Positions 1 to 64,000 of a DNA stretch of 64,000 nt are shown here, one piece after another. The stretch comes from a virus. Within the stretch, counting starts at the first letter, position 1; every line of letters starts with the position of its first letter. The notes beneath the pieces are model-generated. The model was not told the origin of the DNA, did not search any database, and was given only the letters and a program-made list of their open reading frames with translations. The stretch is from the IMG/VR virus record IMGVR_UViG_3300028584_001238; one strand, written 5' to 3'. The position numbers were made by a program, and so were the translations under genes.

Positions 1-361
1 CCTGTGAAGTAGCGGGCTGGCAATAACGCAAATAAGACATGATTGGGCACATCTTACTCATAAACCCACGATCTTTATCAGAAACACAGACTGTTTGCCA
101 TGCAAGGGCTGTCTGTGATTGTTCACGATTACAAATAGTCAACATATAGCTACCGGCTGGTTCTACATTGTATGACTTTTCTTTTGCTTCAATCTTTACG
201 GATACAACAGGTTCCGCTACGTTTTCAGTCTCAGGATCATCAATAATGCTTGATGCGGCAACTGTATTAATAATAGCCGTGCTAACCCCAGTATTAGCAT
301 AAGCACCAAAGCTCATTAAACACAACGACATCAGCATTAGACCAACAATTTTTTTCATCAT
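1..361 (-). CDS. secreted hypothetical protein (runs off the window edge)
   Basis: Manual translation MMKKIVGLMLMSLCLMSFGAYA (signal peptide with AYA site); AGGAG RBS; not in ORF track. Confidence 0.7.
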   Translation of the reverse strand, partial: MMKKIVGLMLMSLCLMSFGAYANTGVSTAIINTVAASSIIDDPETENVAEPVVSVKIEAKEKSYNVEPAGSYMLTICNREQSQTALAWQTVCVSDKDRGFMSKMCPIMSYLRYCQPATSQ

Positions 362-375
362 TTTAAAGCTCCTAG

Positions 376-900
376 TTAAATGGTTTTTGTATACAACATT
401 CCACGAGATTTTTCTACTTTTACAGATTTGTTTAACACCCAAGAAAAATGCTCTACAGCATGGTTATTAGGGCGAATAACAATCAAATTATCCGCTACCG
501 TTGAAAGCCCATAAAGCATAGTATTCAAGTAAGACGATTCAACAAGGTCAATGGCATAGCTAAAAACAATCACATCAACCTTGGGCATTTCAAAGTTGCC
601 ATTAGCAATATCTTCGAAAGAATATTGGAAACACTCATTATGGGTTTCTTTTATATAACGGGAAAACATGAATTTGTCACACCCAACAATGCTATCTACG
701 GATTGAGTTTTAGCAAGGTGCTTAGAGACAAGGCCATCACCACAAGCAAAATCAAGCACGCTTTTAAAGTCTTTTTTCCAAAGTTGGTCAAGACAGTTCA
801 ACGCGAAGGCAGCATGAGGGTTATGATACGTTTCAGCATGATCGCTGTAATAGGTATCAACCCCCAAGGTTTCGTATTCTTTGCGTATGGATAAAGTCAT
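376..900 (-). CDS. class I SAM-dependent methyltransferase
   Basis: Motif I VLDFACGDG, acidic residue after the next strand (GCD), DVIVFSYAI. Confidence 0.8.
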   Translation of the reverse strand: MTLSIRKEYETLGVDTYYSDHAETYHNPHAAFALNCLDQLWKKDFKSVLDFACGDGLVSKHLAKTQSVDSIVGCDKFMFSRYIKETHNECFQYSFEDIANGNFEMPKVDVIVFSYAIDLVESSYLNTMLYGLSTVADNLIVIRPNNHAVEHFSWVLNKSVKVEKSRGMLYTKTI

Positions 901-944
901 GATTAGCCTCTACTCTCATGTGTGGCCTGTATTATATCACAAGG

Positions 945-1436
945 CTACCAATTACTAAAGACATCATTGAATTTATTGCTATAAAAATTGATAAAATCAT
1001 TCGCACTGTCATCAAATTCAGTCGGTCTATCAATGGCGGCAATCTTTTTTCTAATTTTATTCAATTCATCATGTTTTAACTTTTCAACTCCATAAAAATC
1101 ACGTTGTTCGGCAATAAACATAACCATATCAGACAAAGCTTTTAAATCAAAAACTCTGGATGCATAGCTATCTTGACCTTCTCGCCCAGCCGCATAACAA
1201 GCCATAACAATTTTATCTTTAAATGTAACATAAAAAAGTTGCCATACTCGACGGCCATCATAACAAAAGTCTTCAAAAATATGAATTTTGATGTTTTCAT
1301 TATTTTTAAAATCCATTGGGAAATCAACCAGCTCACCGATTTGAATAGACAAATAGTCTTCAACTTCATAATCGCCTGAAACGATAGATTGAATGGGGTG
1401 TTCTAGAAGTTCTTTGTATGAAATGTAACTATGCAT
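945..1436 (-). CDS. hypothetical protein
   Basis: 163 aa ORF starting immediately after the upstream stop. Confidence 0.7.
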   Translation of the reverse strand: MHSYISYKELLEHPIQSIVSGDYEVEDYLSIQIGELVDFPMDFKNNENIKIHIFEDFCYDGRRVWQLFYVTFKDKIVMACYAAGREGQDSYASRVFDLKALSDMVMFIAEQRDFYGVEKLKHDELNKIRKKIAAIDRPTEFDDSANDFINFYSNKFNDVFSNW

Positions 1437-1586
1437 TTAGATCTCACATTTTTTCAATTGTGGTGCAGGCTTGAGAACAGGAGTACAGACAGTTAATGGA
1501 ATAAAAATATCCAAAACGATACGTTCAGAAGCCTGCACTTGGGTCATACCAAACATAAGGCAAAGAGCCAACATTGATTTTTTCAT
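1437..1586 (-). CDS. small secreted hypothetical protein (49 aa)
   Basis: Manual translation MKKSMLALCLMFGMTQVQASERIVLD...; GGAG RBS. Confidence 0.55.
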   Translation of the reverse strand: MKKSMLALCLMFGMTQVQASERIVLDIFIPLTVCTPVLKPAPQLKKCEI

Positions 1587-1639
1587 GATAGATCTCCAAT
1601 AAGGTGCCTGAGTATAACAGAAACATGTAAATGAAGCAA

Positions 1640-2317
1640 TTAAATATTTAACATGTCCGTTAATAAACCTAATTTTTTATAATCATCATGTGTTGCCGAT
1701 TCATTAATTTTCCATATCTCAAAGATCTTTTCCCGGTAGGAATAAAAATCACTACTTAAAAAATCACCTTGACCATTATAATTAAAAACCAATTGAATAA
1801 AATGAAATTGATCAAGGCTAGTCTCCTTTGTAATCAACTGAGCCATTGGATTAGTGTCACCATTATCCTTAAAAGATGGTATTCTAAGTTCAATAGAAAT
1901 TAAAAACTTATCTTCTTTCGTTAAATGAGTAAATGATATAACTGCATATATTCGACTTAGTAAAGTGGAAAGCACATATTTACCATCAATAAGCGACCTA
2001 AAACGACAAGCATTAAAAATAGATAATAGATTATTAATATTTTTCATAACTTTACAAATTATAGGATCTTTAAATTTTGAGCATAATGTATTGTTTTCAA
2101 CATAAAGCATGTCATAGAATGTTGTAACAACGCCATAATCCATACCATATACATCTTGCATATGAACACTTGGATTAAATGGGCCTTTTACATTACATTT
2201 ATGTTTAGATTCATATTTAGGATTTTTTAGTTCTATACCAAAATTATCTAAAAAAGATTTATTAGATAAAATTATTTCTTTTTCATATAGAATTTCTTTT
2301 GAACGTGTTCTTTTCAT
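1640..2317 (-). CDS. hypothetical, paralog family A, MxxI-tagged
   Basis: Ends DYKKLGLLTDMLNI; similar to the next two ORFs. Confidence 0.8.
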   Translation of the reverse strand: MKRTRSKEILYEKEIILSNKSFLDNFGIELKNPKYESKHKCNVKGPFNPSVHMQDVYGMDYGVVTTFYDMLYVENNTLCSKFKDPIICKVMKNINNLLSIFNACRFRSLIDGKYVLSTLLSRIYAVISFTHLTKEDKFLISIELRIPSFKDNGDTNPMAQLITKETSLDQFHFIQLVFNYNGQGDFLSSDFYSYREKIFEIWKINESATHDDYKKLGLLTDMLNI

Positions 2318-2331
2318 GTTTATACCTTTGT

Positions 2332-3054
2332 TTAAATGGAAATCATATCCGACAGTAAACCAAGTCTTTTATAGTCAATCTCTTGGCAGTCTTCGGTAAT
2401 TTCCCATACATTTATCATGCGTTTCTTATATCGTTGAATATCATTGATAATACTGTCACCTGTGATTGAGTAAATACAATTAAAACCCGATGGGTCATAA
2501 AAATGTTGAATGGCTGTCTGTTTAGTCGTTAAATAATAAGCATCACCTGTTGTTCTAAGAGAAATTTTAAAACTAACCTGAATAGTAATGCTATCAGTTT
2601 CTTTAATGTATTTGAACACAAGCCAAGGTTTAACATTGGGTAAAACTGGCAAATATTCAATGTAATCGTTAGTCAGACGAAAACTTTCAGTAATGCCTAG
2701 ATATTGATTAACATCGTTTAACATAGTCTGAATGATAGGCGATTTTAAGGCGGATGAAACGATTCCATTATCAAGCGTAATGATGTTTTCAAATGAAAAA
2801 CAAACATCACCAAACCCAGATAAATAGATATTAACATCATGCCCATCATCTGATTTTGCGGTGTATTCGCCAAATAAAGATGGCTCCATATCATGAATAG
2901 AGATATTCAGATGCTCAAAAATCAATTGTTTAACATCAATAATCTTTTCAAGTGTTGATTTCTGAGGTGCAATAGGATAAACCATTTGTCTTAACGCTCG
3001 GCCATATGACGATTCTTCTGTTTCTTCGTTAGAGTTAATATCATCATTCATCAT
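2332..3054 (-). CDS. hypothetical, paralog family A, MxxI-tagged
   Basis: Ends DYKRLGLLSDMISI; IQHFYDPSGF aligns with IQHGYEPSGF of 3062..3709. Confidence 0.8.
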   Translation of the reverse strand: MMNDDINSNEETEESSYGRALRQMVYPIAPQKSTLEKIIDVKQLIFEHLNISIHDMEPSLFGEYTAKSDDGHDVNIYLSGFGDVCFSFENIITLDNGIVSSALKSPIIQTMLNDVNQYLGITESFRLTNDYIEYLPVLPNVKPWLVFKYIKETDSITIQVSFKISLRTTGDAYYLTTKQTAIQHFYDPSGFNCIYSITGDSIINDIQRYKKRMINVWEITEDCQEIDYKRLGLLSDMISI

Positions 3055-3061
3055 TAACTCC

Positions 3062-3709
3062 TTAAATATTAATCATGTCAGTTAAATCACCAAGACGTTT
3101 GTAGTCAATATCACTACTATTTTCATCAATATTCCAAACCTTTAAAAGTCTGGTCTTATAAGTTAACAAATCACTAAAATAGTTTGAACCATTTGCATGA
3201 TAGACGGCTTTAAATCCAGACGGTTCATAACCATGTTGAATAATGACATCTTTTGTTGTGATGTAAATAGACTCTTCTGATTCAATAGTGGGATTTAAGT
3301 CAAGATGAATCATCATATTATCACACTCAACATTATATTTGAAAATAATAGAAGGTTTGATATTGTCTAAAATAGGATAGAATACGTCTAGATCCCATGT
3401 TGTAAAACGTAAGGCGTCGAAAATATAAAAGAAAGAATTCATCTCTTTTACAAACTCATTAATCATCGGATCATTGAGTTTGGAAACTAAAAGACCATTT
3501 TCAAGATGCAATAAATTTTTAATACCAATGTAGAGATCGGTTTGGTTTAAAGCATAAATATCGACTGGATAATCCCCAGAAGCCACATAGTCTCCGTGGC
3601 TTTCACGAGTGACATTAGTAAAGTCAATACCAAATTTAGCGACCATAATTTTCCGTGCAGACTCAATACTGGTAAGATGGATGGGATCAGATTCGTGATA
3701 GCTTCTCAT
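3062..3709 (-). CDS. hypothetical, paralog family A, MxxI-tagged
   Basis: Ends DYKRLGDLTDMINI. Confidence 0.8.
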   Translation of the reverse strand: MRSYHESDPIHLTSIESARKIMVAKFGIDFTNVTRESHGDYVASGDYPVDIYALNQTDLYIGIKNLLHLENGLLVSKLNDPMINEFVKEMNSFFYIFDALRFTTWDLDVFYPILDNIKPSIIFKYNVECDNMMIHLDLNPTIESEESIYITTKDVIIQHGYEPSGFKAVYHANGSNYFSDLLTYKTRLLKVWNIDENSSDIDYKRLGDLTDMINI

Positions 3710-4332
3710 ATCATCACCATATCATTAAGTGCAGTTAATCTGACAACATCGTCCATTGTCATCTTTTTAGATTTACAGTAATCATGCACAAAATGGAACG
3801 CTTTATCAATTCCATATATTGATTGAAAAGCATCACCAATATAGGAGATTTGGAATTCCTTTTGACACCCCGGCAAATCAATCTCATCCAGAAACACAAA
3901 CTTTGCATAATGGGGGTAAGGAATAGCCTTAAAAATAATTTGTGGGTTCTTGATTGTATAGGTGACAACAAATTTAAGTGTGAACTTAGTATCTTCGAAG
4001 AAATGGATATGTTTACCACCCATTGTCTTCAATTTAACCACATTAAGCACCATAGCTCGCTCATTTATGTCATCAACAATGGGCTGAAGGTTAGAGCCAG
4101 CTTTCTTTAAAGTGAGATTTTGACCATCAAAGCCTATGCTTGATGTGAAAGTGATATTGGCACACTTATTAAAGATATAGATGCGAGCTGGGCCAAGCGA
4201 TGTCTTGGCTGTATAAATAGTATGTTGATTTTTAACCAAACACATACTGGTAATATCAATGTCATAGACAGATTTCATACGGTCCACAACTGTCTTCAAT
4301 TGTTCTTCATGTGCCATGCAATAACACTCCAA
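3706..4332 (-). CDS. hypothetical, divergent family A member, MxxI-tagged
   Basis: Ends RLTALNDMVMI; ATGA overlap with the next gene; true start may be MAHEEQ. Confidence 0.75.
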   Translation of the reverse strand: MECYCMAHEEQLKTVVDRMKSVYDIDITSMCLVKNQHTIYTAKTSLGPARIYIFNKCANITFTSSIGFDGQNLTLKKAGSNLQPIVDDINERAMVLNVVKLKTMGGKHIHFFEDTKFTLKFVVTYTIKNPQIIFKAIPYPHYAKFVFLDEIDLPGCQKEFQISYIGDAFQSIYGIDKAFHFVHDYCKSKKMTMDDVVRLTALNDMVMI

Positions 4333-4374
4333 AAAGTTTAGTTGATTATAGCATAAAACTAAATTAAAGACAAT

Positions 4375-4415
4375 AAAAATGCCAACGTCACATCACTATG
4401 AGTTGGCATTTATTT
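4375..4415 (-). terminator. intrinsic terminator of the ncRNA transcript
   Basis: AATGCCAAC...GTTGGCATT inverted repeat followed by a T-run on the minus strand, just after the CCA. Confidence 0.7.
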
Positions 4416-4421
4416 AAAAGT

Positions 4422-4487
4422 TGGCCCACCACAACGGAGTCGAACCGTTCCCTTTAGCTTTTAGAGGGCCAAGGTCAGCCTTAGTGG
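4422..4487 (-). tRNA. D-armless tRNA-like element, anticodon CUA, encoded CCA
   Basis: CCACUA/UGGUGG acceptor, UUGGC-c-CUCUAAA-a-GCUAA anticodon arm, AACGG-UUCGACU-CCGUU T-arm, G discriminator plus CCA; only ~8 nt where the D-arm should be. Confidence 0.6.
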
Positions 4488-4850
4488 CAGATTTTGTTGC
4501 GAAAACAATCATAATCATGGTGTGCTATTACGCCAAAAGAGAATTCAGCCTTACCATTTCTGGGGTGCCTCCTTACTTGACCAAGACCACAACCACGGCA
4601 AATTCTTACATTATTGCAAGAACTGGGCGTTTTTGGCTGAGACGTTTTGATCTGCAAAATCTACTTTAATGTGGATTCGATTTCGACAAACCGTGGCTCA
4701 CTTGTCACCGATACCTTTAAATGACCGCTAAATCATTTAAACCCGATGCTTACCATCACTGTATCCCAAACACCTGTGGCAACCGCTCTACTCATTAAAA
4801 GATGGCTGCTTTTAAGCCCACTTTCCAAGATTACATCATTGCTTTACAAC
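4422..4850 (-). ncRNA. structured ncRNA: split 23S rRNA H42-H44 (L11-binding) mimic, ornate insert and tRNA-like 3' end
   Basis: Minus strand GGAAAGUGGGCUUAAAAGCAGCCAUCUUUUAAUGAGU (within 4832-4790) and GCGUAAUAGCACACCA (within 4533-4513) match 23S nt ~1051-1108 with compensatory changes; nested helices with G-U pairs on this strand; promoter and terminator flank it. Confidence 0.8.
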
Positions 4851-4856
4851 GAGGCC

Positions 4857-4885
4857 ATTATACGACAATTCATGGCCTTTGGCAA
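4857..4885 (-). promoter_or_regulatory. sigma70 promoter of stable-RNA type
   Basis: TTGCCA-17bp-TATAAT, then GC-rich discriminator GGCCTC; A-tract upstream. Confidence 0.8.
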
Positions 4886-4904
4886 CACCTTTTTCATCAA
4901 AAAA

Positions 4905-5462
4905 TCATTTATTTTCGTAGGAATCGACAACATCTTTATGATTTTTAGCAATCGTATCAAAATTGAATGTCTTTTCGTCTTCGACATACTTTCTGATGGC
5001 ATTAATGAATTCTACCGGAATCATCTGACCATTAATAAAGTTTTCTGTTGGCATGTTTTCATAAAAACCACCCAAATAAAATTCAATCCCTTCTGTTTGA
5101 ATTTCAAGTAAACGAGCCAAGGGCTGACCTAATTGACCTGAGAACTTGTAAGTGTAGAATGCGTCAGGTTCTGGAATAATTTCACTCAGGAAAAGCGATT
5201 CTTTCTCTGGATGATTGAATATGTAATAGATGAAAGAAAACACGAGAGAAGGATACTGCCGACGAAATTCTTGGTCATCATTCTCATAAGCTTTAATCTC
5301 TTTCAGTACAAGTTGTTTGATGTCACCATTACGAACAAATACAGAAGCCTTACGCAATGCTTTACGAGCATCACGGTAATTTAGATAAAATGTTTCTGCT
5401 TTATCAACATATTCATTGATCACTTTAATGGATTCAATAACTGACATGTCTTTTGTAATCAT
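4905..5462 (-). CDS. hypothetical protein
   Basis: 185 aa ORF, GAGGA RBS. Confidence 0.75.
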   Translation of the reverse strand: MITKDMSVIESIKVINEYVDKAETFYLNYRDARKALRKASVFVRNGDIKQLVLKEIKAYENDDQEFRRQYPSLVFSFIYYIFNHPEKESLFLSEIIPEPDAFYTYKFSGQLGQPLARLLEIQTEGIEFYLGGFYENMPTENFINGQMIPVEFINAIRKYVEDEKTFNFDTIAKNHKDVVDSYENK

Positions 5463-5524
5463 TAATAAGTCCTCTTTTAATATGCAGAGTGTATCACAAG
5501 TGGACCGTTTTTGTCATCAAATGG

Positions 5525-6490
5525 TTAACACTTTGCCATTTCAATGACAGGTTTAATATTGGCTTTAAAATATTCATAATATTCTTTTGTTAACGCCACC
5601 GGAACATTATCAATAATTTCATAATTTGATTTAAAGTCTTCAATAAATGGTAGTAAATATGAGACAATCGTTTTTTTAACATCATTATTAAAACGAGAAT
5701 ATTCATTAAAAATAATAACGTCATTGTGAATTAATCTAGTATTTAAAACAAAACCACAATAAAATTGAATATTCTCACTAATAATTTGTTCTTCATCATT
5801 TGAATTAATTAAACTCTCTGCAACATTGATTTCATGAACTTTATATTGTTCTGATGTAAGTAGTCTAACTTGTAATTCAAGCTTTTTACTTTGATTTTGT
5901 TCAAATTGTTTAGAGTGAATGGTAGCCGTTGCCTTGTCAAATGACAGCAAAAAAGAAACAAAAGGAAAAATGCCCTTCATGCTTGAACTTTCATAACCAA
6001 TTGATTTAATAATACTGTTCACATCATAATTAGACTCATTGATAAGAAGATAACTAGGAAGATGATTTAACATATTTTTGTTGTGAGACAAATCAAGGGT
6101 AGTTTTGGATGAATCGATCAGCAACATATCAGCATGTTCTTTAAAAAATAACATAGATGTTTCGGTTAATGACGAATAAATATGTTCAAAAACAATCATA
6201 GAAATTGGAAGAATATTATGAAGGTCATCATAATACTGATTTACATCTTTAATAAGTTCTTTTATTGTATCTTTTCCAATTATTCCACGACTTTTTCTTA
6301 AATGAACATTAATGCTCGAAATTATAATATCTTTATACTCATCAACATTACTATGTGTTAAATGATAGATTTGAGCATTATCAAAACCTAATCGTTGGTT
6401 TGTTTCATCAATAAAAGACAAAAGGTTAGCAGACAAGGTTCTTTTAGACGCCTTCTTGAGAAATTGTTTGTTATGTTGAATGATTTGCAT
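5525..6490 (-). CDS. hypothetical, tag variant (EMAKC)
   Basis: 321 aa ORF, GAGGT RBS, ends KPVIEMAKC. Confidence 0.75.
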   Translation of the reverse strand: MQIIQHNKQFLKKASKRTLSANLLSFIDETNQRLGFDNAQIYHLTHSNVDEYKDIIISSINVHLRKSRGIIGKDTIKELIKDVNQYYDDLHNILPISMIVFEHIYSSLTETSMLFFKEHADMLLIDSSKTTLDLSHNKNMLNHLPSYLLINESNYDVNSIIKSIGYESSSMKGIFPFVSFLLSFDKATATIHSKQFEQNQSKKLELQVRLLTSEQYKVHEINVAESLINSNDEEQIISENIQFYCGFVLNTRLIHNDVIIFNEYSRFNNDVKKTIVSYLLPFIEDFKSNYEIIDNVPVALTKEYYEYFKANIKPVIEMAKC

Positions 6491-6612
6491 TAATGTGACC
6501 TCTTAGAACATTCGATAAATATTTTGAAAGAATACCATATTTATAACAAAAAATAAACTAAAATTTTAATATTTTCATAATTGTTGACATTTAATAGGAT
6601 AGTGGTCTAATT

Positions 6613-7671
6613 ATGCAAAGGGGAAAAATAATGCAAGAAGAAAAAATAGAAAAAAAACTATTATTTGGCTGTTTTATAGGAATATTTTTATACACTTGTT
6701 TAATGAGTTTAGGCATGGGTTTAACAAATGGGATCATGGAAATAATCACCTTGTTTTATAATTCTGAGAGTTACACCAAATATTTAAGATTAACGACTGG
6801 TTCTGGAATGGATCTGTTTAGAAGTCAACTTAATTTGGTTTATGCAACTGTGTTTATATTTTTAATTGCATTCAAATATTATGCTTTAGGCAGACATTAT
6901 AAAACGGCATACTTACAATTAACATCTAAATCAATATTGTTATGTCTTATAACATATTCAGTAGGCAAAATAGTAACAGATGTGAATCCAGAAAAAACAG
7001 AAACAATACTCACAGCAACCTACATAATATATGCCTTAATTATTCTTTTGACATTGTTTTGTGCCAAAAAGTTTTTTCATGATGAAATGAGTGTTAACAA
7101 AGGCTTCTTGAAACTAGCTGTCTCATTTTTTGTTATTGTGGCACTCATTGTTGCAACAGAACAACAAATTGAAAATGACAAAATAAACAAAAGACATGAA
7201 CTTTCTGCAAGCTTATGTGGTGCTCCAAGTTATAATAAGATATCAGGTGTTCTGGGTATTGAAGTGACTGAAGTGGTTGTTAATGATTACATTGAAAAAT
7301 TAGACAGTTTAGGAGAAATTATCTATTTTAAAACCAATTATGAAAAATTTACTAACGAAGAATTGATTGGTTTGAAAAAAGAATTTTTAAATTACTACAC
7401 CACCAATAAATCAGACTATATGAAAACAAAATATCCAGAAGAGTTTAAGAAATCCATACTGGAAATTAGAAGAGAGATAACTGATAGTCAACTTAGCCGA
7501 GATATGGCAACTATCAATGCTTTTGATAAAGGTGGTATCAATGCGGTTGCTGAACTGATTAATAATCAGACAGAAGGATTAACTAACTTACAACAAATAT
7601 TAATATTGAAAAATAAAGACAGTGTTAAATTCAATAAAGATCATGGTTTATTGATCACAACCTGCAATTAA
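6613..7671 (+). CDS. multi-pass membrane protein
   Basis: About 5 hydrophobic segments in the N-terminal half, soluble C-terminal domain. Confidence 0.75.
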   Translation: MQRGKIMQEEKIEKKLLFGCFIGIFLYTCLMSLGMGLTNGIMEIITLFYNSESYTKYLRLTTGSGMDLFRSQLNLVYATVFIFLIAFKYYALGRHYKTAYLQLTSKSILLCLITYSVGKIVTDVNPEKTETILTATYIIYALIILLTLFCAKKFFHDEMSVNKGFLKLAVSFFVIVALIVATEQQIENDKINKRHELSASLCGAPSYNKISGVLGIEVTEVVVNDYIEKLDSLGEIIYFKTNYEKFTNEELIGLKKEFLNYYTTNKSDYMKTKYPEEFKKSILEIRREITDSQLSRDMATINAFDKGGINAVAELINNQTEGLTNLQQILILKNKDSVKFNKDHGLLITTCN

Positions 7672-7680
7672 CAAGATTTA

Positions 7681-7705
7681 AAAGCCATCAGAAGATGGCT
7701 TTTTT
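7681..7705. terminator. bidirectional intrinsic terminator
   Basis: AAAGCCATC-AGAA-GATGGCTTTTTT between convergent genes. Confidence 0.8.
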
Positions 7706-7716
7706 GTTAACACAAT

Positions 7717-8139
7717 TTAAACTTTGTAACAAGTGACAGTAACTTTTGAATCTTCATAAAACATATCATCAATCGCTGCATCTAACAGAGACTGTGCTTC
7801 ATCTGATAAACTACCATCAGGAAGAACACCAAGTCGATCTTTAACTTTTTCAGAGAACTCTTCCAACATCTGCTCTTTACCAGCTTCAGTCGGTTTATAG
7901 GTGCGAATAGTATCCGTCACACCTTGCCACATATAAACCAAGACATAGCTGGGTTGATAGTTGTTATCCAAAGCGGCTTCCAGAGCATGAATATCATCAT
8001 GACCTAGCAATTTAGCCACTGTATTACGGTAAGATTCCAAACTTGGTTTCTCATTAGCAGTAGCTACCATAGACGCATGTGATTCTTCTGTTTTCTTGAT
8101 GAAGTCTTGAAATGATTGATACATAGTGTATGTCTCCAA
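7717..8139 (-). CDS. hypothetical protein (likely start MYQSF)
   Basis: GGAG RBS before the internal ATG; VAKLLGH segment resembles the N-terminus of 59487..61160. Confidence 0.7.
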   Translation of the reverse strand: METYTMYQSFQDFIKKTEESHASMVATANEKPSLESYRNTVAKLLGHDDIHALEAALDNNYQPSYVLVYMWQGVTDTIRTYKPTEAGKEQMLEEFSEKVKDRLGVLPDGSLSDEAQSLLDAAIDDMFYEDSKVTVTCYKV

Positions 8140-8386
8140 ATAAGTTAAGTTTATATTTTAAAGTTGTCAAGATCAGCTTTAATTTTAGAAATAAGCCTGT
8201 TTTTTTACATCAATAACCTCACGCTCAATTCTGTTTGAATTATAGTTGAAATGCAGTGAAATAGCAAGGTTTAAGATCACTCCAACGGTCGGATATTCAG
8301 GAAAAATAAGACTGACCACAGTATAGCTCAAAGATTGCCATACAATAGATTTATTTTAAATATAGGCTTGATTTAATAAGGTTAAC

Positions 8387-8857
8387 ATGCTAGAATGGCG
8401 ACATTCAATAGTAATGAATGACTCTTATGAACTGGTAAGGATTTTACCAATAGGAGAATTACTAATGAATATGCAAAACGAAGTAAATGCAACATTGAAC
8501 AGAATGGTGGGTGAAACTATCGAGTCTGTGAGTGGTAACCGTAACGATTCTGAGTTTGTAGTACGTACAACAAGTGGTTTAGTGTTTACGTTCTTACATC
8601 ATCAAGATTGCTGTGAAGACGTGTATTTGGAAGAGATCATTGGCGACATTGATGACTTAATCGGACACACTGTTGTTATGGCTGAGGAAACTTCTAACAG
8701 CGATTTGATTGTGGGATCGCCATGTTATCAAGGAGAATCATTTACTTGGACTTATTATCGAATGGCGACTGAAAGAGGATTGGTGGTATTACGATTCTTC
8801 GGGTCTTCAAATGGTTATTACGCCGAGTCAGTGTCTGTATCAGTAACACAACAATAG
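8387..8857 (+). CDS. conserved phage-type hypothetical protein (likely start MNMQNE)
   Basis: HHQDCCEDV, SFTWTYY and GSSNGYY motifs resemble a widespread small phage family; AGGAG RBS before the internal ATG. Confidence 0.7.
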   Translation: MLEWRHSIVMNDSYELVRILPIGELLMNMQNEVNATLNRMVGETIESVSGNRNDSEFVVRTTSGLVFTFLHHQDCCEDVYLEEIIGDIDDLIGHTVVMAEETSNSDLIVGSPCYQGESFTWTYYRMATERGLVVLRFFGSSNGYYAESVSVSVTQQ

Positions 8858-8980
8858 GAACTTGAAAGAGTTCCTTTTTTTTCGCCTAAATAAATTAAAA
8901 TCAATTTTTTTTGATGGTTGTTAATCAAAAATAAGACAATAAAAAACCATCCTAGGATGGTTTTCTTACACTTAAATTAA

Positions 8981-9322
8981 TTATTTCTTCAAATCTTCTG
9001 CAATTGCACCAACCCAGCGATCAGCTCGACTAGAAAGAGTAGTAGCCAATTGCACTTGATCCAGTGCTTTAATATTATCCGTATACATTTTTCGATTGAT
9101 TTCAATTGCACTATTCAACTGAGTTACCAATTTATTATTTGCCTTACTTTCTTCATCTGTCTTTCCTTGTAAAGAATTGACCAGACTATTCAAAATCCGG
9201 CATTCTGCTTGAAGGCTTCTCATCGTCGCCTCAATAGAGTTTTTAACCTGATAAAGATTAATATTGGACTGTGAGAGGCATTCTTCTGCGTCTTTTAAAG
9301 CGAGATCGGTCAATCGAGACAT
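8981..9322 (-). CDS. coiled-coil hypothetical protein
   Basis: 113 aa, GAGGA RBS, terminator at 8941-8964. Confidence 0.7.
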   Translation of the reverse strand: MSRLTDLALKDAEECLSQSNINLYQVKNSIEATMRSLQAECRILNSLVNSLQGKTDEESKANNKLVTQLNSAIEINRKMYTDNIKALDQVQLATTLSSRADRWVGAIAEDLKK

Positions 9323-9424
9323 AATGATTTATCCTCATGAGTAATGGCCTATATTTTATCAAAATAATGAGTGCCTGACAAGTCTTTTTTTCGTTGTCAA
9401 TCCTCATGGAATGTGCTATAATCC

Positions 9425-9931
9425 TTGAAATTATTTAGGAGATACACCATGACTACTAATGAAAAGAGCTTCGAAGATTTGAAAGAATTTCTGGATGGTC
9501 TTTATGATACTACCCTCATCAAACGTAATTTGAAAAAATATGGAGATGCTTTCATTCAAGAAGTCTTAGCTTTGGTAACATCTGAAAAAGATAAAAGTGA
9601 GATTTCCATGCTTTATTCTTACTACGTCGAAAATGGTAGCGAGCTTGTGATTAGATCTATTAATGAATTCGCTCACTCTAACAAACTGCATGATGCATTG
9701 GCAGTATTTCCACTCACTGATGATGATATTACAGGATTGGTTGATCAAGCAGTTTCCAACATTTTGTTTTATGACCGTAAAGGTGATGAAGAAATCAATA
9801 TGGAACGTATCGAAGCCCATTTCAAAAATAACCCTGATGCTATTGATGTGATGGTGGCAAAATTTCGTCAATCGCTGGAAGAAAGTCTCAATGATAAATC
9901 TGAGATTGAAGCTCTGAATGATGAATCTTAA
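9425..9931 (+). CDS. hypothetical protein (likely start MTTNE)
   Basis: AGGAG RBS before the internal ATG. Confidence 0.75.
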   Translation: MKLFRRYTMTTNEKSFEDLKEFLDGLYDTTLIKRNLKKYGDAFIQEVLALVTSEKDKSEISMLYSYYVENGSELVIRSINEFAHSNKLHDALAVFPLTDDDITGLVDQAVSNILFYDRKGDEEINMERIEAHFKNNPDAIDVMVAKFRQSLEESLNDKSEIEALNDES

Positions 9932-9969
9932 TCAATTGCCATCAGCTCATGCATTAAAGGACTTTCATC

Positions 9970-10662
9970 ATGAAATATGATTACCGACATCCAGAAACAC
10001 CAGAAGAAATTAAAAACGTGAAATCCAAGCTTTCTGTTGCAACGTATGAACAAAAAAACCTATTTGCCCGTTTCATGGCGGGTGATTATGAATGGGCAGA
10101 GTTTCAAGCTGATAATGGCTGTAAAACATTGGTTGAGTTGGGGTATTACATTTCTACTCGACCTCCAATTGAAGACATTATTGCAGCTTACTCTGATTTT
10201 GGGATTATTGCCGAACCCGTCAAAGGGTCTGCATGGCATACTCAATCAATGGTAGCGGTCAATCATGATGGTATTCAATATGGACTGGATGATCGTGGTC
10301 GATATGCTGCTGAGAAGGATAAAAACAGTATTGAACATGCTATCAAGCATTTTAAATTGATGAGCACTCACTACCATAACCGCATTAAGACAATTCATAA
10401 CCATCTGGTATCTAAATCAAATGAGCCTATTTGGGTGTTAGCGGGTGGTGGTTATCAAATCCAAGCTTCATTTGGTAACAAGAATGGTTATATTGCTACG
10501 CTTGATTTGGATATGAATAGCTTTGTAAAAGTAGGTGTTGAAAATTCACAAAGGGCAAAAGTTATTAAAATTAAAAAATATGAATTATCTATGGAAGCTA
10601 AAAATTTGGAAGGGTTTTTTAGCGATTTTAAAGAAAATAACTTTGTTTTAAAGGTTAGATAA
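9970..10662 (+). CDS. hypothetical protein
   Basis: 230 aa ORF, AAGGA RBS. Confidence 0.75.
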   Translation: MKYDYRHPETPEEIKNVKSKLSVATYEQKNLFARFMAGDYEWAEFQADNGCKTLVELGYYISTRPPIEDIIAAYSDFGIIAEPVKGSAWHTQSMVAVNHDGIQYGLDDRGRYAAEKDKNSIEHAIKHFKLMSTHYHNRIKTIHNHLVSKSNEPIWVLAGGGYQIQASFGNKNGYIATLDLDMNSFVKVGVENSQRAKVIKIKKYELSMEAKNLEGFFSDFKENNFVLKVR

Positions 10663-11462
10663 TGAATGAATTAGAAATGAAAGAAAATTTTACATTTGAC
10701 TTCTTTAATCCTGATTTCATCAGCGGGGGTAAAAAAGCCTTATCATTTTTGGTGCCAAATGAATTCAAGTTCTTTTTGAGTCATAAAATTATTAGTTGGC
10801 TAAATGTAGTTAATGAGTCAATAGATTGTGAATTTATTTTTGAAAGAGTGATGCCAGATGACTTTACATTACAAGGACAATCTCATTTTTCATTAAATAT
10901 TAATACACATAATGGAGATGGGACTATTTATTTATATTATGACAAAAACAATCAATTTACTCATGCCTGTTTATTATTTTTACAGAATGTGTATAAAAAT
11001 GAAAATAAATTCCCTAAAAATAATAATCTATTTGAAATAGAAATAAACATAAATAATAATATGGAAGTCGATAATTATATATTAACAAGGAAGGTGTCTT
11101 CATCAAATATACTGGGTTTGCAAATATCATATAAATTTGATTGTTTAGGTAAAAAATTGAAAGATTTTTTACTTTTAGATACTTATGAAAAAAACCAGAA
11201 ATATGATCCGTACTTGTTGAGTTTTACAAAAGAAAATTTGAATGAACTAGATTTTTTTGATGACTTTTTTAACGAAATCATTGAGACTATTCTCTTGTCA
11301 CCTAATGATTTTTTAGAATTAACAACACAATTTACAATAAATAAAATAAATAGCAAAGAAGAATTTGAAATATTTTATGATGAATTAAGAGATTATTATA
11401 AGACTAAAAATTTATCTTATTTAGAAAATGCTTTGGAAGTTGTTGAAATGATAACTATTTAA
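10662..11462 (+). CDS. hypothetical, paralog family B, MxxI-tagged
   Basis: FTFDFFNPDF, HKIISWLN, FDDFFN; ends ALEVVEMITI. Confidence 0.8.
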   Translation: MNELEMKENFTFDFFNPDFISGGKKALSFLVPNEFKFFLSHKIISWLNVVNESIDCEFIFERVMPDDFTLQGQSHFSLNINTHNGDGTIYLYYDKNNQFTHACLLFLQNVYKNENKFPKNNNLFEIEININNNMEVDNYILTRKVSSSNILGLQISYKFDCLGKKLKDFLLLDTYEKNQKYDPYLLSFTKENLNELDFFDDFFNEIIETILLSPNDFLELTTQFTINKINSKEEFEIFYDELRDYYKTKNLSYLENALEVVEMITI

Positions 11463-11480
11463 TTAAACAGGATTATTAAA

Positions 11481-12269
11481 ATGAAAACTGATGAAACGGT
11501 AACATTCGATTATTTGAAACCAGACTTTTCTATTTTAAAAGGTAGAAGAATCGTTATGGTTAATCTTCAACCTGAATATCAATTTTATTTTAAACATAGG
11601 ATTGTTCATTGGCTTAATCAAATGAATCAATCGTTTGACCCAGAAACAAGTTTTGACGCGGTAAAAATTGAACGTTATATGGTAGGTGACAAAGGGACAG
11701 CCCTAATCGTCTATGGTTTTAAAAATCTTGCTGGCACTCTTCACTTTAATTATGACAAAGTTGGAAATTTTAAAAATATAAGTTTTTCAACTGAGGTTGG
11801 GATTTATAACAATCAGTTAAAGTTCCCATCTACCAGTCAATTTTTTACTGTGACTGCCGATATGAATACACACAATGAAATGCTCGATTATGTTGTAGAG
11901 CGTTCACTAGACATGTCAGATACCTCATATGACGATTTCATGGTAAAGTATTCGTTTACTGCTGATGGACAGAAAACAAAAGATTTATTAATTCTGTATG
12001 ATTACAAATCGAAAGATGAGAACATGATTATTAATGCTGATGTTGAAAGTGTAGAAAACTTTGATGATTTTTTCAATAAAAATATAAATGTTATTTTACA
12101 ATCATTAGAGACATTCATCGACATGTATCCACAATTTAGTATGGGTCTTGTAAACAACAATGAAACGCTTGACCTTTTTTATGCCGAAATGAAAAAAATG
12201 TATAAAGATGGTGTATTTAATAAAGGCTTCGATGAAAATATTACGATTATCAAGATGATGACTATTTAA
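11481..12269 (+). CDS. hypothetical, paralog family B, MxxI-tagged
   Basis: VTFDYLKPDFSILK, HRIVHWLN, FDDFFN; ends ITIIKMMTI. Confidence 0.8.
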   Translation: MKTDETVTFDYLKPDFSILKGRRIVMVNLQPEYQFYFKHRIVHWLNQMNQSFDPETSFDAVKIERYMVGDKGTALIVYGFKNLAGTLHFNYDKVGNFKNISFSTEVGIYNNQLKFPSTSQFFTVTADMNTHNEMLDYVVERSLDMSDTSYDDFMVKYSFTADGQKTKDLLILYDYKSKDENMIINADVESVENFDDFFNKNINVILQSLETFIDMYPQFSMGLVNNNETLDLFYAEMKKMYKDGVFNKGFDENITIIKMMTI

Positions 12270-12292
12270 CTAGAAATGAAAAGGAATACAGA

Positions 12293-13087
12293 ATGACAAT
12301 TAATGAAAGTGTTACATTTGATTATTTAAAACCAGACTTTTCTATTTTAAAAGATAAACGTCGAACAGATGCAGATATGTTACCAGAGCATATCTTCTAT
12401 TTTAAACATAGAATTATTCATTGGCTTAATGAAGTTAATGAAAAAAATGATCCAACTATTAATTTTGAAAACATCAAAATCGATCAATATGTTATTGGAA
12501 AAAATAAACAAGTAAATGCAAAATATAAATTAAAAGATATTGATGGACATATAATGTTCTTATATGATTATGATGATAATAATAATTTTATTGAAGTTGA
12601 TCTTGAATTAAAAATAAAATCGGGTGTTTTTGATCATCTAAAATTTCCAAATTCAAGTCATTTTTTTGATCTTCAATTTGTATTAGATGAGAAAAATGAA
12701 ATTGATTGTTATTTTATAAATCGACGCATTGATGTTTATAAAAATGATACATTAGGCTATCTAATTCGATATGTATTTTACAAGGATACTCAAAAGAAAG
12801 ATCACTTAGCCTTATTCGACTGTGTAAATCAAGAATCATTAATACTAGACATTGATAATGGCTTTGAACTTTCTGAATTTGATGATTTTTTCAATGTTCA
12901 CATCAACGATATCCTAAAATCCCCAGAAGCATTCGTGACGATATATCCCTATTTCAGTGTGAAACAAGTAAACAGTAACGAAACACTAGAGGTTTTTTAC
13001 AAAGAGTTGAAAGAAGCCTATAACAAGGGCATATTTGATAATGGATTATCTGAAAACCTTCATGTTGTAAAGATGGCAGGTATTTAG
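12293..13087 (+). CDS. hypothetical, paralog family B, MxxI-tagged
   Basis: VTFDYLKPDFSILK, HRIIHWLN, FDDFFN; ends LHVVKMAGI. Confidence 0.8.
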   Translation: MTINESVTFDYLKPDFSILKDKRRTDADMLPEHIFYFKHRIIHWLNEVNEKNDPTINFENIKIDQYVIGKNKQVNAKYKLKDIDGHIMFLYDYDDNNNFIEVDLELKIKSGVFDHLKFPNSSHFFDLQFVLDEKNEIDCYFINRRIDVYKNDTLGYLIRYVFYKDTQKKDHLALFDCVNQESLILDIDNGFELSEFDDFFNVHINDILKSPEAFVTIYPYFSVKQVNSNETLEVFYKELKEAYNKGIFDNGLSENLHVVKMAGI

Positions 13088-13130
13088 AAAGAATAAAAGC
13101 ACCTGATGGTGCTTTATTTTTAATTGACAG

Positions 13131-13475
13131 TTAAGCCATCTGATATAGACCATCTGATAACTCATGAATGTTCTTTGCAAAATCATTATTAATCGTAAAA
13201 CCATTTGATTCAAGGTCATTCACAAGAGTGTGAGCATCTTTAGCGGTTAACGGCATTCCATTTTTTTCAATAATATCAAGCAGTGAGTAATCCATTCCAC
13301 TGGACTCCATAAAATAGCCATTTACACTAATACGAGAAACAATATCTTCAATATCATTAGGATCATCATACATTTTATGAGTGTCCCAAGTATCTTTTGT
13401 GACGGCTGCAACACAAACAACGTCTTGTGATGTATCAATAATAACTGCAAGGTATAGATATTTCTGAATACTCAT
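13131..13475 (-). CDS. hypothetical protein
   Basis: 114 aa, AGGAG RBS immediately downstream of the tRNA. Confidence 0.7.
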   Translation of the reverse strand: MSIQKYLYLAVIIDTSQDVVCVAAVTKDTWDTHKMYDDPNDIEDIVSRISVNGYFMESSGMDYSLLDIIEKNGMPLTAKDAHTLVNDLESNGFTINNDFAKNIHELSDGLYQMA

Positions 13476-13496
13476 AAATAGTCTCCTATATTTAGA

Positions 13497-13573
13497 TGGC
13501 CTCTACGGTTGGATTCGAACCAACGACCGTTCGCTTCGGAAGCGAGCACTCTATCCAACTGAGCTACGCAGAG
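13497..13573 (-). tRNA. tRNA-Arg(CCG)
   Basis: 77 nt cloverleaf: CTCTGCG/CGTAGAG acceptor, TAGCTCAGTTGGATAGAG D-arm, loop TTCCGAA, GGTTCGAATCC T-arm, encoded CCA. Confidence 0.93.
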
Positions 13574-13667
13574 ATATTTGAAAAAGTATCTGACAATATA
13601 ACCAATTAACAAGCTGTCGTCAATATTGAATTAGTATTATACAGTTATCAAATCCGTCAATAACCAC

Positions 13668-14189
13668 TTATCGCATGTAGGTTGTGCTATGAATTATTTT
13701 ATCAGTATCTAATAAGTCAGTGCAAGCTGTAATAAAGATGTAATTTTTCAGTACACCATCGAAGTGATATCCTTTATCATTGACATCAGGGCGTTTTTCA
13801 AGTGGGAAAAATTCTTTAGTTTCATTGTAGATTTGTTCTGCTGCAGCATTACAGCTTCTGAAATGGGGGTATTGGTATCGGCTTTCTACTGAATAGATTT
13901 TATCATTGCGGACACTGACAACAATTGAGATCTGTCTTGGGTCATTATTTTTGTTTTTAACGGTGTAATAAGTCACATCGTCTTCTTTTTTCAAGAATGT
14001 ATAATTAGGATCTTTTGAAATGTTTTCCATCTTGTCATATAACTTATAACCCAACATCGTCCTATTTTCTGGATCAAACATTGCTTTACCTTGTGGCTCA
14101 AGGTTTTCAGTTAAATGACCATTAGGGCTACATCCAGAAATAATGGCATAAAAGCTGACTAATATAAGTTTAATAAATAATGATAACAT
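13668..14189 (-). CDS. putative lipoprotein
   Basis: Hydrophobic N-terminus with lipobox ISGC. Confidence 0.7.
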   Translation of the reverse strand: MLSLFIKLILVSFYAIISGCSPNGHLTENLEPQGKAMFDPENRTMLGYKLYDKMENISKDPNYTFLKKEDDVTYYTVKNKNNDPRQISIVVSVRNDKIYSVESRYQYPHFRSCNAAAEQIYNETKEFFPLEKRPDVNDKGYHFDGVLKNYIFITACTDLLDTDKIIHSTTYMR

Positions 14190-14281
14190 TAAATAAAAGT
14201 CTCTTGTTAATACCTAAATTTTAAGCCAATAAAGCTTTAAGTCAATAAGTTTTTAACAAAAGACTACTCTATGTCATGGAA

Positions 14282-14836
14282 TTAATGTTGGAGTTGCACA
14301 CAATCTCGTTGATAGAGGTATTTGTATTGCATATGTGTCATACCTAAAGCATCATAAATATTATCGGTGGAACTCATAATGTCTTCTGTTTGAAGAAGTT
14401 TCTGAGCAGCAACTTCATCCAATGAATCAAAATCAATATCACGTTTATCTTTGAAGAAGGTAACAATACGTTCACGGTAATCAGCAAACGTCACACTTCT
14501 GATATTGTGTTCGTTATTCAGTGCTTTTTGGCGTTCTTTGATTAGTTCAAGTGTTTCTTCAGTATTAACATCAATAGTTGGGAGCTTGTCAAAATCTTTC
14601 AATTCACCATTAGAAATGGCATCAGACATCAACTTAAAATTAAAATCTTGAAGTTTAGTTACGATGCCAGATTGCCAAAAAAGCTCCCATGCAAATCCTG
14701 ACCGTTGGTCTTTAAGGGAAGCTTCAAAAGCAGCATCAATCACTTGTATGGTCTGTTCTTTTTTACTCAAAGTCATTTGAAATCTCCAAGGTAATGATAT
14801 CCAGCATTTGCATGGATTAGATGCTTTATTATACAT
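14282..14836 (-). CDS. hypothetical protein (likely start MTLSK)
   Basis: GGAG RBS before the internal ATG. Confidence 0.7.
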   Translation of the reverse strand: MYNKASNPCKCWISLPWRFQMTLSKKEQTIQVIDAAFEASLKDQRSGFAWELFWQSGIVTKLQDFNFKLMSDAISNGELKDFDKLPTIDVNTEETLELIKERQKALNNEHNIRSVTFADYRERIVTFFKDKRDIDFDSLDEVAAQKLLQTEDIMSSTDNIYDALGMTHMQYKYLYQRDCVQLQH

Positions 14837-14908
14837 TATTTCTCAAAAAATATCAATTTATTTAGAAAATATACGGGTTTACAATGGTTTAAAAAATGAT
14901 AAGGTTAT

Positions 14909-15373
14909 ATGAAAAACAACGGAGTCATTATGAAAGTTAAGCCTATGCTTTCTAAATATACAAACATGCAAGATACAGAAGATGACCAGATGATTAATGA
15001 TCTCTATATTCAACTTAAATTAAACTATTATGAAAAAATTCTAGATCTATCAAGAGTTGAAATGCATGAAGACTTAGAATTATTTCATTATTTTGGAATA
15101 CATATATTTAAAGAAAATGATGGTTATCGTGTTATCACTGGACGTGGACATCTTCACGAAATATATAAGGGAACTGTTCATTATGGAGATGCTTTCATTA
15201 TCGACCAAAATAAAGAACAGATAAACCCTAGAATGAACCTATCTTGTTATGAAAAAATGGGAATGGACAAAATATATAAAACTATCGACATACCTAAAAT
15301 AGTATTTGATTTCAATCAACTATTCAAAGATGTTGAGAATGAAAAACTGTCACTTGAAATCATTCTAACTTGA
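14909..15373 (+). CDS. hypothetical, possible degenerate tag (LEIILT)
   Basis: 154 aa; ends KLSLEIILT. Confidence 0.7.
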   Translation: MKNNGVIMKVKPMLSKYTNMQDTEDDQMINDLYIQLKLNYYEKILDLSRVEMHEDLELFHYFGIHIFKENDGYRVITGRGHLHEIYKGTVHYGDAFIIDQNKEQINPRMNLSCYEKMGMDKIYKTIDIPKIVFDFNQLFKDVENEKLSLEIILT

Positions 15374-15764
15374 GGATCTTATTCAATATTTTATCAGCCA
15401 GTTGAATAGTGTTTTGTTGGCTTTCAACATAAGCATCAATCACTGGTTGCGTAACCATGCGAGCGGCTAAATCTAATTTTGACTCTTCAATGCTTTTTTT
15501 GTAAAATTTGATAGCTCCATCAAAAATAGAATACTCTAGACTGGTTAATGGTTCATATTCTGTTTTGAAGATAAATCCTTTAATTTTACTAAACAATCCA
15601 TCAAAAGCTCGATCTTCAACTAGCAAAGCTTCATAAGCCATCTGCTGGGCTACTTTTGGGGCAAAATCATGAGCTTCACGAAGGTTGTTGAACAATCTTT
15701 CATTATGGTTATGATAAGGCCGTAAAACCTTCAAATTAATACGTTCCGCATGTGAGTTATTCAA
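15360..15764 (-). CDS. hypothetical protein
   Basis: 134 aa, overlaps the upstream stop. Confidence 0.65.
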   Translation of the reverse strand: MNNSHAERINLKVLRPYHNHNERLFNNLREAHDFAPKVAQQMAYEALLVEDRAFDGLFSKIKGFIFKTEYEPLTSLEYSIFDGAIKFYKKSIEESKLDLAARMVTQPVIDAYVESQQNTIQLADKILNKILKLE

Positions 15765-16111
15765 TACAAAGACTCCTGTATTTTAGTTTTGTATGTAGCT
15801 TTGAAATGATGAAACGCAACCAACCACAACTTAATGAGTTTATACGGTGATCGTGATGTATAGACATCATTTTTAATAATCGGATTGTGTTGATGTATCT
15901 GGGTCGAATAAAGACCAGTAGGGTCAATAGAAATACTCAGAAAAGGATAGTTGTCATACGAACCTGATTTCTGGTTGTAGTCATTGTTCAAAGTATAACT
16001 CAACACCTTATTATCGGAATCCACCACCCGAACTTCAACGACTTTAAACCCCATGAATTTGAGCATAAATTTTAACCAAAGAAACTTTAATCTCATGTCG
16101 TCACCTATCAA
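15761..16111 (-). CDS. hypothetical protein
   Basis: 116 aa in a three-gene minus-strand run. Confidence 0.65.
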   Translation of the reverse strand: MIGDDMRLKFLWLKFMLKFMGFKVVEVRVVDSDNKVLSYTLNNDYNQKSGSYDNYPFLSISIDPTGLYSTQIHQHNPIIKNDVYTSRSPYKLIKLWLVAFHHFKATYKTKIQESLY

Positions 16112-16116
16112 TAATA

Positions 16117-16374
16117 TTAACTAATGTGGTAGATCTTGGGAACCATGTCTTTTGCTTGATCCCAGAAACTAACAAGGCAAGCAAGATTCAAGGTAACAAT
16201 TGTAAAACCAACAAACTTCCAGAAAGGAGCTTTTCCCTGTTTAAGTTTATGCTTACCATTGTAGTATATGTGGTAAAAGAAATTTTGAACAAACAAGAAA
16301 ACCATAGCACAAAATCCCCAAAATATAAATCGAACTAAATTTTTAGGTTTGTGAGTGGTTGTGTTAATTGACAT
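16117..16374 (-). CDS. small two-TM membrane protein
   Basis: Two hydrophobic segments; GGAG RBS. Confidence 0.65.
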   Translation of the reverse strand: MSINTTTHKPKNLVRFIFWGFCAMVFLFVQNFFYHIYYNGKHKLKQGKAPFWKFVGFTIVTLNLACLVSFWDQAKDMVPKIYHIS

Positions 16375-16515
16375 AAGTTATCTCCATTTTGTGAATTTTA
16401 GACTTTTGATTATATATCATTTTCATTATAAATTCAACAAAAATATAAGACTATTGGTTGTTTTTTGTACATATTGATGTATAATAATATTACAAAAACA
16501 ACAATTAAATAAGAT

Positions 16516-18882
16516 ATGAACAAAAAGATAATATTACTGTCCGCATTGGCAGTATCAATCACATCAGCTAGCTACATGGTACAGTTCAGATTAGACCAAA
16601 AATATATCAATATAGATACACCTGATGAAATTACAGGCGTTATTGAATTAGCACCTGCAACCATCAATCGTGGTGAATCAACAGCTTTGAACTGGAATTA
16701 TAATTATATAAAGAGTTTAAAAGTTGTATCATCCGATCAAAACTTTAATGAAACCGCTTCTTTTGGTTCGTATCCTTTATCGCCATTGAAGACGACTAAT
16801 TACGATATCACATTAGACAATAATAAAAAAATTGAAGAAAAAACTCTAAAACTTACAGTGATACAACCTAATCCAGTGGTGAACTTTACAGCGGATAAAA
16901 CAAAAATTGGTGAAGGTCAGTCTTCTAAGCTTACGTGGAATGTCTCAGATGCTGAATCAGCCTTACTTGAAAATACAAGCATCAGTGGGTTAAATAGTTC
17001 ATATACCGTCTCGCCGGTTAATGATACAACCTATACTCTTAATGTAACAGGTTACAACAATGAGAATAATACCAGCAAATCTATTGCAATTGATGTGGTG
17101 AAGGATTCTGCAATAGGCAGTTTTCAATCTGACAAGACGAAAGTAAGTATTGGTGACGATATCACCTTTAACTGGACAACTAATGACAGTGAAGGATTAG
17201 AGTTGATCCCATTCGGCACCGTCGATAAAACATCAACCAGTAAAGCAGTCACAATGGGGACAGTAGGTGACTTTACCTATTCATTGAAAACAACAAGTTT
17301 TAGTGGAATGACAAAAACATCAAACCCTATTGCTGTGAGTGTTTATGGTCTTCCAACTATCACTTCATATAAAGTTAACAACAGTGACACATCAGTAACA
17401 GTTGAAGCCAATGATCCATTAGCTTTCACATGGGCAGGTGCAAACAATGTTAGTTATGACATCAATGGAGTAACTGTTTCAAATGGAACTTACAATGTGA
17501 ATGCAGACGCATCAACAGGGACTAAGAGCTATGTCTTAACAGGTGTGAATGGAGCCGGGAAAACAATAAATAAATCAGTCAGTGTCAATGTCGTTGGTGC
17601 AGGTAACATTCCATCGTTCTCAACAGTGCCAACAACATTTGCCAATGCACCTATTGTTTTAAACTGGACAGGCACTAATATTAACAACTATAAATTATCA
17701 GGTGTTGCAGGGTCAGGAGTAACAGGTTTACAAGATTTAGGAACTGCTTTAACCTATACAGCCACACCAACATCAGTAGGTAGTTTAGAATACACATTAA
17801 CAGGAACAAACGCTGCAAGCAAAACAACAGTGAAGAAAACCAGTGTTGTAGTCGAAGCTGATCCAACAATGTCCGGTATGACTGTGAATGGTCAATCATC
17901 TATAACTGTATCTCCAAATCAAGCATTATCATTTACAGGAACAGGTTTAAGCAGTGGAGCTACAATGGTGGGCAAAACTTCTGGTGGTGCAACAACTTCA
18001 TTGCCATCAACTGCGTCTAGTTCAGCAGGCGTTTCAACTTATTACGGTGCTGGAACTAAAACTATCAATGGTGTAACTAGAAACAGTGCGTTAAAATCAG
18101 TAACAGTTTCAGTTATCAATGCACCAACGATTGGAGCCATATCAACGCCAACCGTCATCAACTATGGTTCAGGTTTTACATTATCATGGAGTGGGACTGA
18201 TGTTGCAAGTTATACAGTTAAAGGAAACGTAGCAGCTTCTGGTGTAGCAGTAGGTGGAGTTTCAACTGGAGCCGGGGCAGCATTGGGTGTGACACCACAA
18301 GCAGCAGGAACCTATAATTACACAGTAACCGCAACAAATGCCGCTGGTATATCAACGGCAAGAACATCTGGAAATGTTAAGGTTGAGCAGTGGGTAGCAA
18401 TTGCACCTACTTACACTGGTTGGGTAAATAGTAGTGGGTTTTACAGTTGTAGTGCATTCTCACCAGATGCCAGCACTGTTGATGCGGGGACTGGTTTCTA
18501 TCAAACTCAATACTGTTACTTGAATCAAACAAGAACACGTCAAGATCGTATACAAGAAGTGGCTACTGGTGAAGTAAGAAACACTACGTCAGCGACTGAA
18601 TCACAAACGTTAACTAACCAGCCAAATACACAGTATGCTATTGGCACAAAACCAACAATAGTATGTAGATACGATTCAGGTAACCAATGGCAAATAGTTG
18701 TTGTAGGTGGTGCTCAATCTTTAGTAAACGTAGTCTGGAATGGCGGAACAAAGGCAACTTCACCACAATACGCGGGTTCAGGTGCAATAAACATAACCCA
18801 AATTACTGGTTGGGATGGTAAGTCATACACAAGAGGTCCAAAAGTTACGGGACAATTCTACCAAGCATGTAGTACACCTTGA
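16516..18882 (+). CDS. secreted Ig/PKD-like repeat protein (adhesin or fibre-like)
   Basis: Signal peptide; repeated ~80 aa beta-rich units with LxW and YxL motifs; Thr/Ser/Gly rich; Trp/Cys module near the C-terminus shared with 63236..64000. Confidence 0.75.
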   Translation: MNKKIILLSALAVSITSASYMVQFRLDQKYINIDTPDEITGVIELAPATINRGESTALNWNYNYIKSLKVVSSDQNFNETASFGSYPLSPLKTTNYDITLDNNKKIEEKTLKLTVIQPNPVVNFTADKTKIGEGQSSKLTWNVSDAESALLENTSISGLNSSYTVSPVNDTTYTLNVTGYNNENNTSKSIAIDVVKDSAIGSFQSDKTKVSIGDDITFNWTTNDSEGLELIPFGTVDKTSTSKAVTMGTVGDFTYSLKTTSFSGMTKTSNPIAVSVYGLPTITSYKVNNSDTSVTVEANDPLAFTWAGANNVSYDINGVTVSNGTYNVNADASTGTKSYVLTGVNGAGKTINKSVSVNVVGAGNIPSFSTVPTTFANAPIVLNWTGTNINNYKLSGVAGSGVTGLQDLGTALTYTATPTSVGSLEYTLTGTNAASKTTVKKTSVVVEADPTMSGMTVNGQSSITVSPNQALSFTGTGLSSGATMVGKTSGGATTSLPSTASSSAGVSTYYGAGTKTINGVTRNSALKSVTVSVINAPTIGAISTPTVINYGSGFTLSWSGTDVASYTVKGNVAASGVAVGGVSTGAGAALGVTPQAAGTYNYTVTATNAAGISTARTSGNVKVEQWVAIAPTYTGWVNSSGFYSCSAFSPDASTVDAGTGFYQTQYCYLNQTRTRQDRIQEVATGEVRNTTSATESQTLTNQPNTQYAIGTKPTIVCRYDSGNQWQIVVVGGAQSLVNVVWNGGTKATSPQYAGSGAINITQITGWDGKSYTRGPKVTGQFYQACSTP

Positions 18883-18964
18883 TTTAAAAAGATAAAAAAA
18901 GAGACTTGGCAAAGTCTCTTTTTTATACATAATGATCAGTGTAGATGACAATATTATGGTGTTT

Positions 18965-19171
18965 TCAATTAGTTTTTTCAAAATCTTCTTTAACAAAAGC
19001 ATGATGAACACGAAGTTCTCCAATGACGGCTTCGTTACGATACACATCAAAGATAGTCTTTTCTTCAGTGACATCAGTAACAATAAGCGTATCTGTGGTG
19101 ACAACAAATTCACCATTCGGAACCTTCCACCAATCATCACCTAACACTTTGTAAGTTTCTTTAATTTTCAT
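18965..19171 (-). CDS. small hypothetical protein
   Basis: 68 aa, AAGGA RBS, TTGTAA-17-TATAAT promoter upstream. Confidence 0.65.
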   Translation of the reverse strand: MKIKETYKVLGDDWWKVPNGEFVVTTDTLIVTDVTEEKTIFDVYRNEAVIGELRVHHAFVKEDFEKTN

Positions 19172-19294
19172 GATGCGTCCTTATTGAGTGGTTGACTTAT
19201 TAAGAGGCATTATAATATCATTTATTTGTTTACAAGTCAATAAAAAAGACCCTTCGAAAAAGGTCTTTTGGTATACAATAAAAGAACAACAATC

Positions 19295-19546
19295 TCAATA
19301 AAGAGAAGATTGAGCTGTCAATTTTTGAAGTTTTGAATTCAATTTATCAAGCGTTCCAGTTTTGTAGATAGGTCTGAATACTTTGTATGGCCCACTGATA
19401 ATGTTTTTGGAAACTGAATGAACATCTTGATAAACTTCCCAGAAACCAAGTTCATACTTCTTACGAAAATTCTTTTCGTTGTAGTTCATTTCAAGACGGC
19501 CAGTCTTCAAAAGTTGTTTAGTTATACTGATAGTATTTAAGAACAT
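19295..19546 (-). CDS. small hypothetical protein
   Basis: 83 aa, AAGGTG RBS, terminator at about 19243-19269. Confidence 0.6.
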   Translation of the reverse strand: MFLNTISITKQLLKTGRLEMNYNEKNFRKKYELGFWEVYQDVHSVSKNIISGPYKVFRPIYKTGTLDKLNSKLQKLTAQSSLY

Positions 19547-19627
19547 TTTATATCACCTTTATTTTTTAGTTTAGTTAATCAAGCAGAACTATGGTTATAC
19601 CAACAGCTCAATAAATTATATTAAATA

Positions 19628-19814
19628 GTTACATTTTTCGATAGAAATTAGAAATTTGCTAATTTGTAACCACATTATATCAAGTATTTCAGGGAAATCA
19701 ACTACCAAAATGTGTCATATAGTTACACAATTCAGACATGTAACACTATTTTAGTGCTTTTCATGGCAAAGTAACACATTGTCGAGAGTTTTACTCGTCG
19801 TAACTCAAAGTAAC
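19628..19814. repeat. cluster of seven GTAAC/GTTAC motifs in an intergenic region
   Basis: Copies at 19628, 19666, 19722, 19740, 19771, 19800, 19810. Confidence 0.55.
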
Positions 19815-19916
19815 AGGATAATAAGATTAAAATATATTAAAATAAAATTTGTTAAAATGAAAAAACAAAAAAGACCTCACATGAAGTCTTTTTTTTGATT
19901 CAAAAATAATCGTTAA

Positions 19917-20420
19917 CTAGCGAGCAATGTCTTCTTCAATGTAAATAAGTGCATGATTGCTCCAGAATTCAACACATCGTTCATACTCTTCATCTGTTCG
20001 AATGTTGGTGTCATCGGGTTCTCGTTCTGATTGTCCACCCACATAAGCTGTCAATAAACGATAAATGTTATGCTTACATCGTTTAACAACAAAGGTCAAC
20101 TCATTAGAAGGCGTAGGTGTTCTGTTTTTGACCATTCTAGACTTCCATTTACGGCCCTTCCTCTTTGCATACACAATTTCATCTTCTGGCGTTGTTTCCA
20201 CACAAATAGTGGAGCCTATGATACGATCAAACGTAATCACAGGTTTCTGAATGGTTTCTTTTGTCGGTGTAAACATAGATAAGGCTTCTTCAAGCAATGG
20301 ATAAACATCCATATGAACCTGCATATGCTTGTTACTCAGAATAAGCACGTTATCATCACCAAAAAGTAAACGATTAAATTTAGGAGACTTACTTACACTG
20401 ATGTTATCCATAATAGTCAT
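19917..20420 (-). CDS. hypothetical protein
   Basis: 167 aa; IVYAKRKGR, LLTAYVG and FWSNHAL motifs. Confidence 0.75.
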   Translation of the reverse strand: MTIMDNISVSKSPKFNRLLFGDDNVLILSNKHMQVHMDVYPLLEEALSMFTPTKETIQKPVITFDRIIGSTICVETTPEDEIVYAKRKGRKWKSRMVKNRTPTPSNELTFVVKRCKHNIYRLLTAYVGGQSEREPDDTNIRTDEEYERCVEFWSNHALIYIEEDIAR

Positions 20421-20422
20421 CC

Positions 20423-20917
20423 TTATTTAAGCGAAGCGGCAAAGATATTGACTGGAAGATCTGTAAAATACATCTCAGTAGTAATGGTAGACACACCCGC
20501 ATAGCGTTTACCAACTGAACACTCAACATTCATTGTAATTTTACCACCATCACTGTTGATGATACGGGATGTCTTACTAGGGTCATCACGCCCCGGCCCA
20601 GTAGGATTGTAATTCTGTTCCACTAAATAACGTTTGAAAATAGAATCGTTGATGCCTACAATCATTTTTTCACAATCCAAATCTGAACGATACTCAACGT
20701 TACTGACCATTCGTTTCATTTTTTCATGCTCAAAAGTAACAGAAAGGTCATCTTTATGGCATTCTTCACCCATGCAAGAATAACCACGGGCGGTCAGAGC
20801 ACTTTTTCCCATTGAAAAGTCAATCCCATTAAAGGATACCTTGTTCATTGGAATGCTGGCTGCAGATACGATGGCAGAAAAAAGCATTGCAACAAAAATA
20901 AAGAGAGATTTAAACAT
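20423..20917 (-). CDS. secreted hypothetical protein
   Basis: Signal peptide ending VSA; four Cys. Confidence 0.75.
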   Translation of the reverse strand: MFKSLFIFVAMLFSAIVSAASIPMNKVSFNGIDFSMGKSALTARGYSCMGEECHKDDLSVTFEHEKMKRMVSNVEYRSDLDCEKMIVGINDSIFKRYLVEQNYNPTGPGRDDPSKTSRIINSDGGKITMNVECSVGKRYAGVSTITTEMYFTDLPVNIFAASLK

Positions 20918-21049
20918 ATGAACTCCGATGAGTGCTATTTATGAAGATAAATTATAGCACAATACTGCTATACCATCAATCACTTTATCATTGACTTAAA
21001 AGAAAAAATTGATATGATAATTTGAAAAAATAAGCATAAAGAGGTCTAA

Positions 21050-21628
21050 ATGATGAAAATGAGTAAACTTATATTACTGAGTGCATTAGCAGTGCTGGTG
21101 TCAGCCTGTTCAACGCATAAGGATTCAAAAGATAATGAAAACAATGCTGAACCAGAGTATAAAATCTATTCATTGGAATCGGGATCAACCGCTATCGAAA
21201 TACCTGAAAACAAGAAAACTATCAATGTCAGTTTAAACACAAAAATGTACAGTCCATCTATTAGCACAAGAGAGAGATCGATCACTGATGTTTATGAGCA
21301 GATCTGTCTTTCAAAGAAAAATAAAAATGACCAAGATATCACTTTAATTGCGTGCTTTAACGAAAAAGGATTTCAACAAGAATCAATGAATACAGAAGAA
21401 AATATATTTACCAAAGAAGAAGTGTCAAAAGGTATTGAACGAATTTCAATTCCACAAGGTTTAAAAATTGATACATTTTCTTTTGATTTAGACACTGACA
21501 AACAACCACAATATACAACTCGTAAAATGGAGTCCTATGATCAGCCAGAAACATACACAGTTATTAGACTACTCGCAAACAAAAATGTATGGTCTGGAAA
21601 AAGGATGTTGTATATACAGGAAAATTAA
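21050..21628 (+). CDS. putative lipoprotein
   Basis: Lipobox LVSAC; GAGGT RBS. Confidence 0.75.
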   Translation: MMKMSKLILLSALAVLVSACSTHKDSKDNENNAEPEYKIYSLESGSTAIEIPENKKTINVSLNTKMYSPSISTRERSITDVYEQICLSKKNKNDQDITLIACFNEKGFQQESMNTEENIFTKEEVSKGIERISIPQGLKIDTFSFDLDTDKQPQYTTRKMESYDQPETYTVIRLLANKNVWSGKRMLYIQEN

Positions 21629-21900
21629 TCAACAATAAGGCGAGATGTCTTATTAGTCCTAGCGTCAAGAACATTGCGAACAACAGCGAGGTTAGCAACA
21701 GGCACTGAACGAACACCAGACGCTGTTCGAACATCTGCAGTGTTACCAACGATTTTTGTAACAACGCCTTTGAAGTGTTTTGCAAAGTCTGAATGATGAG
21801 TGCGTTTAATCACACTTGCTTTCATAACAACTTCGTCTTTAACGTTAATTCTCATTTCGATAACTCCGTTCTGTTTAAGATGACTAATGATACCACACAT
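21625..21900 (-). CDS. small beta-barrel (KOW/SH3-like) protein (likely start MRINV)
   Basis: FKGVVTKIVGNTADV pattern; GGAG RBS before the internal ATG. Confidence 0.55.
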   Translation of the reverse strand: MCGIISHLKQNGVIEMRINVKDEVVMKASVIKRTHHSDFAKHFKGVVTKIVGNTADVRTASGVRSVPVANLAVVRNVLDARTNKTSRLIVD

Positions 21901-21988
21901 AAGAATCTATCGCAATTTTTTACAGAAAAACATAACAACAACCAGATGTTTTTGATGTATTAACAAAGAAGGCACCGAAGTGCCTTTT

Positions 21989-23455
21989 TTATAATTTGTA
22001 GTTTTGTTTGTTAACATACGTTTGAGATTCCTTTGCAATCTGCTGTAAACGAATATCGTTCACTTTTGACAAATCGTATTCTAAACCATCTATATGAACT
22101 TTTTGTTTAATAGGATCAATGACTGTTCTTGAAATAATTGGATTTTTTTCAACACTGTCATGAATATTTTTAGTTGTTTTAGCAACATCTCCACCATTAT
22201 CTCTAAACATTAAAGTACTTACTGCGTCAAATTGCATATGATCTTTCATTTCTTTTTCTATCTTTTTAGCAAAACTTTCAATACGGGAATCAATATTATC
22301 AGCCGTTATTATTTTACTATTAAACATATAGCGACCAGTAATTTTAACAGCTACAGCATCATATAAATCCAAGTTTCTATCGGCTTTTAAATCGTTAAAT
22401 ATGCTTTTTTTGTCAAGTGTTATTCCCATCTTATCTAACAAAGCCTGATGATTTTGTTTAACATTTTCTTTGAATAAAGTATCTGTCAAAATATAAGAAA
22501 ATTCAGAAATGTCATCGACTTTCATTTTTAATAAATCGGGGTTGTCGTTAATGACTTTCTTTAACTCAGTAATAGCATATGAGTCATTATGTCCATAATC
22601 TCTATCTTTCAAAGACATCACTCGCACTTTTATAAGCATGTCAGCAGCCTCGTTAAATTCTTGAAGACTTTTTGATTCAACACCGATCATGGTCAATGAA
22701 GTAATATCAGAATGAACTTCAGCTTGTAAAACATCTAAAGTGCCACCCAATCGGTCAGCTTGTCTAAAAGCTCCGTGTGCAAATTCATGATACACAATAT
22801 ATTTAGTCATTAATTCCTTATTAGCAATATTTCCGTAGAGTGCAAAATCTTGAGAATCCGCTTCGTTAAAATACATTTTCTGTGGACTGTTATCAACCAA
22901 TAACATAGCATTTTCATGAGTTGCTTGAAATGAATATGGATTGGGGAAAAAAAATCTATTACTGTGTTCGTTTGTTACATTTACTTCGACATAATTACCT
23001 TTCCAGAAAGGGTTTTCAAAGACTTTAACAGTTCCACTGGCTTCTTTGGCTAACTCTTTAATACTAGCAGCATTTATTTTGTGAATTTCATGACCTATAT
23101 AACTATGGTTCTGAATAGTATTACCTAGTTTAACATTCTCTTTAAAACTTTGTATTTTAGAATACATGTCCATGCCACGGTTATTGATCAAATTGGAATC
23201 AAGCTTATTTTTCATTTGTTCTATAACGACAGGATTATTAAAGGTGGGTGCAGTAGCTATATCATTGACTGAAATGGAATTGGCAGCAATGTTAAAAATA
23301 GACGCTCCTAATAAGCCATACAAAATACCCTTGTTTTGCTCAAGATAAGAACCAAAATCATAAAGTAAGCCTTTAGTGATTTTAAAGTCTTCTGTTTGAT
23401 AAAGTCTGTCATCGAAGTCTTCTTTTATATTATTAAGTTTTTGAAAGTTGTCCAT
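21989..23455 (-). CDS. HEXXH zinc-metallopeptidase-like protein
   Basis: YIVYHEFAHG plus downstream EVHSD (gluzincin-like third ligand); one N-terminal hydrophobic segment. Confidence 0.6.
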   Translation of the reverse strand: MDNFQKLNNIKEDFDDRLYQTEDFKITKGLLYDFGSYLEQNKGILYGLLGASIFNIAANSISVNDIATAPTFNNPVVIEQMKNKLDSNLINNRGMDMYSKIQSFKENVKLGNTIQNHSYIGHEIHKINAASIKELAKEASGTVKVFENPFWKGNYVEVNVTNEHSNRFFFPNPYSFQATHENAMLLVDNSPQKMYFNEADSQDFALYGNIANKELMTKYIVYHEFAHGAFRQADRLGGTLDVLQAEVHSDITSLTMIGVESKSLQEFNEAADMLIKVRVMSLKDRDYGHNDSYAITELKKVINDNPDLLKMKVDDISEFSYILTDTLFKENVKQNHQALLDKMGITLDKKSIFNDLKADRNLDLYDAVAVKITGRYMFNSKIITADNIDSRIESFAKKIEKEMKDHMQFDAVSTLMFRDNGGDVAKTTKNIHDSVEKNPIISRTVIDPIKQKVHIDGLEYDLSKVNDIRLQQIAKESQTYVNKQNYKL

Positions 23456-23628
23456 TGATAATAAATTATTGTTATTTATTTATATTATATCATATAATTT
23501 AAATATTTACTTTTATCAGTGTAAATTAAATATAGAGTGTTTAAAAATAGGATAATATAATAAATAAAAATTGAATTGGTCGTTTTAAATGGTAAGCTTT
23601 TTTAATCAATAATTAAAAAGGAGTTTAC

Positions 23629-24048
23629 ATGTTTCACTTGGTTATCGCAGTTATGGCAATTATTATGGTTCTTGTTTTGTCTTTTGCAACACTTTACCAT
23701 GCAGCTCCAGATAGGTTACCTGAATTTATAGCTTTACTTGTGGGATTCATTATACTTTCTAGCATTTCTTCTTTTTGTCAGAATAAGTTCAATGCAAGAA
23801 AATATAAAAAAGTAATTGAATTAAAAAAGAAAAAAATAAAAATGTTAAGAAATGATGAAATTCAAAATTATGTTGTGGACGCTCTTGTTAAACATGAATT
23901 AGATGCCAGCCATGTCAGAGAGTTGTTAAGTGTATTAACAATAGGAAAGATTAAGAAAGCAGAATTAGAAAAAGAGATCATAATTGCATACAGAAAAAAA
24001 TTAGGTTATGAAACAAATGAAATATTAGTAACAAGTCACAAACACTAA
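23629..24048 (+). CDS. membrane protein with pilin-like N-terminal helix
   Basis: MFHLVIAVMAIIMVLVLSFATLY plus a second TM; AAGGAG RBS. Confidence 0.65.
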   Translation: MFHLVIAVMAIIMVLVLSFATLYHAAPDRLPEFIALLVGFIILSSISSFCQNKFNARKYKKVIELKKKKIKMLRNDEIQNYVVDALVKHELDASHVRELLSVLTIGKIKKAELEKEIIIAYRKKLGYETNEILVTSHKH

Positions 24049-24072
24049 TTAAAAAAAAATAGAGTACAAAAG

Positions 24073-24098
24073 AAAAAACCCCAAGAAGGGGTTTTTTT
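24073..24098. terminator. bidirectional intrinsic terminator
   Basis: AAAAAACCCC-AAGAA-GGGGTTTTTTT between convergent genes. Confidence 0.8.
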
Positions 24099-24118
24099 GT
24101 TTATGACTCAATCAAGAC

Positions 24119-24238
24119 TTACTTGCGAGATTTTTTCTCATGACGTGCCCATTCACGCTCGATCTGGGCTGCAACTTCCGAATCACGCTTACGGTAAGCC
24201 AGTTCAATTTCACGTTTTACTTTTTCGCTTTGTGCCAT
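24119..24238 (-). CDS. small charged protein (39 aa)
   Basis: Manual translation MAQSEKVKREIELAYRKRDSEVAAQIEREWARHEKKSRK; GGAG RBS, TTGACA-17-TAGACT promoter, terminator downstream. Confidence 0.7.
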   Translation of the reverse strand: MAQSEKVKREIELAYRKRDSEVAAQIEREWARHEKKSRK

Positions 24239-24373
24239 GTTGTAGATCTCCAATTCTATTTAAGTTTGTTTGTTGCGGGTTAAGTCTATCTCTATTATGC
24301 TTTTTTGTCAATATTATTTTAAAAATTTACATCTCTAAATACTCCAATATCAAGTTAATAAATAGTTCAAGAT

Positions 24374-24478
24374 GTCGTAAAGTGTTCTATTGAACTGCTT
24401 GCCTACAAGCTGGTTTGTGGCGACTAGCATTTACGACCTTCGGTGTTTTCAACCTTTATTTAGTGCCTTTGTTTAAGT
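24374..24478 (-). ncRNA. candidate small structured RNA (three-way junction)
   Basis: GUCGUAAA/UUUACGAC closing helix enclosing two hairpins; TTGCCA-17-TAGAAT promoter at 24513-24485. Confidence 0.4.
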
Positions 24479-24596
24479 GTTTGTATTCTATCAATGTTTT
24501 TTGAAATTGGCAACAACTTTTTTTGATTTTTTAATGCTTTTTAGTATAAAGAAAAAGCTGGATTTTAAAATAAATTTGTGATAATGTATAAGGTCT

Positions 24597-25463
24597 TTGG
24601 AGAACATTATGTCAAGACATAAAATAACAATAAATTTCATTAGTGGCCTTAACTGGGGTGAAGAAGATCTTTTGTTTGGGATGCCGTCACCTTCACATTT
24701 TTGGAATAATACAAAACAAAGTTTAAGCCAAATTGTCAACCAAAATGGTGTGCAGCCAAGAGCTAAATCAACATTTTCATTACCTATACTAAATATGCCA
24801 CCTATGCAGTCAATGAACATGACGCTATTTGATTCTTGGATTGATTCCTTTCCTAAATTCAATAGCTATCCAAAAAATGAAAAAAAATATAAACATCTAA
24901 CGGATCTCAATCTTACAAATTTTAAAGAATTTTTGTACAACAACGAGTTTGTTGTCATCACCGAAGATGAGGCTACGATTATTGAACTGTTAGACAGTTC
25001 AGTTGACAATGAAGATATGACAGTCCATTTAAGTTTTGTAAACGATAAAGAAAAGCTTTTTGCGAACAAGAAAACATTCGTAAAAAATATTAATAATGAA
25101 TTGGTTTACTACTTCGATAATTTAAAACCAAGCGTTATCGAATGTAAAAATTCTGATATTATCATTAGTAATAATGTGTTTAATTATGAAACAAAACAGA
25201 GCTATATGGAACTCCATTATTACAAAGAACTTGGTGTATGGGTCAGACTAATCAAAAACCCAGTGGCTGAAAGAATCGTACCAGCTATTGTAGTAACTGA
25301 TCTTGATGACCATCCACTTGAAGTCCACTGTTATTATAAAAATAAGTATATTTCAAATGATCTATTAAATGAATTGAAACCAAACATATTAAAAGAAGAT
25401 TTTAGATCTACAGATTATTTTACAGTGAGAGATATTGAATTTTTAGATATGATCTTAATTTAG
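24597..25463 (+). CDS. hypothetical, paralog family C, MxxI-tagged
   Basis: RIVPAIV, LEVHCYYKN, LKPNIL; ends DIEFLDMILI. Confidence 0.8.
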   Translation: MENIMSRHKITINFISGLNWGEEDLLFGMPSPSHFWNNTKQSLSQIVNQNGVQPRAKSTFSLPILNMPPMQSMNMTLFDSWIDSFPKFNSYPKNEKKYKHLTDLNLTNFKEFLYNNEFVVITEDEATIIELLDSSVDNEDMTVHLSFVNDKEKLFANKKTFVKNINNELVYYFDNLKPSVIECKNSDIIISNNVFNYETKQSYMELHYYKELGVWVRLIKNPVAERIVPAIVVTDLDDHPLEVHCYYKNKYISNDLLNELKPNILKEDFRSTDYFTVRDIEFLDMILI

Positions 25464-25475
25464 AAGGAAATAAAA

Positions 25476-26381
25476 ATGACACGACATACAATCAGAGTTA
25501 AAAATATCTTCAAGACCGATTGGGAAAGTGATGTAGATCTTTTACAACTCCATCAAATTGCTGACAAATTTATAAACAGCTCTATCAGTAGTAACATCGG
25601 CAACAATATAAATGCTTTAAACATAGGAAATGTAGCTAATGTATTTGCTCAAAACAATCCATTAAAATCATTGTTAGGGCCAATTTACTACCAAAACACA
25701 AGCTTGTTTAAAAGAAACGCGGATAAAAAACCAGAATATAAACACTATCCTGAAATTGAGCCAAGCGTCAAATACATTAAAGATGTCATGGTTGACGATC
25801 TACAAGAGATTTTGTTCAGTCGTAACTTCATTAGTTTAAATAGCGAGAAGTACGAGGCATTGAATTCTTGCATAGATAATATTATTGATGACAATACAAT
25901 GATAGTAAACATTGATATCGACAACATAGATAAATATGACAAAGAATGTGAAGAAAAAGAACATCATTATATCTTGTCTAAAAAAGTATTCCTGAAACAA
26001 GTTGATAACAAGATTGATTACTACTTTGATGAAAACACACCTAGCATTATTGAATTCAAAGATTCTAACGTTATTTTGGCTCATGAAGAAGATATAAAAG
26101 ATACTGGTTCAAAAAAATCCTATATGGCACTGTATCATTACACGAAATTAAATGTAATAGTCCACTTGACGGTTAATCCAGACGAATCAAGAATAGTGCC
26201 TGCAATTATTATTTATGATATGGATAACAAACCACTAGAAGTGCATTGCTATTACAAAAATGAATACATTACACCTGACTTAATGGAATTATTAAAACCA
26301 AATATATTGATGGAAGATTTTAAAAATAAAGATTATTTCAGTAAAAAAGAAATGGATTTCTTAGATATGTTAAACATTTAA
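25476..26381 (+). CDS. hypothetical, paralog family C, MxxI-tagged
   Basis: RIVPAII, LEVHCYYKN; ends EMDFLDMLNI. Confidence 0.8.
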   Translation: MTRHTIRVKNIFKTDWESDVDLLQLHQIADKFINSSISSNIGNNINALNIGNVANVFAQNNPLKSLLGPIYYQNTSLFKRNADKKPEYKHYPEIEPSVKYIKDVMVDDLQEILFSRNFISLNSEKYEALNSCIDNIIDDNTMIVNIDIDNIDKYDKECEEKEHHYILSKKVFLKQVDNKIDYYFDENTPSIIEFKDSNVILAHEEDIKDTGSKKSYMALYHYTKLNVIVHLTVNPDESRIVPAIIIYDMDNKPLEVHCYYKNEYITPDLMELLKPNILMEDFKNKDYFSKKEMDFLDMLNI

Positions 26382-26431
26382 AAAAAGAAGCCTGAAATCA
26401 ATCAGGCTTTTTTGTATCTGCTTTTTAATGA

Positions 26432-27250
26432 TTAAGACAGTGCTTCAATGGATTTTTTAAAATGCTCAATGTCCTTATTGATTTTTGCAATGGCAAATCG
26501 CTTGCACTCATCTTTATCAATAAAGACAAAAGTATCACTGTAACCTGTTTCAAAATACTGATTAACATTAGTCTCATCATTGTATTGTTTAAAATCACGA
26601 GTAGAAATCATGCCATCTACCTTATCACCAGAAAGGTTTCTAAAAGCTACCTCCATAGAAATAACATTGTCTTTATCAACAGAAACCTCGATACTAGATG
26701 GTATAACTTCAATCACTTCACTGTGTTTATTAACGCTATTAGAATGTTTAAATTGATAATAGACTTTATCATTTTCAAAATAAGTCACAGGCAAATGAAA
26801 CTGCTCAGGAAGATACTTAGTGTAAAGGTTAAAATCAATCTCAGAATTCAGATTGTTACGAACCAATTCTAAATTACTACGAGCAAGATCATTTTTTACA
26901 AGAAAATCGTAAACATTTTGACTCGCCTCTGGTTTAAGCCATCCTTTACGATAAAAGAAAAGCTCCCATTTGCTAGCGAATTTTTTCGACATCAAATCAC
27001 TGTTGATAATAGTTTTATGCGAATTAATAGTCACTTTGGCTTGGAGTGAACCACAGGCTTCTTCAAAATCCATACTTTCATCATCATCAAAAATAGAATG
27101 ATATTGACCAAGTTTTTCAACAATCTCATACCCAAAACGATTATTAGAGCTTTCTAAAATAAAATAGTGTCCAAACTTAGCAATAGCTTCTTGTTTAGAA
27201 ATGGATGTGTAATTTTGCATGAAGGAAATCTCCTGTTTTAATAATGGCAT
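26432..27250 (-). CDS. hypothetical protein (likely start MQNYT)
   Basis: AGGAG RBS before the internal ATG. Confidence 0.75.
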   Translation of the reverse strand: MPLLKQEISFMQNYTSISKQEAIAKFGHYFILESSNNRFGYEIVEKLGQYHSIFDDDESMDFEEACGSLQAKVTINSHKTIINSDLMSKKFASKWELFFYRKGWLKPEASQNVYDFLVKNDLARSNLELVRNNLNSEIDFNLYTKYLPEQFHLPVTYFENDKVYYQFKHSNSVNKHSEVIEVIPSSIEVSVDKDNVISMEVAFRNLSGDKVDGMISTRDFKQYNDETNVNQYFETGYSDTFVFIDKDECKRFAIAKINKDIEHFKKSIEALS

Positions 27251-27546
27251 TATACCACAAAAACAATAAAAACAAAAGATGTTTTCAAGAACAACGAAGT
27301 GTAATGATTACTTATATTGACGTGTTACATTTTTATCATAAAAGCGGATGTGTTTGCTGTCATAGCAATCAAGGTGCTGATAACCTAAGAAGGCACTGCA
27401 AGATGGGCATTTAAAGTCCATATAGCTATTACCACAACAACCCCAGCCAGAAACAAATGCCAACTGAGCTTGGTCGATGATATCTTCTGGAGAGACAAAA
27501 ATGTTATTTTTGGAATTTCGATATTGATTGAACTGCAGCATATAAG

Positions 27547-28879
27547 GGTTTCTAACTGTCCATTCATTCTCTGTTCAAACCTGATCATTTACTTTTTTTG
27601 CTCTTGACTTTATTCTATTTAGTTCTATAATTATCTGAATTAAATAGGGTTATTGATGATTAAATCTCATAAAATTGAACTGAAGCCAAATAAGTCTCAA
27701 CTGACTTATTTAAGCCAATCTGCTGGTACAGCTAGATTTGCTTATAATTGGGCTTTGTCTCAATGGATAGATGATTATGAATATTATCAAAAACATCCTT
27801 TTTCTTGTTCCATTTCTCCCGCTTCAACTCGTTATGAAGGTGAATTAAGAAAACGTCTAAACTCCATTAAAAAGAAAGAATTTCCTTGGATGTACAACGT
27901 TTCCAAATACGCACCACAACAAGCTATAAAAAATTTAGGTGCTGCGTTTGTCAATTTCTTTGCTAAACGTGCTCAATTTCCTAAATTTAAAAATAAATAT
28001 CATCACGATTCTTTTGAAATTGGCAATGATCAATTAAAAGTTGATGGTCGGTATTTAATCATTCCTAAGTTAAAACCGATTAAAATGAAAGAATCATTAC
28101 GATTTAATGGTTCTATCAAAATTGCTGTTCTGTCCAGAACGGCAGGTAAATGGTTCGTGTCTCTTTCTATTGAAGTTGATGACGAATCCATTGTTCATAG
28201 CAAAAACCACGCTATTGGTATAGATCTTGGTATTAAAGCATTTGCAACGTACTTTGATGGTGTTAAGCATTGGAATTCTCCAACGCTTAAACCTTATCGA
28301 ATATTGCAAAATAGAATTAAAGTCCTTTCAAGACAACTTTCAAGAAAGGAAAAAGGTTCTAACAATCGTTATAAAGCAAGAGTTAAATTGGCTAAATTAC
28401 ATTCACGTATTGCCAATATTCGTAAAGACTATTTACATAAACTCACTCACTTTTTAACGAACAACTACTCTATTATTGGTATTGAAACACTTGACGTAAA
28501 AACTATGTCTAAGAATAGACTTCTCTCAAAGTCTATTCTTGATGCAGGATTTTATGAATTTTCAAGACAATTACAATATAAGTCTAATTTATATGGATCA
28601 ACAATAATTAAAGCCGATAAGTTTTATCCATCGACAAAACTCTGTTCAAAATGTAATTATAAATTAGCCACACTAAGTTTAAGTGTTAGAGCTTGGACAT
28701 GTCCAAGCTGTAATACTTACCATGATAGAGATGAAAATGCTTCCACGAATTTATATAATTATGCTGTTAGTTCAACAGTGAAAGTTTGTGGAGAGATGGT
28801 ATAAATAAGCGATTATTTATACCACTTATTGAAGCAAGAAATTAATGATGATCAGATTTGATCAGATTTTTTAGAACGG
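27547..28879 (+). mobile_element. non-autonomous IS607-like element carrying only tnpB
   Basis: GGTT at both junctions (27547-27550, 28878-28881); right end AGAACGG with repeated GATCAGATTT, inverted near-copy AAACCTGATC near the left end; no transposase ORF. Confidence 0.75.
27653..28804 (+). CDS. tnpB: RNA-guided endonuclease TnpB
   Basis: N-terminal HTH (HKIELKPN...ARFAYNWAL); RuvC D in GIDLGIK, E in IGIETL, D in DRDENAS; Zn finger CSKC/CPSC. Confidence 0.95.
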   Translation: MMIKSHKIELKPNKSQLTYLSQSAGTARFAYNWALSQWIDDYEYYQKHPFSCSISPASTRYEGELRKRLNSIKKKEFPWMYNVSKYAPQQAIKNLGAAFVNFFAKRAQFPKFKNKYHHDSFEIGNDQLKVDGRYLIIPKLKPIKMKESLRFNGSIKIAVLSRTAGKWFVSLSIEVDDESIVHSKNHAIGIDLGIKAFATYFDGVKHWNSPTLKPYRILQNRIKVLSRQLSRKEKGSNNRYKARVKLAKLHSRIANIRKDYLHKLTHFLTNNYSIIGIETLDVKTMSKNRLLSKSILDAGFYEFSRQLQYKSNLYGSTIIKADKFYPSTKLCSKCNYKLATLSLSVRAWTCPSCNTYHDRDENASTNLYNYAVSSTVKVCGEMV

Positions 28880-29117
28880 TTCGCATGTTTCAATAACGCA
28901 AATGTTCCTTTCTTGATCGAATAAGTTGGATTGGGATCATATTCACAGCCTTCTTCAAAACGTGCAGCTACAATAACAGAACCATCAACAGGAATTTCAT
29001 TGACGATAACTGGATCTTTTACAAAGTCTTTAACTGGATAAAGATCGTTGGTCAGAATAGTGTTACATTTTTTACAAGCCAAACGCATTAGTGTTAATCC
29101 TCATTTTCAATACAACC

Positions 29118-29303
29118 TTACCAACCAGTATTATCTTTATCAAAAGTATTAGCTTCACGCCGCTTAGTCTCTGTTCTGGACTCTTCCAGATTGATTTCAG
29201 CGATAGTAGCATAAATGTTTTCTCCACATTCAAGACAGATTTCGGTAAAGTCTTGAACTTTCTTGTGTTTACAATTAGCAAATCTCTCAGCTCTTGTAGA
29301 CAT
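29118..29303 (-). CDS. small Zn-finger protein
   Basis: MSTRAE...CKH...CLECGE; AGGAG RBS. Confidence 0.65.
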   Translation of the reverse strand: MSTRAERFANCKHKKVQDFTEICLECGENIYATIAEINLEESRTETKRREANTFDKDNTGW

Positions 29304-29426
29304 TTTAAATGCTCCTGTATTGGATAATTGCCTAATTATAACATTTTTAATAATTTGCGTCAAGATTAAGATAAACAATGATACTAATGGACTTTATTTT
29401 TGAATTATGATATTATTTAAAATATT

Positions 29427-30335
29427 TTGGAGATATTCATGTCTAAACACACTGTCATTAAAAATATTTCGCTAGTCACTTATGAATCTCCTATTGAATT
29501 CATAGCTGACGATGGGACAGTAACAATACCAATACAGCCAAGCGAACCGTCTGAAAGAGAAATATATGTTTCATCTGAGAACAAATATGAAGAACTTAAA
29601 GAAAATCATGAAATAAGATTACCCTTGGTAATGAATGAAGATATTAATATTGAAGATGAATTAAACAATATCATACCAAGATATAAGCAATATATTCCTG
29701 TAAACAGAAAAATTAAATATAAAGAAAATATTGATGCCTTTGCATTTAAAGATCTGTTGTTTGGTGACAGTCTAACAGCCGTCAATCATGAATACTATGA
29801 TCATATTAATCAACTTCTAGAGTTGGTAGTAGACAACGAAGCAATGATGGTGAGACTGAAATTTAATGATGTTCTTGTCAACAACAAGAATGGTATATTA
29901 TTGTCTGAAAAAACATTCACAAAATTAGAGGATGGTAAAGTATCCTATTACTACGATGAAAACACACCCAGTATTATCGAATATAAAAATGCTACGTTCA
30001 TTCCCATGCATAGTCATTTTTTCATGAGAGCCTTTCATGAAGATTTAAGCGACAATAAAAATAAAGAACATTATTTGAAGTGCTATCATTATTTTAATTT
30101 AAACATCATTGTCTACATACATGTCAACTTTAGCCAAAAAAAGATAACACCCGCCATTATAATAACGGATGAAAATCACAAGCCAACAGAAATTCATTAT
30201 TTTTACAAAAAAAAGTATGTGCCTGCTGCATTAATAGATCAGATAAAACCTAATTTACTGAACGAAAATTTTAAAGAAGACGGGTATTTTGATCAGAGAG
30301 ATATTGATTTCTTAGACATGGTAATGTTTAAATAG
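29427..30335 (+). CDS. hypothetical, paralog family C, extended tag (DMVMFK)
   Basis: YYYDENTPSIIE, KITPAII, IKPNLL; ends DIDFLDMVMFK. Confidence 0.8.
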   Translation: MEIFMSKHTVIKNISLVTYESPIEFIADDGTVTIPIQPSEPSEREIYVSSENKYEELKENHEIRLPLVMNEDINIEDELNNIIPRYKQYIPVNRKIKYKENIDAFAFKDLLFGDSLTAVNHEYYDHINQLLELVVDNEAMMVRLKFNDVLVNNKNGILLSEKTFTKLEDGKVSYYYDENTPSIIEYKNATFIPMHSHFFMRAFHEDLSDNKNKEHYLKCYHYFNLNIIVYIHVNFSQKKITPAIIITDENHKPTEIHYFYKKKYVPAALIDQIKPNLLNENFKEDGYFDQRDIDFLDMVMFK

Positions 30336-30382
30336 AAAAGCCAAACTTTAAGGTCTGGCTAGTTTAGTGGTTGACATAATGG

Positions 30383-30841
30383 TTAGTCACCATATTTTTT
30401 ATCAATATATTCCTCTAGGTGTTTACGATCAAGTGATAGTTTTTCCAAATATTTACTATCAACAATACCTTTTTCAATATCTGATTTAATGCAACGTGCG
30501 TCAGCCTTAATAGCTTCATCATCACCTGAAATTACACAATCACAGACATGATTAAGGTGATTAACTCGATAATTCAAGTTAAAGAACTTAATGAATGTTA
30601 AATGTTGTTTGGCGAAGTTAAAAAGAATGAAGAGAGCGAGAAGTCCCAGTGCTATCCAGAGATATGGAAATGGGTTTCCGAAGACAGAACGTTGAATGAG
30701 ATATCCAAAAATAACGAAGAAGAAGATACCTGCTTGCCATCTTAATCTTGTCTTGTTGTGACAAGCTACCAGTTTAAAGAACTCTTTGTTGTCACTTTCT
30801 AGAACGTCCTCAATAAGCAATTGATTAAAAGTCTTAGACAT
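30383..30841 (-). CDS. two-TM membrane protein
   Basis: Two hydrophobic segments; GGAGG RBS. Confidence 0.75.
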   Translation of the reverse strand: MSKTFNQLLIEDVLESDNKEFFKLVACHNKTRLRWQAGIFFFVIFGYLIQRSVFGNPFPYLWIALGLLALFILFNFAKQHLTFIKFFNLNYRVNHLNHVCDCVISGDDEAIKADARCIKSDIEKGIVDSKYLEKLSLDRKHLEEYIDKKYGD

Positions 30842-30958
30842 ATTGTGCCTCCATAGGAGTAGTTATCCTTAATTACATTTTATGCCTCTGGATAGCATTG
30901 TCAAATTTAAAGGGAAACAAAAAAGCCTCTGAAGAGGCTTTTTCTAGCATTTAATGAA

Positions 30959-31147
30959 TTAACCGAGAGCAACACGCTGCAGGTCTTTCTCTGCAACAGT
31001 CTTCGACTCACCTGTATTAATCTCGCTGAGCATATACTGAACCACACCATCTTCTTTATAAGAAGCCGACACACGACCAGTCCAACCATCACGAGTTTTT
31101 ACAAGTTCTTTCGGGCCAAATTTACGAGCATTAGGGGTAGTTGTCAT
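30959..31147 (-). CDS. small SH3/KOW-like protein
   Basis: 62 aa KFGPKELVKTRDGWTGRV; GGAG RBS, promoter and terminator. Confidence 0.65.
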   Translation of the reverse strand: MTTTPNARKFGPKELVKTRDGWTGRVSASYKEDGVVQYMLSEINTGESKTVAEKDLQRVALG

Positions 31148-31276
31148 TGTTTAAAACTCCAAGTGTTATTTGATTTGAGATTGAATTATAGCAAATTTTA
31201 GACAGCAGGTAAAGCTTTTTTTGTGTGTTGTTTTTTAACTGAGTCATTATACGATACACAACCATTAAAAAAAAAT

Positions 31277-32095
31277 TTAAATATCAACCATCTGAAAGAC
31301 TAGCAGTTCATCAATAAGACGCTGACGTTGTTCACCTGTGTAGATGTCTAAAAACATCTTTTTTAATTGAGCAAAACACTTCATGTCTTTAAAATTAACA
31401 CTGTCTCGAACAAAAGAGTTTACAAATTCAGATTCTTTGGTATAGGCCGCATTCGCAAAATGGATAAACAATGTTTCATCACTGGCTGAAAGTATTTTAT
31501 TATCAAATTTCAAGTAGTCATCATTCTCATCATCAATAATTTGACTGGATTCAACTTTATTTTTCTTTATCGTGTATTCGATGTGAAACCTGTTACGAGT
31601 TGTTTTAACAAAATAATGCTGAAATTTAAAAACATTTTTTGTGAACACTGTGTAAGTAGTCTCATCTCGAGATGTTCTCAAATAAAAAGAACTTATTCCA
31701 ATGCTAGGTTTATACATATTTAATAAAGCAAACAAACTAGAATTCTCTGTTTTTTGAAATGTGATTTCATATGTGTTGTAAGATAAAGGCCACCTAGAAT
31801 ATTCACTATAAAATTCAGCAGAAATTCTAACGGGTATCAATGTATCACCCAACATAAACGCCGTATCAATAAAAATAAAAGGACGTGAAGGATTATCATT
31901 CTTACTAAATTTATTTTCTGTTTCTACGATTTTTAAATTGTTAACCAAATAGTCCATCGTAATTTCACTATTGTTATTAAGTTTAAGTAGCATCACGATC
32001 AATTTTTTAGTGAAAGATACTACCTGTTTTTCAGTTAATGAAGTTTTCAAAGAACTAATATTAAATTTTTCAAAAAGAAACATGTCGCTAATCAT
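31277..32095 (-). CDS. hypothetical, MxxI-tagged (related to 33374..34150)
   Basis: NNNSEIT and FVNSFV segments shared; ends DELLVFQMVDI. Confidence 0.75.
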   Translation of the reverse strand: MISDMFLFEKFNISSLKTSLTEKQVVSFTKKLIVMLLKLNNNSEITMDYLVNNLKIVETENKFSKNDNPSRPFIFIDTAFMLGDTLIPVRISAEFYSEYSRWPLSYNTYEITFQKTENSSLFALLNMYKPSIGISSFYLRTSRDETTYTVFTKNVFKFQHYFVKTTRNRFHIEYTIKKNKVESSQIIDDENDDYLKFDNKILSASDETLFIHFANAAYTKESEFVNSFVRDSVNFKDMKCFAQLKKMFLDIYTGEQRQRLIDELLVFQMVDI

Positions 32096-32104
32096 AATAA
32101 TCTC

Positions 32105-33310
32105 CTAATAATTAGACATTTCAAGTGTTTTAAAATGAAGATCAGTCACATCTTCTGGTTTGATGTCTAATGTCTTGCTCACATGAGTAATAAACTTATC
32201 ATAACAAACTTCATAAGCCGCTTCAAAAGAAGGTAGATTCAATGAAGTGTATTCGTCTTCAATATAAATCCCTACGGAAATATAAGCACCAATCGTAATA
32301 CTGTGTCGTCCAGTTATAAAAGTGAAAGGGCAACGCTCTGTAATCAAATTAAAAATAGTTTTCTTACTGTTGTTTGAACGAACAATCTGAATTTTTGTAT
32401 CCTTTTGATTAGGATAGCAACTGTCAGACAGACGCATCAATTCTAGTATTTTTTTCAAATAATCAAGTTCTGATGGTCTTAGAGCAACTTTAAATAAATG
32501 GTCTAACAAATAAACCGATTCATTGTGAATAGTAATCTGAGTTTCGGATAGTTTTGCAACACTCATAATATTCTTTTCAACAGTAAAATTACCAATCACA
32601 CACAATTCATCTTTATTAAAGACATGTTCGTTACTTATGCGATCTTCAAACACCCTAAATTTATTATATTTTTTAATGTGCATGGCAAAGTCCATATCAC
32701 TTTCATGCGTAAAGGTATGATTATAACGCATTGTTGAGAAAGCAAAGTTGGTTTGATTGGCAGCCACTGCATTAACAATATTATTATCAACAATCAATGA
32801 ATGATTCATGAAGATGTCCTTAAACATAGCATCAAACGCACTCAGTATAGCCATATGAAGCTCATCGTAAGTCATTGCTAACATACATCTATCTTTATTA
32901 AACTTGTCATTAATCTGGAAGATCCATTCATTATAGCGATAGGCAATAGAGAAGCATTTAAACTTCATCAGAAATGAATCGTCTCGTTTGTGCATAGAGA
33001 CTGTTGTGACAGGATCTTTCATAGCGTCCAATAAAGGGTCATAAGGGAATAATCGAAGATAAAATTGAAGAGCCGAATCAATCATTTTAATTTCTGAATC
33101 CGTAAAGTCAGAAAACATAAACCGTAAGCTTTCTTGAAAGCTTGGAAAAATAATAGATAAGGTATCATAACGTGAGCTAGCAAAATATTGAGTTGAAAAA
33201 CTCATATCACCAACATCACGCACTGGTTCCATTCGTTTGAAGTTAAATGAATCAATATAGGGAGCCAAATGGATAACATTAGCCAACGTATCAATGCGTG
33301 AATGGGACAT
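32105..33310 (-). CDS. hypothetical, MxxY-tagged
   Basis: 401 aa; ends HFKTLEMSNY. Confidence 0.75.
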   Translation of the reverse strand: MSHSRIDTLANVIHLAPYIDSFNFKRMEPVRDVGDMSFSTQYFASSRYDTLSIIFPSFQESLRFMFSDFTDSEIKMIDSALQFYLRLFPYDPLLDAMKDPVTTVSMHKRDDSFLMKFKCFSIAYRYNEWIFQINDKFNKDRCMLAMTYDELHMAILSAFDAMFKDIFMNHSLIVDNNIVNAVAANQTNFAFSTMRYNHTFTHESDMDFAMHIKKYNKFRVFEDRISNEHVFNKDELCVIGNFTVEKNIMSVAKLSETQITIHNESVYLLDHLFKVALRPSELDYLKKILELMRLSDSCYPNQKDTKIQIVRSNNSKKTIFNLITERCPFTFITGRHSITIGAYISVGIYIEDEYTSLNLPSFEAAYEVCYDKFITHVSKTLDIKPEDVTDLHFKTLEMSNY

Positions 33311-33373
33311 ATTGAAAAACCTTCCTTAAAATTTATCGTTAATTATAGCATAAAAAAGGACTCATTTCAATAA

Positions 33374-34150
33374 TTAATAAATTTCCATCTCATAGACTTT
33401 CAATTCATCCAAAAAAACTTCTTTGTGTGGACTGTTCAAAATCATATCAAATAAGTGGCGGCTTTTTTTAAATAATTTAAGTGATGAAAAATTGATGGGT
33501 ATCTTGACAAAAGAATTTAAAAAATAGGATTTACCTGAATATAATAAATTAACAAAATCAATATACAAATATTCGAATTCAATATCATCAAAGGTATCTA
33601 CTGTTAATTTAATTGTTCCTCTATTACAATATCTAACATAATGTTGATTAGTTATTAAATGATCCGAGAAATAATAAAATAAATCTAATTTAAAATTGAA
33701 CTTATGATCAAACAAAAAAACACCTGACATATCAATAATATAATCAGAATTTGATTCTGATGGATTAAAAGTCAAAGCTATTCCGTTGTAGTTTGACTTA
33801 AATAAATGTAAAAAGGTGATAATATTTTTATCAACTATTCGCATTGTTGGATAAGAAAGACTATTAAAAACACCATCGTCATCAAAATTAACATAAACGT
33901 ACATTGAAACATTAATATCATCAAGACGATAATATAATGCAATACCTAATTTTTGTTTTTCTGTAAAATCGTAGATAGTCGTTCTATGATCAGAAAAATG
34001 AAGACAATTATTAAGATGTTCAAATGTTATCAACGAATTATTGTTGATTAGTGATAGTTTTTTTACAATAACATTTTTAAAGTACATGCATTGCTCCGCA
34101 CTTAGCGAAACCATGCTTTTGCTTTTTTCATAAGTTTCAAACAGTGACAT
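33374..34150 (-). CDS. hypothetical, MxxY-tagged
   Basis: NNNSLIT, FLNSFV; ends DELKVYEMEIY. Confidence 0.75.
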   Translation of the reverse strand: MSLFETYEKSKSMVSLSAEQCMYFKNVIVKKLSLINNNSLITFEHLNNCLHFSDHRTTIYDFTEKQKLGIALYYRLDDINVSMYVYVNFDDDGVFNSLSYPTMRIVDKNIITFLHLFKSNYNGIALTFNPSESNSDYIIDMSGVFLFDHKFNFKLDLFYYFSDHLITNQHYVRYCNRGTIKLTVDTFDDIEFEYLYIDFVNLLYSGKSYFLNSFVKIPINFSSLKLFKKSRHLFDMILNSPHKEVFLDELKVYEMEIY

Positions 34151-34153
34151 AAG

Positions 34154-34354
34154 TTAAGCGGCAGCTTCTGTTTTTTGAAGGATTTTTTGAAGTTTTTTCA
34201 TTTCTTTGAAAGCGATTTTACGAGCGACTTTGAAAGTCTCAATGCAGCTTTCTTTCTTTTCACGAGCAATCAGTTCGTCAATCTTAGTGATCTCGACTGT
34301 TTTTTCGTCAAGTTGGCAGGTGATTTTGGACACATCAATGGTTTGCTTTGGCAT
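34154..34354 (-). CDS. small coiled-coil protein
   Basis: 66 aa, GAGG RBS, TGGTATAAT upstream. Confidence 0.65.
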   Translation of the reverse strand: MPKQTIDVSKITCQLDEKTVEITKIDELIAREKKESCIETFKVARKIAFKEMKKLQKILQKTEAAA

Positions 34355-34533
34355 GGTTAAACCCTCGTTGTTTTCGATAAGTCCATTATACCATAAAAAT
34401 ATTGAGTGTAAAAGAAAAAATCAATGCAAAACAGATAAAAAAGACATGATTTTGTTATAAAAATACTTTGACTTATATACTTATTTTGAGTATGATTAGG
34501 AGCTAACTATTTTTATTCAACAGGAGAATCCTT

Positions 34534-34920
34534 ATGAGCGTAAACAAAACCGATATTTTAATCCTAGGTGTTCCACTCACCCATGCACAAGCGACGGCTT
34601 TGTATAAAGACATTTATGGAAATGACAACTATGATGAAGAGAATGAAGACAATGAGGTCTTTATGTTTACAGACAGTCAGAACATGTATAGAGAAGTGGG
34701 TTATGTCTACGATGAAGATAAATCAATCCCACATTTTCTGGGTGTGGCGATTACCGAAGATCGAAACGAAATTAAGCAGTATCTCAACAAATCATCAGAT
34801 ACCACAGAGACATTGATGGAAACATTGGAAATCTACAAGGAGTTTGCTATCCCATTGCTTGAAAAATATGGTGTGGTCAGTAAAGAACCGACGCTGACGA
34901 TTGTGTCTCAAATCGGGTAA
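34534..34920 (+). CDS. hypothetical, paralog of 62793..63143
   Basis: MSVNKTDILILGVPL versus MSVNENHYIILGIKM; AGGAG RBS. Confidence 0.75.
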   Translation: MSVNKTDILILGVPLTHAQATALYKDIYGNDNYDEENEDNEVFMFTDSQNMYREVGYVYDEDKSIPHFLGVAITEDRNEIKQYLNKSSDTTETLMETLEIYKEFAIPLLEKYGVVSKEPTLTIVSQIG

Positions 34921-34973
34921 TTCTAGATAGAGATCTAAAAAGAGAACTCAGTGTTCTCTTTTTTTTGTATCAA

Positions 34974-36692
34974 TTAAATGGAGGCTTTATTGTCTGATTT
35001 TAATTTGTTACGTTCTTTTGCAATGAGTTCGTCCATTTTTAATTCTAGCTGTAAATCATCAAGGTCAGAATTATTATCAATAAACGTTTTCAATTTATCA
35101 AATAATTTTGGTAAATCTTCATATTTCATACCATCCATGTTAACTAGGTAATTACAAGCATAGTGATGTCTATCTTTTTCTATACCAAAGTTACAAAGGA
35201 AAGGAACATTGTCAATAGACTTGTCAACAACAGCATTTACAATATTTATTAAACGTGTTTTGTCGATACCGCCCCAAGGGGAGTCTTTATCATATGTAAA
35301 CATAATAATGCTTTTATTCTTTTGTGCATAATCTACAACAGATTGCAAAAGCTCCGTAATATGTATATCAGATAGTTGAGGATTAATAGCAACAGAATCA
35401 ACCAATATTTCATTATGAATACCTTCATCAAAATAAAAACTAGCTGACAATACAGCATCAGCAGCAAACTGATTACTAGAAATAAAACGCATTCTGTATT
35501 CACCTTCTTTTAAAATATCTGAACCATACAATTTAAACTTTGATAAGAAGTCACGTCTATCATTGTGACTTGGCCCAAGATCGCTAATTTCTCTGACTGA
35601 TTCATACATATGGAATTTATCAACTTGATGTTCTATCACTTCCTTACGATTGACTATCTCTTTATCAGTAATGATGGATATGTCTTGAATAGAATAATTT
35701 ATTTCTGGATGTTTTGCATAAACTTCCATCAACATGTCATCGACATTAGCAAATTTTTCATCATGTTCTATAAGCTGTTCAATGGTTGGATTAGAGAGAA
35801 AACGGTCAGCCATCAAACTAAATTCAAATTTAAGATCATCTAATTCATTATAGTCATAATAAGAAATAATTACATCACGAAGTGAATCCATTGTAAATAA
35901 AGATCCAACAAACGAATCTGTAATAAAAGGAGAATCACTGTCTATCAAATCTTGAAAAACTTCTTCAATAAAAGTAATATGACCAAAGCCAGAAATATCA
36001 ATAATTTTTGCTTGGGCTGTAGAGTTAAGTTGTTGAAAAAAATCATCAGGTGTAAAAGGGAACTCTTTTTTTGCATGAAGCAATTCATAAAGTGGATCTT
36101 GTGAGAAAAAATCAAATTTTTGACTTTTGCCATAATTTACAGACTCAACCAGAGAAATTTGATGATGATATGAATTTTGACTGGCATTATATTTACCAGT
36201 TTCAAATGATTCATTATTTTGAGAGATTAATTCTAATGCAAGCCCTGTTGAAAGAGACGCTGAAGTTAAATGTTTAATACGGGTTATTTCATCAAAGGTA
36301 TAGACATCTTTTAGATCAAATAAGCTCTCCACATTTTGTAAGTCATCATTAAATCGTCTAACCAAATCATGATCATGTTCATGTCCAAAAAAAACATCAC
36401 GTATATTATTGTTTTTATCTCTATCAACAGAATAACTGGTCGTTCCATTTTTTCCTGATGGGTCAGTAATAATACGTGTCACTGTTTGAACACCATGTGT
36501 AATTGGGTGACTTTGTGATGTTGTTAAACCAAATGAATTATCACCATACTGACTTAATAAACTGTGAGCGTAAACACGGTTTAAATCAGTTTCTTGAATA
36601 AGTTTATAAAGCCCCATTACAATAAAGTCATCAGTTTTATTATGTTTCATTGCATATTCATTGGCTATTTTTAAATAATCATTAATTTCCAT
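34974..36692 (-). CDS. large acidic hypothetical protein with basic C-terminal tail
   Basis: 572 aa; ends KERNKLKSDNKASI; possible degenerate GNAT-like segment in the C-terminal third. Confidence 0.75.
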   Translation of the reverse strand: MEINDYLKIANEYAMKHNKTDDFIVMGLYKLIQETDLNRVYAHSLLSQYGDNSFGLTTSQSHPITHGVQTVTRIITDPSGKNGTTSYSVDRDKNNNIRDVFFGHEHDHDLVRRFNDDLQNVESLFDLKDVYTFDEITRIKHLTSASLSTGLALELISQNNESFETGKYNASQNSYHHQISLVESVNYGKSQKFDFFSQDPLYELLHAKKEFPFTPDDFFQQLNSTAQAKIIDISGFGHITFIEEVFQDLIDSDSPFITDSFVGSLFTMDSLRDVIISYYDYNELDDLKFEFSLMADRFLSNPTIEQLIEHDEKFANVDDMLMEVYAKHPEINYSIQDISIITDKEIVNRKEVIEHQVDKFHMYESVREISDLGPSHNDRRDFLSKFKLYGSDILKEGEYRMRFISSNQFAADAVLSASFYFDEGIHNEILVDSVAINPQLSDIHITELLQSVVDYAQKNKSIIMFTYDKDSPWGGIDKTRLINIVNAVVDKSIDNVPFLCNFGIEKDRHHYACNYLVNMDGMKYEDLPKLFDKLKTFIDNNSDLDDLQLELKMDELIAKERNKLKSDNKASI

Positions 36693-36703
36693 ATATTCCT
36701 CAG

Positions 36704-38536
36704 TTAGATACTATTATTTTTAAGTGATTTTGTTTTCTTACGTTCAATTTGTTGTAACTCAGCTTCAACTTCTTTTTTGAGGTAAATGTCTAAGTTATCT
36801 TTATAGAAATCATAATCCAAACAAATAATTTTTAATCTTAAATCTTGCATTGAAGCATGATTTATAACGGAATCATCATTCTTTTTATGAGCAGCATGAA
36901 TAAGGCCATCGTCTTTTAATGTAATACCAATCATAGACATAGTATCACTAGATTCTTTAGTATAATCAAAAAAGAAGTATTGTCTTCTATTAGATTTAAC
37001 GTAATCATCAAAATAGCTACGTTCACGAGAAATACACCAGTTATTGGTGCCTAATTTTTTACTCTCTGCGAATGTCTCAATATGAACAATACATTCATTA
37101 TCAGTTAATGAGAGAGCTTTCTTATCAATAGAATCAAGTAAACTAATGGTAGAATACTTTCCAAAATCAAAAAACTTGTCATGAACATCCTTAACAAAAG
37201 CTGTAAACTCTTCTGGGGTAGTAAGCATTGCTAACTTTTTACCAATGTAATCTTGTAAAAAATCTTCTTTAAGTTTTTCATCATAAAATTTTTCAAAAAA
37301 AGGATAGGCACTATCCGTCATCAAGTGTTTATTTTTAGAACTTAATATACTGTTGGCGTATTTATAAACTTTATAGGTTTTAACAGAGTTTTCAATATAG
37401 TCGTTAATCTGCTCAAAGCCTTTATCCAGAATGCTTTTATCAAACTTAATTTGTTTTAAGATATCATAATTGAGCAAGAATGAATTAGCTGTGGATAAAG
37501 TAATGTTAATATTATCTTGATCTTCAAGAAACTTATTTTTGAATATTTTACCAAATACAGGTTGTTTTCTAAATTTAAAATCAATTAAGTCTAAATTGAA
37601 TTTAGTAATATATTGATTAAGTTCTTTACTGTTTTCTGGAATAATATGTTGGTCATTTTTATCTATGAATAAGATACTTCCATCCACAAACAATGACGCT
37701 CTTTTAATAGATTGGGATTTACTTAATTCAAGATTATATTCCATAGCACTATCAAGCTTAGTTGTAAAGAAAGCTGTAAGTGGGCCTGTTCCATTTTTAA
37801 GAAACTGAGAATAGGTTTCTGCAAGTGAGCCATAAGCATAAGGTTGTTCTTGACGAATCTTTTGAACAATTGACATAGTTATATCATTGAAGTCATTTTT
37901 AAGGTCAAGTAATCCATAACCACCTGTGCTGGCTAATTTGGAAAGAGAGTCAACCGTCAAATAATCCATGTTGTCAGAGTAATGTTTCATAATGTTAATC
38001 ATTCTAATATTATCATTAGCTCTTGAATCAAAAGTTTGATGAAGATCAAAAGTTTTGAAAATAGCTGTATCAATTACTCGTTTATGTTGCTCCACTTTTT
38101 TAATGGATTCAAATGCTTTCTTCTGTAGGGCTATAAAACGATTGTGTTCTTCGGTGATGTCAACACCATGTTTTTTAGCTTCCATTAGCCATTGGTGAAA
38201 AATAATATCTGTACCTGTTTTAAACTTATTTTTGTCAAATGGAGTGAAAACCTGCAACAAGTTTAATTTTTTTAGATCGTGAGTTAGATCATTTTTATTG
38301 AATCGGTCTGGATCATCAACAAAATCGTGAAATATCTTCATTTTTTTGACACGATGACTGATAATTCCATGACTTAAATCATCAAGATAACCATTTTGAT
38401 TACCATAATTTTTTTCAAAGAATTCTTCAAAACCACCTAACGCAAAGATTTCGGAATGAAAGGCTTCTAAACTATAAATACTGTGACCTAGAGAATAAGA
38501 TCTCAATCTATCGGCTAATAATATATCCATGAACAC
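36704..38536 (-). CDS. PcfJ-like domain protein with basic C-terminal tail
   Basis: ESKKLGTNNWCIS motif resembling PcfJ-type domains; ends RKKTKSLKNNSI. Confidence 0.55.
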   Translation of the reverse strand: MFMDILLADRLRSYSLGHSIYSLEAFHSEIFALGGFEEFFEKNYGNQNGYLDDLSHGIISHRVKKMKIFHDFVDDPDRFNKNDLTHDLKKLNLLQVFTPFDKNKFKTGTDIIFHQWLMEAKKHGVDITEEHNRFIALQKKAFESIKKVEQHKRVIDTAIFKTFDLHQTFDSRANDNIRMINIMKHYSDNMDYLTVDSLSKLASTGGYGLLDLKNDFNDITMSIVQKIRQEQPYAYGSLAETYSQFLKNGTGPLTAFFTTKLDSAMEYNLELSKSQSIKRASLFVDGSILFIDKNDQHIIPENSKELNQYITKFNLDLIDFKFRKQPVFGKIFKNKFLEDQDNINITLSTANSFLLNYDILKQIKFDKSILDKGFEQINDYIENSVKTYKVYKYANSILSSKNKHLMTDSAYPFFEKFYDEKLKEDFLQDYIGKKLAMLTTPEEFTAFVKDVHDKFFDFGKYSTISLLDSIDKKALSLTDNECIVHIETFAESKKLGTNNWCISRERSYFDDYVKSNRRQYFFFDYTKESSDTMSMIGITLKDDGLIHAAHKKNDDSVINHASMQDLRLKIICLDYDFYKDNLDIYLKKEVEAELQQIERKKTKSLKNNSI

Positions 38537-38660
38537 TTTTTTTTGTTAATAATATAATTATAGCATAATTAAATAGTTTTAAAAGAAAAAAGACACCCAA
38601 GTGCCTTTTTTTATTGATTCAAAAATCAACTATAATAGCAGAGTTTTAATAAAGTTGTTT

Positions 38661-39434
38661 TCAAATTTCAATCATATTGATAACTGTATAAAAATCTTTT
38701 ACATATTCAATATTATCGTATGAAATAAGATCGTATTTCAAACTATGAAAAAAGTCAGCGATATCCAGATCGCTAAAATTGTCACTGTTAAGGTGAATGG
38801 ATAAGTCATAAGAAACAATAATTTTTAAGATGTAGTCATCTAATGCCAATTGTTCATCTTTTTTTAGGTTAAACGAAAAATCTGTCAAATAATGATTGGA
38901 AACAATAGATTTTGCTCTATCAAATATTTTAAATTGGCAATCAAAGTTTTGTATCGAAAGTTCAGCAATTTCTATTTTGTTAGGGTTTGTAGTTTCAAAC
39001 AAAATAAATCCATTTTCTTTCGAGTAAGGAATTGTGTAGGTAATATTCAAATAACTACGCCCCATAGAGCAACCGCCAGAAAGAAGGACATAGTTTACGG
39101 TATTGCTATCTAATTTAAAAGAGGTAATTCTTGTTGATTTCACAGATTTTAAAAAATCCAAAGCTTTATTAATAGCTGTTTGAATTTTATCAATCCTGAA
39201 CAGTTTTCGATTAATGATGTCATAAGCATCAATATAGACCTTAAAAAGTGATGGATTGGAATGATCAAATTCATTTCCATAAAGCTCCAGCGTCAAATAA
39301 AGTGGCTGCCCTACTGTATCTCTCGCGTTTATATAGTAACAATCATTAGAAGAAGTGATAATTTTATCACATTGAATATTGTAATAAAGATAGAGTAATT
39401 CTTTAACTTTATCTTTGAAACCTTTACTGATCAT
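38661..39434 (-). CDS. hypothetical, MxxI-tagged
   Basis: Ends FYTVINMIEI. Confidence 0.75.
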   Translation of the reverse strand: MISKGFKDKVKELLYLYYNIQCDKIITSSNDCYYINARDTVGQPLYLTLELYGNEFDHSNPSLFKVYIDAYDIINRKLFRIDKIQTAINKALDFLKSVKSTRITSFKLDSNTVNYVLLSGGCSMGRSYLNITYTIPYSKENGFILFETTNPNKIEIAELSIQNFDCQFKIFDRAKSIVSNHYLTDFSFNLKKDEQLALDDYILKIIVSYDLSIHLNSDNFSDLDIADFFHSLKYDLISYDNIEYVKDFYTVINMIEI

Positions 39435-39442
39435 AATTATCC

Positions 39443-39805
39443 TTAAGACTGTTGCTTTGTTATGTTAGGTGTGGCAGTAGTTGGTTTTTCATTATGTTTA
39501 GCAATTATCTCATCTGCTTCAGCCATTTCTTCATTGAATTTATCATCAAGTTTTTTAATAGCAGCGTCGATGCGAGCAGTATCACCTGAATGAAAATCAT
39601 CATAACATCCAGCCAAAGTCTCCTTATGTTCTTCCGATACCTTCTTGAAACCTTTTGCCAATGTGACAGTCATTTTGTCAATAACAGACTTAGGAACACC
39701 ACCAGATGATAAAAGTTTATAAATCAAATAAGCAATAAAGCAAATAACAAAAGCTTGTAGTAAACTCATAATGTGAACTCCTAAATATGTGGATAATGTA
39801 AGCAT
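39443..39805 (-). CDS. single-TM protein (likely start MSLLQ)
   Basis: AGGAG RBS; N-terminal TM. Confidence 0.7.
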   Translation of the reverse strand: MLTLSTYLGVHIMSLLQAFVICFIAYLIYKLLSSGGVPKSVIDKMTVTLAKGFKKVSEEHKETLAGCYDDFHSGDTARIDAAIKKLDDKFNEEMAEADEIIAKHNEKPTTATPNITKQQS

Positions 39806-39891
39806 TATATATTATCTTAAAGATTAAATCAAATTGACAAAATCTATCTGCATAGGTAAAATGAAGGGATAATTAAAAGAGGTTAGCCATA

Positions 39892-40104
39892 ATGGAATCC
39901 ATCAAGAATGCCTTCAAAGATAAGATGTTTAGAATATATTTTGCCATCTGTTTTTTATTGTCAACGCCGTTATTCATTAAAATAGGGTTAGAAGATTTCG
40001 AAACGGGTAAAATGACATTATTGCATGGCACTGTGATGACATTACAATATTTATTTTGCGTTTCATCACTGCCTAGTTTTTTTAGCAAACAAAGAAGTTC
40101 ATAG
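39892..40104 (+). CDS. small two-TM protein, tandem paralog 1
   Basis: CFLLSTP...GKM...LQYLFC shared with the next ORF. Confidence 0.75.
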   Translation: MESIKNAFKDKMFRIYFAICFLLSTPLFIKIGLEDFETGKMTLLHGTVMTLQYLFCVSSLPSFFSKQRSS

Positions 40105-40114
40105 GAGATAAAGA

Positions 40115-40333
40115 ATGTTTACATCAATCAGACAAGCCTTTAAAAGTAAAGTATTCACAGTGGCTTTTTTATTTTGTTTTGTGTTGTCAACACCTATTTT
40201 TTATAAAGTGTTGGTAGATGATATTACAGCGGGCAAAATGGATCTTATTCATTTCATCGCCTTATCGTTACAATATTTATTCTGCATTGTAGTCATGCCA
40301 AACAAGATGGCAGAAGGCTATATGAAAGAATAA
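40115..40333 (+). CDS. small two-TM protein, tandem paralog 2
   Basis: CFVLSTP...GKM...LQYLFC. Confidence 0.75.
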   Translation: MFTSIRQAFKSKVFTVAFLFCFVLSTPIFYKVLVDDITAGKMDLIHFIALSLQYLFCIVVMPNKMAEGYMKE

Positions 40334-40340
40334 TGAGATC

Positions 40341-40367
40341 AAAAAAAGTGGCCTAAGCCACTTTTTT
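40341..40367. terminator. bidirectional intrinsic terminator
   Basis: AAAAAAGTGGC-CTAA-GCCACTTTTTT. Confidence 0.85.
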
Positions 40368-40383
40368 ATTGTCTACAATTTAA

Positions 40384-40971
40384 TCAAAGCAGATGACCAT
40401 ACTTCTTCTCAGTCCAATAAGACATCACACCTTCTCGGACACGTTCACTGGTTTCTTCAACACTGACATCAATCACATAGAATTTTGCTGCAATCTCATC
40501 CCACATAGTCTGGAATGCATTAACTTCACATTCAAACGAATGGTAAACAATAGGATAGTTGTAATGCATTTCTTTACCATCCCAACTGGGACTACCATAA
40601 CTGGCTTCTGCATGGGCAACAATACGACGAACACCTTTTGGATAAATTTTCAACATGAAGCGTATTTGAACGCTCTCACATTCCAGTTGCTTGCCATTTA
40701 AAGGTTTTTTGTGGGTAAGGTTTTTGAAAACAAGACCACGAACAGATGTTCTAGAAGCATAATCCAATTGAGAACCAACGACTGCAGACATATAAGCAAG
40801 CAGCTCATCGAAGAAATCAATGCAATCGCCATCTTTACTAATTTTTTTAACTGCTGCTTTTTTTACTGTGTTTTTTGATTTGAAGACACCTTCATGCTTC
40901 ATGATAAACAGGATTGGCAAGATAACCATAAGAGCAAAAAAAACTCCGGCTTTGACGTATGAAATTTCCAC
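40384..40971 (-). CDS. N-terminally anchored membrane protein
   Basis: GTG start with AGGAG RBS; one TM. Confidence 0.7.
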   Translation of the reverse strand: MEISYVKAGVFFALMVILPILFIMKHEGVFKSKNTVKKAAVKKISKDGDCIDFFDELLAYMSAVVGSQLDYASRTSVRGLVFKNLTHKKPLNGKQLECESVQIRFMLKIYPKGVRRIVAHAEASYGSPSWDGKEMHYNYPIVYHSFECEVNAFQTMWDEIAAKFYVIDVSVEETSERVREGVMSYWTEKKYGHLL

Positions 40972-41110
40972 TAGGATACTCCTGATTTTTTAATAGATTG
41001 ATTATACCATAACAGGTTAATAATGTCATTTCTTATTTTTTTATGCTGCTGTGCATATCTTTGTAATCCGTTTCATGCTATATTATAATAAACAAATAAA
41101 GAGAATATAT

Positions 41111-41668
41111 ATGAATTCACTATTTAAAGTAAAAACGGCTGATGAAGTAGAAGATAAACTATTAAAAGTGATTGAGAAGTATGCCAAGGTTCTACAAAAA
41201 GAAGAAGCTGATCGTGGAAACATGGTTGGGCTTAATGGCATGTTATTTGCTAAAAGAGCACAAGAAAAAATAGAATCAATGGGCATTGCAATATCATCTA
41301 CACAAATAGATATGTTGAGAGATTCAATAGCAACAAAACAAACCGATAGAATGAATGAGATCGTTCAACTTATCAGTAAAAAAAGCGGATTGCCAGACAG
41401 CCCAACTGCGGGGCGTTTTAAAGAGTTGAATTTAGGTGTAAAAGGTGATTCAAGAATGCAAGATTTAGCTAATACAGCAACTAAAGGTAATTTAATGACA
41501 GAATTCCCAGCGATTGGTATACCATTAGCAATCGGATACGCCGCCTACAAAGGTATTGCAGCACTTGTAAACAAAGCGTCTGATATGGCATATAAATCAA
41601 GTATTAATAAAGACGTATTAGCCTTGCCAGTAGCAGAACCAAGAAAAAATAGAAACAATATTTCTTAA
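41111..41668 (+). CDS. hypothetical with hydrophobic C-terminal helix and basic tail
   Basis: Start MNSLF; AIGIPLAIGYAAYKGIAAL; ends PRKNRNNIS. Confidence 0.7.
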   Translation: MNSLFKVKTADEVEDKLLKVIEKYAKVLQKEEADRGNMVGLNGMLFAKRAQEKIESMGIAISSTQIDMLRDSIATKQTDRMNEIVQLISKKSGLPDSPTAGRFKELNLGVKGDSRMQDLANTATKGNLMTEFPAIGIPLAIGYAAYKGIAALVNKASDMAYKSSINKDVLALPVAEPRKNRNNIS

Positions 41669-41769
41669 TTTTAAATTCAACAACATAAAAAAGTAGCCTG
41701 TACGGGCTACTTTCGCTAGAGTAGCCTAATTAGGTTACATTTTGAAAAGTAACGTAAACAGGTTAAATT

Positions 41770-42522
41770 TTAAATCAATAACATTTTGAACGCATCTATC
41801 TCATCTTGCGAAAAATAATCAAAATCAATCACACGTTCATCAAATTCTGGTTTTATTGAAGACAATATTTCCTTAGAAATGATTTTATTACCATAAAAGA
41901 AATCAGCATAGACAACTCCAAATTCATCATAAGCTATGACAAGAGGTAAAATGCGATGTTCTTCTGGATGATTAATGTTGACATTCACGTAAAGACGCTC
42001 ATGAAAGCGATAAAAAGTTTCTTTATAGGTTACTAAGTTTGCCGTTCCATCACTAATGTCATCGTATGACAGTCCGGGTTTTTTTGAAAGGTTAACATTA
42101 AGCGTAGATGACAAACCATTCTCAAATACATACGGATAACGATTGCTTGCATAAAAAAATTTGTCAACCAATAGAAAAGTGCCATCAGGCTCTATTTGAA
42201 AATTGAGATAAACCATCAAATCACTCAGTCCTGATTCTAACACAGCCCCCTTAACAAGCTCTAAAATATAAGATTTGTCAAAACTATCCAGAAAGAAAGC
42301 TTCATTTGAAAATAACAATGAATAGAACGTGTCCAGTGTAAAATCTTTCAAATTAAATAGTTTTAAAGCTTGTCTGCGGTCGTCTATATTCAATTCTTCT
42401 CGACAAAGTGGGCGACGTTTCCTAATGACCGGGACAGAGGTGGCACCTCTAATAATATATTCAGGTGGATCTGTTGAGTTGCGGTCATTAAGAACTTGAA
42501 CCATGTGTTCTATTTTATACAT
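41770..42522 (-). CDS. hypothetical, divergent family C, MxxI-tagged
   Basis: RILPLVI, IKPEF, DYFSQDEIDAFKMLLI. Confidence 0.75.
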   Translation of the reverse strand: MYKIEHMVQVLNDRNSTDPPEYIIRGATSVPVIRKRRPLCREELNIDDRRQALKLFNLKDFTLDTFYSLLFSNEAFFLDSFDKSYILELVKGAVLESGLSDLMVYLNFQIEPDGTFLLVDKFFYASNRYPYVFENGLSSTLNVNLSKKPGLSYDDISDGTANLVTYKETFYRFHERLYVNVNINHPEEHRILPLVIAYDEFGVVYADFFYGNKIISKEILSSIKPEFDERVIDFDYFSQDEIDAFKMLLI

Positions 42523-42615
42523 TATAAGTACCTTTTAAAAGACATATCATACGGCTTATTAAAAAAAAAGCAATAAAAAAGCGACCCGAAGGCCGCTTGA
42601 TAAATTAAACAATCT

Positions 42616-43125
42616 TTAAACGTTATGTCCACCCGCCCGAACTGCTTGAAGATGTTCTTCCAACATGGTGTAAGCACGAGCATATTTAACCATACGCTTC
42701 TGATCTTTTTCACGAAGACCTTTCAAACGAGTCACTTGACTGTTATCACGAATATCAGACATCTTAACCAAGACGGCATCAATGTTTTCAAACATGCGAC
42801 GAATATAGTTGTAGTAGCCTTCATCGCCAGCTTTCAAGTCATCTTCGGTCTTACTCATATACGACAAACCAATCAGAACACGTTCCGAGAAGCCATCACC
42901 ACGAAGACGTTCAATAGTCCACTCTGGACAATCTTCAATCACGTCATGAAGCACAGCAATCTGCATCACTTCTGGATCTTTACTTTCAAGACCATTCATA
43001 ACACTAAGTGGGTGAAGGATATAGGCATTGTCGCCTTTGTCAAAATGACCAACATGAGCTGTCGCTGCAATCTGGATTGCTTTTGCAAGTTGCTGTTGCT
43101 GGAGTTTCTTAGTCTGGCCGCTCAT
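42616..43125 (-). CDS. HD-domain small alarmone ((p)ppGpp) hydrolase-like protein
   Basis: AH...YILHP, AVLHDVIED and LVKMSDIRDN motifs of RelA/SpoT/Mesh1 HD domains. Confidence 0.85.
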   Translation of the reverse strand: MSGQTKKLQQQQLAKAIQIAATAHVGHFDKGDNAYILHPLSVMNGLESKDPEVMQIAVLHDVIEDCPEWTIERLRGDGFSERVLIGLSYMSKTEDDLKAGDEGYYNYIRRMFENIDAVLVKMSDIRDNSQVTRLKGLREKDQKRMVKYARAYTMLEEHLQAVRAGGHNV

Positions 43126-43233
43126 AATTGTATCCTCTATTCCTGTTTAATGTGGGTTTAGTATAGCAAAGTAGTGGCTATATGGCAATATATTTTTTGT
43201 TATAACAAAACAGAATATACTAACAAAAAGGTA

Positions 43234-43554
43234 TTAATCATCAATAACATTAAAGTCCATATTACGAATTTCAACCAAGGATTTTTGACGTGCCGAACGT
43301 TTTTCAATACGACGATTACGCACTTTTAATTTCGCCTTAGAGTAACGACGATATCCTTCTCGGATAACAACTTTGCAAACATCTTCTTTTGTAAAGTGTT
43401 CGTCTGCCAGCATTTTATTCAAATCTTCTTGATACAATCGAATGGCATCAGTGCCTAACACTGGATCAGCCCGATAGATCTTGAAGTTAGCAGCAGCCTT
43501 TTTGAAAAGGCTATGATATTTCCAGTTGCGTTGGTTTTTAATTGTTTTAGACAT
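43234..43554 (-). CDS. basic hypothetical protein
   Basis: 106 aa, Lys/Arg rich; AGGAG RBS. Confidence 0.7.
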   Translation of the reverse strand: MSKTIKNQRNWKYHSLFKKAAANFKIYRADPVLGTDAIRLYQEDLNKMLADEHFTKEDVCKVVIREGYRRYSKAKLKVRNRRIEKRSARQKSLVEIRNMDFNVIDD

Positions 43555-43564
43555 TTTAAAACTC

Positions 43565-43960
43565 CTAGCAATCCAAGTCAGTGAATGTGAGTGGCATTAT
43601 ATCAGAAAATTTGTAAACTTTAAAGTCCCCATCCTTATTAGACAAAATAACTTCGGTATCCGGCAGCAAGAACTCACTCATAATTTGACGGCAAGCCCCA
43701 CAAGGTGGAAGTGGTTGGTTGGTGTCACCATTGATGGCGATACTGATGTAATCACCCTTACGGCAACCTTGCATATGAGCTACGCAAAAAGCAGTTCGCT
43801 CTGCACAGCAAGTCATCGAATAAGAAGCATTTTCAATGTTTGCACCCAAGAATACCCCTTTAGTAGTAAGCAATGCCACACCGACTGGAAATTTAGAGTA
43901 AGGGACATATGCCGATTGCTTGGCTTCCATAGATTTTTGTACAAGTTCCTTGTTATTCAT
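43565..43960 (-). CDS. cdd: cytidine deaminase
   Basis: AYVPYSKFPVG, NIENASY, CAERTA, PCGACRQ (tetrameric-type Zn motifs). Confidence 0.93.
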   Translation of the reverse strand: MNNKELVQKSMEAKQSAYVPYSKFPVGVALLTTKGVFLGANIENASYSMTCCAERTAFCVAHMQGCRKGDYISIAINGDTNQPLPPCGACRQIMSEFLLPDTEVILSNKDGDFKVYKFSDIMPLTFTDLDC

Positions 43961-44022
43961 TTTAATTCTCTCTGTTTTTGTTCAATATATCATAAAATTA
44001 TGATTTGACAATATGGGTTTAA

Positions 44023-44769
44023 TTAGTAGCAAATCATTTCTTTTTTAAGTGTTTCAAAGAAATATTTACGAGCGTCTGCAGGCATATTTTTAAAATCATG
44101 TTTTACAATTCTAACCATGTCAGCATTAGCCGTTTTGATCATTTCTTTCAACTCATTAAGACGTTGAATATAAATCACTTTTTCTTCTTCTGTTTTAGCA
44201 TCACGAATACTTTGATTAATTGTAACTTTCTTCTTCTCTGCATTACGGATGGCATCACGAAGGCCAGTCACTTGCTTCACATAAGCAACCTTAATCTGGT
44301 TGATTTCAGTGCGTGAGAAAGAAGAACTCACCACAATACCAAATGTAGCAATAAAGTTTTCCATCAGCGTGTAATGGTCAGGACACTCTTTGTTTTGTTC
44401 AACAAAAGCTTTCAACAAAACCTTAAAGTCTGGAACGGTGTATTCTCTCGAATATTCAACCTGTCCTTCTTTACTGAGCACTACACTCGCTCGAACAGTT
44501 TCTTCTTTCTTATAGTTAAAGCACAAGGCCATACTACGAGTGTGACGAACATGGCCTTTCTCATTATGACAAACTTCACCCAGAATGCCATAAACGGCCA
44601 TGTAATCAAAAGTAACTGGATTAACAACAATCACTTCACGATTATCTTCACTGCCCAAAGCAATAAAGTTTTTTGGACGGCCATTAAGACCAAAGAACGA
44701 CAGCAAAGGAAATTCCTTCAATTTGTCGATTTCTGATTTCATGACGCTCATCGGTGTTTTAGCTTTCAT
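44023..44769 (-). CDS. hypothetical with coiled coil, MxxY end
   Basis: 248 aa; ends LKKEMICY. Confidence 0.7.
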   Translation of the reverse strand: MKAKTPMSVMKSEIDKLKEFPLLSFFGLNGRPKNFIALGSEDNREVIVVNPVTFDYMAVYGILGEVCHNEKGHVRHTRSMALCFNYKKEETVRASVVLSKEGQVEYSREYTVPDFKVLLKAFVEQNKECPDHYTLMENFIATFGIVVSSSFSRTEINQIKVAYVKQVTGLRDAIRNAEKKKVTINQSIRDAKTEEEKVIYIQRLNELKEMIKTANADMVRIVKHDFKNMPADARKYFFETLKKEMICY

Positions 44770-44878
44770 TTAATTTCGCTCTTGTTTAATATGGCATTAT
44801 TATACCATAAAAAAACAACAAAAAAAAGAGGGCCAAAGCCCTCATTTATATTAAAATGCTTAAAATAGTGGTTATTTT

Positions 44879-45343
44879 TTATTCTTCGGTGTAGAAGTGA
44901 AAATACCAAACAGGGTAGCCGTTGCCCACATTACAACCTTTAAGAATTCGATACAGTTTCAATTTTGGATTTGAGTAGATGAGTTGAAGCATTTTCTCAA
45001 CATCCTTGGGACGGCGTGAGTCAAAATACTGACCTTCATTACCCCATACAGAGCGACAAGCCATGTTGTAGGCCAATGAATCGGCTTGAAACAAGCGATC
45101 ACTATAAACACCACTCAGTGTATCCAGTTTTTCAATTTCTTTACGCTTCTCACCAAGAATGGCCCAAGTGCAACGAGTCGAAAACGAATAAGGATGATCA
45201 TATTCAGTTCGCTCAATGACATTATTTTCAAAATCAAGTGAAATGAGTTTACCATCACTACCATAATTGGTATATGGGTTAATATAGTCATCGTTACTCA
45301 TTTTGGACGCTGTGCGTTTCGTGGTCATCGAAAATAACTCCAT
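44879..45343 (-). CDS. hypothetical protein
   Basis: VYSDRL and NVGNGYPVWYF motifs. Confidence 0.7.
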   Translation of the reverse strand: MELFSMTTKRTASKMSNDDYINPYTNYGSDGKLISLDFENNVIERTEYDHPYSFSTRCTWAILGEKRKEIEKLDTLSGVYSDRLFQADSLAYNMACRSVWGNEGQYFDSRRPKDVEKMLQLIYSNPKLKLYRILKGCNVGNGYPVWYFHFYTEE

Positions 45344-45392
45344 TGATTTAAGTTAGGTCTATTGTAACATAAAATAAAGACTTGTGCAGCCT

Positions 45393-45764
45393 TTATTTTA
45401 TCATGCTACGCAAAGAAGACAACAGAATGACAGCCGCCGAACCAGTGACAAATACATGCTGGTCATCCACGGAACTGATTTCCAAAGGGCTTTCACAAAT
45501 CATTTCATAACCATGCTTCAAAAGCACTTCTTCGTCAGAAAGACGGGGTTTAACAGGCTCTTTGTCTTCATCTTCTTCACGAAGAGTTTCATAAAGGAAT
45601 TGAAGGGCTTGGTAAGAATCAACAATGCTACACCCATCCAGTTGATGACGGAGATTAAAATGAAAACCATCAGTTTTCACATAAGTTTCTGAAAACCAAT
45701 GTTTGGAGCGAAAATATTCGTCATGTTCTTCAAGTAGATTTTTTGCTTTGTTCGCGTCAATCAT
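45393..45764 (-). CDS. hypothetical protein
   Basis: 123 aa with CESPLEI motif; AGGAG RBS. Confidence 0.7.
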   Translation of the reverse strand: MIDANKAKNLLEEHDEYFRSKHWFSETYVKTDGFHFNLRHQLDGCSIVDSYQALQFLYETLREEDEDKEPVKPRLSDEEVLLKHGYEMICESPLEISSVDDQHVFVTGSAAVILLSSLRSMIK

Positions 45765-45772
45765 AGCATCTC

Positions 45773-46561
45773 CTAAATGTTTATCATTTTACGGATTAAG
45801 ATATAATCATTAAGGTGCTGGATAGCTTCCTTCGTAGATTTACAATTATACTCGGATTCATTGACAAAATCAAGAATGAATTTATCTATATTGTAAGAGC
45901 TGATGGGGTAACATTTTCGAAATTTAAATTCTGGAAAGTTAAACTCAACCAAAACACCTGATGAGGCTGAAAACGTTGAGAATGAGAACTTATGTCCAAG
46001 ATAAGTTAATTCACAGACAAAATTACGGTTCAAAGAACCACCAGACAAGATTTTACGCTCATTAAAAGCTTTATTTGTAAAAAAATCAATAAATATACTT
46101 TTGAAAACATGCTTAGAAACATTGTGTTCTTTTGACATGTAAAGGTTGATGTAAGCTGCTTTTAACATGTTGTCTACATGCTTGGTTTGATTTTCATAAT
46201 CGTTTACCAACATTTTATGAAGACTGAAACCATAGTCCACTTCAAAGTCATGTGGAACACTCAGCACAACACCATCAACAATCACGTAATACGTTGTTTT
46301 GTCACTGACAATTTTAAAATTTGTGAAGCTCTCTTTTGCATAACAATAGATGAAGTCATATTCTTCTTGAATGCTTTGTTTACGAGTTAATTGTTTGGTT
46401 CTAACAGAAGCATCTCTTTCTTCAAAAACATTTTCTACTGGTAAATATAAAGCGTTCACGTCAACATGCGGGTTGAATGTTTTAATCAGCTTGATTGTTT
46501 TTAAATCAATTCGAACTCGCATTAAATATTCTCCAAAAAAAAATGCCACAAGAAGTGGCAC
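45773..46561 (-). CDS. hypothetical, MxxI-tagged (likely start MRVRI)
   Basis: GGAG RBS before the internal ATG; ends YILIRKMINI. Confidence 0.75.
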   Translation of the reverse strand: MPLLVAFFFGEYLMRVRIDLKTIKLIKTFNPHVDVNALYLPVENVFEERDASVRTKQLTRKQSIQEEYDFIYCYAKESFTNFKIVSDKTTYYVIVDGVVLSVPHDFEVDYGFSLHKMLVNDYENQTKHVDNMLKAAYINLYMSKEHNVSKHVFKSIFIDFFTNKAFNERKILSGGSLNRNFVCELTYLGHKFSFSTFSASSGVLVEFNFPEFKFRKCYPISSYNIDKFILDFVNESEYNCKSTKEAIQHLNDYILIRKMINI

Positions 46562-46583
46562 TTAATATAACATAATCATACGA

Positions 46584-47672
46584 CTAAGGCAATAATTTTG
46601 TCAATGTGTCAACGCTTGCATGGCGTGAACATTCTTCAAGAATCTTATTTAACACTTCTGGCAATCTGCTGTAATCCTTAACATACTGTGGAACAGCATT
46701 ATTGGTGAAGATATAACCATTTGTAGAAAAACCCAACTTATATTTTTCATTCAGGCTGATACTTAAAAATGGGAGTTTAGAAAAATCATAAAATCTATCT
46801 ATGATAGGAAAAGAAACATGTATTTGTTCTTCTCTGTGCATTAATTTCTGATAATTAATAACCGCTGTAACGATTTTAACTAATGTCTCATAAGTATCAT
46901 TGTAAAAAAGTTTTTTAAGGCTTAATAGCAATGCCTCATGATCTTCTTTGTAAAAAGATAACGACGTAAAGCCAACTTTGAAGCTGGGCTTTTCTTGATA
47001 CGATAAAAGTGACTTTAATACAATTTCTTTATCAGTATAAACAATATCATTGATGCCTTTTTCAGCGAAAACATTATTAATTCTCTCAGACATAGTAGAC
47101 TTATTAATGTTTTCTTGAAATTCCTCATTAACAACAAAACTTGTAGCTTCAGAAATTTGGAAACAAAAATCATCTAACGCCAAATTAAAATCGACATTAA
47201 TGTCATTAGACGCAAATATTTCTGATCTCAAAGATCCACCACCTGAACAAAACTTTAAACTATCTTCAGTCACGTAAATAAAAAAATCGTATTTTTTAAA
47301 CGAAATTGCAAAAAAATCTTTGTCTGAAGAATTGTTACCAATAAAAACCAAAGCAATATCTTTTGACTTATTAAATTTTTCCAAAGCTAATGAATCACTT
47401 GTTTCTTTAACAAAAAGATGCCCTACATTCTTTAAAAATTGTTCAAGTTGAGAAACTGATGTAATATCAAAAGGGAAAGCATCTTTAAACAGTTTCAAAG
47501 AATCATGATAAATACAATAAGCCAACATTGAATTTTCATTAAAAGTAAATTCGTTAAGTTCTAAAAGACCAGCATTATTTGTGTTGGTGTGTGGAACTTC
47601 TTTCAAGTTATTACTTTCGATGTATTGCTTAATTTTATTATCAAGATTTTCATAAATTTCTTTAAATTGCAT
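46584..47672 (-). CDS. hypothetical protein
   Basis: 362 aa AT-rich ORF, AGGA RBS; no MxxI end. Confidence 0.75.
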   Translation of the reverse strand: MQFKEIYENLDNKIKQYIESNNLKEVPHTNTNNAGLLELNEFTFNENSMLAYCIYHDSLKLFKDAFPFDITSVSQLEQFLKNVGHLFVKETSDSLALEKFNKSKDIALVFIGNNSSDKDFFAISFKKYDFFIYVTEDSLKFCSGGGSLRSEIFASNDINVDFNLALDDFCFQISEATSFVVNEEFQENINKSTMSERINNVFAEKGINDIVYTDKEIVLKSLLSYQEKPSFKVGFTSLSFYKEDHEALLLSLKKLFYNDTYETLVKIVTAVINYQKLMHREEQIHVSFPIIDRFYDFSKLPFLSISLNEKYKLGFSTNGYIFTNNAVPQYVKDYSRLPEVLNKILEECSRHASVDTLTKLLP

Positions 47673-47708
47673 AGATTGATATCCTATTTGAAGGAATGAA
47701 GGTTTAAA

Positions 47709-47891
47709 TTATGGATTAGGGCGAAATGATTGATAAGTTCCACCACAATAGCACTTCGAAAATTGCATATGGCGATCAGAACCACTATAATCTTGACCAC
47801 AATTAGAGCAATATGATTTAGGTTTAAATTGTTCCTTACGGCGGTCAGTGTGGCTCATCTTTTTTGCTTTTTGTGCGTATTTGCTACTCAT
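47709..47891 (-). CDS. small Zn-ribbon protein
   Basis: CSNCG...CYCGG. Confidence 0.65.
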   Translation of the reverse strand: MSSKYAQKAKKMSHTDRRKEQFKPKSYCSNCGQDYSGSDRHMQFSKCYCGGTYQSFRPNP

Positions 47892-48097
47892 AATGGTTTA
47901 CCAAAGAAAGAGTTAGTTTTAGGCCCGTTAACAAATTCAGCCAAGGAAGCATCCAGCAAGTTGCCCACATGGTTATGATTAAGATTAGGCTGATTTTCAC
48001 GATTCATAGTGTCATAAATGCCACCAATAAGTGCTCTAATTGCCAAAAATGATTCAAGATCTTTTAAAGGAACGCCAACCAAATTTTGCTCGCTCAT
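47888..48097 (-). CDS. small hypothetical protein
   Basis: 69 aa, AGGAG RBS, ATGA coupling. Confidence 0.65.
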   Translation of the reverse strand: MSEQNLVGVPLKDLESFLAIRALIGGIYDTMNRENQPNLNHNHVGNLLDASLAEFVNGPKTNSFFGKPL

Positions 48098-48119
48098 GAC
48101 AGTTACTCCTAGAATGTGA

Positions 48120-48542
48120 TTACAAGTTCATTATAACAGGTTCGCAAACATTTAACAATTCATTTATGAGCGTTTCATCCATTTCACTATCATGCTCAGC
48201 CAAAAATGCAGGGAGTTCTTCAAGCGTCAAAGAAACATAGCTAAACTCAGAAGTATGACCATCTTCATCACCATCCTCCGGCCACTGCTCAATCCAGCGT
48301 TCATCTGCACCGCTACCATCGATATCCCATTCAATACCATTTTCATCAATAAACAGCATGTGTGAGTAAGTCGTAGAATAATGTTCCTCGTCTTCATCAA
48401 ATTCTTCTCGAATGATAGCACAAAGCTCACCTTTGAATTGTCTATGAAGGGCAACTGCAAGATTATGACAATCACCATTCACAAAACGAAAATCATCAAA
48501 AGAAGCTTTGACATTACTCAGATAAGTTTCAATAGAATTCAT
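48120..48542 (-). CDS. acidic hypothetical protein
   Basis: FVNGDCHNLAVALH...H...WDIDG pattern (possible Cys-His-Asp catalytic set). Confidence 0.65.
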   Translation of the reverse strand: MNSIETYLSNVKASFDDFRFVNGDCHNLAVALHRQFKGELCAIIREEFDEDEEHYSTTYSHMLFIDENGIEWDIDGSGADERWIEQWPEDGDEDGHTSEFSYVSLTLEELPAFLAEHDSEMDETLINELLNVCEPVIMNL

Positions 48543-48547
48543 TTTAA

Positions 48548-49240
48548 TTACCCCATATAGCTTGGACGGACATTAGGTTGTAGTTTACCATTTTGAACAG
48601 CTTTTTTCAACCAATGTTCGGAAGTATCTTGAACATGATTGGCCCGAACAAATTTAGCCACACACTTAGTGAACTCACTCCGCATAAAACCTTCTTCTGT
48701 CCTAATCACGTAACCTTCGGAACGTGTAGTGTCCAATTCGTTCGCAATTTTTTTCAAAGCTACTTCGTCGTAGATGCCACGGTAAAGCACTTTTGGCATT
48801 GGCAAGTCGAACAAGTTAGCATAACTCACAATGTCTTCATAATCTAAGCAGTAGTCTTCTTCACTACCTACGATATCTTCCCACATTGAAAACAGGTAAA
48901 AATACCCTTCCAGTGAGTAATCTGGATATTCAATAGCGTGCTTAGCGAACAAGTTCTCACCTACGAGCTTCATACCTTCTGGAATGTCGAATTTAAGGAC
49001 AGCATGCATAGTCGCTACCCAAGAACGTGTCCAGTTGAATTGACTATCAAGACTACGAGCATGGTAGTAAGTAGAAGACAATGTAGTATTCTCACCATCC
49101 AGCTTTTCAGTGACCACAATGAATTTTCCATGAAAGTGGCTCATGGATTTAAACATTTTGTCATCTGACTGAATAGCCAAGCTCCAAGGCACATGGTAGG
49201 TCTTGGGATATTTTTTCTTGGATGTTTTAATTTTGCTCAT
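48548..49240 (-). CDS. ATP-dependent RNA ligase family protein
   Basis: KYPKTYHVPWS, motif I TEKLDGEN, GE, motif IV EGYVIR, motif V AKFVR. Confidence 0.88.
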   Translation of the reverse strand: MSKIKTSKKKYPKTYHVPWSLAIQSDDKMFKSMSHFHGKFIVVTEKLDGENTTLSSTYYHARSLDSQFNWTRSWVATMHAVLKFDIPEGMKLVGENLFAKHAIEYPDYSLEGYFYLFSMWEDIVGSEEDYCLDYEDIVSYANLFDLPMPKVLYRGIYDEVALKKIANELDTTRSEGYVIRTEEGFMRSEFTKCVAKFVRANHVQDTSEHWLKKAVQNGKLQPNVRPSYMG

Positions 49241-49360
49241 GATGGCAATCTCTAAATAATTTGGTAAATAATAACAAAAAAATGACAGTTAATCAAGCTT
49301 TTTGTTGATTAAATGTCTGCATAGTGATATTATAATGAGAGTCTAAAAGAGGATTGTCGA

Positions 49361-49990
49361 ATGAATTTGAAAATGAAAATGGCATTTATTTTTCAGCCCT
49401 ACCTGTTCATGATACTATTAGGTGTCTTTGCGACGTATGGGTATTACCACTATGCTGAAAACAAATACATGGCATTAATTGGCGTTTCGATAATACTAGG
49501 AAATTTGTACCCGTATATTATGGTGCTGCTTTCAAAAGCTATCATAGTAAGAGGCATCGGAAATAAAATTATGCTGACCGTTATGTGTGTCTGCTCTGGA
49601 ATTGGTCAAGCTAAATATGATTTTGGTATGACATCAAGTATTATTATGGCAGTCGCTCTAATTACTTTATTTGCAATGGATTCAAAATTTCTCAGTGATT
49701 TGTTAAAAGATAGTAAATTTATCAAAGATTATGAGTATAAACCAGATTTAACGATATATCTTGAAGATTTTAATATATTGAATTTATTTAAATCAGAAAA
49801 AGAAAGAAGAATTAAATTTCGAGATGAATTGTATACCTACATCAATAATGGAATTAAATTTGATAATAAAGGTGTGAAGGGTACGAACGTTTCAGTTGAC
49901 GATATAAAAAGATATATCCAAGAATCAATGGTGTCCATTAAAGACTTTGATAAAGACAGTCTGAAAACAATTGAAATGTTAAAATATTAA
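49361..49990 (+). CDS. four-TM membrane protein with MxxY tag
   Basis: Four hydrophobic segments, then a soluble tail ending SLKTIEMLKY. Confidence 0.75.
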   Translation: MNLKMKMAFIFQPYLFMILLGVFATYGYYHYAENKYMALIGVSIILGNLYPYIMVLLSKAIIVRGIGNKIMLTVMCVCSGIGQAKYDFGMTSSIIMAVALITLFAMDSKFLSDLLKDSKFIKDYEYKPDLTIYLEDFNILNLFKSEKERRIKFRDELYTYINNGIKFDNKGVKGTNVSVDDIKRYIQESMVSIKDFDKDSLKTIEMLKY

Positions 49991-50000
49991 GGAGTCATCA

Positions 50001-50720
50001 ATGGCAATCAAACCACTACCAGCCAGATTTTTTTATATGGACGATCACGAACAAATACAACTAATCTACGATCAATTAAGGAACGTTTTTGATTCATGGT
50101 TGTTTTTTGAACATTACACTATAGATATAGTTAAGCGTGGATTGACACCAGTGTCGATTAATTTTAATATCATGACACACTATGAAGAAACGCTTAAAGT
50201 AGTCTATAAGGCTGAGAAAAATACGATCACCATTCATAAAATGACAAACAATATTTCAAGGCATTTGTTAAAGCATAAGGAAATGAATGAGATGAAGACA
50301 TCATTTATTGACATTGTTGAGCGGTATTCATTGAAAAATCTGTTTATTATTGATCCCAATATGACCTATCAAACGGCTGTCGAGTTGGTAAACGCTCTCC
50401 TATCAAGACAGCATGGCATTTTAATAAACCTCAATACAAATAGAATTGAATATACAGTTATTTTTCATTTTAACGACAGAACTGTAAAATTAACCATAAA
50501 CTTAAACAACGATGAAAATAAGATTACCTTAGATTATCATAAAAAGATAAAGAAAACAGTAAAAGGCTATACTAGTGAAACAAGTAAGACTGTATCATTG
50601 ACAAAAACCTATTATGAAGCCTTTGAACACTGCTTCTATGATTTGTATCTCAAATCAGAATACAATATACCAAGAAGAACAAAAGACGCTTTAAAAGTGA
50701 TTGAAATGTTGGTTATTTAA
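50001..50720 (+). CDS. hypothetical, MxxI-tagged
   Basis: Ends ALKVIEMLVI; AAGGAG RBS. Confidence 0.75.
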   Translation: MAIKPLPARFFYMDDHEQIQLIYDQLRNVFDSWLFFEHYTIDIVKRGLTPVSINFNIMTHYEETLKVVYKAEKNTITIHKMTNNISRHLLKHKEMNEMKTSFIDIVERYSLKNLFIIDPNMTYQTAVELVNALLSRQHGILINLNTNRIEYTVIFHFNDRTVKLTINLNNDENKITLDYHKKIKKTVKGYTSETSKTVSLTKTYYEAFEHCFYDLYLKSEYNIPRRTKDALKVIEMLVI

Positions 50721-50736
50721 TTAGGAGACAAATAAC

Positions 50737-51180
50737 ATGGGACAACTGACCTTAACAATGCAACAACATAATGGTATAACCTGCATTGCTGATATTGACT
50801 TCACAGAAGCTGATTGCATTAAGAAATTGGAAGATCTAATATCAAAAAGAATGACAAGCCTATCAGTAGAGGCTTCTTTCAAAGACGGTCAATGTGTTAA
50901 TATCCATGTGGATGACAAAGATTTGAAAAAGATAATCAAGCAAGGTTATCTCTATGCAGCCTTTGACTATCATCCAAACAACAGTGGCTATGGCATTCCA
51001 CTGGTTATCAAAGCCAGTAAGTCTGGATTAGTGAAAGCTTTCAAAGCCAATCACGATCCAGAAGCTACTGAATTTAAGATCTTTAGAGATTGCTTTAATG
51101 CTGCGGCTTTTACACTGGACAAAAATAACATTCCTGCAGGATTTACTGGCTATAAATTTTACGGTCTTAAAATATCTTAA
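50737..51180 (+). CDS. hypothetical protein
   Basis: 147 aa, AGGAG RBS, terminator downstream. Confidence 0.7.
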   Translation: MGQLTLTMQQHNGITCIADIDFTEADCIKKLEDLISKRMTSLSVEASFKDGQCVNIHVDDKDLKKIIKQGYLYAAFDYHPNNSGYGIPLVIKASKSGLVKAFKANHDPEATEFKIFRDCFNAAAFTLDKNNIPAGFTGYKFYGLKIS

Positions 51181-51236
51181 AATTTAGACAAAAGAAAAGG
51201 TGACTATCAAAGTCACCTTTTTTATTTTCTAGCCAT

Positions 51237-51725
51237 TTAACAAGACAAATACGACATGTCATCTCGCAAACCCATAATAGAATCATTACATGTTCCAAAA
51301 AGTTTATCTGGATTCAAGTAGTGCATCTCATACCATTTGAATGCAAAGTCACTGCCAAATTCAACTTCAAAGCTCACTTCTCGACTGTTCGATATGAGAG
51401 TAAAGACGATTTTTTCAATATCAATTTGACTGTTAAAGAATACTGAACAGAAGTGAATGTTCTTATAGTTATCTGTCACATCATCACGAAGTGGAAAATA
51501 TTTTTCAATGTCTAATCCAGTTTCAAGACCTTTAATCACCAATTCAAATGACAACGGAACTACATCATTCTCAGTAGGTTCATGCTCTTTTAATTCAAAC
51601 GCCAAGTTGCTATTAACAGTCCTCAGATCTTTAATCATACTGGAAAGATAACGATTGTCACAAGGAAAATGATTAATGACGTTCATGGCAGATGAAATGA
51701 TTTTCTCTATATTAAGCATGGTCAT
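51237..51725 (-). CDS. hypothetical protein
   Basis: 162 aa, last gene of the nadK run. Confidence 0.7.
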   Translation of the reverse strand: MTMLNIEKIISSAMNVINHFPCDNRYLSSMIKDLRTVNSNLAFELKEHEPTENDVVPLSFELVIKGLETGLDIEKYFPLRDDVTDNYKNIHFCSVFFNSQIDIEKIVFTLISNSREVSFEVEFGSDFAFKWYEMHYLNPDKLFGTCNDSIMGLRDDMSYLSC

Positions 51726-51736
51726 ATTATTAGATC

Positions 51737-51976
51737 CTATGGTTGATGTTTTTGTTTATCCTGCAGTTCAAAGAAAGCGTCCATTTGATACATCAATGTT
51801 TCGCCATTGTCACCATCACCACCTGTTTTCCAACCAAAATAGTCACCATAGTCTTTCAAATCATGGGCTTCTAAAAAAGCCATCAACTTTTCAGACATTG
51901 GATGATGTTCAACACCATCCGTCCAGCGATCAATATCTGTCAATCCTGCCGCTTTGGCATCGTCGTAGTCACTCAT
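51737..51976 (-). CDS. small acidic hypothetical protein
   Basis: WKTGGDGDNGETLMY motif; ATGA coupling to nadK. Confidence 0.7.
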   Translation of the reverse strand: MSDYDDAKAAGLTDIDRWTDGVEHHPMSEKLMAFLEAHDLKDYGDYFGWKTGGDGDNGETLMYQMDAFFELQDKQKHQP

Positions 51977-52863
51977 ACGCCACGACCATTATTCCAGTGA
52001 AGCTTGGTGCTCAGCATACTGTAAAAGTTGAAGTCATCTGGCAACAGCACACGGGATTCTTCTGGGAGCAGTTCAATGCTGAAGGTTTCATCTTCGGTTA
52101 CTGGGATGTCAGTATGTGGCTGACCGTCAATAAAGACTTTTGCGTTATTGTGGAACTTCAAACGGATAATGGAGTTACGACCAATAATCAAAGGGCGAAT
52201 ACCCAAGATAGTTGGAGCAACCATCATGATTTGCATACAGCGAACAGTCGGGTCAACAATCGCCCCGCCAGAGTTCATGTTGTAAGCCGTCGAACCACAA
52301 GGGCCAGAAATCAACAAGGCGTTAGCTTTGTAGTGACCAGCTTTACTGACTTGGCCTTTATAATCAACTTCAATAGAGAAGTCGAGAACTTGGTTAACCT
52401 GATCAGATGTAAAGGTGTATTCGTTGACAGCCATACCCACTTCTTGACGGTTGTTAAAACTATGTTTGAGAATGCTTCGGTGTTCTACACGAGATTGGAA
52501 GCCATTTTCAAGAAATTTGAAGACAGACATGTCATACACATTTTCGATGTTGTAGGGTGTCAAGAAGCCTACGTTACCAGCGTTAATGCCGACAACAATA
52601 GATTTGGTGACAACGTGATCTTGCATGGTGTGCAGCATAGTGCCGTCACCACCAATCGAAAACACATAGTCAATGGTAGATTCATCATCAGACGCTTCAC
52701 GCCAACCAGCCTTACTCATAACAGAATGAATAAAGGCAATCAGCTTAGTGATTTCAGCTTGTTTAGTCACAGACTCTTGGGAGTAGTTCAGTTTAATGCA
52801 GACTTTATAGGTGTTATTCATAGTGATAATCTCATTTTTTTGATTTGAGTTATTATACCACAA
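51973..52863 (-). CDS. nadK: NAD kinase
   Basis: GGDGT, GINAGNVGFL, NE motif, GSTAYNMNSGGAIV, IDG. Confidence 0.92.
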   Translation of the reverse strand: MWYNNSNQKNEIITMNNTYKVCIKLNYSQESVTKQAEITKLIAFIHSVMSKAGWREASDDESTIDYVFSIGGDGTMLHTMQDHVVTKSIVVGINAGNVGFLTPYNIENVYDMSVFKFLENGFQSRVEHRSILKHSFNNRQEVGMAVNEYTFTSDQVNQVLDFSIEVDYKGQVSKAGHYKANALLISGPCGSTAYNMNSGGAIVDPTVRCMQIMMVAPTILGIRPLIIGRNSIIRLKFHNNAKVFIDGQPHTDIPVTEDETFSIELLPEESRVLLPDDFNFYSMLSTKLHWNNGRGV

Positions 52864-52939
52864 TAGTAAAAAATTACAATCAATTTATAAAAAAACGCCT
52901 AGTCAAAGGCGTTTTTGATTTGTATTCAAAAGATATCTT

Positions 52940-53857
52940 TTATTTATCTTTCGTTAAAACATCAGGTTCTACAGTTTTTATAACTTCACCACCTTCCTTA
53001 ATGTTTTTATTGCCTTCTGGTATGGTTGGTGTTAAAACATCAGTGCCAGTGCCAGTGCCAGTGCCAGTGCCAGTGCCAGTGCCAGTGCCAGTGCCAGTGC
53101 CAGTGCCAGTGCCAGTGCCAGTGCCAGTGCCAGTGCTAGGCTGAATATCTTCAATTTTGATTGCCACTGTTTTATAATTGTTAACAAACTTTGTTTGAAA
53201 ATCCATCATATCATTATAGGAAACTACACCATGTTTTGTAATCTCATACAATTCTTTCTGAACGGTTTCATTTTCTACGCCCTTATAACGAAGCAAGAAT
53301 GTATTATAGTCTGAACCAAAGATGTAATAACTATTTGCAAATAAAGATTTGTTCTGTGATTCCAAATATTTCTTATATTTTGCAACTCTTTCATTAAGTA
53401 ACGAAACATAAGCTGCTCTGCTTTCTTTATCTTTCTCAAAATTATCAAGTTGATATTTATATTGAATATAATCGGGATGCTGAGTGATTTTTGTAAATGT
53501 TGCCGCTCCAATAAAATTGAAGTTGGAACCATAATTTTTGAGTGCTTGTTGATACACTCTGTCTTCTTTACTCAATGGTGAGATTCCAAAATAAACAATA
53601 GGAGTAAAGACAACAGCAAGAGCCATAAGCCATACAAGCGATTTTTTAGGGTTATTTAAAAATGTCGAAGCATATGAGAAAGTAAAAAGTCCAAACAATG
53701 AGAACATTGTTAACAACAAAAAATTAACGCCTTCACCAAATGTATAACCATAATCACCTACAGCAGACTGATAATAAGTGGTGACAATCGAATGTCCACC
53801 TAAGACGCAGAACAGAATTGAAACTAAAAGCAAAATGCCAAATTTTAAATTATTCAT
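52940..53857 (-). CDS. three-TM membrane protein with a Gly-Thr repeat linker
   Basis: Three TM segments, soluble domain, GT dipeptide repeat near the C-terminus. Confidence 0.75.
   Translation of the reverse strand: MNNLKFGILLLVSILFCVLGGHSIVTTYYQSAVGDYGYTFGEGVNFLLLTMFSLFGLFTFSYASTFLNNPKKSLVWLMALAVVFTPIVYFGISPLSKEDRVYQQALKNYGSNFNFIGAATFTKITQHPDYIQYKYQLDNFEKDKESRAAYVSLLNERVAKYKKYLESQNKSLFANSYYIFGSDYNTFLLRYKGVENETVQKELYEITKHGVVSYNDMMDFQTKFVNNYKTVAIKIEDIQPSTGTGTGTGTGTGTGTGTGTGTGTGTGTGTGTDVLTPTIPEGNKNIKEGGEVIKTVEPDVLTKDK
53041..53136. repeat. perfect hexamer microsatellite (CAGTGC)16
   Basis: 96 nt uninterrupted repeat, in frame within the CDS. Confidence 0.95.
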
Positions 53858-53860
53858 AGA

Positions 53861-54535
53861 TTAAACTCCAAACTTTATAGTATGTACCATTGAAACAGTT
53901 TCAGAACGTTGTAAAGATGCAGGATTACTGATAAGGTAGTCCACCACTTCATCTTCAAATTTTGAATAATCCCATGCTGTTAAGAATGGTGAGTTCAATA
54001 ATTCCTTAAATTTAGCTTCAAATCCTTTCATTTGCTCATTACGTTGTCCATAGGTCATAAAAAAGTTGGTCATATTGCCAAGCTTATCAATATCTGCCTT
54101 TTGAAAATAGGTTGTATTATAGTCACCAAACAAATCAAGATCCTTATGAGCGATAACATTGTTAATAAGCTTTCGCTGATTAGAATTTTCAGGATATAGT
54201 TCTGGATTCATATAGGTAGCATATCCCAGATAATAACGAATGGTTGATTGTTTATAAACATCAAAATAACCAATAACAGCAAAGAAAGCTAAAAGCCCAA
54301 CAACTCTCCACTGAAATTTAACAGGCATGAAGATAAGAATAACAAAAGCTACAAAGACGTTAACTAATACAACATTCCACAATAAATTAGAGCTGAGTGT
54401 AGTGCTTTTATCCATATATAAAGCAGCCCCAAGATAAAGGCCAAGCATAGCAATTAGATAGGCGAAAAAAGAAAAAAAGAATGTTGTTAAAACTGATTCA
54501 GCAAAGGATGTTTCTTTTAATGTATTACTCGACAT
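53861..54535 (-). CDS. three-TM membrane protein
   Basis: Same architecture as 52940..53857; GAGGA RBS. Confidence 0.75.
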   Translation of the reverse strand: MSSNTLKETSFAESVLTTFFFSFFAYLIAMLGLYLGAALYMDKSTTLSSNLLWNVVLVNVFVAFVILIFMPVKFQWRVVGLLAFFAVIGYFDVYKQSTIRYYLGYATYMNPELYPENSNQRKLINNVIAHKDLDLFGDYNTTYFQKADIDKLGNMTNFFMTYGQRNEQMKGFEAKFKELLNSPFLTAWDYSKFEDEVVDYLISNPASLQRSETVSMVHTIKFGV

Positions 54536-54592
54536 GGTTAGATCCTCTTAAGTCATGGAGAATCTAACACAAATAAAACAAAAAAGCAATTA

Positions 54593-54838
54593 CTACGAAG
54601 TTTTAATTTCGTTTTTCTTCTCTTCCAACTCATCAAAAACTTTATCTTGTCGAGCCATCTGGTCAACAATCCATTCACCTGACTTTTGGTCAATAAGATA
54701 AGTGCGACCATTCAATGTGACCTCAAAAGGGTTCTTCAAACGACTGTAATACCAACGCCTAATAAAAGGCCAACTAACCATGCCAACCAACACTACTGAG
54801 AAGAAGATAACAAGAGCAATATTTAGATTATGATTCAT
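54593..54838 (-). CDS. small single-TM protein
   Basis: 81 aa; AGGAG RBS. Confidence 0.7.
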   Translation of the reverse strand: MNHNLNIALVIFFSVVLVGMVSWPFIRRWYYSRLKNPFEVTLNGRTYLIDQKSGEWIVDQMARQDKVFDELEEKKNEIKTS

Positions 54839-54847
54839 AGGTTTCTC

Positions 54848-55252
54848 CTAGACTGTTTTACGACGAATATTACGGCATTTACGGGTGTGTGGTTGTTTAC
54901 GCTTAACTTCGTCTTCATCATCCCAAATCGGCGTGTTATGGGTCATTAGAATGCATTCTAGCAGCAATTGACGGAAGCGATCAAGTCGTTCAGGAACTTC
55001 AACACTTAATACAGTGGAGTTTGCCCAACGATCCATATCAGTAGACGATACATCAAGGGTGTTGGTTGACTCATTATAACGAAACTGGCGACCAGACTCA
55101 AAGTGCTGCCAATACGGTGAACGACAATTTTTACTGCGTTCATAAGCAATGTCTTGACGCTGCAGACCCATTTCATCGGCCACAAAATAGATTTCATCCA
55201 TTTTATAATCTGGGTTTTTACTAAACTTTTGTGCTGACATGCTTATCTCCAT
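54848..55252 (-). CDS. hypothetical protein (likely start MSAQK)
   Basis: GGAG RBS; MDRWANS motif. Confidence 0.7.
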   Translation of the reverse strand: MEISMSAQKFSKNPDYKMDEIYFVADEMGLQRQDIAYERSKNCRSPYWQHFESGRQFRYNESTNTLDVSSTDMDRWANSTVLSVEVPERLDRFRQLLLECILMTHNTPIWDDEDEVKRKQPHTRKCRNIRRKTV

Positions 55253-55339
55253 TTATAAACCTGACATAATTATACCATAAATAGATTATATGAAGCAACA
55301 AAAAAGGAGCCTCTCGGCTCCCTTTTATTCACATTCGTA

Positions 55340-55939
55340 TTAGAGAATGTTTACACCTTTATCAACACCAGTTTTGAACGTTTCAACAGAAGTTTCAGAC
55401 ATAATCACTGGGTAATCATCTTTACCACCATCGTAACCGATGTTCTTACGTGGCATACCGAGAATATCTTTCAAGATAAAACCACCAACCGTGTCATCAA
55501 GCATGTTATAAGCAACTTTCTTGTTATCAATCACACGAGTAATCTTGGATTGGAAATCAAGTCGGCCACCCACCATTTCTTTCTGAATATTGGTAAACAA
55601 GCTTTGGTCAATGTTAGGGTTCTGTTCTTTCAAGAACTGAAACACAGCTTTCGAACCATCAGCACCATAACGACCTTCGTTGCTTGCCTTAATGATTTCA
55701 CTCAATTGCTTGGTTGCCATCTTAGGCACCTGAGCCATTTCTTGAATGCGAAGAACGTAGTTAGAGTGAACGTTTTTCGATTCATCGTAAGAAGTAACAA
55801 TGTTGTTTTCAATTCGAACAAAAGCGTTTCGCTTTGAAATCACCATGCTACCGAAAATAAGACAACATACCAAAATCAGAGACAGGAAGCCCAAAATAGC
55901 CAAGGTGCCACTACCGCGTTGTTTATTCATTGTATTCAT
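55340..55939 (-). CDS. LemA-like membrane-anchored protein
   Basis: N-terminal TM then helical domain with GRYG...FQFLKEQNP...GRLDFQ motifs seen in phage LemA-like proteins. Confidence 0.65.
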   Translation of the reverse strand: MNTMNKQRGSGTLAILGFLSLILVCCLIFGSMVISKRNAFVRIENNIVTSYDESKNVHSNYVLRIQEMAQVPKMATKQLSEIIKASNEGRYGADGSKAVFQFLKEQNPNIDQSLFTNIQKEMVGGRLDFQSKITRVIDNKKVAYNMLDDTVGGFILKDILGMPRKNIGYDGGKDDYPVIMSETSVETFKTGVDKGVNIL

Positions 55940-56071
55940 TCTTTCTACTCTCCTTTAAGAGTGGTTTAAGTTAGGTTATAAGTATAGCAAGTAAATCGTT
56001 ATGTAGCAATTGTTTTTTTACATTTTTTGAAGATTTTTACATCTGTTAAAATAAGCCCCGAAGGGCTTATC

Positions 56072-57175
56072 TTAGCGAAAACGTCTACGGAAACCATCAC
56101 CGAAAAAGTCTTCTTTGACAATCAAGAAGTTCAAACCCAAGTTGATGATAAGAGCGAAGACTATACCAACAATCAATGCCGTTGTCGAGGGTCTTAACTC
56201 TTCCAACAAGTATTTAAATTGCTCGAAATCAAGGCGATGAAACCGCTCACCAATGTTATCATTCAAGATATTTACATACTGTTTTGCATCAAATTGCTTC
56301 ATGGTTGCAATATCAAATTCAATGGACTTGTCGAATGTTGCAGTATCAGCACGAGAGAATACACGATTCCAACCCACTTTACCAGTGCTGTCTACTTGAA
56401 CAATCACAACAATATCGTTCTTCTTACCACCCAACCAGTGAGACTGAAGTGCATGGTAGAAGTCTTCTTGATAAGTGTCATCGACAAAGACAGCAATCAC
56501 GTTACCTTGTTTTAATGGCCCCCATTTACGCATTTGTTCGTTCAACATAATGTTCAAATCGTTAGATGGAACACCGACCTGACCCAACGTAATGACTCGG
56601 TTGATACGGTAGTAGTCATAAATCTCTGGATAAGCAGGCAGTTTACCAACATACTTCTCTTGCATAGCTTTCGATTCAACAAACAGAGTGTCCGGTGCTG
56701 CTTTAATGTAGTTGGTGAAGTTGCGAGTGGTCGCAAAAGGTTCACCCACTTCAACTTTGCTGAAACGTGGCGGCTGTTTTACACCTTGACGATCAACACG
56801 ATTAATCAGTTCACGACCTACGTTACTGTCAACTTGCCAATCAACGTCGTAGTTGTGGTCATAGCACGTCTGACATACAGTTGTATAGGTTGGATTACCT
56901 TTGCTATCACTGCCCGAGCGTTGTTGCGTGCAATTACACTGGTAAGAGTGTTCACAAGAAACACGTTCTGATTGTTTACTGGTTACTTGACCACTCCAAA
57001 TTTCGGTATCCCATGTCGCATGAAGGTTGATAAGGAAATAAAACACAGTCACACAAATAACGTTAATGAAAGAAACAAGTAGATATTCTTTCACAGTCAC
57101 TTCATGTGGGAAAATGAATTTACAAATCAATGGAAGGATGAAAGCACACGGAATGCCGATTAGAAACAACTCCAT
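56072..57175 (-). CDS. membrane protein with Cys-rich extracytoplasmic domain
   Basis: Two N-terminal TM, CEHSYQCNC...CQTCYDH, WLGGKKND, C-terminal TM. Confidence 0.75.
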   Translation of the reverse strand: MELFLIGIPCAFILPLICKFIFPHEVTVKEYLLVSFINVICVTVFYFLINLHATWDTEIWSGQVTSKQSERVSCEHSYQCNCTQQRSGSDSKGNPTYTTVCQTCYDHNYDVDWQVDSNVGRELINRVDRQGVKQPPRFSKVEVGEPFATTRNFTNYIKAAPDTLFVESKAMQEKYVGKLPAYPEIYDYYRINRVITLGQVGVPSNDLNIMLNEQMRKWGPLKQGNVIAVFVDDTYQEDFYHALQSHWLGGKKNDIVVIVQVDSTGKVGWNRVFSRADTATFDKSIEFDIATMKQFDAKQYVNILNDNIGERFHRLDFEQFKYLLEELRPSTTALIVGIVFALIINLGLNFLIVKEDFFGDGFRRRFR

Positions 57176-57281
57176 TATTTAACTCCTGAGTGGATGAAGG
57201 TTGATGGAGCGATTATACACAAATAATGCTGTCAACGCAATAAAAAAGACCTCGATAGGAGGTCTTTTTTTATCTATTTTC

Positions 57282-57497
57282 TCATTTTATTCGAGAAAAG
57301 ATGGTTTGAGGCACCTCATTAGGGTGGTTGTGCCACACTTTTAGGGCATAATGGCAACGAACAATATCTGATAGGGCTGGGAACTCGTTAAGATCCACAT
57401 TTGCAATTTCATGCTGAACATCTACCTTTACAAAACCATCACGGTCAAAAAGTTCCTTACCAGAATGATTTTCGCCTTTTGCATTAAAATACGTCAT
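57282..57497 (-). CDS. small hypothetical protein
   Basis: 71 aa; AAGGAG RBS; terminator 57242-57271. Confidence 0.65.
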   Translation of the reverse strand: MTYFNAKGENHSGKELFDRDGFVKVDVQHEIANVDLNEFPALSDIVRCHYALKVWHNHPNEVPQTIFSRIK

Positions 57498-57611
57498 TTC
57501 TTAAATCTCCTTGTCGAATACTGTTAGAATACCTGATGAAATAGTTTCGTCAACGCCTTTTTAAATGTCTTCCATTTTTTTTATCTTCGATAAAATTTAA
57601 AATAGCCTTAA

Positions 57612-58529
57612 TCATATTTCCACCATTTGTTTTAATTCCCAATAAGATTCATAATCATGTGACATGAACTCTGCTGTCAACGAAGGGTCTAACTCCCATG
57701 AATTAATAAGTTCATAAGATTCAGCCAATGGAAATATAAATTTATCCACGATTAATTCAAATTTAACATTGCTATCTTCTTTAAAAGTACACTCTTTGAT
57801 AACATCATTAGCTTTTATTAATTGCATAGTACACATGTACTCACATCTATAATCAACAGTGTCAATCCATCTTCTAATAACAAGTTGTGCTTTACGATCT
57901 GTTTCAAATTCTGAATTTTTTTTCTGTGCTTCATAACTCAAAATAGGGCAGAAATTATTAACAAACATATTAATTTCACAAAGAGCTTCAAAATAATAAC
58001 CATTTTTCAAATTTTCTTTAAATACAATATAATGAGAACAATCATCGTACAAAGATTTTCTTCGTTGCCTTGAAATAAATTGATGATTACTTGATGGGAG
58101 ATAAATTAAATTACACTTTAACAATCCGATGTAATTAAATTCTGCTGGAATCGTTATTATTACATCATTGTTTTCAACAGAACTGTTTATAAATAAGTAA
58201 TGATGTTCTTCATGTCTTAAATAGCGTCGAGTTAGTCTAACCACTTGAATACTGTCAGAGTATGAAAACAGTCTTTCTTTGAATTCATTAAAAGGATCTA
58301 TGTCGAATTCTTTATATAGTGCAGTCAATATAAAATTAATAGCCTCATCAATAATACGAATATCCATGTCTTTATTAATGTAATCGTAGGTATAAAGAGT
58401 GACTTGATCATAATCAAAAGAATCCTTCAAATAAGTCATGAAGGTTTCTATTTTTTTATTGACAGTCATCATGGTCAAATAATTGTAATCACTGTCTTTT
58501 ATTGTTTTAAATTTATAACCATCTTTCAT
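57612..58529 (-). CDS. hypothetical, MxxI-tagged
   Basis: Ends YWELKQMVEI; N-terminus resembles 58542..59387 (FMTYLKDSFDYD versus FLNHLKSTYDFD). Confidence 0.75.
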   Translation of the reverse strand: MKDGYKFKTIKDSDYNYLTMMTVNKKIETFMTYLKDSFDYDQVTLYTYDYINKDMDIRIIDEAINFILTALYKEFDIDPFNEFKERLFSYSDSIQVVRLTRRYLRHEEHHYLFINSSVENNDVIITIPAEFNYIGLLKCNLIYLPSSNHQFISRQRRKSLYDDCSHYIVFKENLKNGYYFEALCEINMFVNNFCPILSYEAQKKNSEFETDRKAQLVIRRWIDTVDYRCEYMCTMQLIKANDVIKECTFKEDSNVKFELIVDKFIFPLAESYELINSWELDPSLTAEFMSHDYESYWELKQMVEI

Positions 58530-58541
58530 ATTTGAAATTCC

Positions 58542-59387
58542 TTATATTTTTAACATATCAATAGTAAGTTTAAAATCTTTGTTCATGGACTTTACAAAAT
58601 CTGGTGTAAACGATAATGGCAATTGAATTCCAACTTCATTAATAATAGCTTCTGTTAAATTGTAAGGAAATAGAAATTCATCTAAAAATAAAGTAAACTC
58701 ATCCATTGAGCTATAATTTTCTTCTTTTAAAAGTGTGTTCCCATAAAACAATTTAGCACAATAATTAGTTTTATTATCATCATAAATATCAACAGTAACT
58801 TCTAAATCACGATGACCAGTTTCTAGTCTTACATAATAAGGTCTTTTATAATCATCTAACATACCATTTTTTAACAATGGAAATCTAATTGAATAAGAGG
58901 GTCTTAAACAAGCAGGTTGCTGATTATTGGTAAATTTATAGTTGGTTATCTTAATTAGTTCTTTGTAATAATATCCAAAACCATCAAGATGGGGAAATGA
59001 AGCAAACAAATTACGATCAGTTAAATACTTAAATGAAATGCTATAGCCAGTAACATTTTCCGAAAATAAAGCATAATCATACGATTTGGACATTGTGTAG
59101 TTACGTGAAAGTTTTATAATAGAATAATCATATTCGGATATGATCTTGTTAGTGAGTTCTTGAATGCTATCAGGATCGGCGGTTGATAGACCAAGCGGTC
59201 TATTATCACGAATAATAATTGAAGTGGCAATAATTCTAATGATTTTAAGAAAATCTGTATCATCTTTTTTAATTATGCAGGCTTCATCAAAATCATAGGT
59301 TGACTTTAAATGATTTAAAAATAAATCTTCATTATTGACTTTTTTATTAAAATATTTAGTTAACCATTTCATAGAATTCTCCCCCAA
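58542..59387 (-). CDS. hypothetical, MxxI-tagged
   Basis: Ends FKLTIDMLKI. Confidence 0.75.
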   Translation of the reverse strand: MGENSMKWLTKYFNKKVNNEDLFLNHLKSTYDFDEACIIKKDDTDFLKIIRIIATSIIIRDNRPLGLSTADPDSIQELTNKIISEYDYSIIKLSRNYTMSKSYDYALFSENVTGYSISFKYLTDRNLFASFPHLDGFGYYYKELIKITNYKFTNNQQPACLRPSYSIRFPLLKNGMLDDYKRPYYVRLETGHRDLEVTVDIYDDNKTNYCAKLFYGNTLLKEENYSSMDEFTLFLDEFLFPYNLTEAIINEVGIQLPLSFTPDFVKSMNKDFKLTIDMLKI

Positions 59388-59486
59388 ATAATGTAACTCA
59401 AATATCTATTTTGTCAAACTTGAAAATATTGTTTTTCACGACAAATAAAAGAAAAACCCTCGAAAGGGTTTCTTTTAACAGTAGTC

Positions 59487-61160
59487 TTATGGTTGTTGAA
59501 TATTATCGTATAACTCTTCATCAATTTCAGTGATGAACTGCCCAGTATGAACGCCCTTCTGAATAATACTGAAGACAGGTGGTTGCTTTTTAGTTGGTCC
59601 TGTTGTCCCAATAAGTTCTTTTCTATCATATAAATCAATCATAAGTTGTTTGAATTCAAAGTTTGCAGAATTTTTGAATAAGAAAAATGATGAATTAGTA
59701 ACCAAAGTTGTATCACAAAGATCATTAATATAATCTTCATGAATTTGATGATCAAAAACGAAGAAAATATTTAATTCATTAAGTTTTTTAATCATATTAG
59801 CAGTGTTTTTATTAATGTTCATCAAAATATGGGCATCTTCAATAATTATATAAAAAGGGATTTTTTTATTTCTAAATTTAGAAGTAAAAAATTGCTCAGT
59901 CAAAGCTATCAATATTTGTTCAAATCTATTGCTTCCAAGTCTTAAAGTATCTACTCGGCGTCTAGCATCATCTCGTGTATCAAATGTTGTGTGAACAATT
60001 TTATCATTCTGTATACTACTTGCAATTAGATTGGTATTCGCGTCTTCATTAAAAACAAACAAATCATTATTTTTGTTTAATAGTTTTGTCATATTTTTTA
60101 TGTAAGTGGTCGAATAAATTTGACCAAATGGATTAATAACACAAAAACCTCTATTATTCATAATTAACTGAAACATAAATGAATAGATAAAAACACCTTT
60201 GCCAGTACCCGGAGCACCTAACACTGAAATATTTGAATGCAAATGTTCAGGAGTCGCAAAAAAAGGACTTTGATCAACCTGTCTACCAAAAATAAAAGGT
60301 TTTTCTTCTGTCACGGATTCTCGTATAAATGGGTAATAGTTTTGAAGACTTGTGTATTTATCAGCTTTGAAGAATACTGGAATTTCATCATTTCTTGCAA
60401 GCCTTTGTTTTTCCATCCTTATGTTTATGTGATGCTCTATTTTTTCAACACTATGGCCTTCAAATATAAGTTTGGTTAAATAACCTTCATCATAATCAAA
60501 ATCTTCAATAATTGATTTGATATAATAATAAATTCCTCTAGTTTTTAAGTCATCATTAAATTTGTTAAATTCATTGTAGAGTTCACCATCATCAGAATAA
60601 TCAGGAGATATTTTCATCCTATGAATAAGGTTATCTATAGCTTCAATATCTATTTTTTTATATTCATCTATAACAATATTAATAATATTTTTTAACTGAC
60701 CATTACGAATAAAAGCAGCATCTACATTCAACAAGTTATTTGTAGAAATGAAAACGAAAGGAAGATAATAAATATATGCTTTCAAATTTAAATGTGAATG
60801 TTCAATAAAACCTTGTCTCTGATTATCTATTATTTTGTTAATGAAATATAAACTATCAATTGAATAGCCAGTGCTCGCTAATTTATCAATAAATTTATCT
60901 TTTAAAATAAGTAATTCAATTGAATCTATTTTTGTGAGTGCCTTAAGAGACTTTAAACTGTTATCTTTTGAAAGGATTGCATTGGTTAAATAGTGTTCAT
61001 ACTGGTTATATGATGTATAGCCAAGTAATTTAGTCAAGTCATCCAGTATGACAGTGTGTTTGATGGTTGGATTTGTTTTTTGAATAGCCTTAGCTGTTCT
61101 TTTGATCGACTCGTTGTCGATGAAATAGATTGTTTTCATGTGTGTATGCTCCGATATCAC
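59487..61160 (-). CDS. P-loop ATPase, HerA/coupling-protein (VirD4/TraD/DotL)-like C-terminal domain (likely start 61139)
   Basis: NISVLGAPGTGKG Walker A, GFCVINP, FYIIIED Walker B-like, later HQ. Confidence 0.65.
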   Translation of the reverse strand: MISEHTHMKTIYFIDNESIKRTAKAIQKTNPTIKHTVILDDLTKLLGYTSYNQYEHYLTNAILSKDNSLKSLKALTKIDSIELLILKDKFIDKLASTGYSIDSLYFINKIIDNQRQGFIEHSHLNLKAYIYYLPFVFISTNNLLNVDAAFIRNGQLKNIINIVIDEYKKIDIEAIDNLIHRMKISPDYSDDGELYNEFNKFNDDLKTRGIYYYIKSIIEDFDYDEGYLTKLIFEGHSVEKIEHHINIRMEKQRLARNDEIPVFFKADKYTSLQNYYPFIRESVTEEKPFIFGRQVDQSPFFATPEHLHSNISVLGAPGTGKGVFIYSFMFQLIMNNRGFCVINPFGQIYSTTYIKNMTKLLNKNNDLFVFNEDANTNLIASSIQNDKIVHTTFDTRDDARRRVDTLRLGSNRFEQILIALTEQFFTSKFRNKKIPFYIIIEDAHILMNINKNTANMIKKLNELNIFFVFDHQIHEDYINDLCDTTLVTNSSFFLFKNSANFEFKQLMIDLYDRKELIGTTGPTKKQPPVFSIIQKGVHTGQFITEIDEELYDNIQQP

Positions 61161-61330
61161 TTTATCTGTTATTTAGTTTGGTAGATGGCGTTGGCTTCCC
61201 ATATAGTGATTAGGTAGGCATATCTACAAAATGCCTTATTTACTATTAAATTATAGTAGATAATAAAAAAGTCAAATAGCAGACAATAAAAAACCCCACA
61301 ACGAGGTGAGGTTTAATGTTTGAAAAAAAC

Positions 61331-61543
61331 TTAATCTATAACTTTTTGAATCCCATCGGCCATACCTTTCCATGTATCAGCCATGTTCTTAGTAACCACT
61401 GAGATCATTCTGGTTTCAGTATCAATATGATAGATGGTACCGCTTGCACCGTGAGCATTATGATTACGATCCCAAATAATAACTTCATCTTCCAGTTGTA
61501 GGTCTTCAAAACAGACCGAAACAGCGTTTTTGCGATTACTCAT
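61331..61543 (-). CDS. small SH3-like protein
   Basis: 70 aa LQLEDEVIIW...GTIYHID; GAGG RBS. Confidence 0.6.
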   Translation of the reverse strand: MSNRKNAVSVCFEDLQLEDEVIIWDRNHNAHGASGTIYHIDTETRMISVVTKNMADTWKGMADGIQKVID

Positions 61544-61588
61544 AAGTTAACCCTCAAAGTCCGGCTAACCGGACTGATATGAAGTGGT

Positions 61589-61909
61589 TTAGAACGGAAT
61601 GGCGGGGAGGTTGAGGGCTTCCAGCTCAGCTTCAACCAACGTTACACGATAAGCACCTTGATGGGGTTTATCTTCATAGTGCATATGGCGAAGGGTTTTC
61701 GCATCAAACTGAACTTCAACAACAGAACCAGTCCCGAAGTGAATCCCTTGATAAACACTTTTCTGAGTGTTATGATCATCAACACGTTTTTGAATGTGAA
61801 CTTTTGAACCTTTTGGGAACATAAAACTATGACCAACCATGCTCAAGTTTTTACCAATAAGATGAACGTCAACGGGTAGTTTTTTTTGTTTGCCTTGTTG
61901 TTGAGACAT
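61589..61909 (-). CDS. hypothetical protein
   Basis: 106 aa; GAGGA RBS. Confidence 0.7.
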   Translation of the reverse strand: MSQQQGKQKKLPVDVHLIGKNLSMVGHSFMFPKGSKVHIQKRVDDHNTQKSVYQGIHFGTGSVVEVQFDAKTLRHMHYEDKPHQGAYRVTLVEAELEALNLPAIPF

Positions 61910-62015
61910 AGTTAAATCCTCGTGTTTGTTTAAATGAGATGGCTAGTATACCGTAAATTAAAAATAAATACAACAAAAAAAGACATCCTAAGATGTCTTT
62001 TCTGTATTGATAACC

Positions 62016-62462
62016 TTACGGTCTTGGTCTGATGTTCAATCTTGATTTAACTTCATCAAGATCATTTTTATTACTAGCATCCAAAGCAACCTTGGCATTA
62101 AAGTCCATTTGAACATGATGTATATCTCTAACTGCTTCTTTAAAATGTCTGAGCTGATTTAAATCCTCATGCATATACATAAAATGAGACTGAGCAAGCT
62201 CTACTTTCTGAACATATTCTACAAGAGCACGGCTAACTGTTGTAACTTCATGCGGAAGTAAAGAATCTCCATTAGACACTTTATTTTTAATTTCATCGAA
62301 CATAAATCCAATACCACGTCCACGAAGCTCTGTTTCTTCTGCAAGAGCTGACGGTAAAACTTTTTCGAAAATTAAATTATTATTTGCAAGCATTTCTTGT
62401 GCGGTATTCAAAGCATCAGTGATGATTTTAACATATTTGTTGTCATTAGCATTTTGTTCCAT
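62016..62462 (-). CDS. hypothetical with basic C-terminal tail
   Basis: Ends KSRLNIRPRP; terminator downstream. Confidence 0.7.
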   Translation of the reverse strand: MEQNANDNKYVKIITDALNTAQEMLANNNLIFEKVLPSALAEETELRGRGIGFMFDEIKNKVSNGDSLLPHEVTTVSRALVEYVQKVELAQSHFMYMHEDLNQLRHFKEAVRDIHHVQMDFNAKVALDASNKNDLDEVKSRLNIRPRP

Positions 62463-62792
62463 AATAATTCCATACTGTTGTTAATTACAGTATAACACAA
62501 AATAAACAATATAAAATAAGCTATATCATTTTTTTAATATTGGCTAAAAAAACACACCTAAAAAACGACCATAAAAAACATATACATGTCATTTTTCCGT
62601 AATAATATAATTGACACACAATATTTTTTAAATATTTTTTAATGCCTTAAAAACAGAAAAATATAAAAAATACATGCAAATATCCGTAATAAGCAAGAAT
62701 GCTATTATGAAAATTACATAAACAGGCGTATCTTTTGATTGATTATCTTAAATGATTAACGTATAATTAGGTTTCTAAAAGGAGTAAACCAC

Positions 62793-63143
62793 ATGTCAGT
62801 TAACGAAAATCATTACATCATACTAGGTATTAAAATGACTTATGATGACTACAATGAAAAATATAACATAGAAGAAAATGATAGTCTTCATGATGCTTAC
62901 GCCAACCGAAGAACCCAAAAGAAAGGTGATATGGTTGTTGTCGTGGATGGAATGTCTGGTGAATATGCGTTCATTGGTAAACTGGTAGGAAAATCCAGAG
63001 AAAGTTACGAAGGTATACCGATGACTGAGATCACTAAGAAAATGTTCAACGACAAAAAATTGAAAAAAGAATTGATTGAAACATTCGGTTTTACTGCAGA
63101 AGAGTTGGATATTAATGTTCACATATTCACTCATTACTCTTAA
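62793..63143 (+). CDS. hypothetical, paralog of 34534..34920
   Basis: MSVN...IILG, DGMSGEYAFIG; AAGGAG RBS. Confidence 0.75.
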   Translation: MSVNENHYIILGIKMTYDDYNEKYNIEENDSLHDAYANRRTQKKGDMVVVVDGMSGEYAFIGKLVGKSRESYEGIPMTEITKKMFNDKKLKKELIETFGFTAEELDINVHIFTHYS

Positions 63144-63235
63144 AACTTGAAAAATAGAATAACAATAAAAATAAATTTGATACTTACAACAAAAAAAGTT
63201 ATGATAGATAAATAAAACAATAATAAGATATAGAC

Positions 63236-64000
63236 ATGAAAAACTATAAACTAACACCTTTAATAATGCTATTGGCTAGTCTATCCACGACTGGCTCTAA
63301 TGCTTCATACAGCCTTGTCTATCCCTTAGACAATATCAAGTTCACAAACATACCAGTCGTACAAGAACAATGGTCTGCTGGCGAGCCTACAATAAGTGAA
63401 TGGGTAATGGGTGCAAAAGACTGTTCTAATTGGTCACCGGCTGAAAGTACAAAGGCAATTGGTGTCAGCTATCAACAAACAGCCAATGATTGTTCTGTAG
63501 AAAAAACTAGAACTATACAAAATACAGAAGTCTCTAATTTAGGAAACCATAGAAATGTGGGTGAATTAGTCACTGAAAACGAAACAGACACTAATCAAAC
63601 TGATACAAAAGAAGCTTATGGAACAAGATTTACTCATACGATTCAAGTTGCTCATTATTTTGGCTGGGGAACAACAGACTATCATGGGTATTTCACACCA
63701 AATTCAACATATAATACTTTTGAGAAGTTCAATCCAAGCGGATTAACACCCGATACAATATTGGGACAAACGATAGAATTTTTAGCGAATCAAGCCGGAA
63801 ATACTATATTCAGAACACTCAATGGTGCTAATCATGCCATATTAGTTAATTATGAAATAACCGTTAATGGAAAGACCTGCCCATTTAAATACAATGATCC
63901 AAACCTAGCACCAGAAAATACTATTATAATAGCTAATTGTGAATTATTTAAAAATTTAGCTGGTCAAACTGTAAAAGTGGACATATCACCTAGGCAATGA
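63236..64000 (+). CDS. secreted protein sharing the Trp/Cys module of 16516..18882
   Basis: Signal peptide; EQW...W...CSNWSP...G..YQQT..C...TRT module. Confidence 0.75.
   Translation: MKNYKLTPLIMLLASLSTTGSNASYSLVYPLDNIKFTNIPVVQEQWSAGEPTISEWVMGAKDCSNWSPAESTKAIGVSYQQTANDCSVEKTRTIQNTEVSNLGNHRNVGELVTENETDTNQTDTKEAYGTRFTHTIQVAHYFGWGTTDYHGYFTPNSTYNTFEKFNPSGLTPDTILGQTIEFLANQAGNTIFRTLNGANHAILVNYEITVNGKTCPFKYNDPNLAPENTIIIANCELFKNLAGQTVKVDISPRQ

Follow-up and report, generated by a model that had tools for sequence, protein, structure and literature searches.

The window, which is to say the whole 64,000-nucleotide (64 kb) stretch of viral DNA analysed here, has a GC content of 33% and nearly all of its genes are of no known family. 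Of its ORFs, 84 reach 75 aa, and when 83 of these were compared with Pfam only four were matched, namely a TnpB-type transposase, an RNA ligase, a DUF7448 protein and, weakly, a methyltransferase, and the one PHROG match obtained in the window was to a virion structural protein. Two minus-strand ORFs, 4905–5462 and 3706–4332, are separated by a gap of 572 nt, and no Pfam or PHROG family was found for either of them. Within this gap, likewise on the minus strand, lies an RNA unit which extends past the span flagged by the first-pass annotation: it starts at about 4850, ends at about 4372 and covers roughly 480 bases.

At its upstream edge the unit possesses a sigma-70-type promoter (4857–4885, minus strand) of the form TTGCCA-17-TATAAT, with 11 of 12 matches and a predicted start near 4850. 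A transcript beginning there is predicted from this promoter and from the conservation of the unit. The promoter region itself is only 70% identical to that of the nearest relative, although both hexamers are retained. The first-pass annotation had proposed a terminator in addition to this promoter; the promoter was borne out, while the terminator was recovered only in part, as a terminator-like hairpin (4410–4378) with a U run is seen at 4372–4410 on the minus strand in the predicted fold, whereas a terminator pattern scan made no call at 4410–4378, where the loop is too long for the pattern. The downstream gene has a separate promoter at 4373–4345.

Ahead of this hairpin lies a 69-nt tRNA-like tail (4422–4490, minus strand), as read from the sequence. 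Its acceptor stem has 7 bp and includes a G3.U70 pair, its D arm is tiny and its T arm canonical; the loop reads CU-CUA-AA, and the end GCCA is encoded. Only the acceptor stem, the T arm and the CCA end look canonical, and no tRNA was called at 4422–4490 by ARAGORN, or by Rfam at E values up to 10. The single difference between this tail and that of the nearest relative is the discriminator base, and the tail is likely to represent an end-forming signal of the RNase P type. A role of the CUA-bearing tail in TAG recoding was also considered and no sign of it was found, since TAG is the stop codon of 13 of 82 ORFs and the standard code gives a coding density of 86%.

The rRNA-like portion of the unit consists of two blocks on the minus strand, at 4832–4790 and 4533–4513, and the strings quoted for them in the first-pass annotation are present at exactly these positions. 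That annotation had aligned the blocks without gaps to approximately nucleotides 1051–1108 of 23S rRNA and had counted about 41 of 58 identities by hand. For the present comparison the reference was the E. coli 23S sequence of one rrn operon, which was located by means of a relative's H43 region (this region matched 23S rRNA in 5,426 of 5,426 E. coli genomes, with 100% identity over 36 nt). Against this sequence 44 of the 58 positions 1051–1108 are identical in two gapless blocks, with 31 of 40 at 1051–1090 and 13 of 18 at 1091–1108. The window contains a single copy, with one mismatch, of the 18-nt H43 core, for which 0 of 100 shuffles had a match at up to two mismatches; the 14-nt H44 core is likewise present once with one mismatch, and 1 of 100 shuffles matched it.

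Several individual residues named by the first-pass annotation were also seen at the corresponding window positions. The E. coli residues A1067 (4813), A1095 (4529), U1060 (4820), A1088 (4792), G1071 (4809) and C1072 (4808) are all retained, and position 1086, an A in E. coli, deviates to U (4794). Compensatory pairs had been proposed at a number of sites, and double-sided changes relative to the E. coli copy are evident for 1058–1080 (A-U against U-A) and 1090–1101 (U-A against A-U); the pairs proposed at the top of H42 proved less clean, as the E. coli copy differs at 1051–1056 from the sequence used in that annotation.

The absence of further rRNA around the blocks was upheld by blastn against the rrn operon and by Rfam across the 64 kb. 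When the whole window was compared with the E. coli rrn operon by blastn, the only rRNA-like patch was at 4792–4827, the remaining two matches being one of tRNA to tRNA and one weak chance match. At gathering thresholds, Rfam returned no LSU over the 64 kb and a single match, to a tRNA-Arg at 13500–13573, and at E values up to 10 it returned, for 3800–5400, only chance-level matches far below the gathering scores, again without LSU. No Rfam match was obtained to the LSU, tmRNA, RNase P, GOLLD, ROOL or r-protein leader models, which include the families against which the first-pass annotation had advised a check. Neither a contiguous rRNA gene, nor a match to an LSU model, nor rRNA flanks, any of which would be expected of a real 23S gene or fragment, was found at the locus, and the window query had no match among E. 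coli genomes or among plasmids.

The segments of the RNA, all on the minus strand, can be assigned by reference to the GTPase-associated centre (GAC) of 23S rRNA. A 5′ leader (4833–4850) is predicted, in the minimum free energy fold, to pair with a 22-nt linker (4491–4512) that would supply the 3′ strand of a lengthened closing helix. The closing stem proper, P1, has its 5′ strand at 4825–4832, equivalent to the top of H42 (about 1048–1055 in E. coli), and its 3′ strand at 4513–4520 (1104–1111), the two pairing at seven of eight positions with one U.U. There follow an H43-like hairpin (4799–4823; 1057–1081) which holds A1067, G1071 and C1072, and a junction corresponding to 1082–1090 (4790–4798) which includes A1084 (4796), A1085 (4795), A1088 (4792) and U1090 (4790). 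At this point, between 1090 and 1091 and hence within the 5′ strand of H44, an insert of 256 nt enters. It is closed by helix Pi, whose 5′ strand (4786–4789) has its partner at 4538–4541, and it contains one or more variable arms (4579–4785) and a conserved arm (4542–4578). The 3′ strand of Pi is succeeded by a UUUG linker (4534–4537), which is present in other subfamilies too, and by the H44-like hairpin with its 3′ flank (4521–4533; 1091–1103), in which A1095 lies at 4529.

The H43 and H44 pairs assigned above all form in the window sequence, which also carries C1072 with C1092–G1099, and G1055–C1104 with A1085. Every part of the split-GAC plan, that is P1, H43, the Pi-closed insert, UUUG and H44, is present in the window, and its departures from relatives are a U.U at 1082/1086 and the U.U in P1, where the relatives pair normally.

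Comparison with the nearest relative, a viral contig of 161.7 kb (L007), revealed that conservation is concentrated in the RNA. The GAC RNA is identical at 324 of 338 positions (95.9%) and the linker and tail at 88 of 91 (96.7%), as against 70% for the promoter region, 86% for the terminator region and 58–68% for the downstream gene, while the upstream gene is absent as shared sequence in this contig. The RNA thus constitutes an island of approximately 96% identity between flanks that are 45–70% identical, and such far stronger conservation of the RNA than of its surroundings supports the view that it has been under selection.

Besides the window, 26 further distinct members were identified among cultured Pseudomonas and Aeromonas phages and uncultured contigs, giving 27 in total; the homolog search suggested in the first-pass annotation was accordingly productive in phages, while plasmids yielded no match. 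Among cultured phages, blastn matched the 3′ portion of the unit to Pseudomonas phages Astolliot and UNO-G1W1 and to Aeromonas phage 4_4572, and in each of the three the layout recurs, with a tRNA gene 8–25 nt after the element. From the 6, 24, 4 and 17 loci obtained by pattern scanning of viral, genome and metagenome collections, duplicates were excluded, as were 13 false positives in GC-rich coding sequence (L012, L015, L017, L021, L026–L028, L032–L036 and L038). In 185,579 bacterial species genomes the arm pattern was met at four loci, of which only one, on a MAG contig (L037), is real. Members are identical to E. coli at 34 to 49 of the 58 positions 1051–1108 and have in common P1, the H43-like hairpin, the 1082–1090 junction, the insert closed by Pi, UUUG, the H44-like hairpin and the 3′ strand of P1; the insert between 1090 and 1091 ranges from 101 to 443 nt, and Pi measures 4 bp.

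The bare H43 15-mer has a still wider distribution, occurring in an estimated 360 stretches of the viral collection, and the 120 matches listed represent 112 distinct loci. No real rRNA gene is among these 120 listed matches, the longest match to an rrn operon being 111 nt. At 65 of the 112 loci the motif is followed by an H44-like hairpin and then by the complement of the locus's own P1, with inserts of 18–356 nt, and this count is a lower bound as 40 loci had flanks of only 300 nt; the other loci include chance matches within genes. Since the conserved arm was detected in only 14 of 100 loci found through H43, other subfamilies carry, as judged from these loci, other inserts. This looser motif suggests that several hundred related split copies may exist in viral contigs. 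Cultured carriers in this wider sense include Xanthomonas phage XacN1, Cronobacter phage GAP32, Pectobacterium phage CBB and Serratia phage BF, and the H43 motif is carried in addition by several Erwinia and Yersinia jumbo phages. In nearly all cultured carriers nothing is annotated at the site, and in two of them a ‘hypothetical protein’ is.

The first-pass annotation did not recognise the RNA as a described family, and this impression held: no Rfam family was matched, and no description was encountered in the full-text literature, subscription journals lying outside the scope of that search. The available portion of the genome paper of one member, Pseudomonas putida phage pf16, treats its tRNAs and makes no mention of an rRNA-like RNA (PMC5587285). 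We conclude that this is a widespread phage RNA family which is absent from Rfam and from the literature searched.

Covariation was assessed in 14 whole elements against a structure composed of the GAC secondary structure and an RNAalifold prediction, the window and 12 longer members being omitted from this alignment for shortness. Of the cells in this alignment 93.5% are paired, double-sided changes occur at 20 of 32 pairs, and the covariation score of 0.515 compares with 0.172 in shuffles, none of 500 of which reached it, and with 0.09–0.16 when partners were slid. P1 is paired at 82% in the family, with nine of its ten pairs changing on both sides; H43 and H44 are 100% paired and show double-sided changes, H43 having three covarying pairs; and the 4 bp of Pi are 100% paired, three of them changing on both sides. 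Pair 1082–1086 covaries among members as U-A, A-U or C-G. In terms of base-pairing potential, the secondary structure of the GAC is thus kept in the family by compensatory change.

The tertiary contacts of the domain leave a similar imprint. Residue C1072 engages the C1092–G1099 pair in what we take to be a tertiary base triple of the GAC. In the 27 members, a set collected by way of the insert and independently of H43, the combination 1072/(1092–1099) is C(C-G) in 24 and U(U-A) in three, with no mixed cases. Among the 65 elements found via H43 alone, 54 are C(C-G) and eight are U(U-A), with three exceptions, two of which resemble false H44 calls; the association yields a Fisher probability of 9e-9, a value that ignores relatedness, although the eight U(U-A) elements differ among themselves in their stems and in the lengths of their inserts. 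In alignment A1 no variation is seen at A1084 or A1085, and G1055–C1104 is found in 13 of the 14 elements, which fits the A-minor triple G1055=C1104/A1085 described for the GAC (PMC1919483). As far as can be read from sequence, then, the family retains both the 1072 triple and the A-minor triple.

Conservation extends to the exposed loops, A1067 being present in 27 of 27 members and A1095 in 26 of 27, with a C in the remaining one (L023). Thiostrepton sits at the A1067/A1095 loops, and the 58-nt domain is the site of the uL11 C-terminal domain (PMC1802607). The proposal of the first-pass annotation that the RNA is a selected structural mimic and not debris is supported by the helix covariation across the 27 members, the covariation of the triple, the conserved A1067 and A1095 and the island of 96% identity.

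The 3′ half of the element, including the conserved insert arm, was represented by a covariance model of 68 positions (R1), which was built from 25 members with the window and its nearest relative excluded. R1 nevertheless finds the window at 4585–4518 with 88.9 bits and an E value of 7e-21 over model positions 1–68 of 68, and this is the sole strong match in the window. By this match and the covariation of the arm, the window belongs to the subfamily with the conserved insert arm, while the distal portion of its insert is variable and is common only to L007. Between an initial AAGU and a final GAA, the arm (4578 to 4542) comprises stems a and b, each followed by an internal loop, then stem c with its GAAA loop, UAAG and the return strands. 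This proximal 3′ arm is irregular, in that stem a (2 bp) is followed by a 3x3 internal loop, stem b (3 bp), an asymmetric loop and stem c (3 bp), which is capped by the four-base loop. Stem a displays full covariation, stem c covaries at its third pair, and the middle pair of stem b changes in diverged variants from G-C to U-A or A-U. When inserts and arms were compared with the E. coli rrn operon by blastn, only chance 10–14-mers were obtained. An RNase P-like or a sarcin-ricin-like insert was considered and rejected, as the positions that matter for these readings differ between members and blastn had provided only those chance 10–14-mers, and a K-turn reading of the conserved arm was set aside as its strands misfit the motif.

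A second recurrent feature of the family is its proximity to tRNA genes. A tRNA gene on the same strand lies within 25 nt of an end of the element in 12 of the 26 relatives and in the examined flanks of 19 of the 26, and seven of the 26 loci have no nearby tRNA; the only tRNA called in the window lies 9 kb from the RNA. From the same-strand tRNA genes within 25 nt in these 12 relatives we infer that the RNA is cut free by tRNA processing enzymes, and that in the window the tRNA-like tail serves this purpose.

Potential protein partners were sought in member phage genomes. None of 4 records of member phages, three of them at least 90% complete, yielded a uL11 domain (PF00298), and consequently a uL11 partner of the RNA must be host-made. 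The translation GTPase domain PF00009 (GTP_EFTU) and the RelA/SpoT domain PF04607 were each found in 0 of 5 member phage records, and a protein with a bL12-like motif was present in 8 of 44 records, too patchily for a partner. With no phage GTPase or RelA/SpoT domain and a patchy bL12-like protein, co-occurrence does not indicate a partner.

Collectively, there is a strong case that the locus is a stand-alone phage RNA gene whose ends would fold as a self-closed copy of the GAC, comprising the top of H42, H43 and H44. The function that we favour, and to which we would assign a probability of about 40%, is that the RNA captures host uL11 and so displays the A1067/A1095 face away from the ribosome; this putative role is read from conservation, and is preferred because conservation covers both the fold and the exposed loops and because no uL11 gene was found in the four phage records. 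Transcription would begin near 4850, RNase P or a similar enzyme would trim the transcript at the tRNA-like tail, and the RNA would take up the tertiary fold of the GAC and be bound by uL11 made by the host. Factors directed to the GAC might then be diverted or shielded during infection, with the conserved insert arm acting as a second contact surface or as a folding aid. Features that count against uL11 capture are the position of the insert within the 5′ strand of H44, which might hinder the docking of uL11 or of factors, the U.U at 1082/1086 and in P1, and the C at 1095 in L023. Furthermore, most uL11 resides in ribosomes, and a uL11 sponge is for this reason confronted with a problem of stoichiometry. 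In an elaboration which we regard as speculative and somewhat doubtful, the GAC replica together with host uL11 would constitute a decoy particle that catches GTPases, stringent-response enzymes or toxins, the arm providing a second docking surface and the tail, with its G3.U70 pair and CUA loop, serving to trim the RNA and perhaps being charged itself.

Other explanations must be weighed against uL11 capture. That the locus is rRNA debris, or a captured fragment drifting without function, is suggested by its resemblance to 23S rRNA but is hardly credible, as compensatory changes preserve every helix and the base triple, the plan is common to Pseudomonas and Aeromonas phages and to many uncultured lineages, conservation is much stronger in the RNA than in its flanks, no other rRNA lies nearby, and none of the 120 listed H43 15-mer matches is associated with an rRNA match of more than 111 nt. 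Control of the downstream gene by a cis-acting, uL11-sensing leader, comparable to the autoregulatory leaders of ribosomal protein operons, would have precedent, since mimicry of rRNA by mRNA leaders is a known mechanism (PMC3616713). The terminator-like hairpin and the separate promoter before the next gene nevertheless make such a leader very improbable, and the neighbours of the element in relatives are tRNA genes or unrelated ORFs, while the downstream ORF in the window is of no Pfam or PHROG family and is not a ribosomal protein. Binding of translational GTPases or RelA-type enzymes without uL11, with effects on elongation or the stringent response, would account for the conservation of the factor-facing loops, but isolated GAC RNA is chiefly known as a site for uL11 and thiostrepton (PMC1802607). 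As the five phage records likewise lack a GTPase or a RelA/SpoT domain, we consider such a factor trap improbable.

Two further proposals draw on the company that the RNA keeps. It might soak up attackers of the GAC, be they toxins that modify or cut H43/H44 or thiopeptides, and so spare the ribosomes that the phage needs; the conservation of the exposed A1067 and A1095, which goes beyond the structural core, and the location of many members within tRNA clusters would both be consistent with this. RNA decoys are known from phages, as is an ADP-ribosylating toxin directed at H44, and it has been proposed that phage tRNAs counteract defences that target RNA. A GAC-directed anti-phage toxin was, however, not found in the literature searched, and the family spans very different hosts, so that an attacker would need an equal spread, for which reasons we hold this protective role to be unlikely, if less so than the factor trap. 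The tight linkage to tRNA genes leaves room for a tRNA-related job instead, in which the free RNA might associate with phage tRNAs, shield them or assist in their maturation, and on the ribosome the GAC fold does contact the elbow of the incoming tRNA. Consistent with such a job are the same-strand tRNA genes within 25 nt in 12 of 26 relatives and in the flanks of 19 of 26, as well as the tRNA-like tail at the equivalent place in the window. Shared transcription and punctuation by RNase P/Z would, however, explain this adjacency equally well, and the seven loci of 26 without a nearby tRNA, together with the distance of 9 kb to the only tRNA called in the window, are at odds with such a job, such that this role appears no more probable than the factor trap.

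If the RNA is what it appears to be, phages reproduce one of the ribosome's functional centres in an RNA of its own, beyond the tRNAs and the few ribosomal proteins that they encode, and do so in several hundred viral contigs as well as in cultured phages amenable to bench work, namely pf16, Astolliot, Aeromonas 4_4572 and jumbo phages such as GAP32 and CBB. It would represent a new class of phage–host interaction at the uL11/GTPase site, a site that is also involved in thiopeptide action and in stringent-response signalling. The family would moreover offer RNA structural biology a useful collection of natural GAC variants in which an insertion is tolerated at a defined point.

With regard to known systems, the closest counterpart is the bacterial 23S GAC itself, with which the phage RNA shares 44 of 58 identities, the same helices, residues A1067, A1095, U1060, A1088, A1084 and A1085, and the covariation of 1072/(1092–1099); it differs in being located outside an rRNA gene, with its own promoter, a short self-closing stem and a 256-nt insert at 1090/1091. 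The leaders of the L10 and L1 r-protein operons are similar in principle, as they too are off-ribosome RNAs that copy an rRNA protein-binding site. Those leaders, however, are cis-acting mRNA segments before r-protein genes in cellular genomes, whereas the phage RNA is free-standing, ends in a terminator-like hairpin, has no r-protein gene nearby and matches no Rfam leader model. For the tail, the parallel is with MALAT1/mascRNA, in which the 3′ end of a long non-coding RNA is processed at a tRNA-like structure, and with tRNA punctuation, since in each case a tRNA or tRNA-like fold directly follows a structured RNA; MALAT1 is eukaryotic, and cleavage of the phage RNA is presumed from its layout. 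Species 1 and 2 of phage T4 are small stable RNAs in a phage tRNA cluster, and these, along with GOLLD and ROOL, resemble the present family as phage-borne structured RNAs with no assigned role that are often found beside tRNA genes. GOLLD, ROOL, tmRNA and RNase P share no sequence or model match with it in Rfam, and none of these, unlike the RNA described here, is a copy of rRNA.

Gene content differs around the conserved RNA gene, since the ORF lying next upstream of it in the window (4905–5462, minus strand) has no counterpart in L007, the 161.7-kb viral contig that is the nearest relative of the window, and in which the equivalent of window positions 5525–5584 directly adjoins the RNA promoter region. 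Two mechanical ORFs overlap the RNA gene itself, one of 82 aa on the plus strand (4421–4669) and one of 58 aa on the minus strand (4481–4657), neither of which is probably a gene.

The RNA carries a 69 nt tRNA-like tail (4422–4490, minus strand) with a tiny D arm, a CU-CUA-AA loop and an encoded CCA; neither ARAGORN nor Rfam returned a tRNA call for this segment. The third acceptor pair of the tail is G.U, a pair which, at this position, is the identity mark for alanine. TAG serves as the stop codon of 13 of the 82 ORFs in the window, and there is therefore no indication of recoding.

The organisation of GAC-like elements was found to vary among phage and metagenome loci. In the metagenome contig L040, the element at 242–760 harbours an additional insertion of approximately 190 nt that separates the H43 hairpin from the AAUGAGU junction, the usual insert also being present, while the elements of five viral contigs (L095, L101, L115, L118 and L163) possess an additional hairpin at the 3' side of H43, ahead of the UUUAAAGAGU junction, a site that represents a second tolerated insertion point. 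Minimal, unsplit elements in which H43 is contiguous with H44 were observed in viral contigs L158 and L074, neither of which gave a long rRNA match. Pseudomonas phage Astolliot bears a divergent second GAC-like element (locus L001, approximately 1061–1390) immediately upstream of its first, with U1072 and U-A at 1092–1099 and an insert of another kind that lacks the conserved arm, and this single phage therefore holds two tandem copies belonging to different subfamilies.

Elsewhere in the window, the phage-like element encodes a TnpB/IS605 OrfB-type transposase with a Cas12f-like TNB domain (27653–28804, plus strand) and a protein with an RNA ligase domain (PF09414; 48548–49240, minus strand); phage RNA ligases are known to repair cut tRNAs. 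Ribosomal_L12 matches were obtained in 8 of the 44 phage records bearing the GAC RNA, six being partial and two full length, the latter possibly host-derived. Two small phage proteins encoded on the minus strand, of 137 aa (L177, 1396–1809) and 123 aa (L176, 1255–1626), share a G-L-x-L-(K/R)-x-A-K-D motif that resembles the C-terminal domain of bL12.
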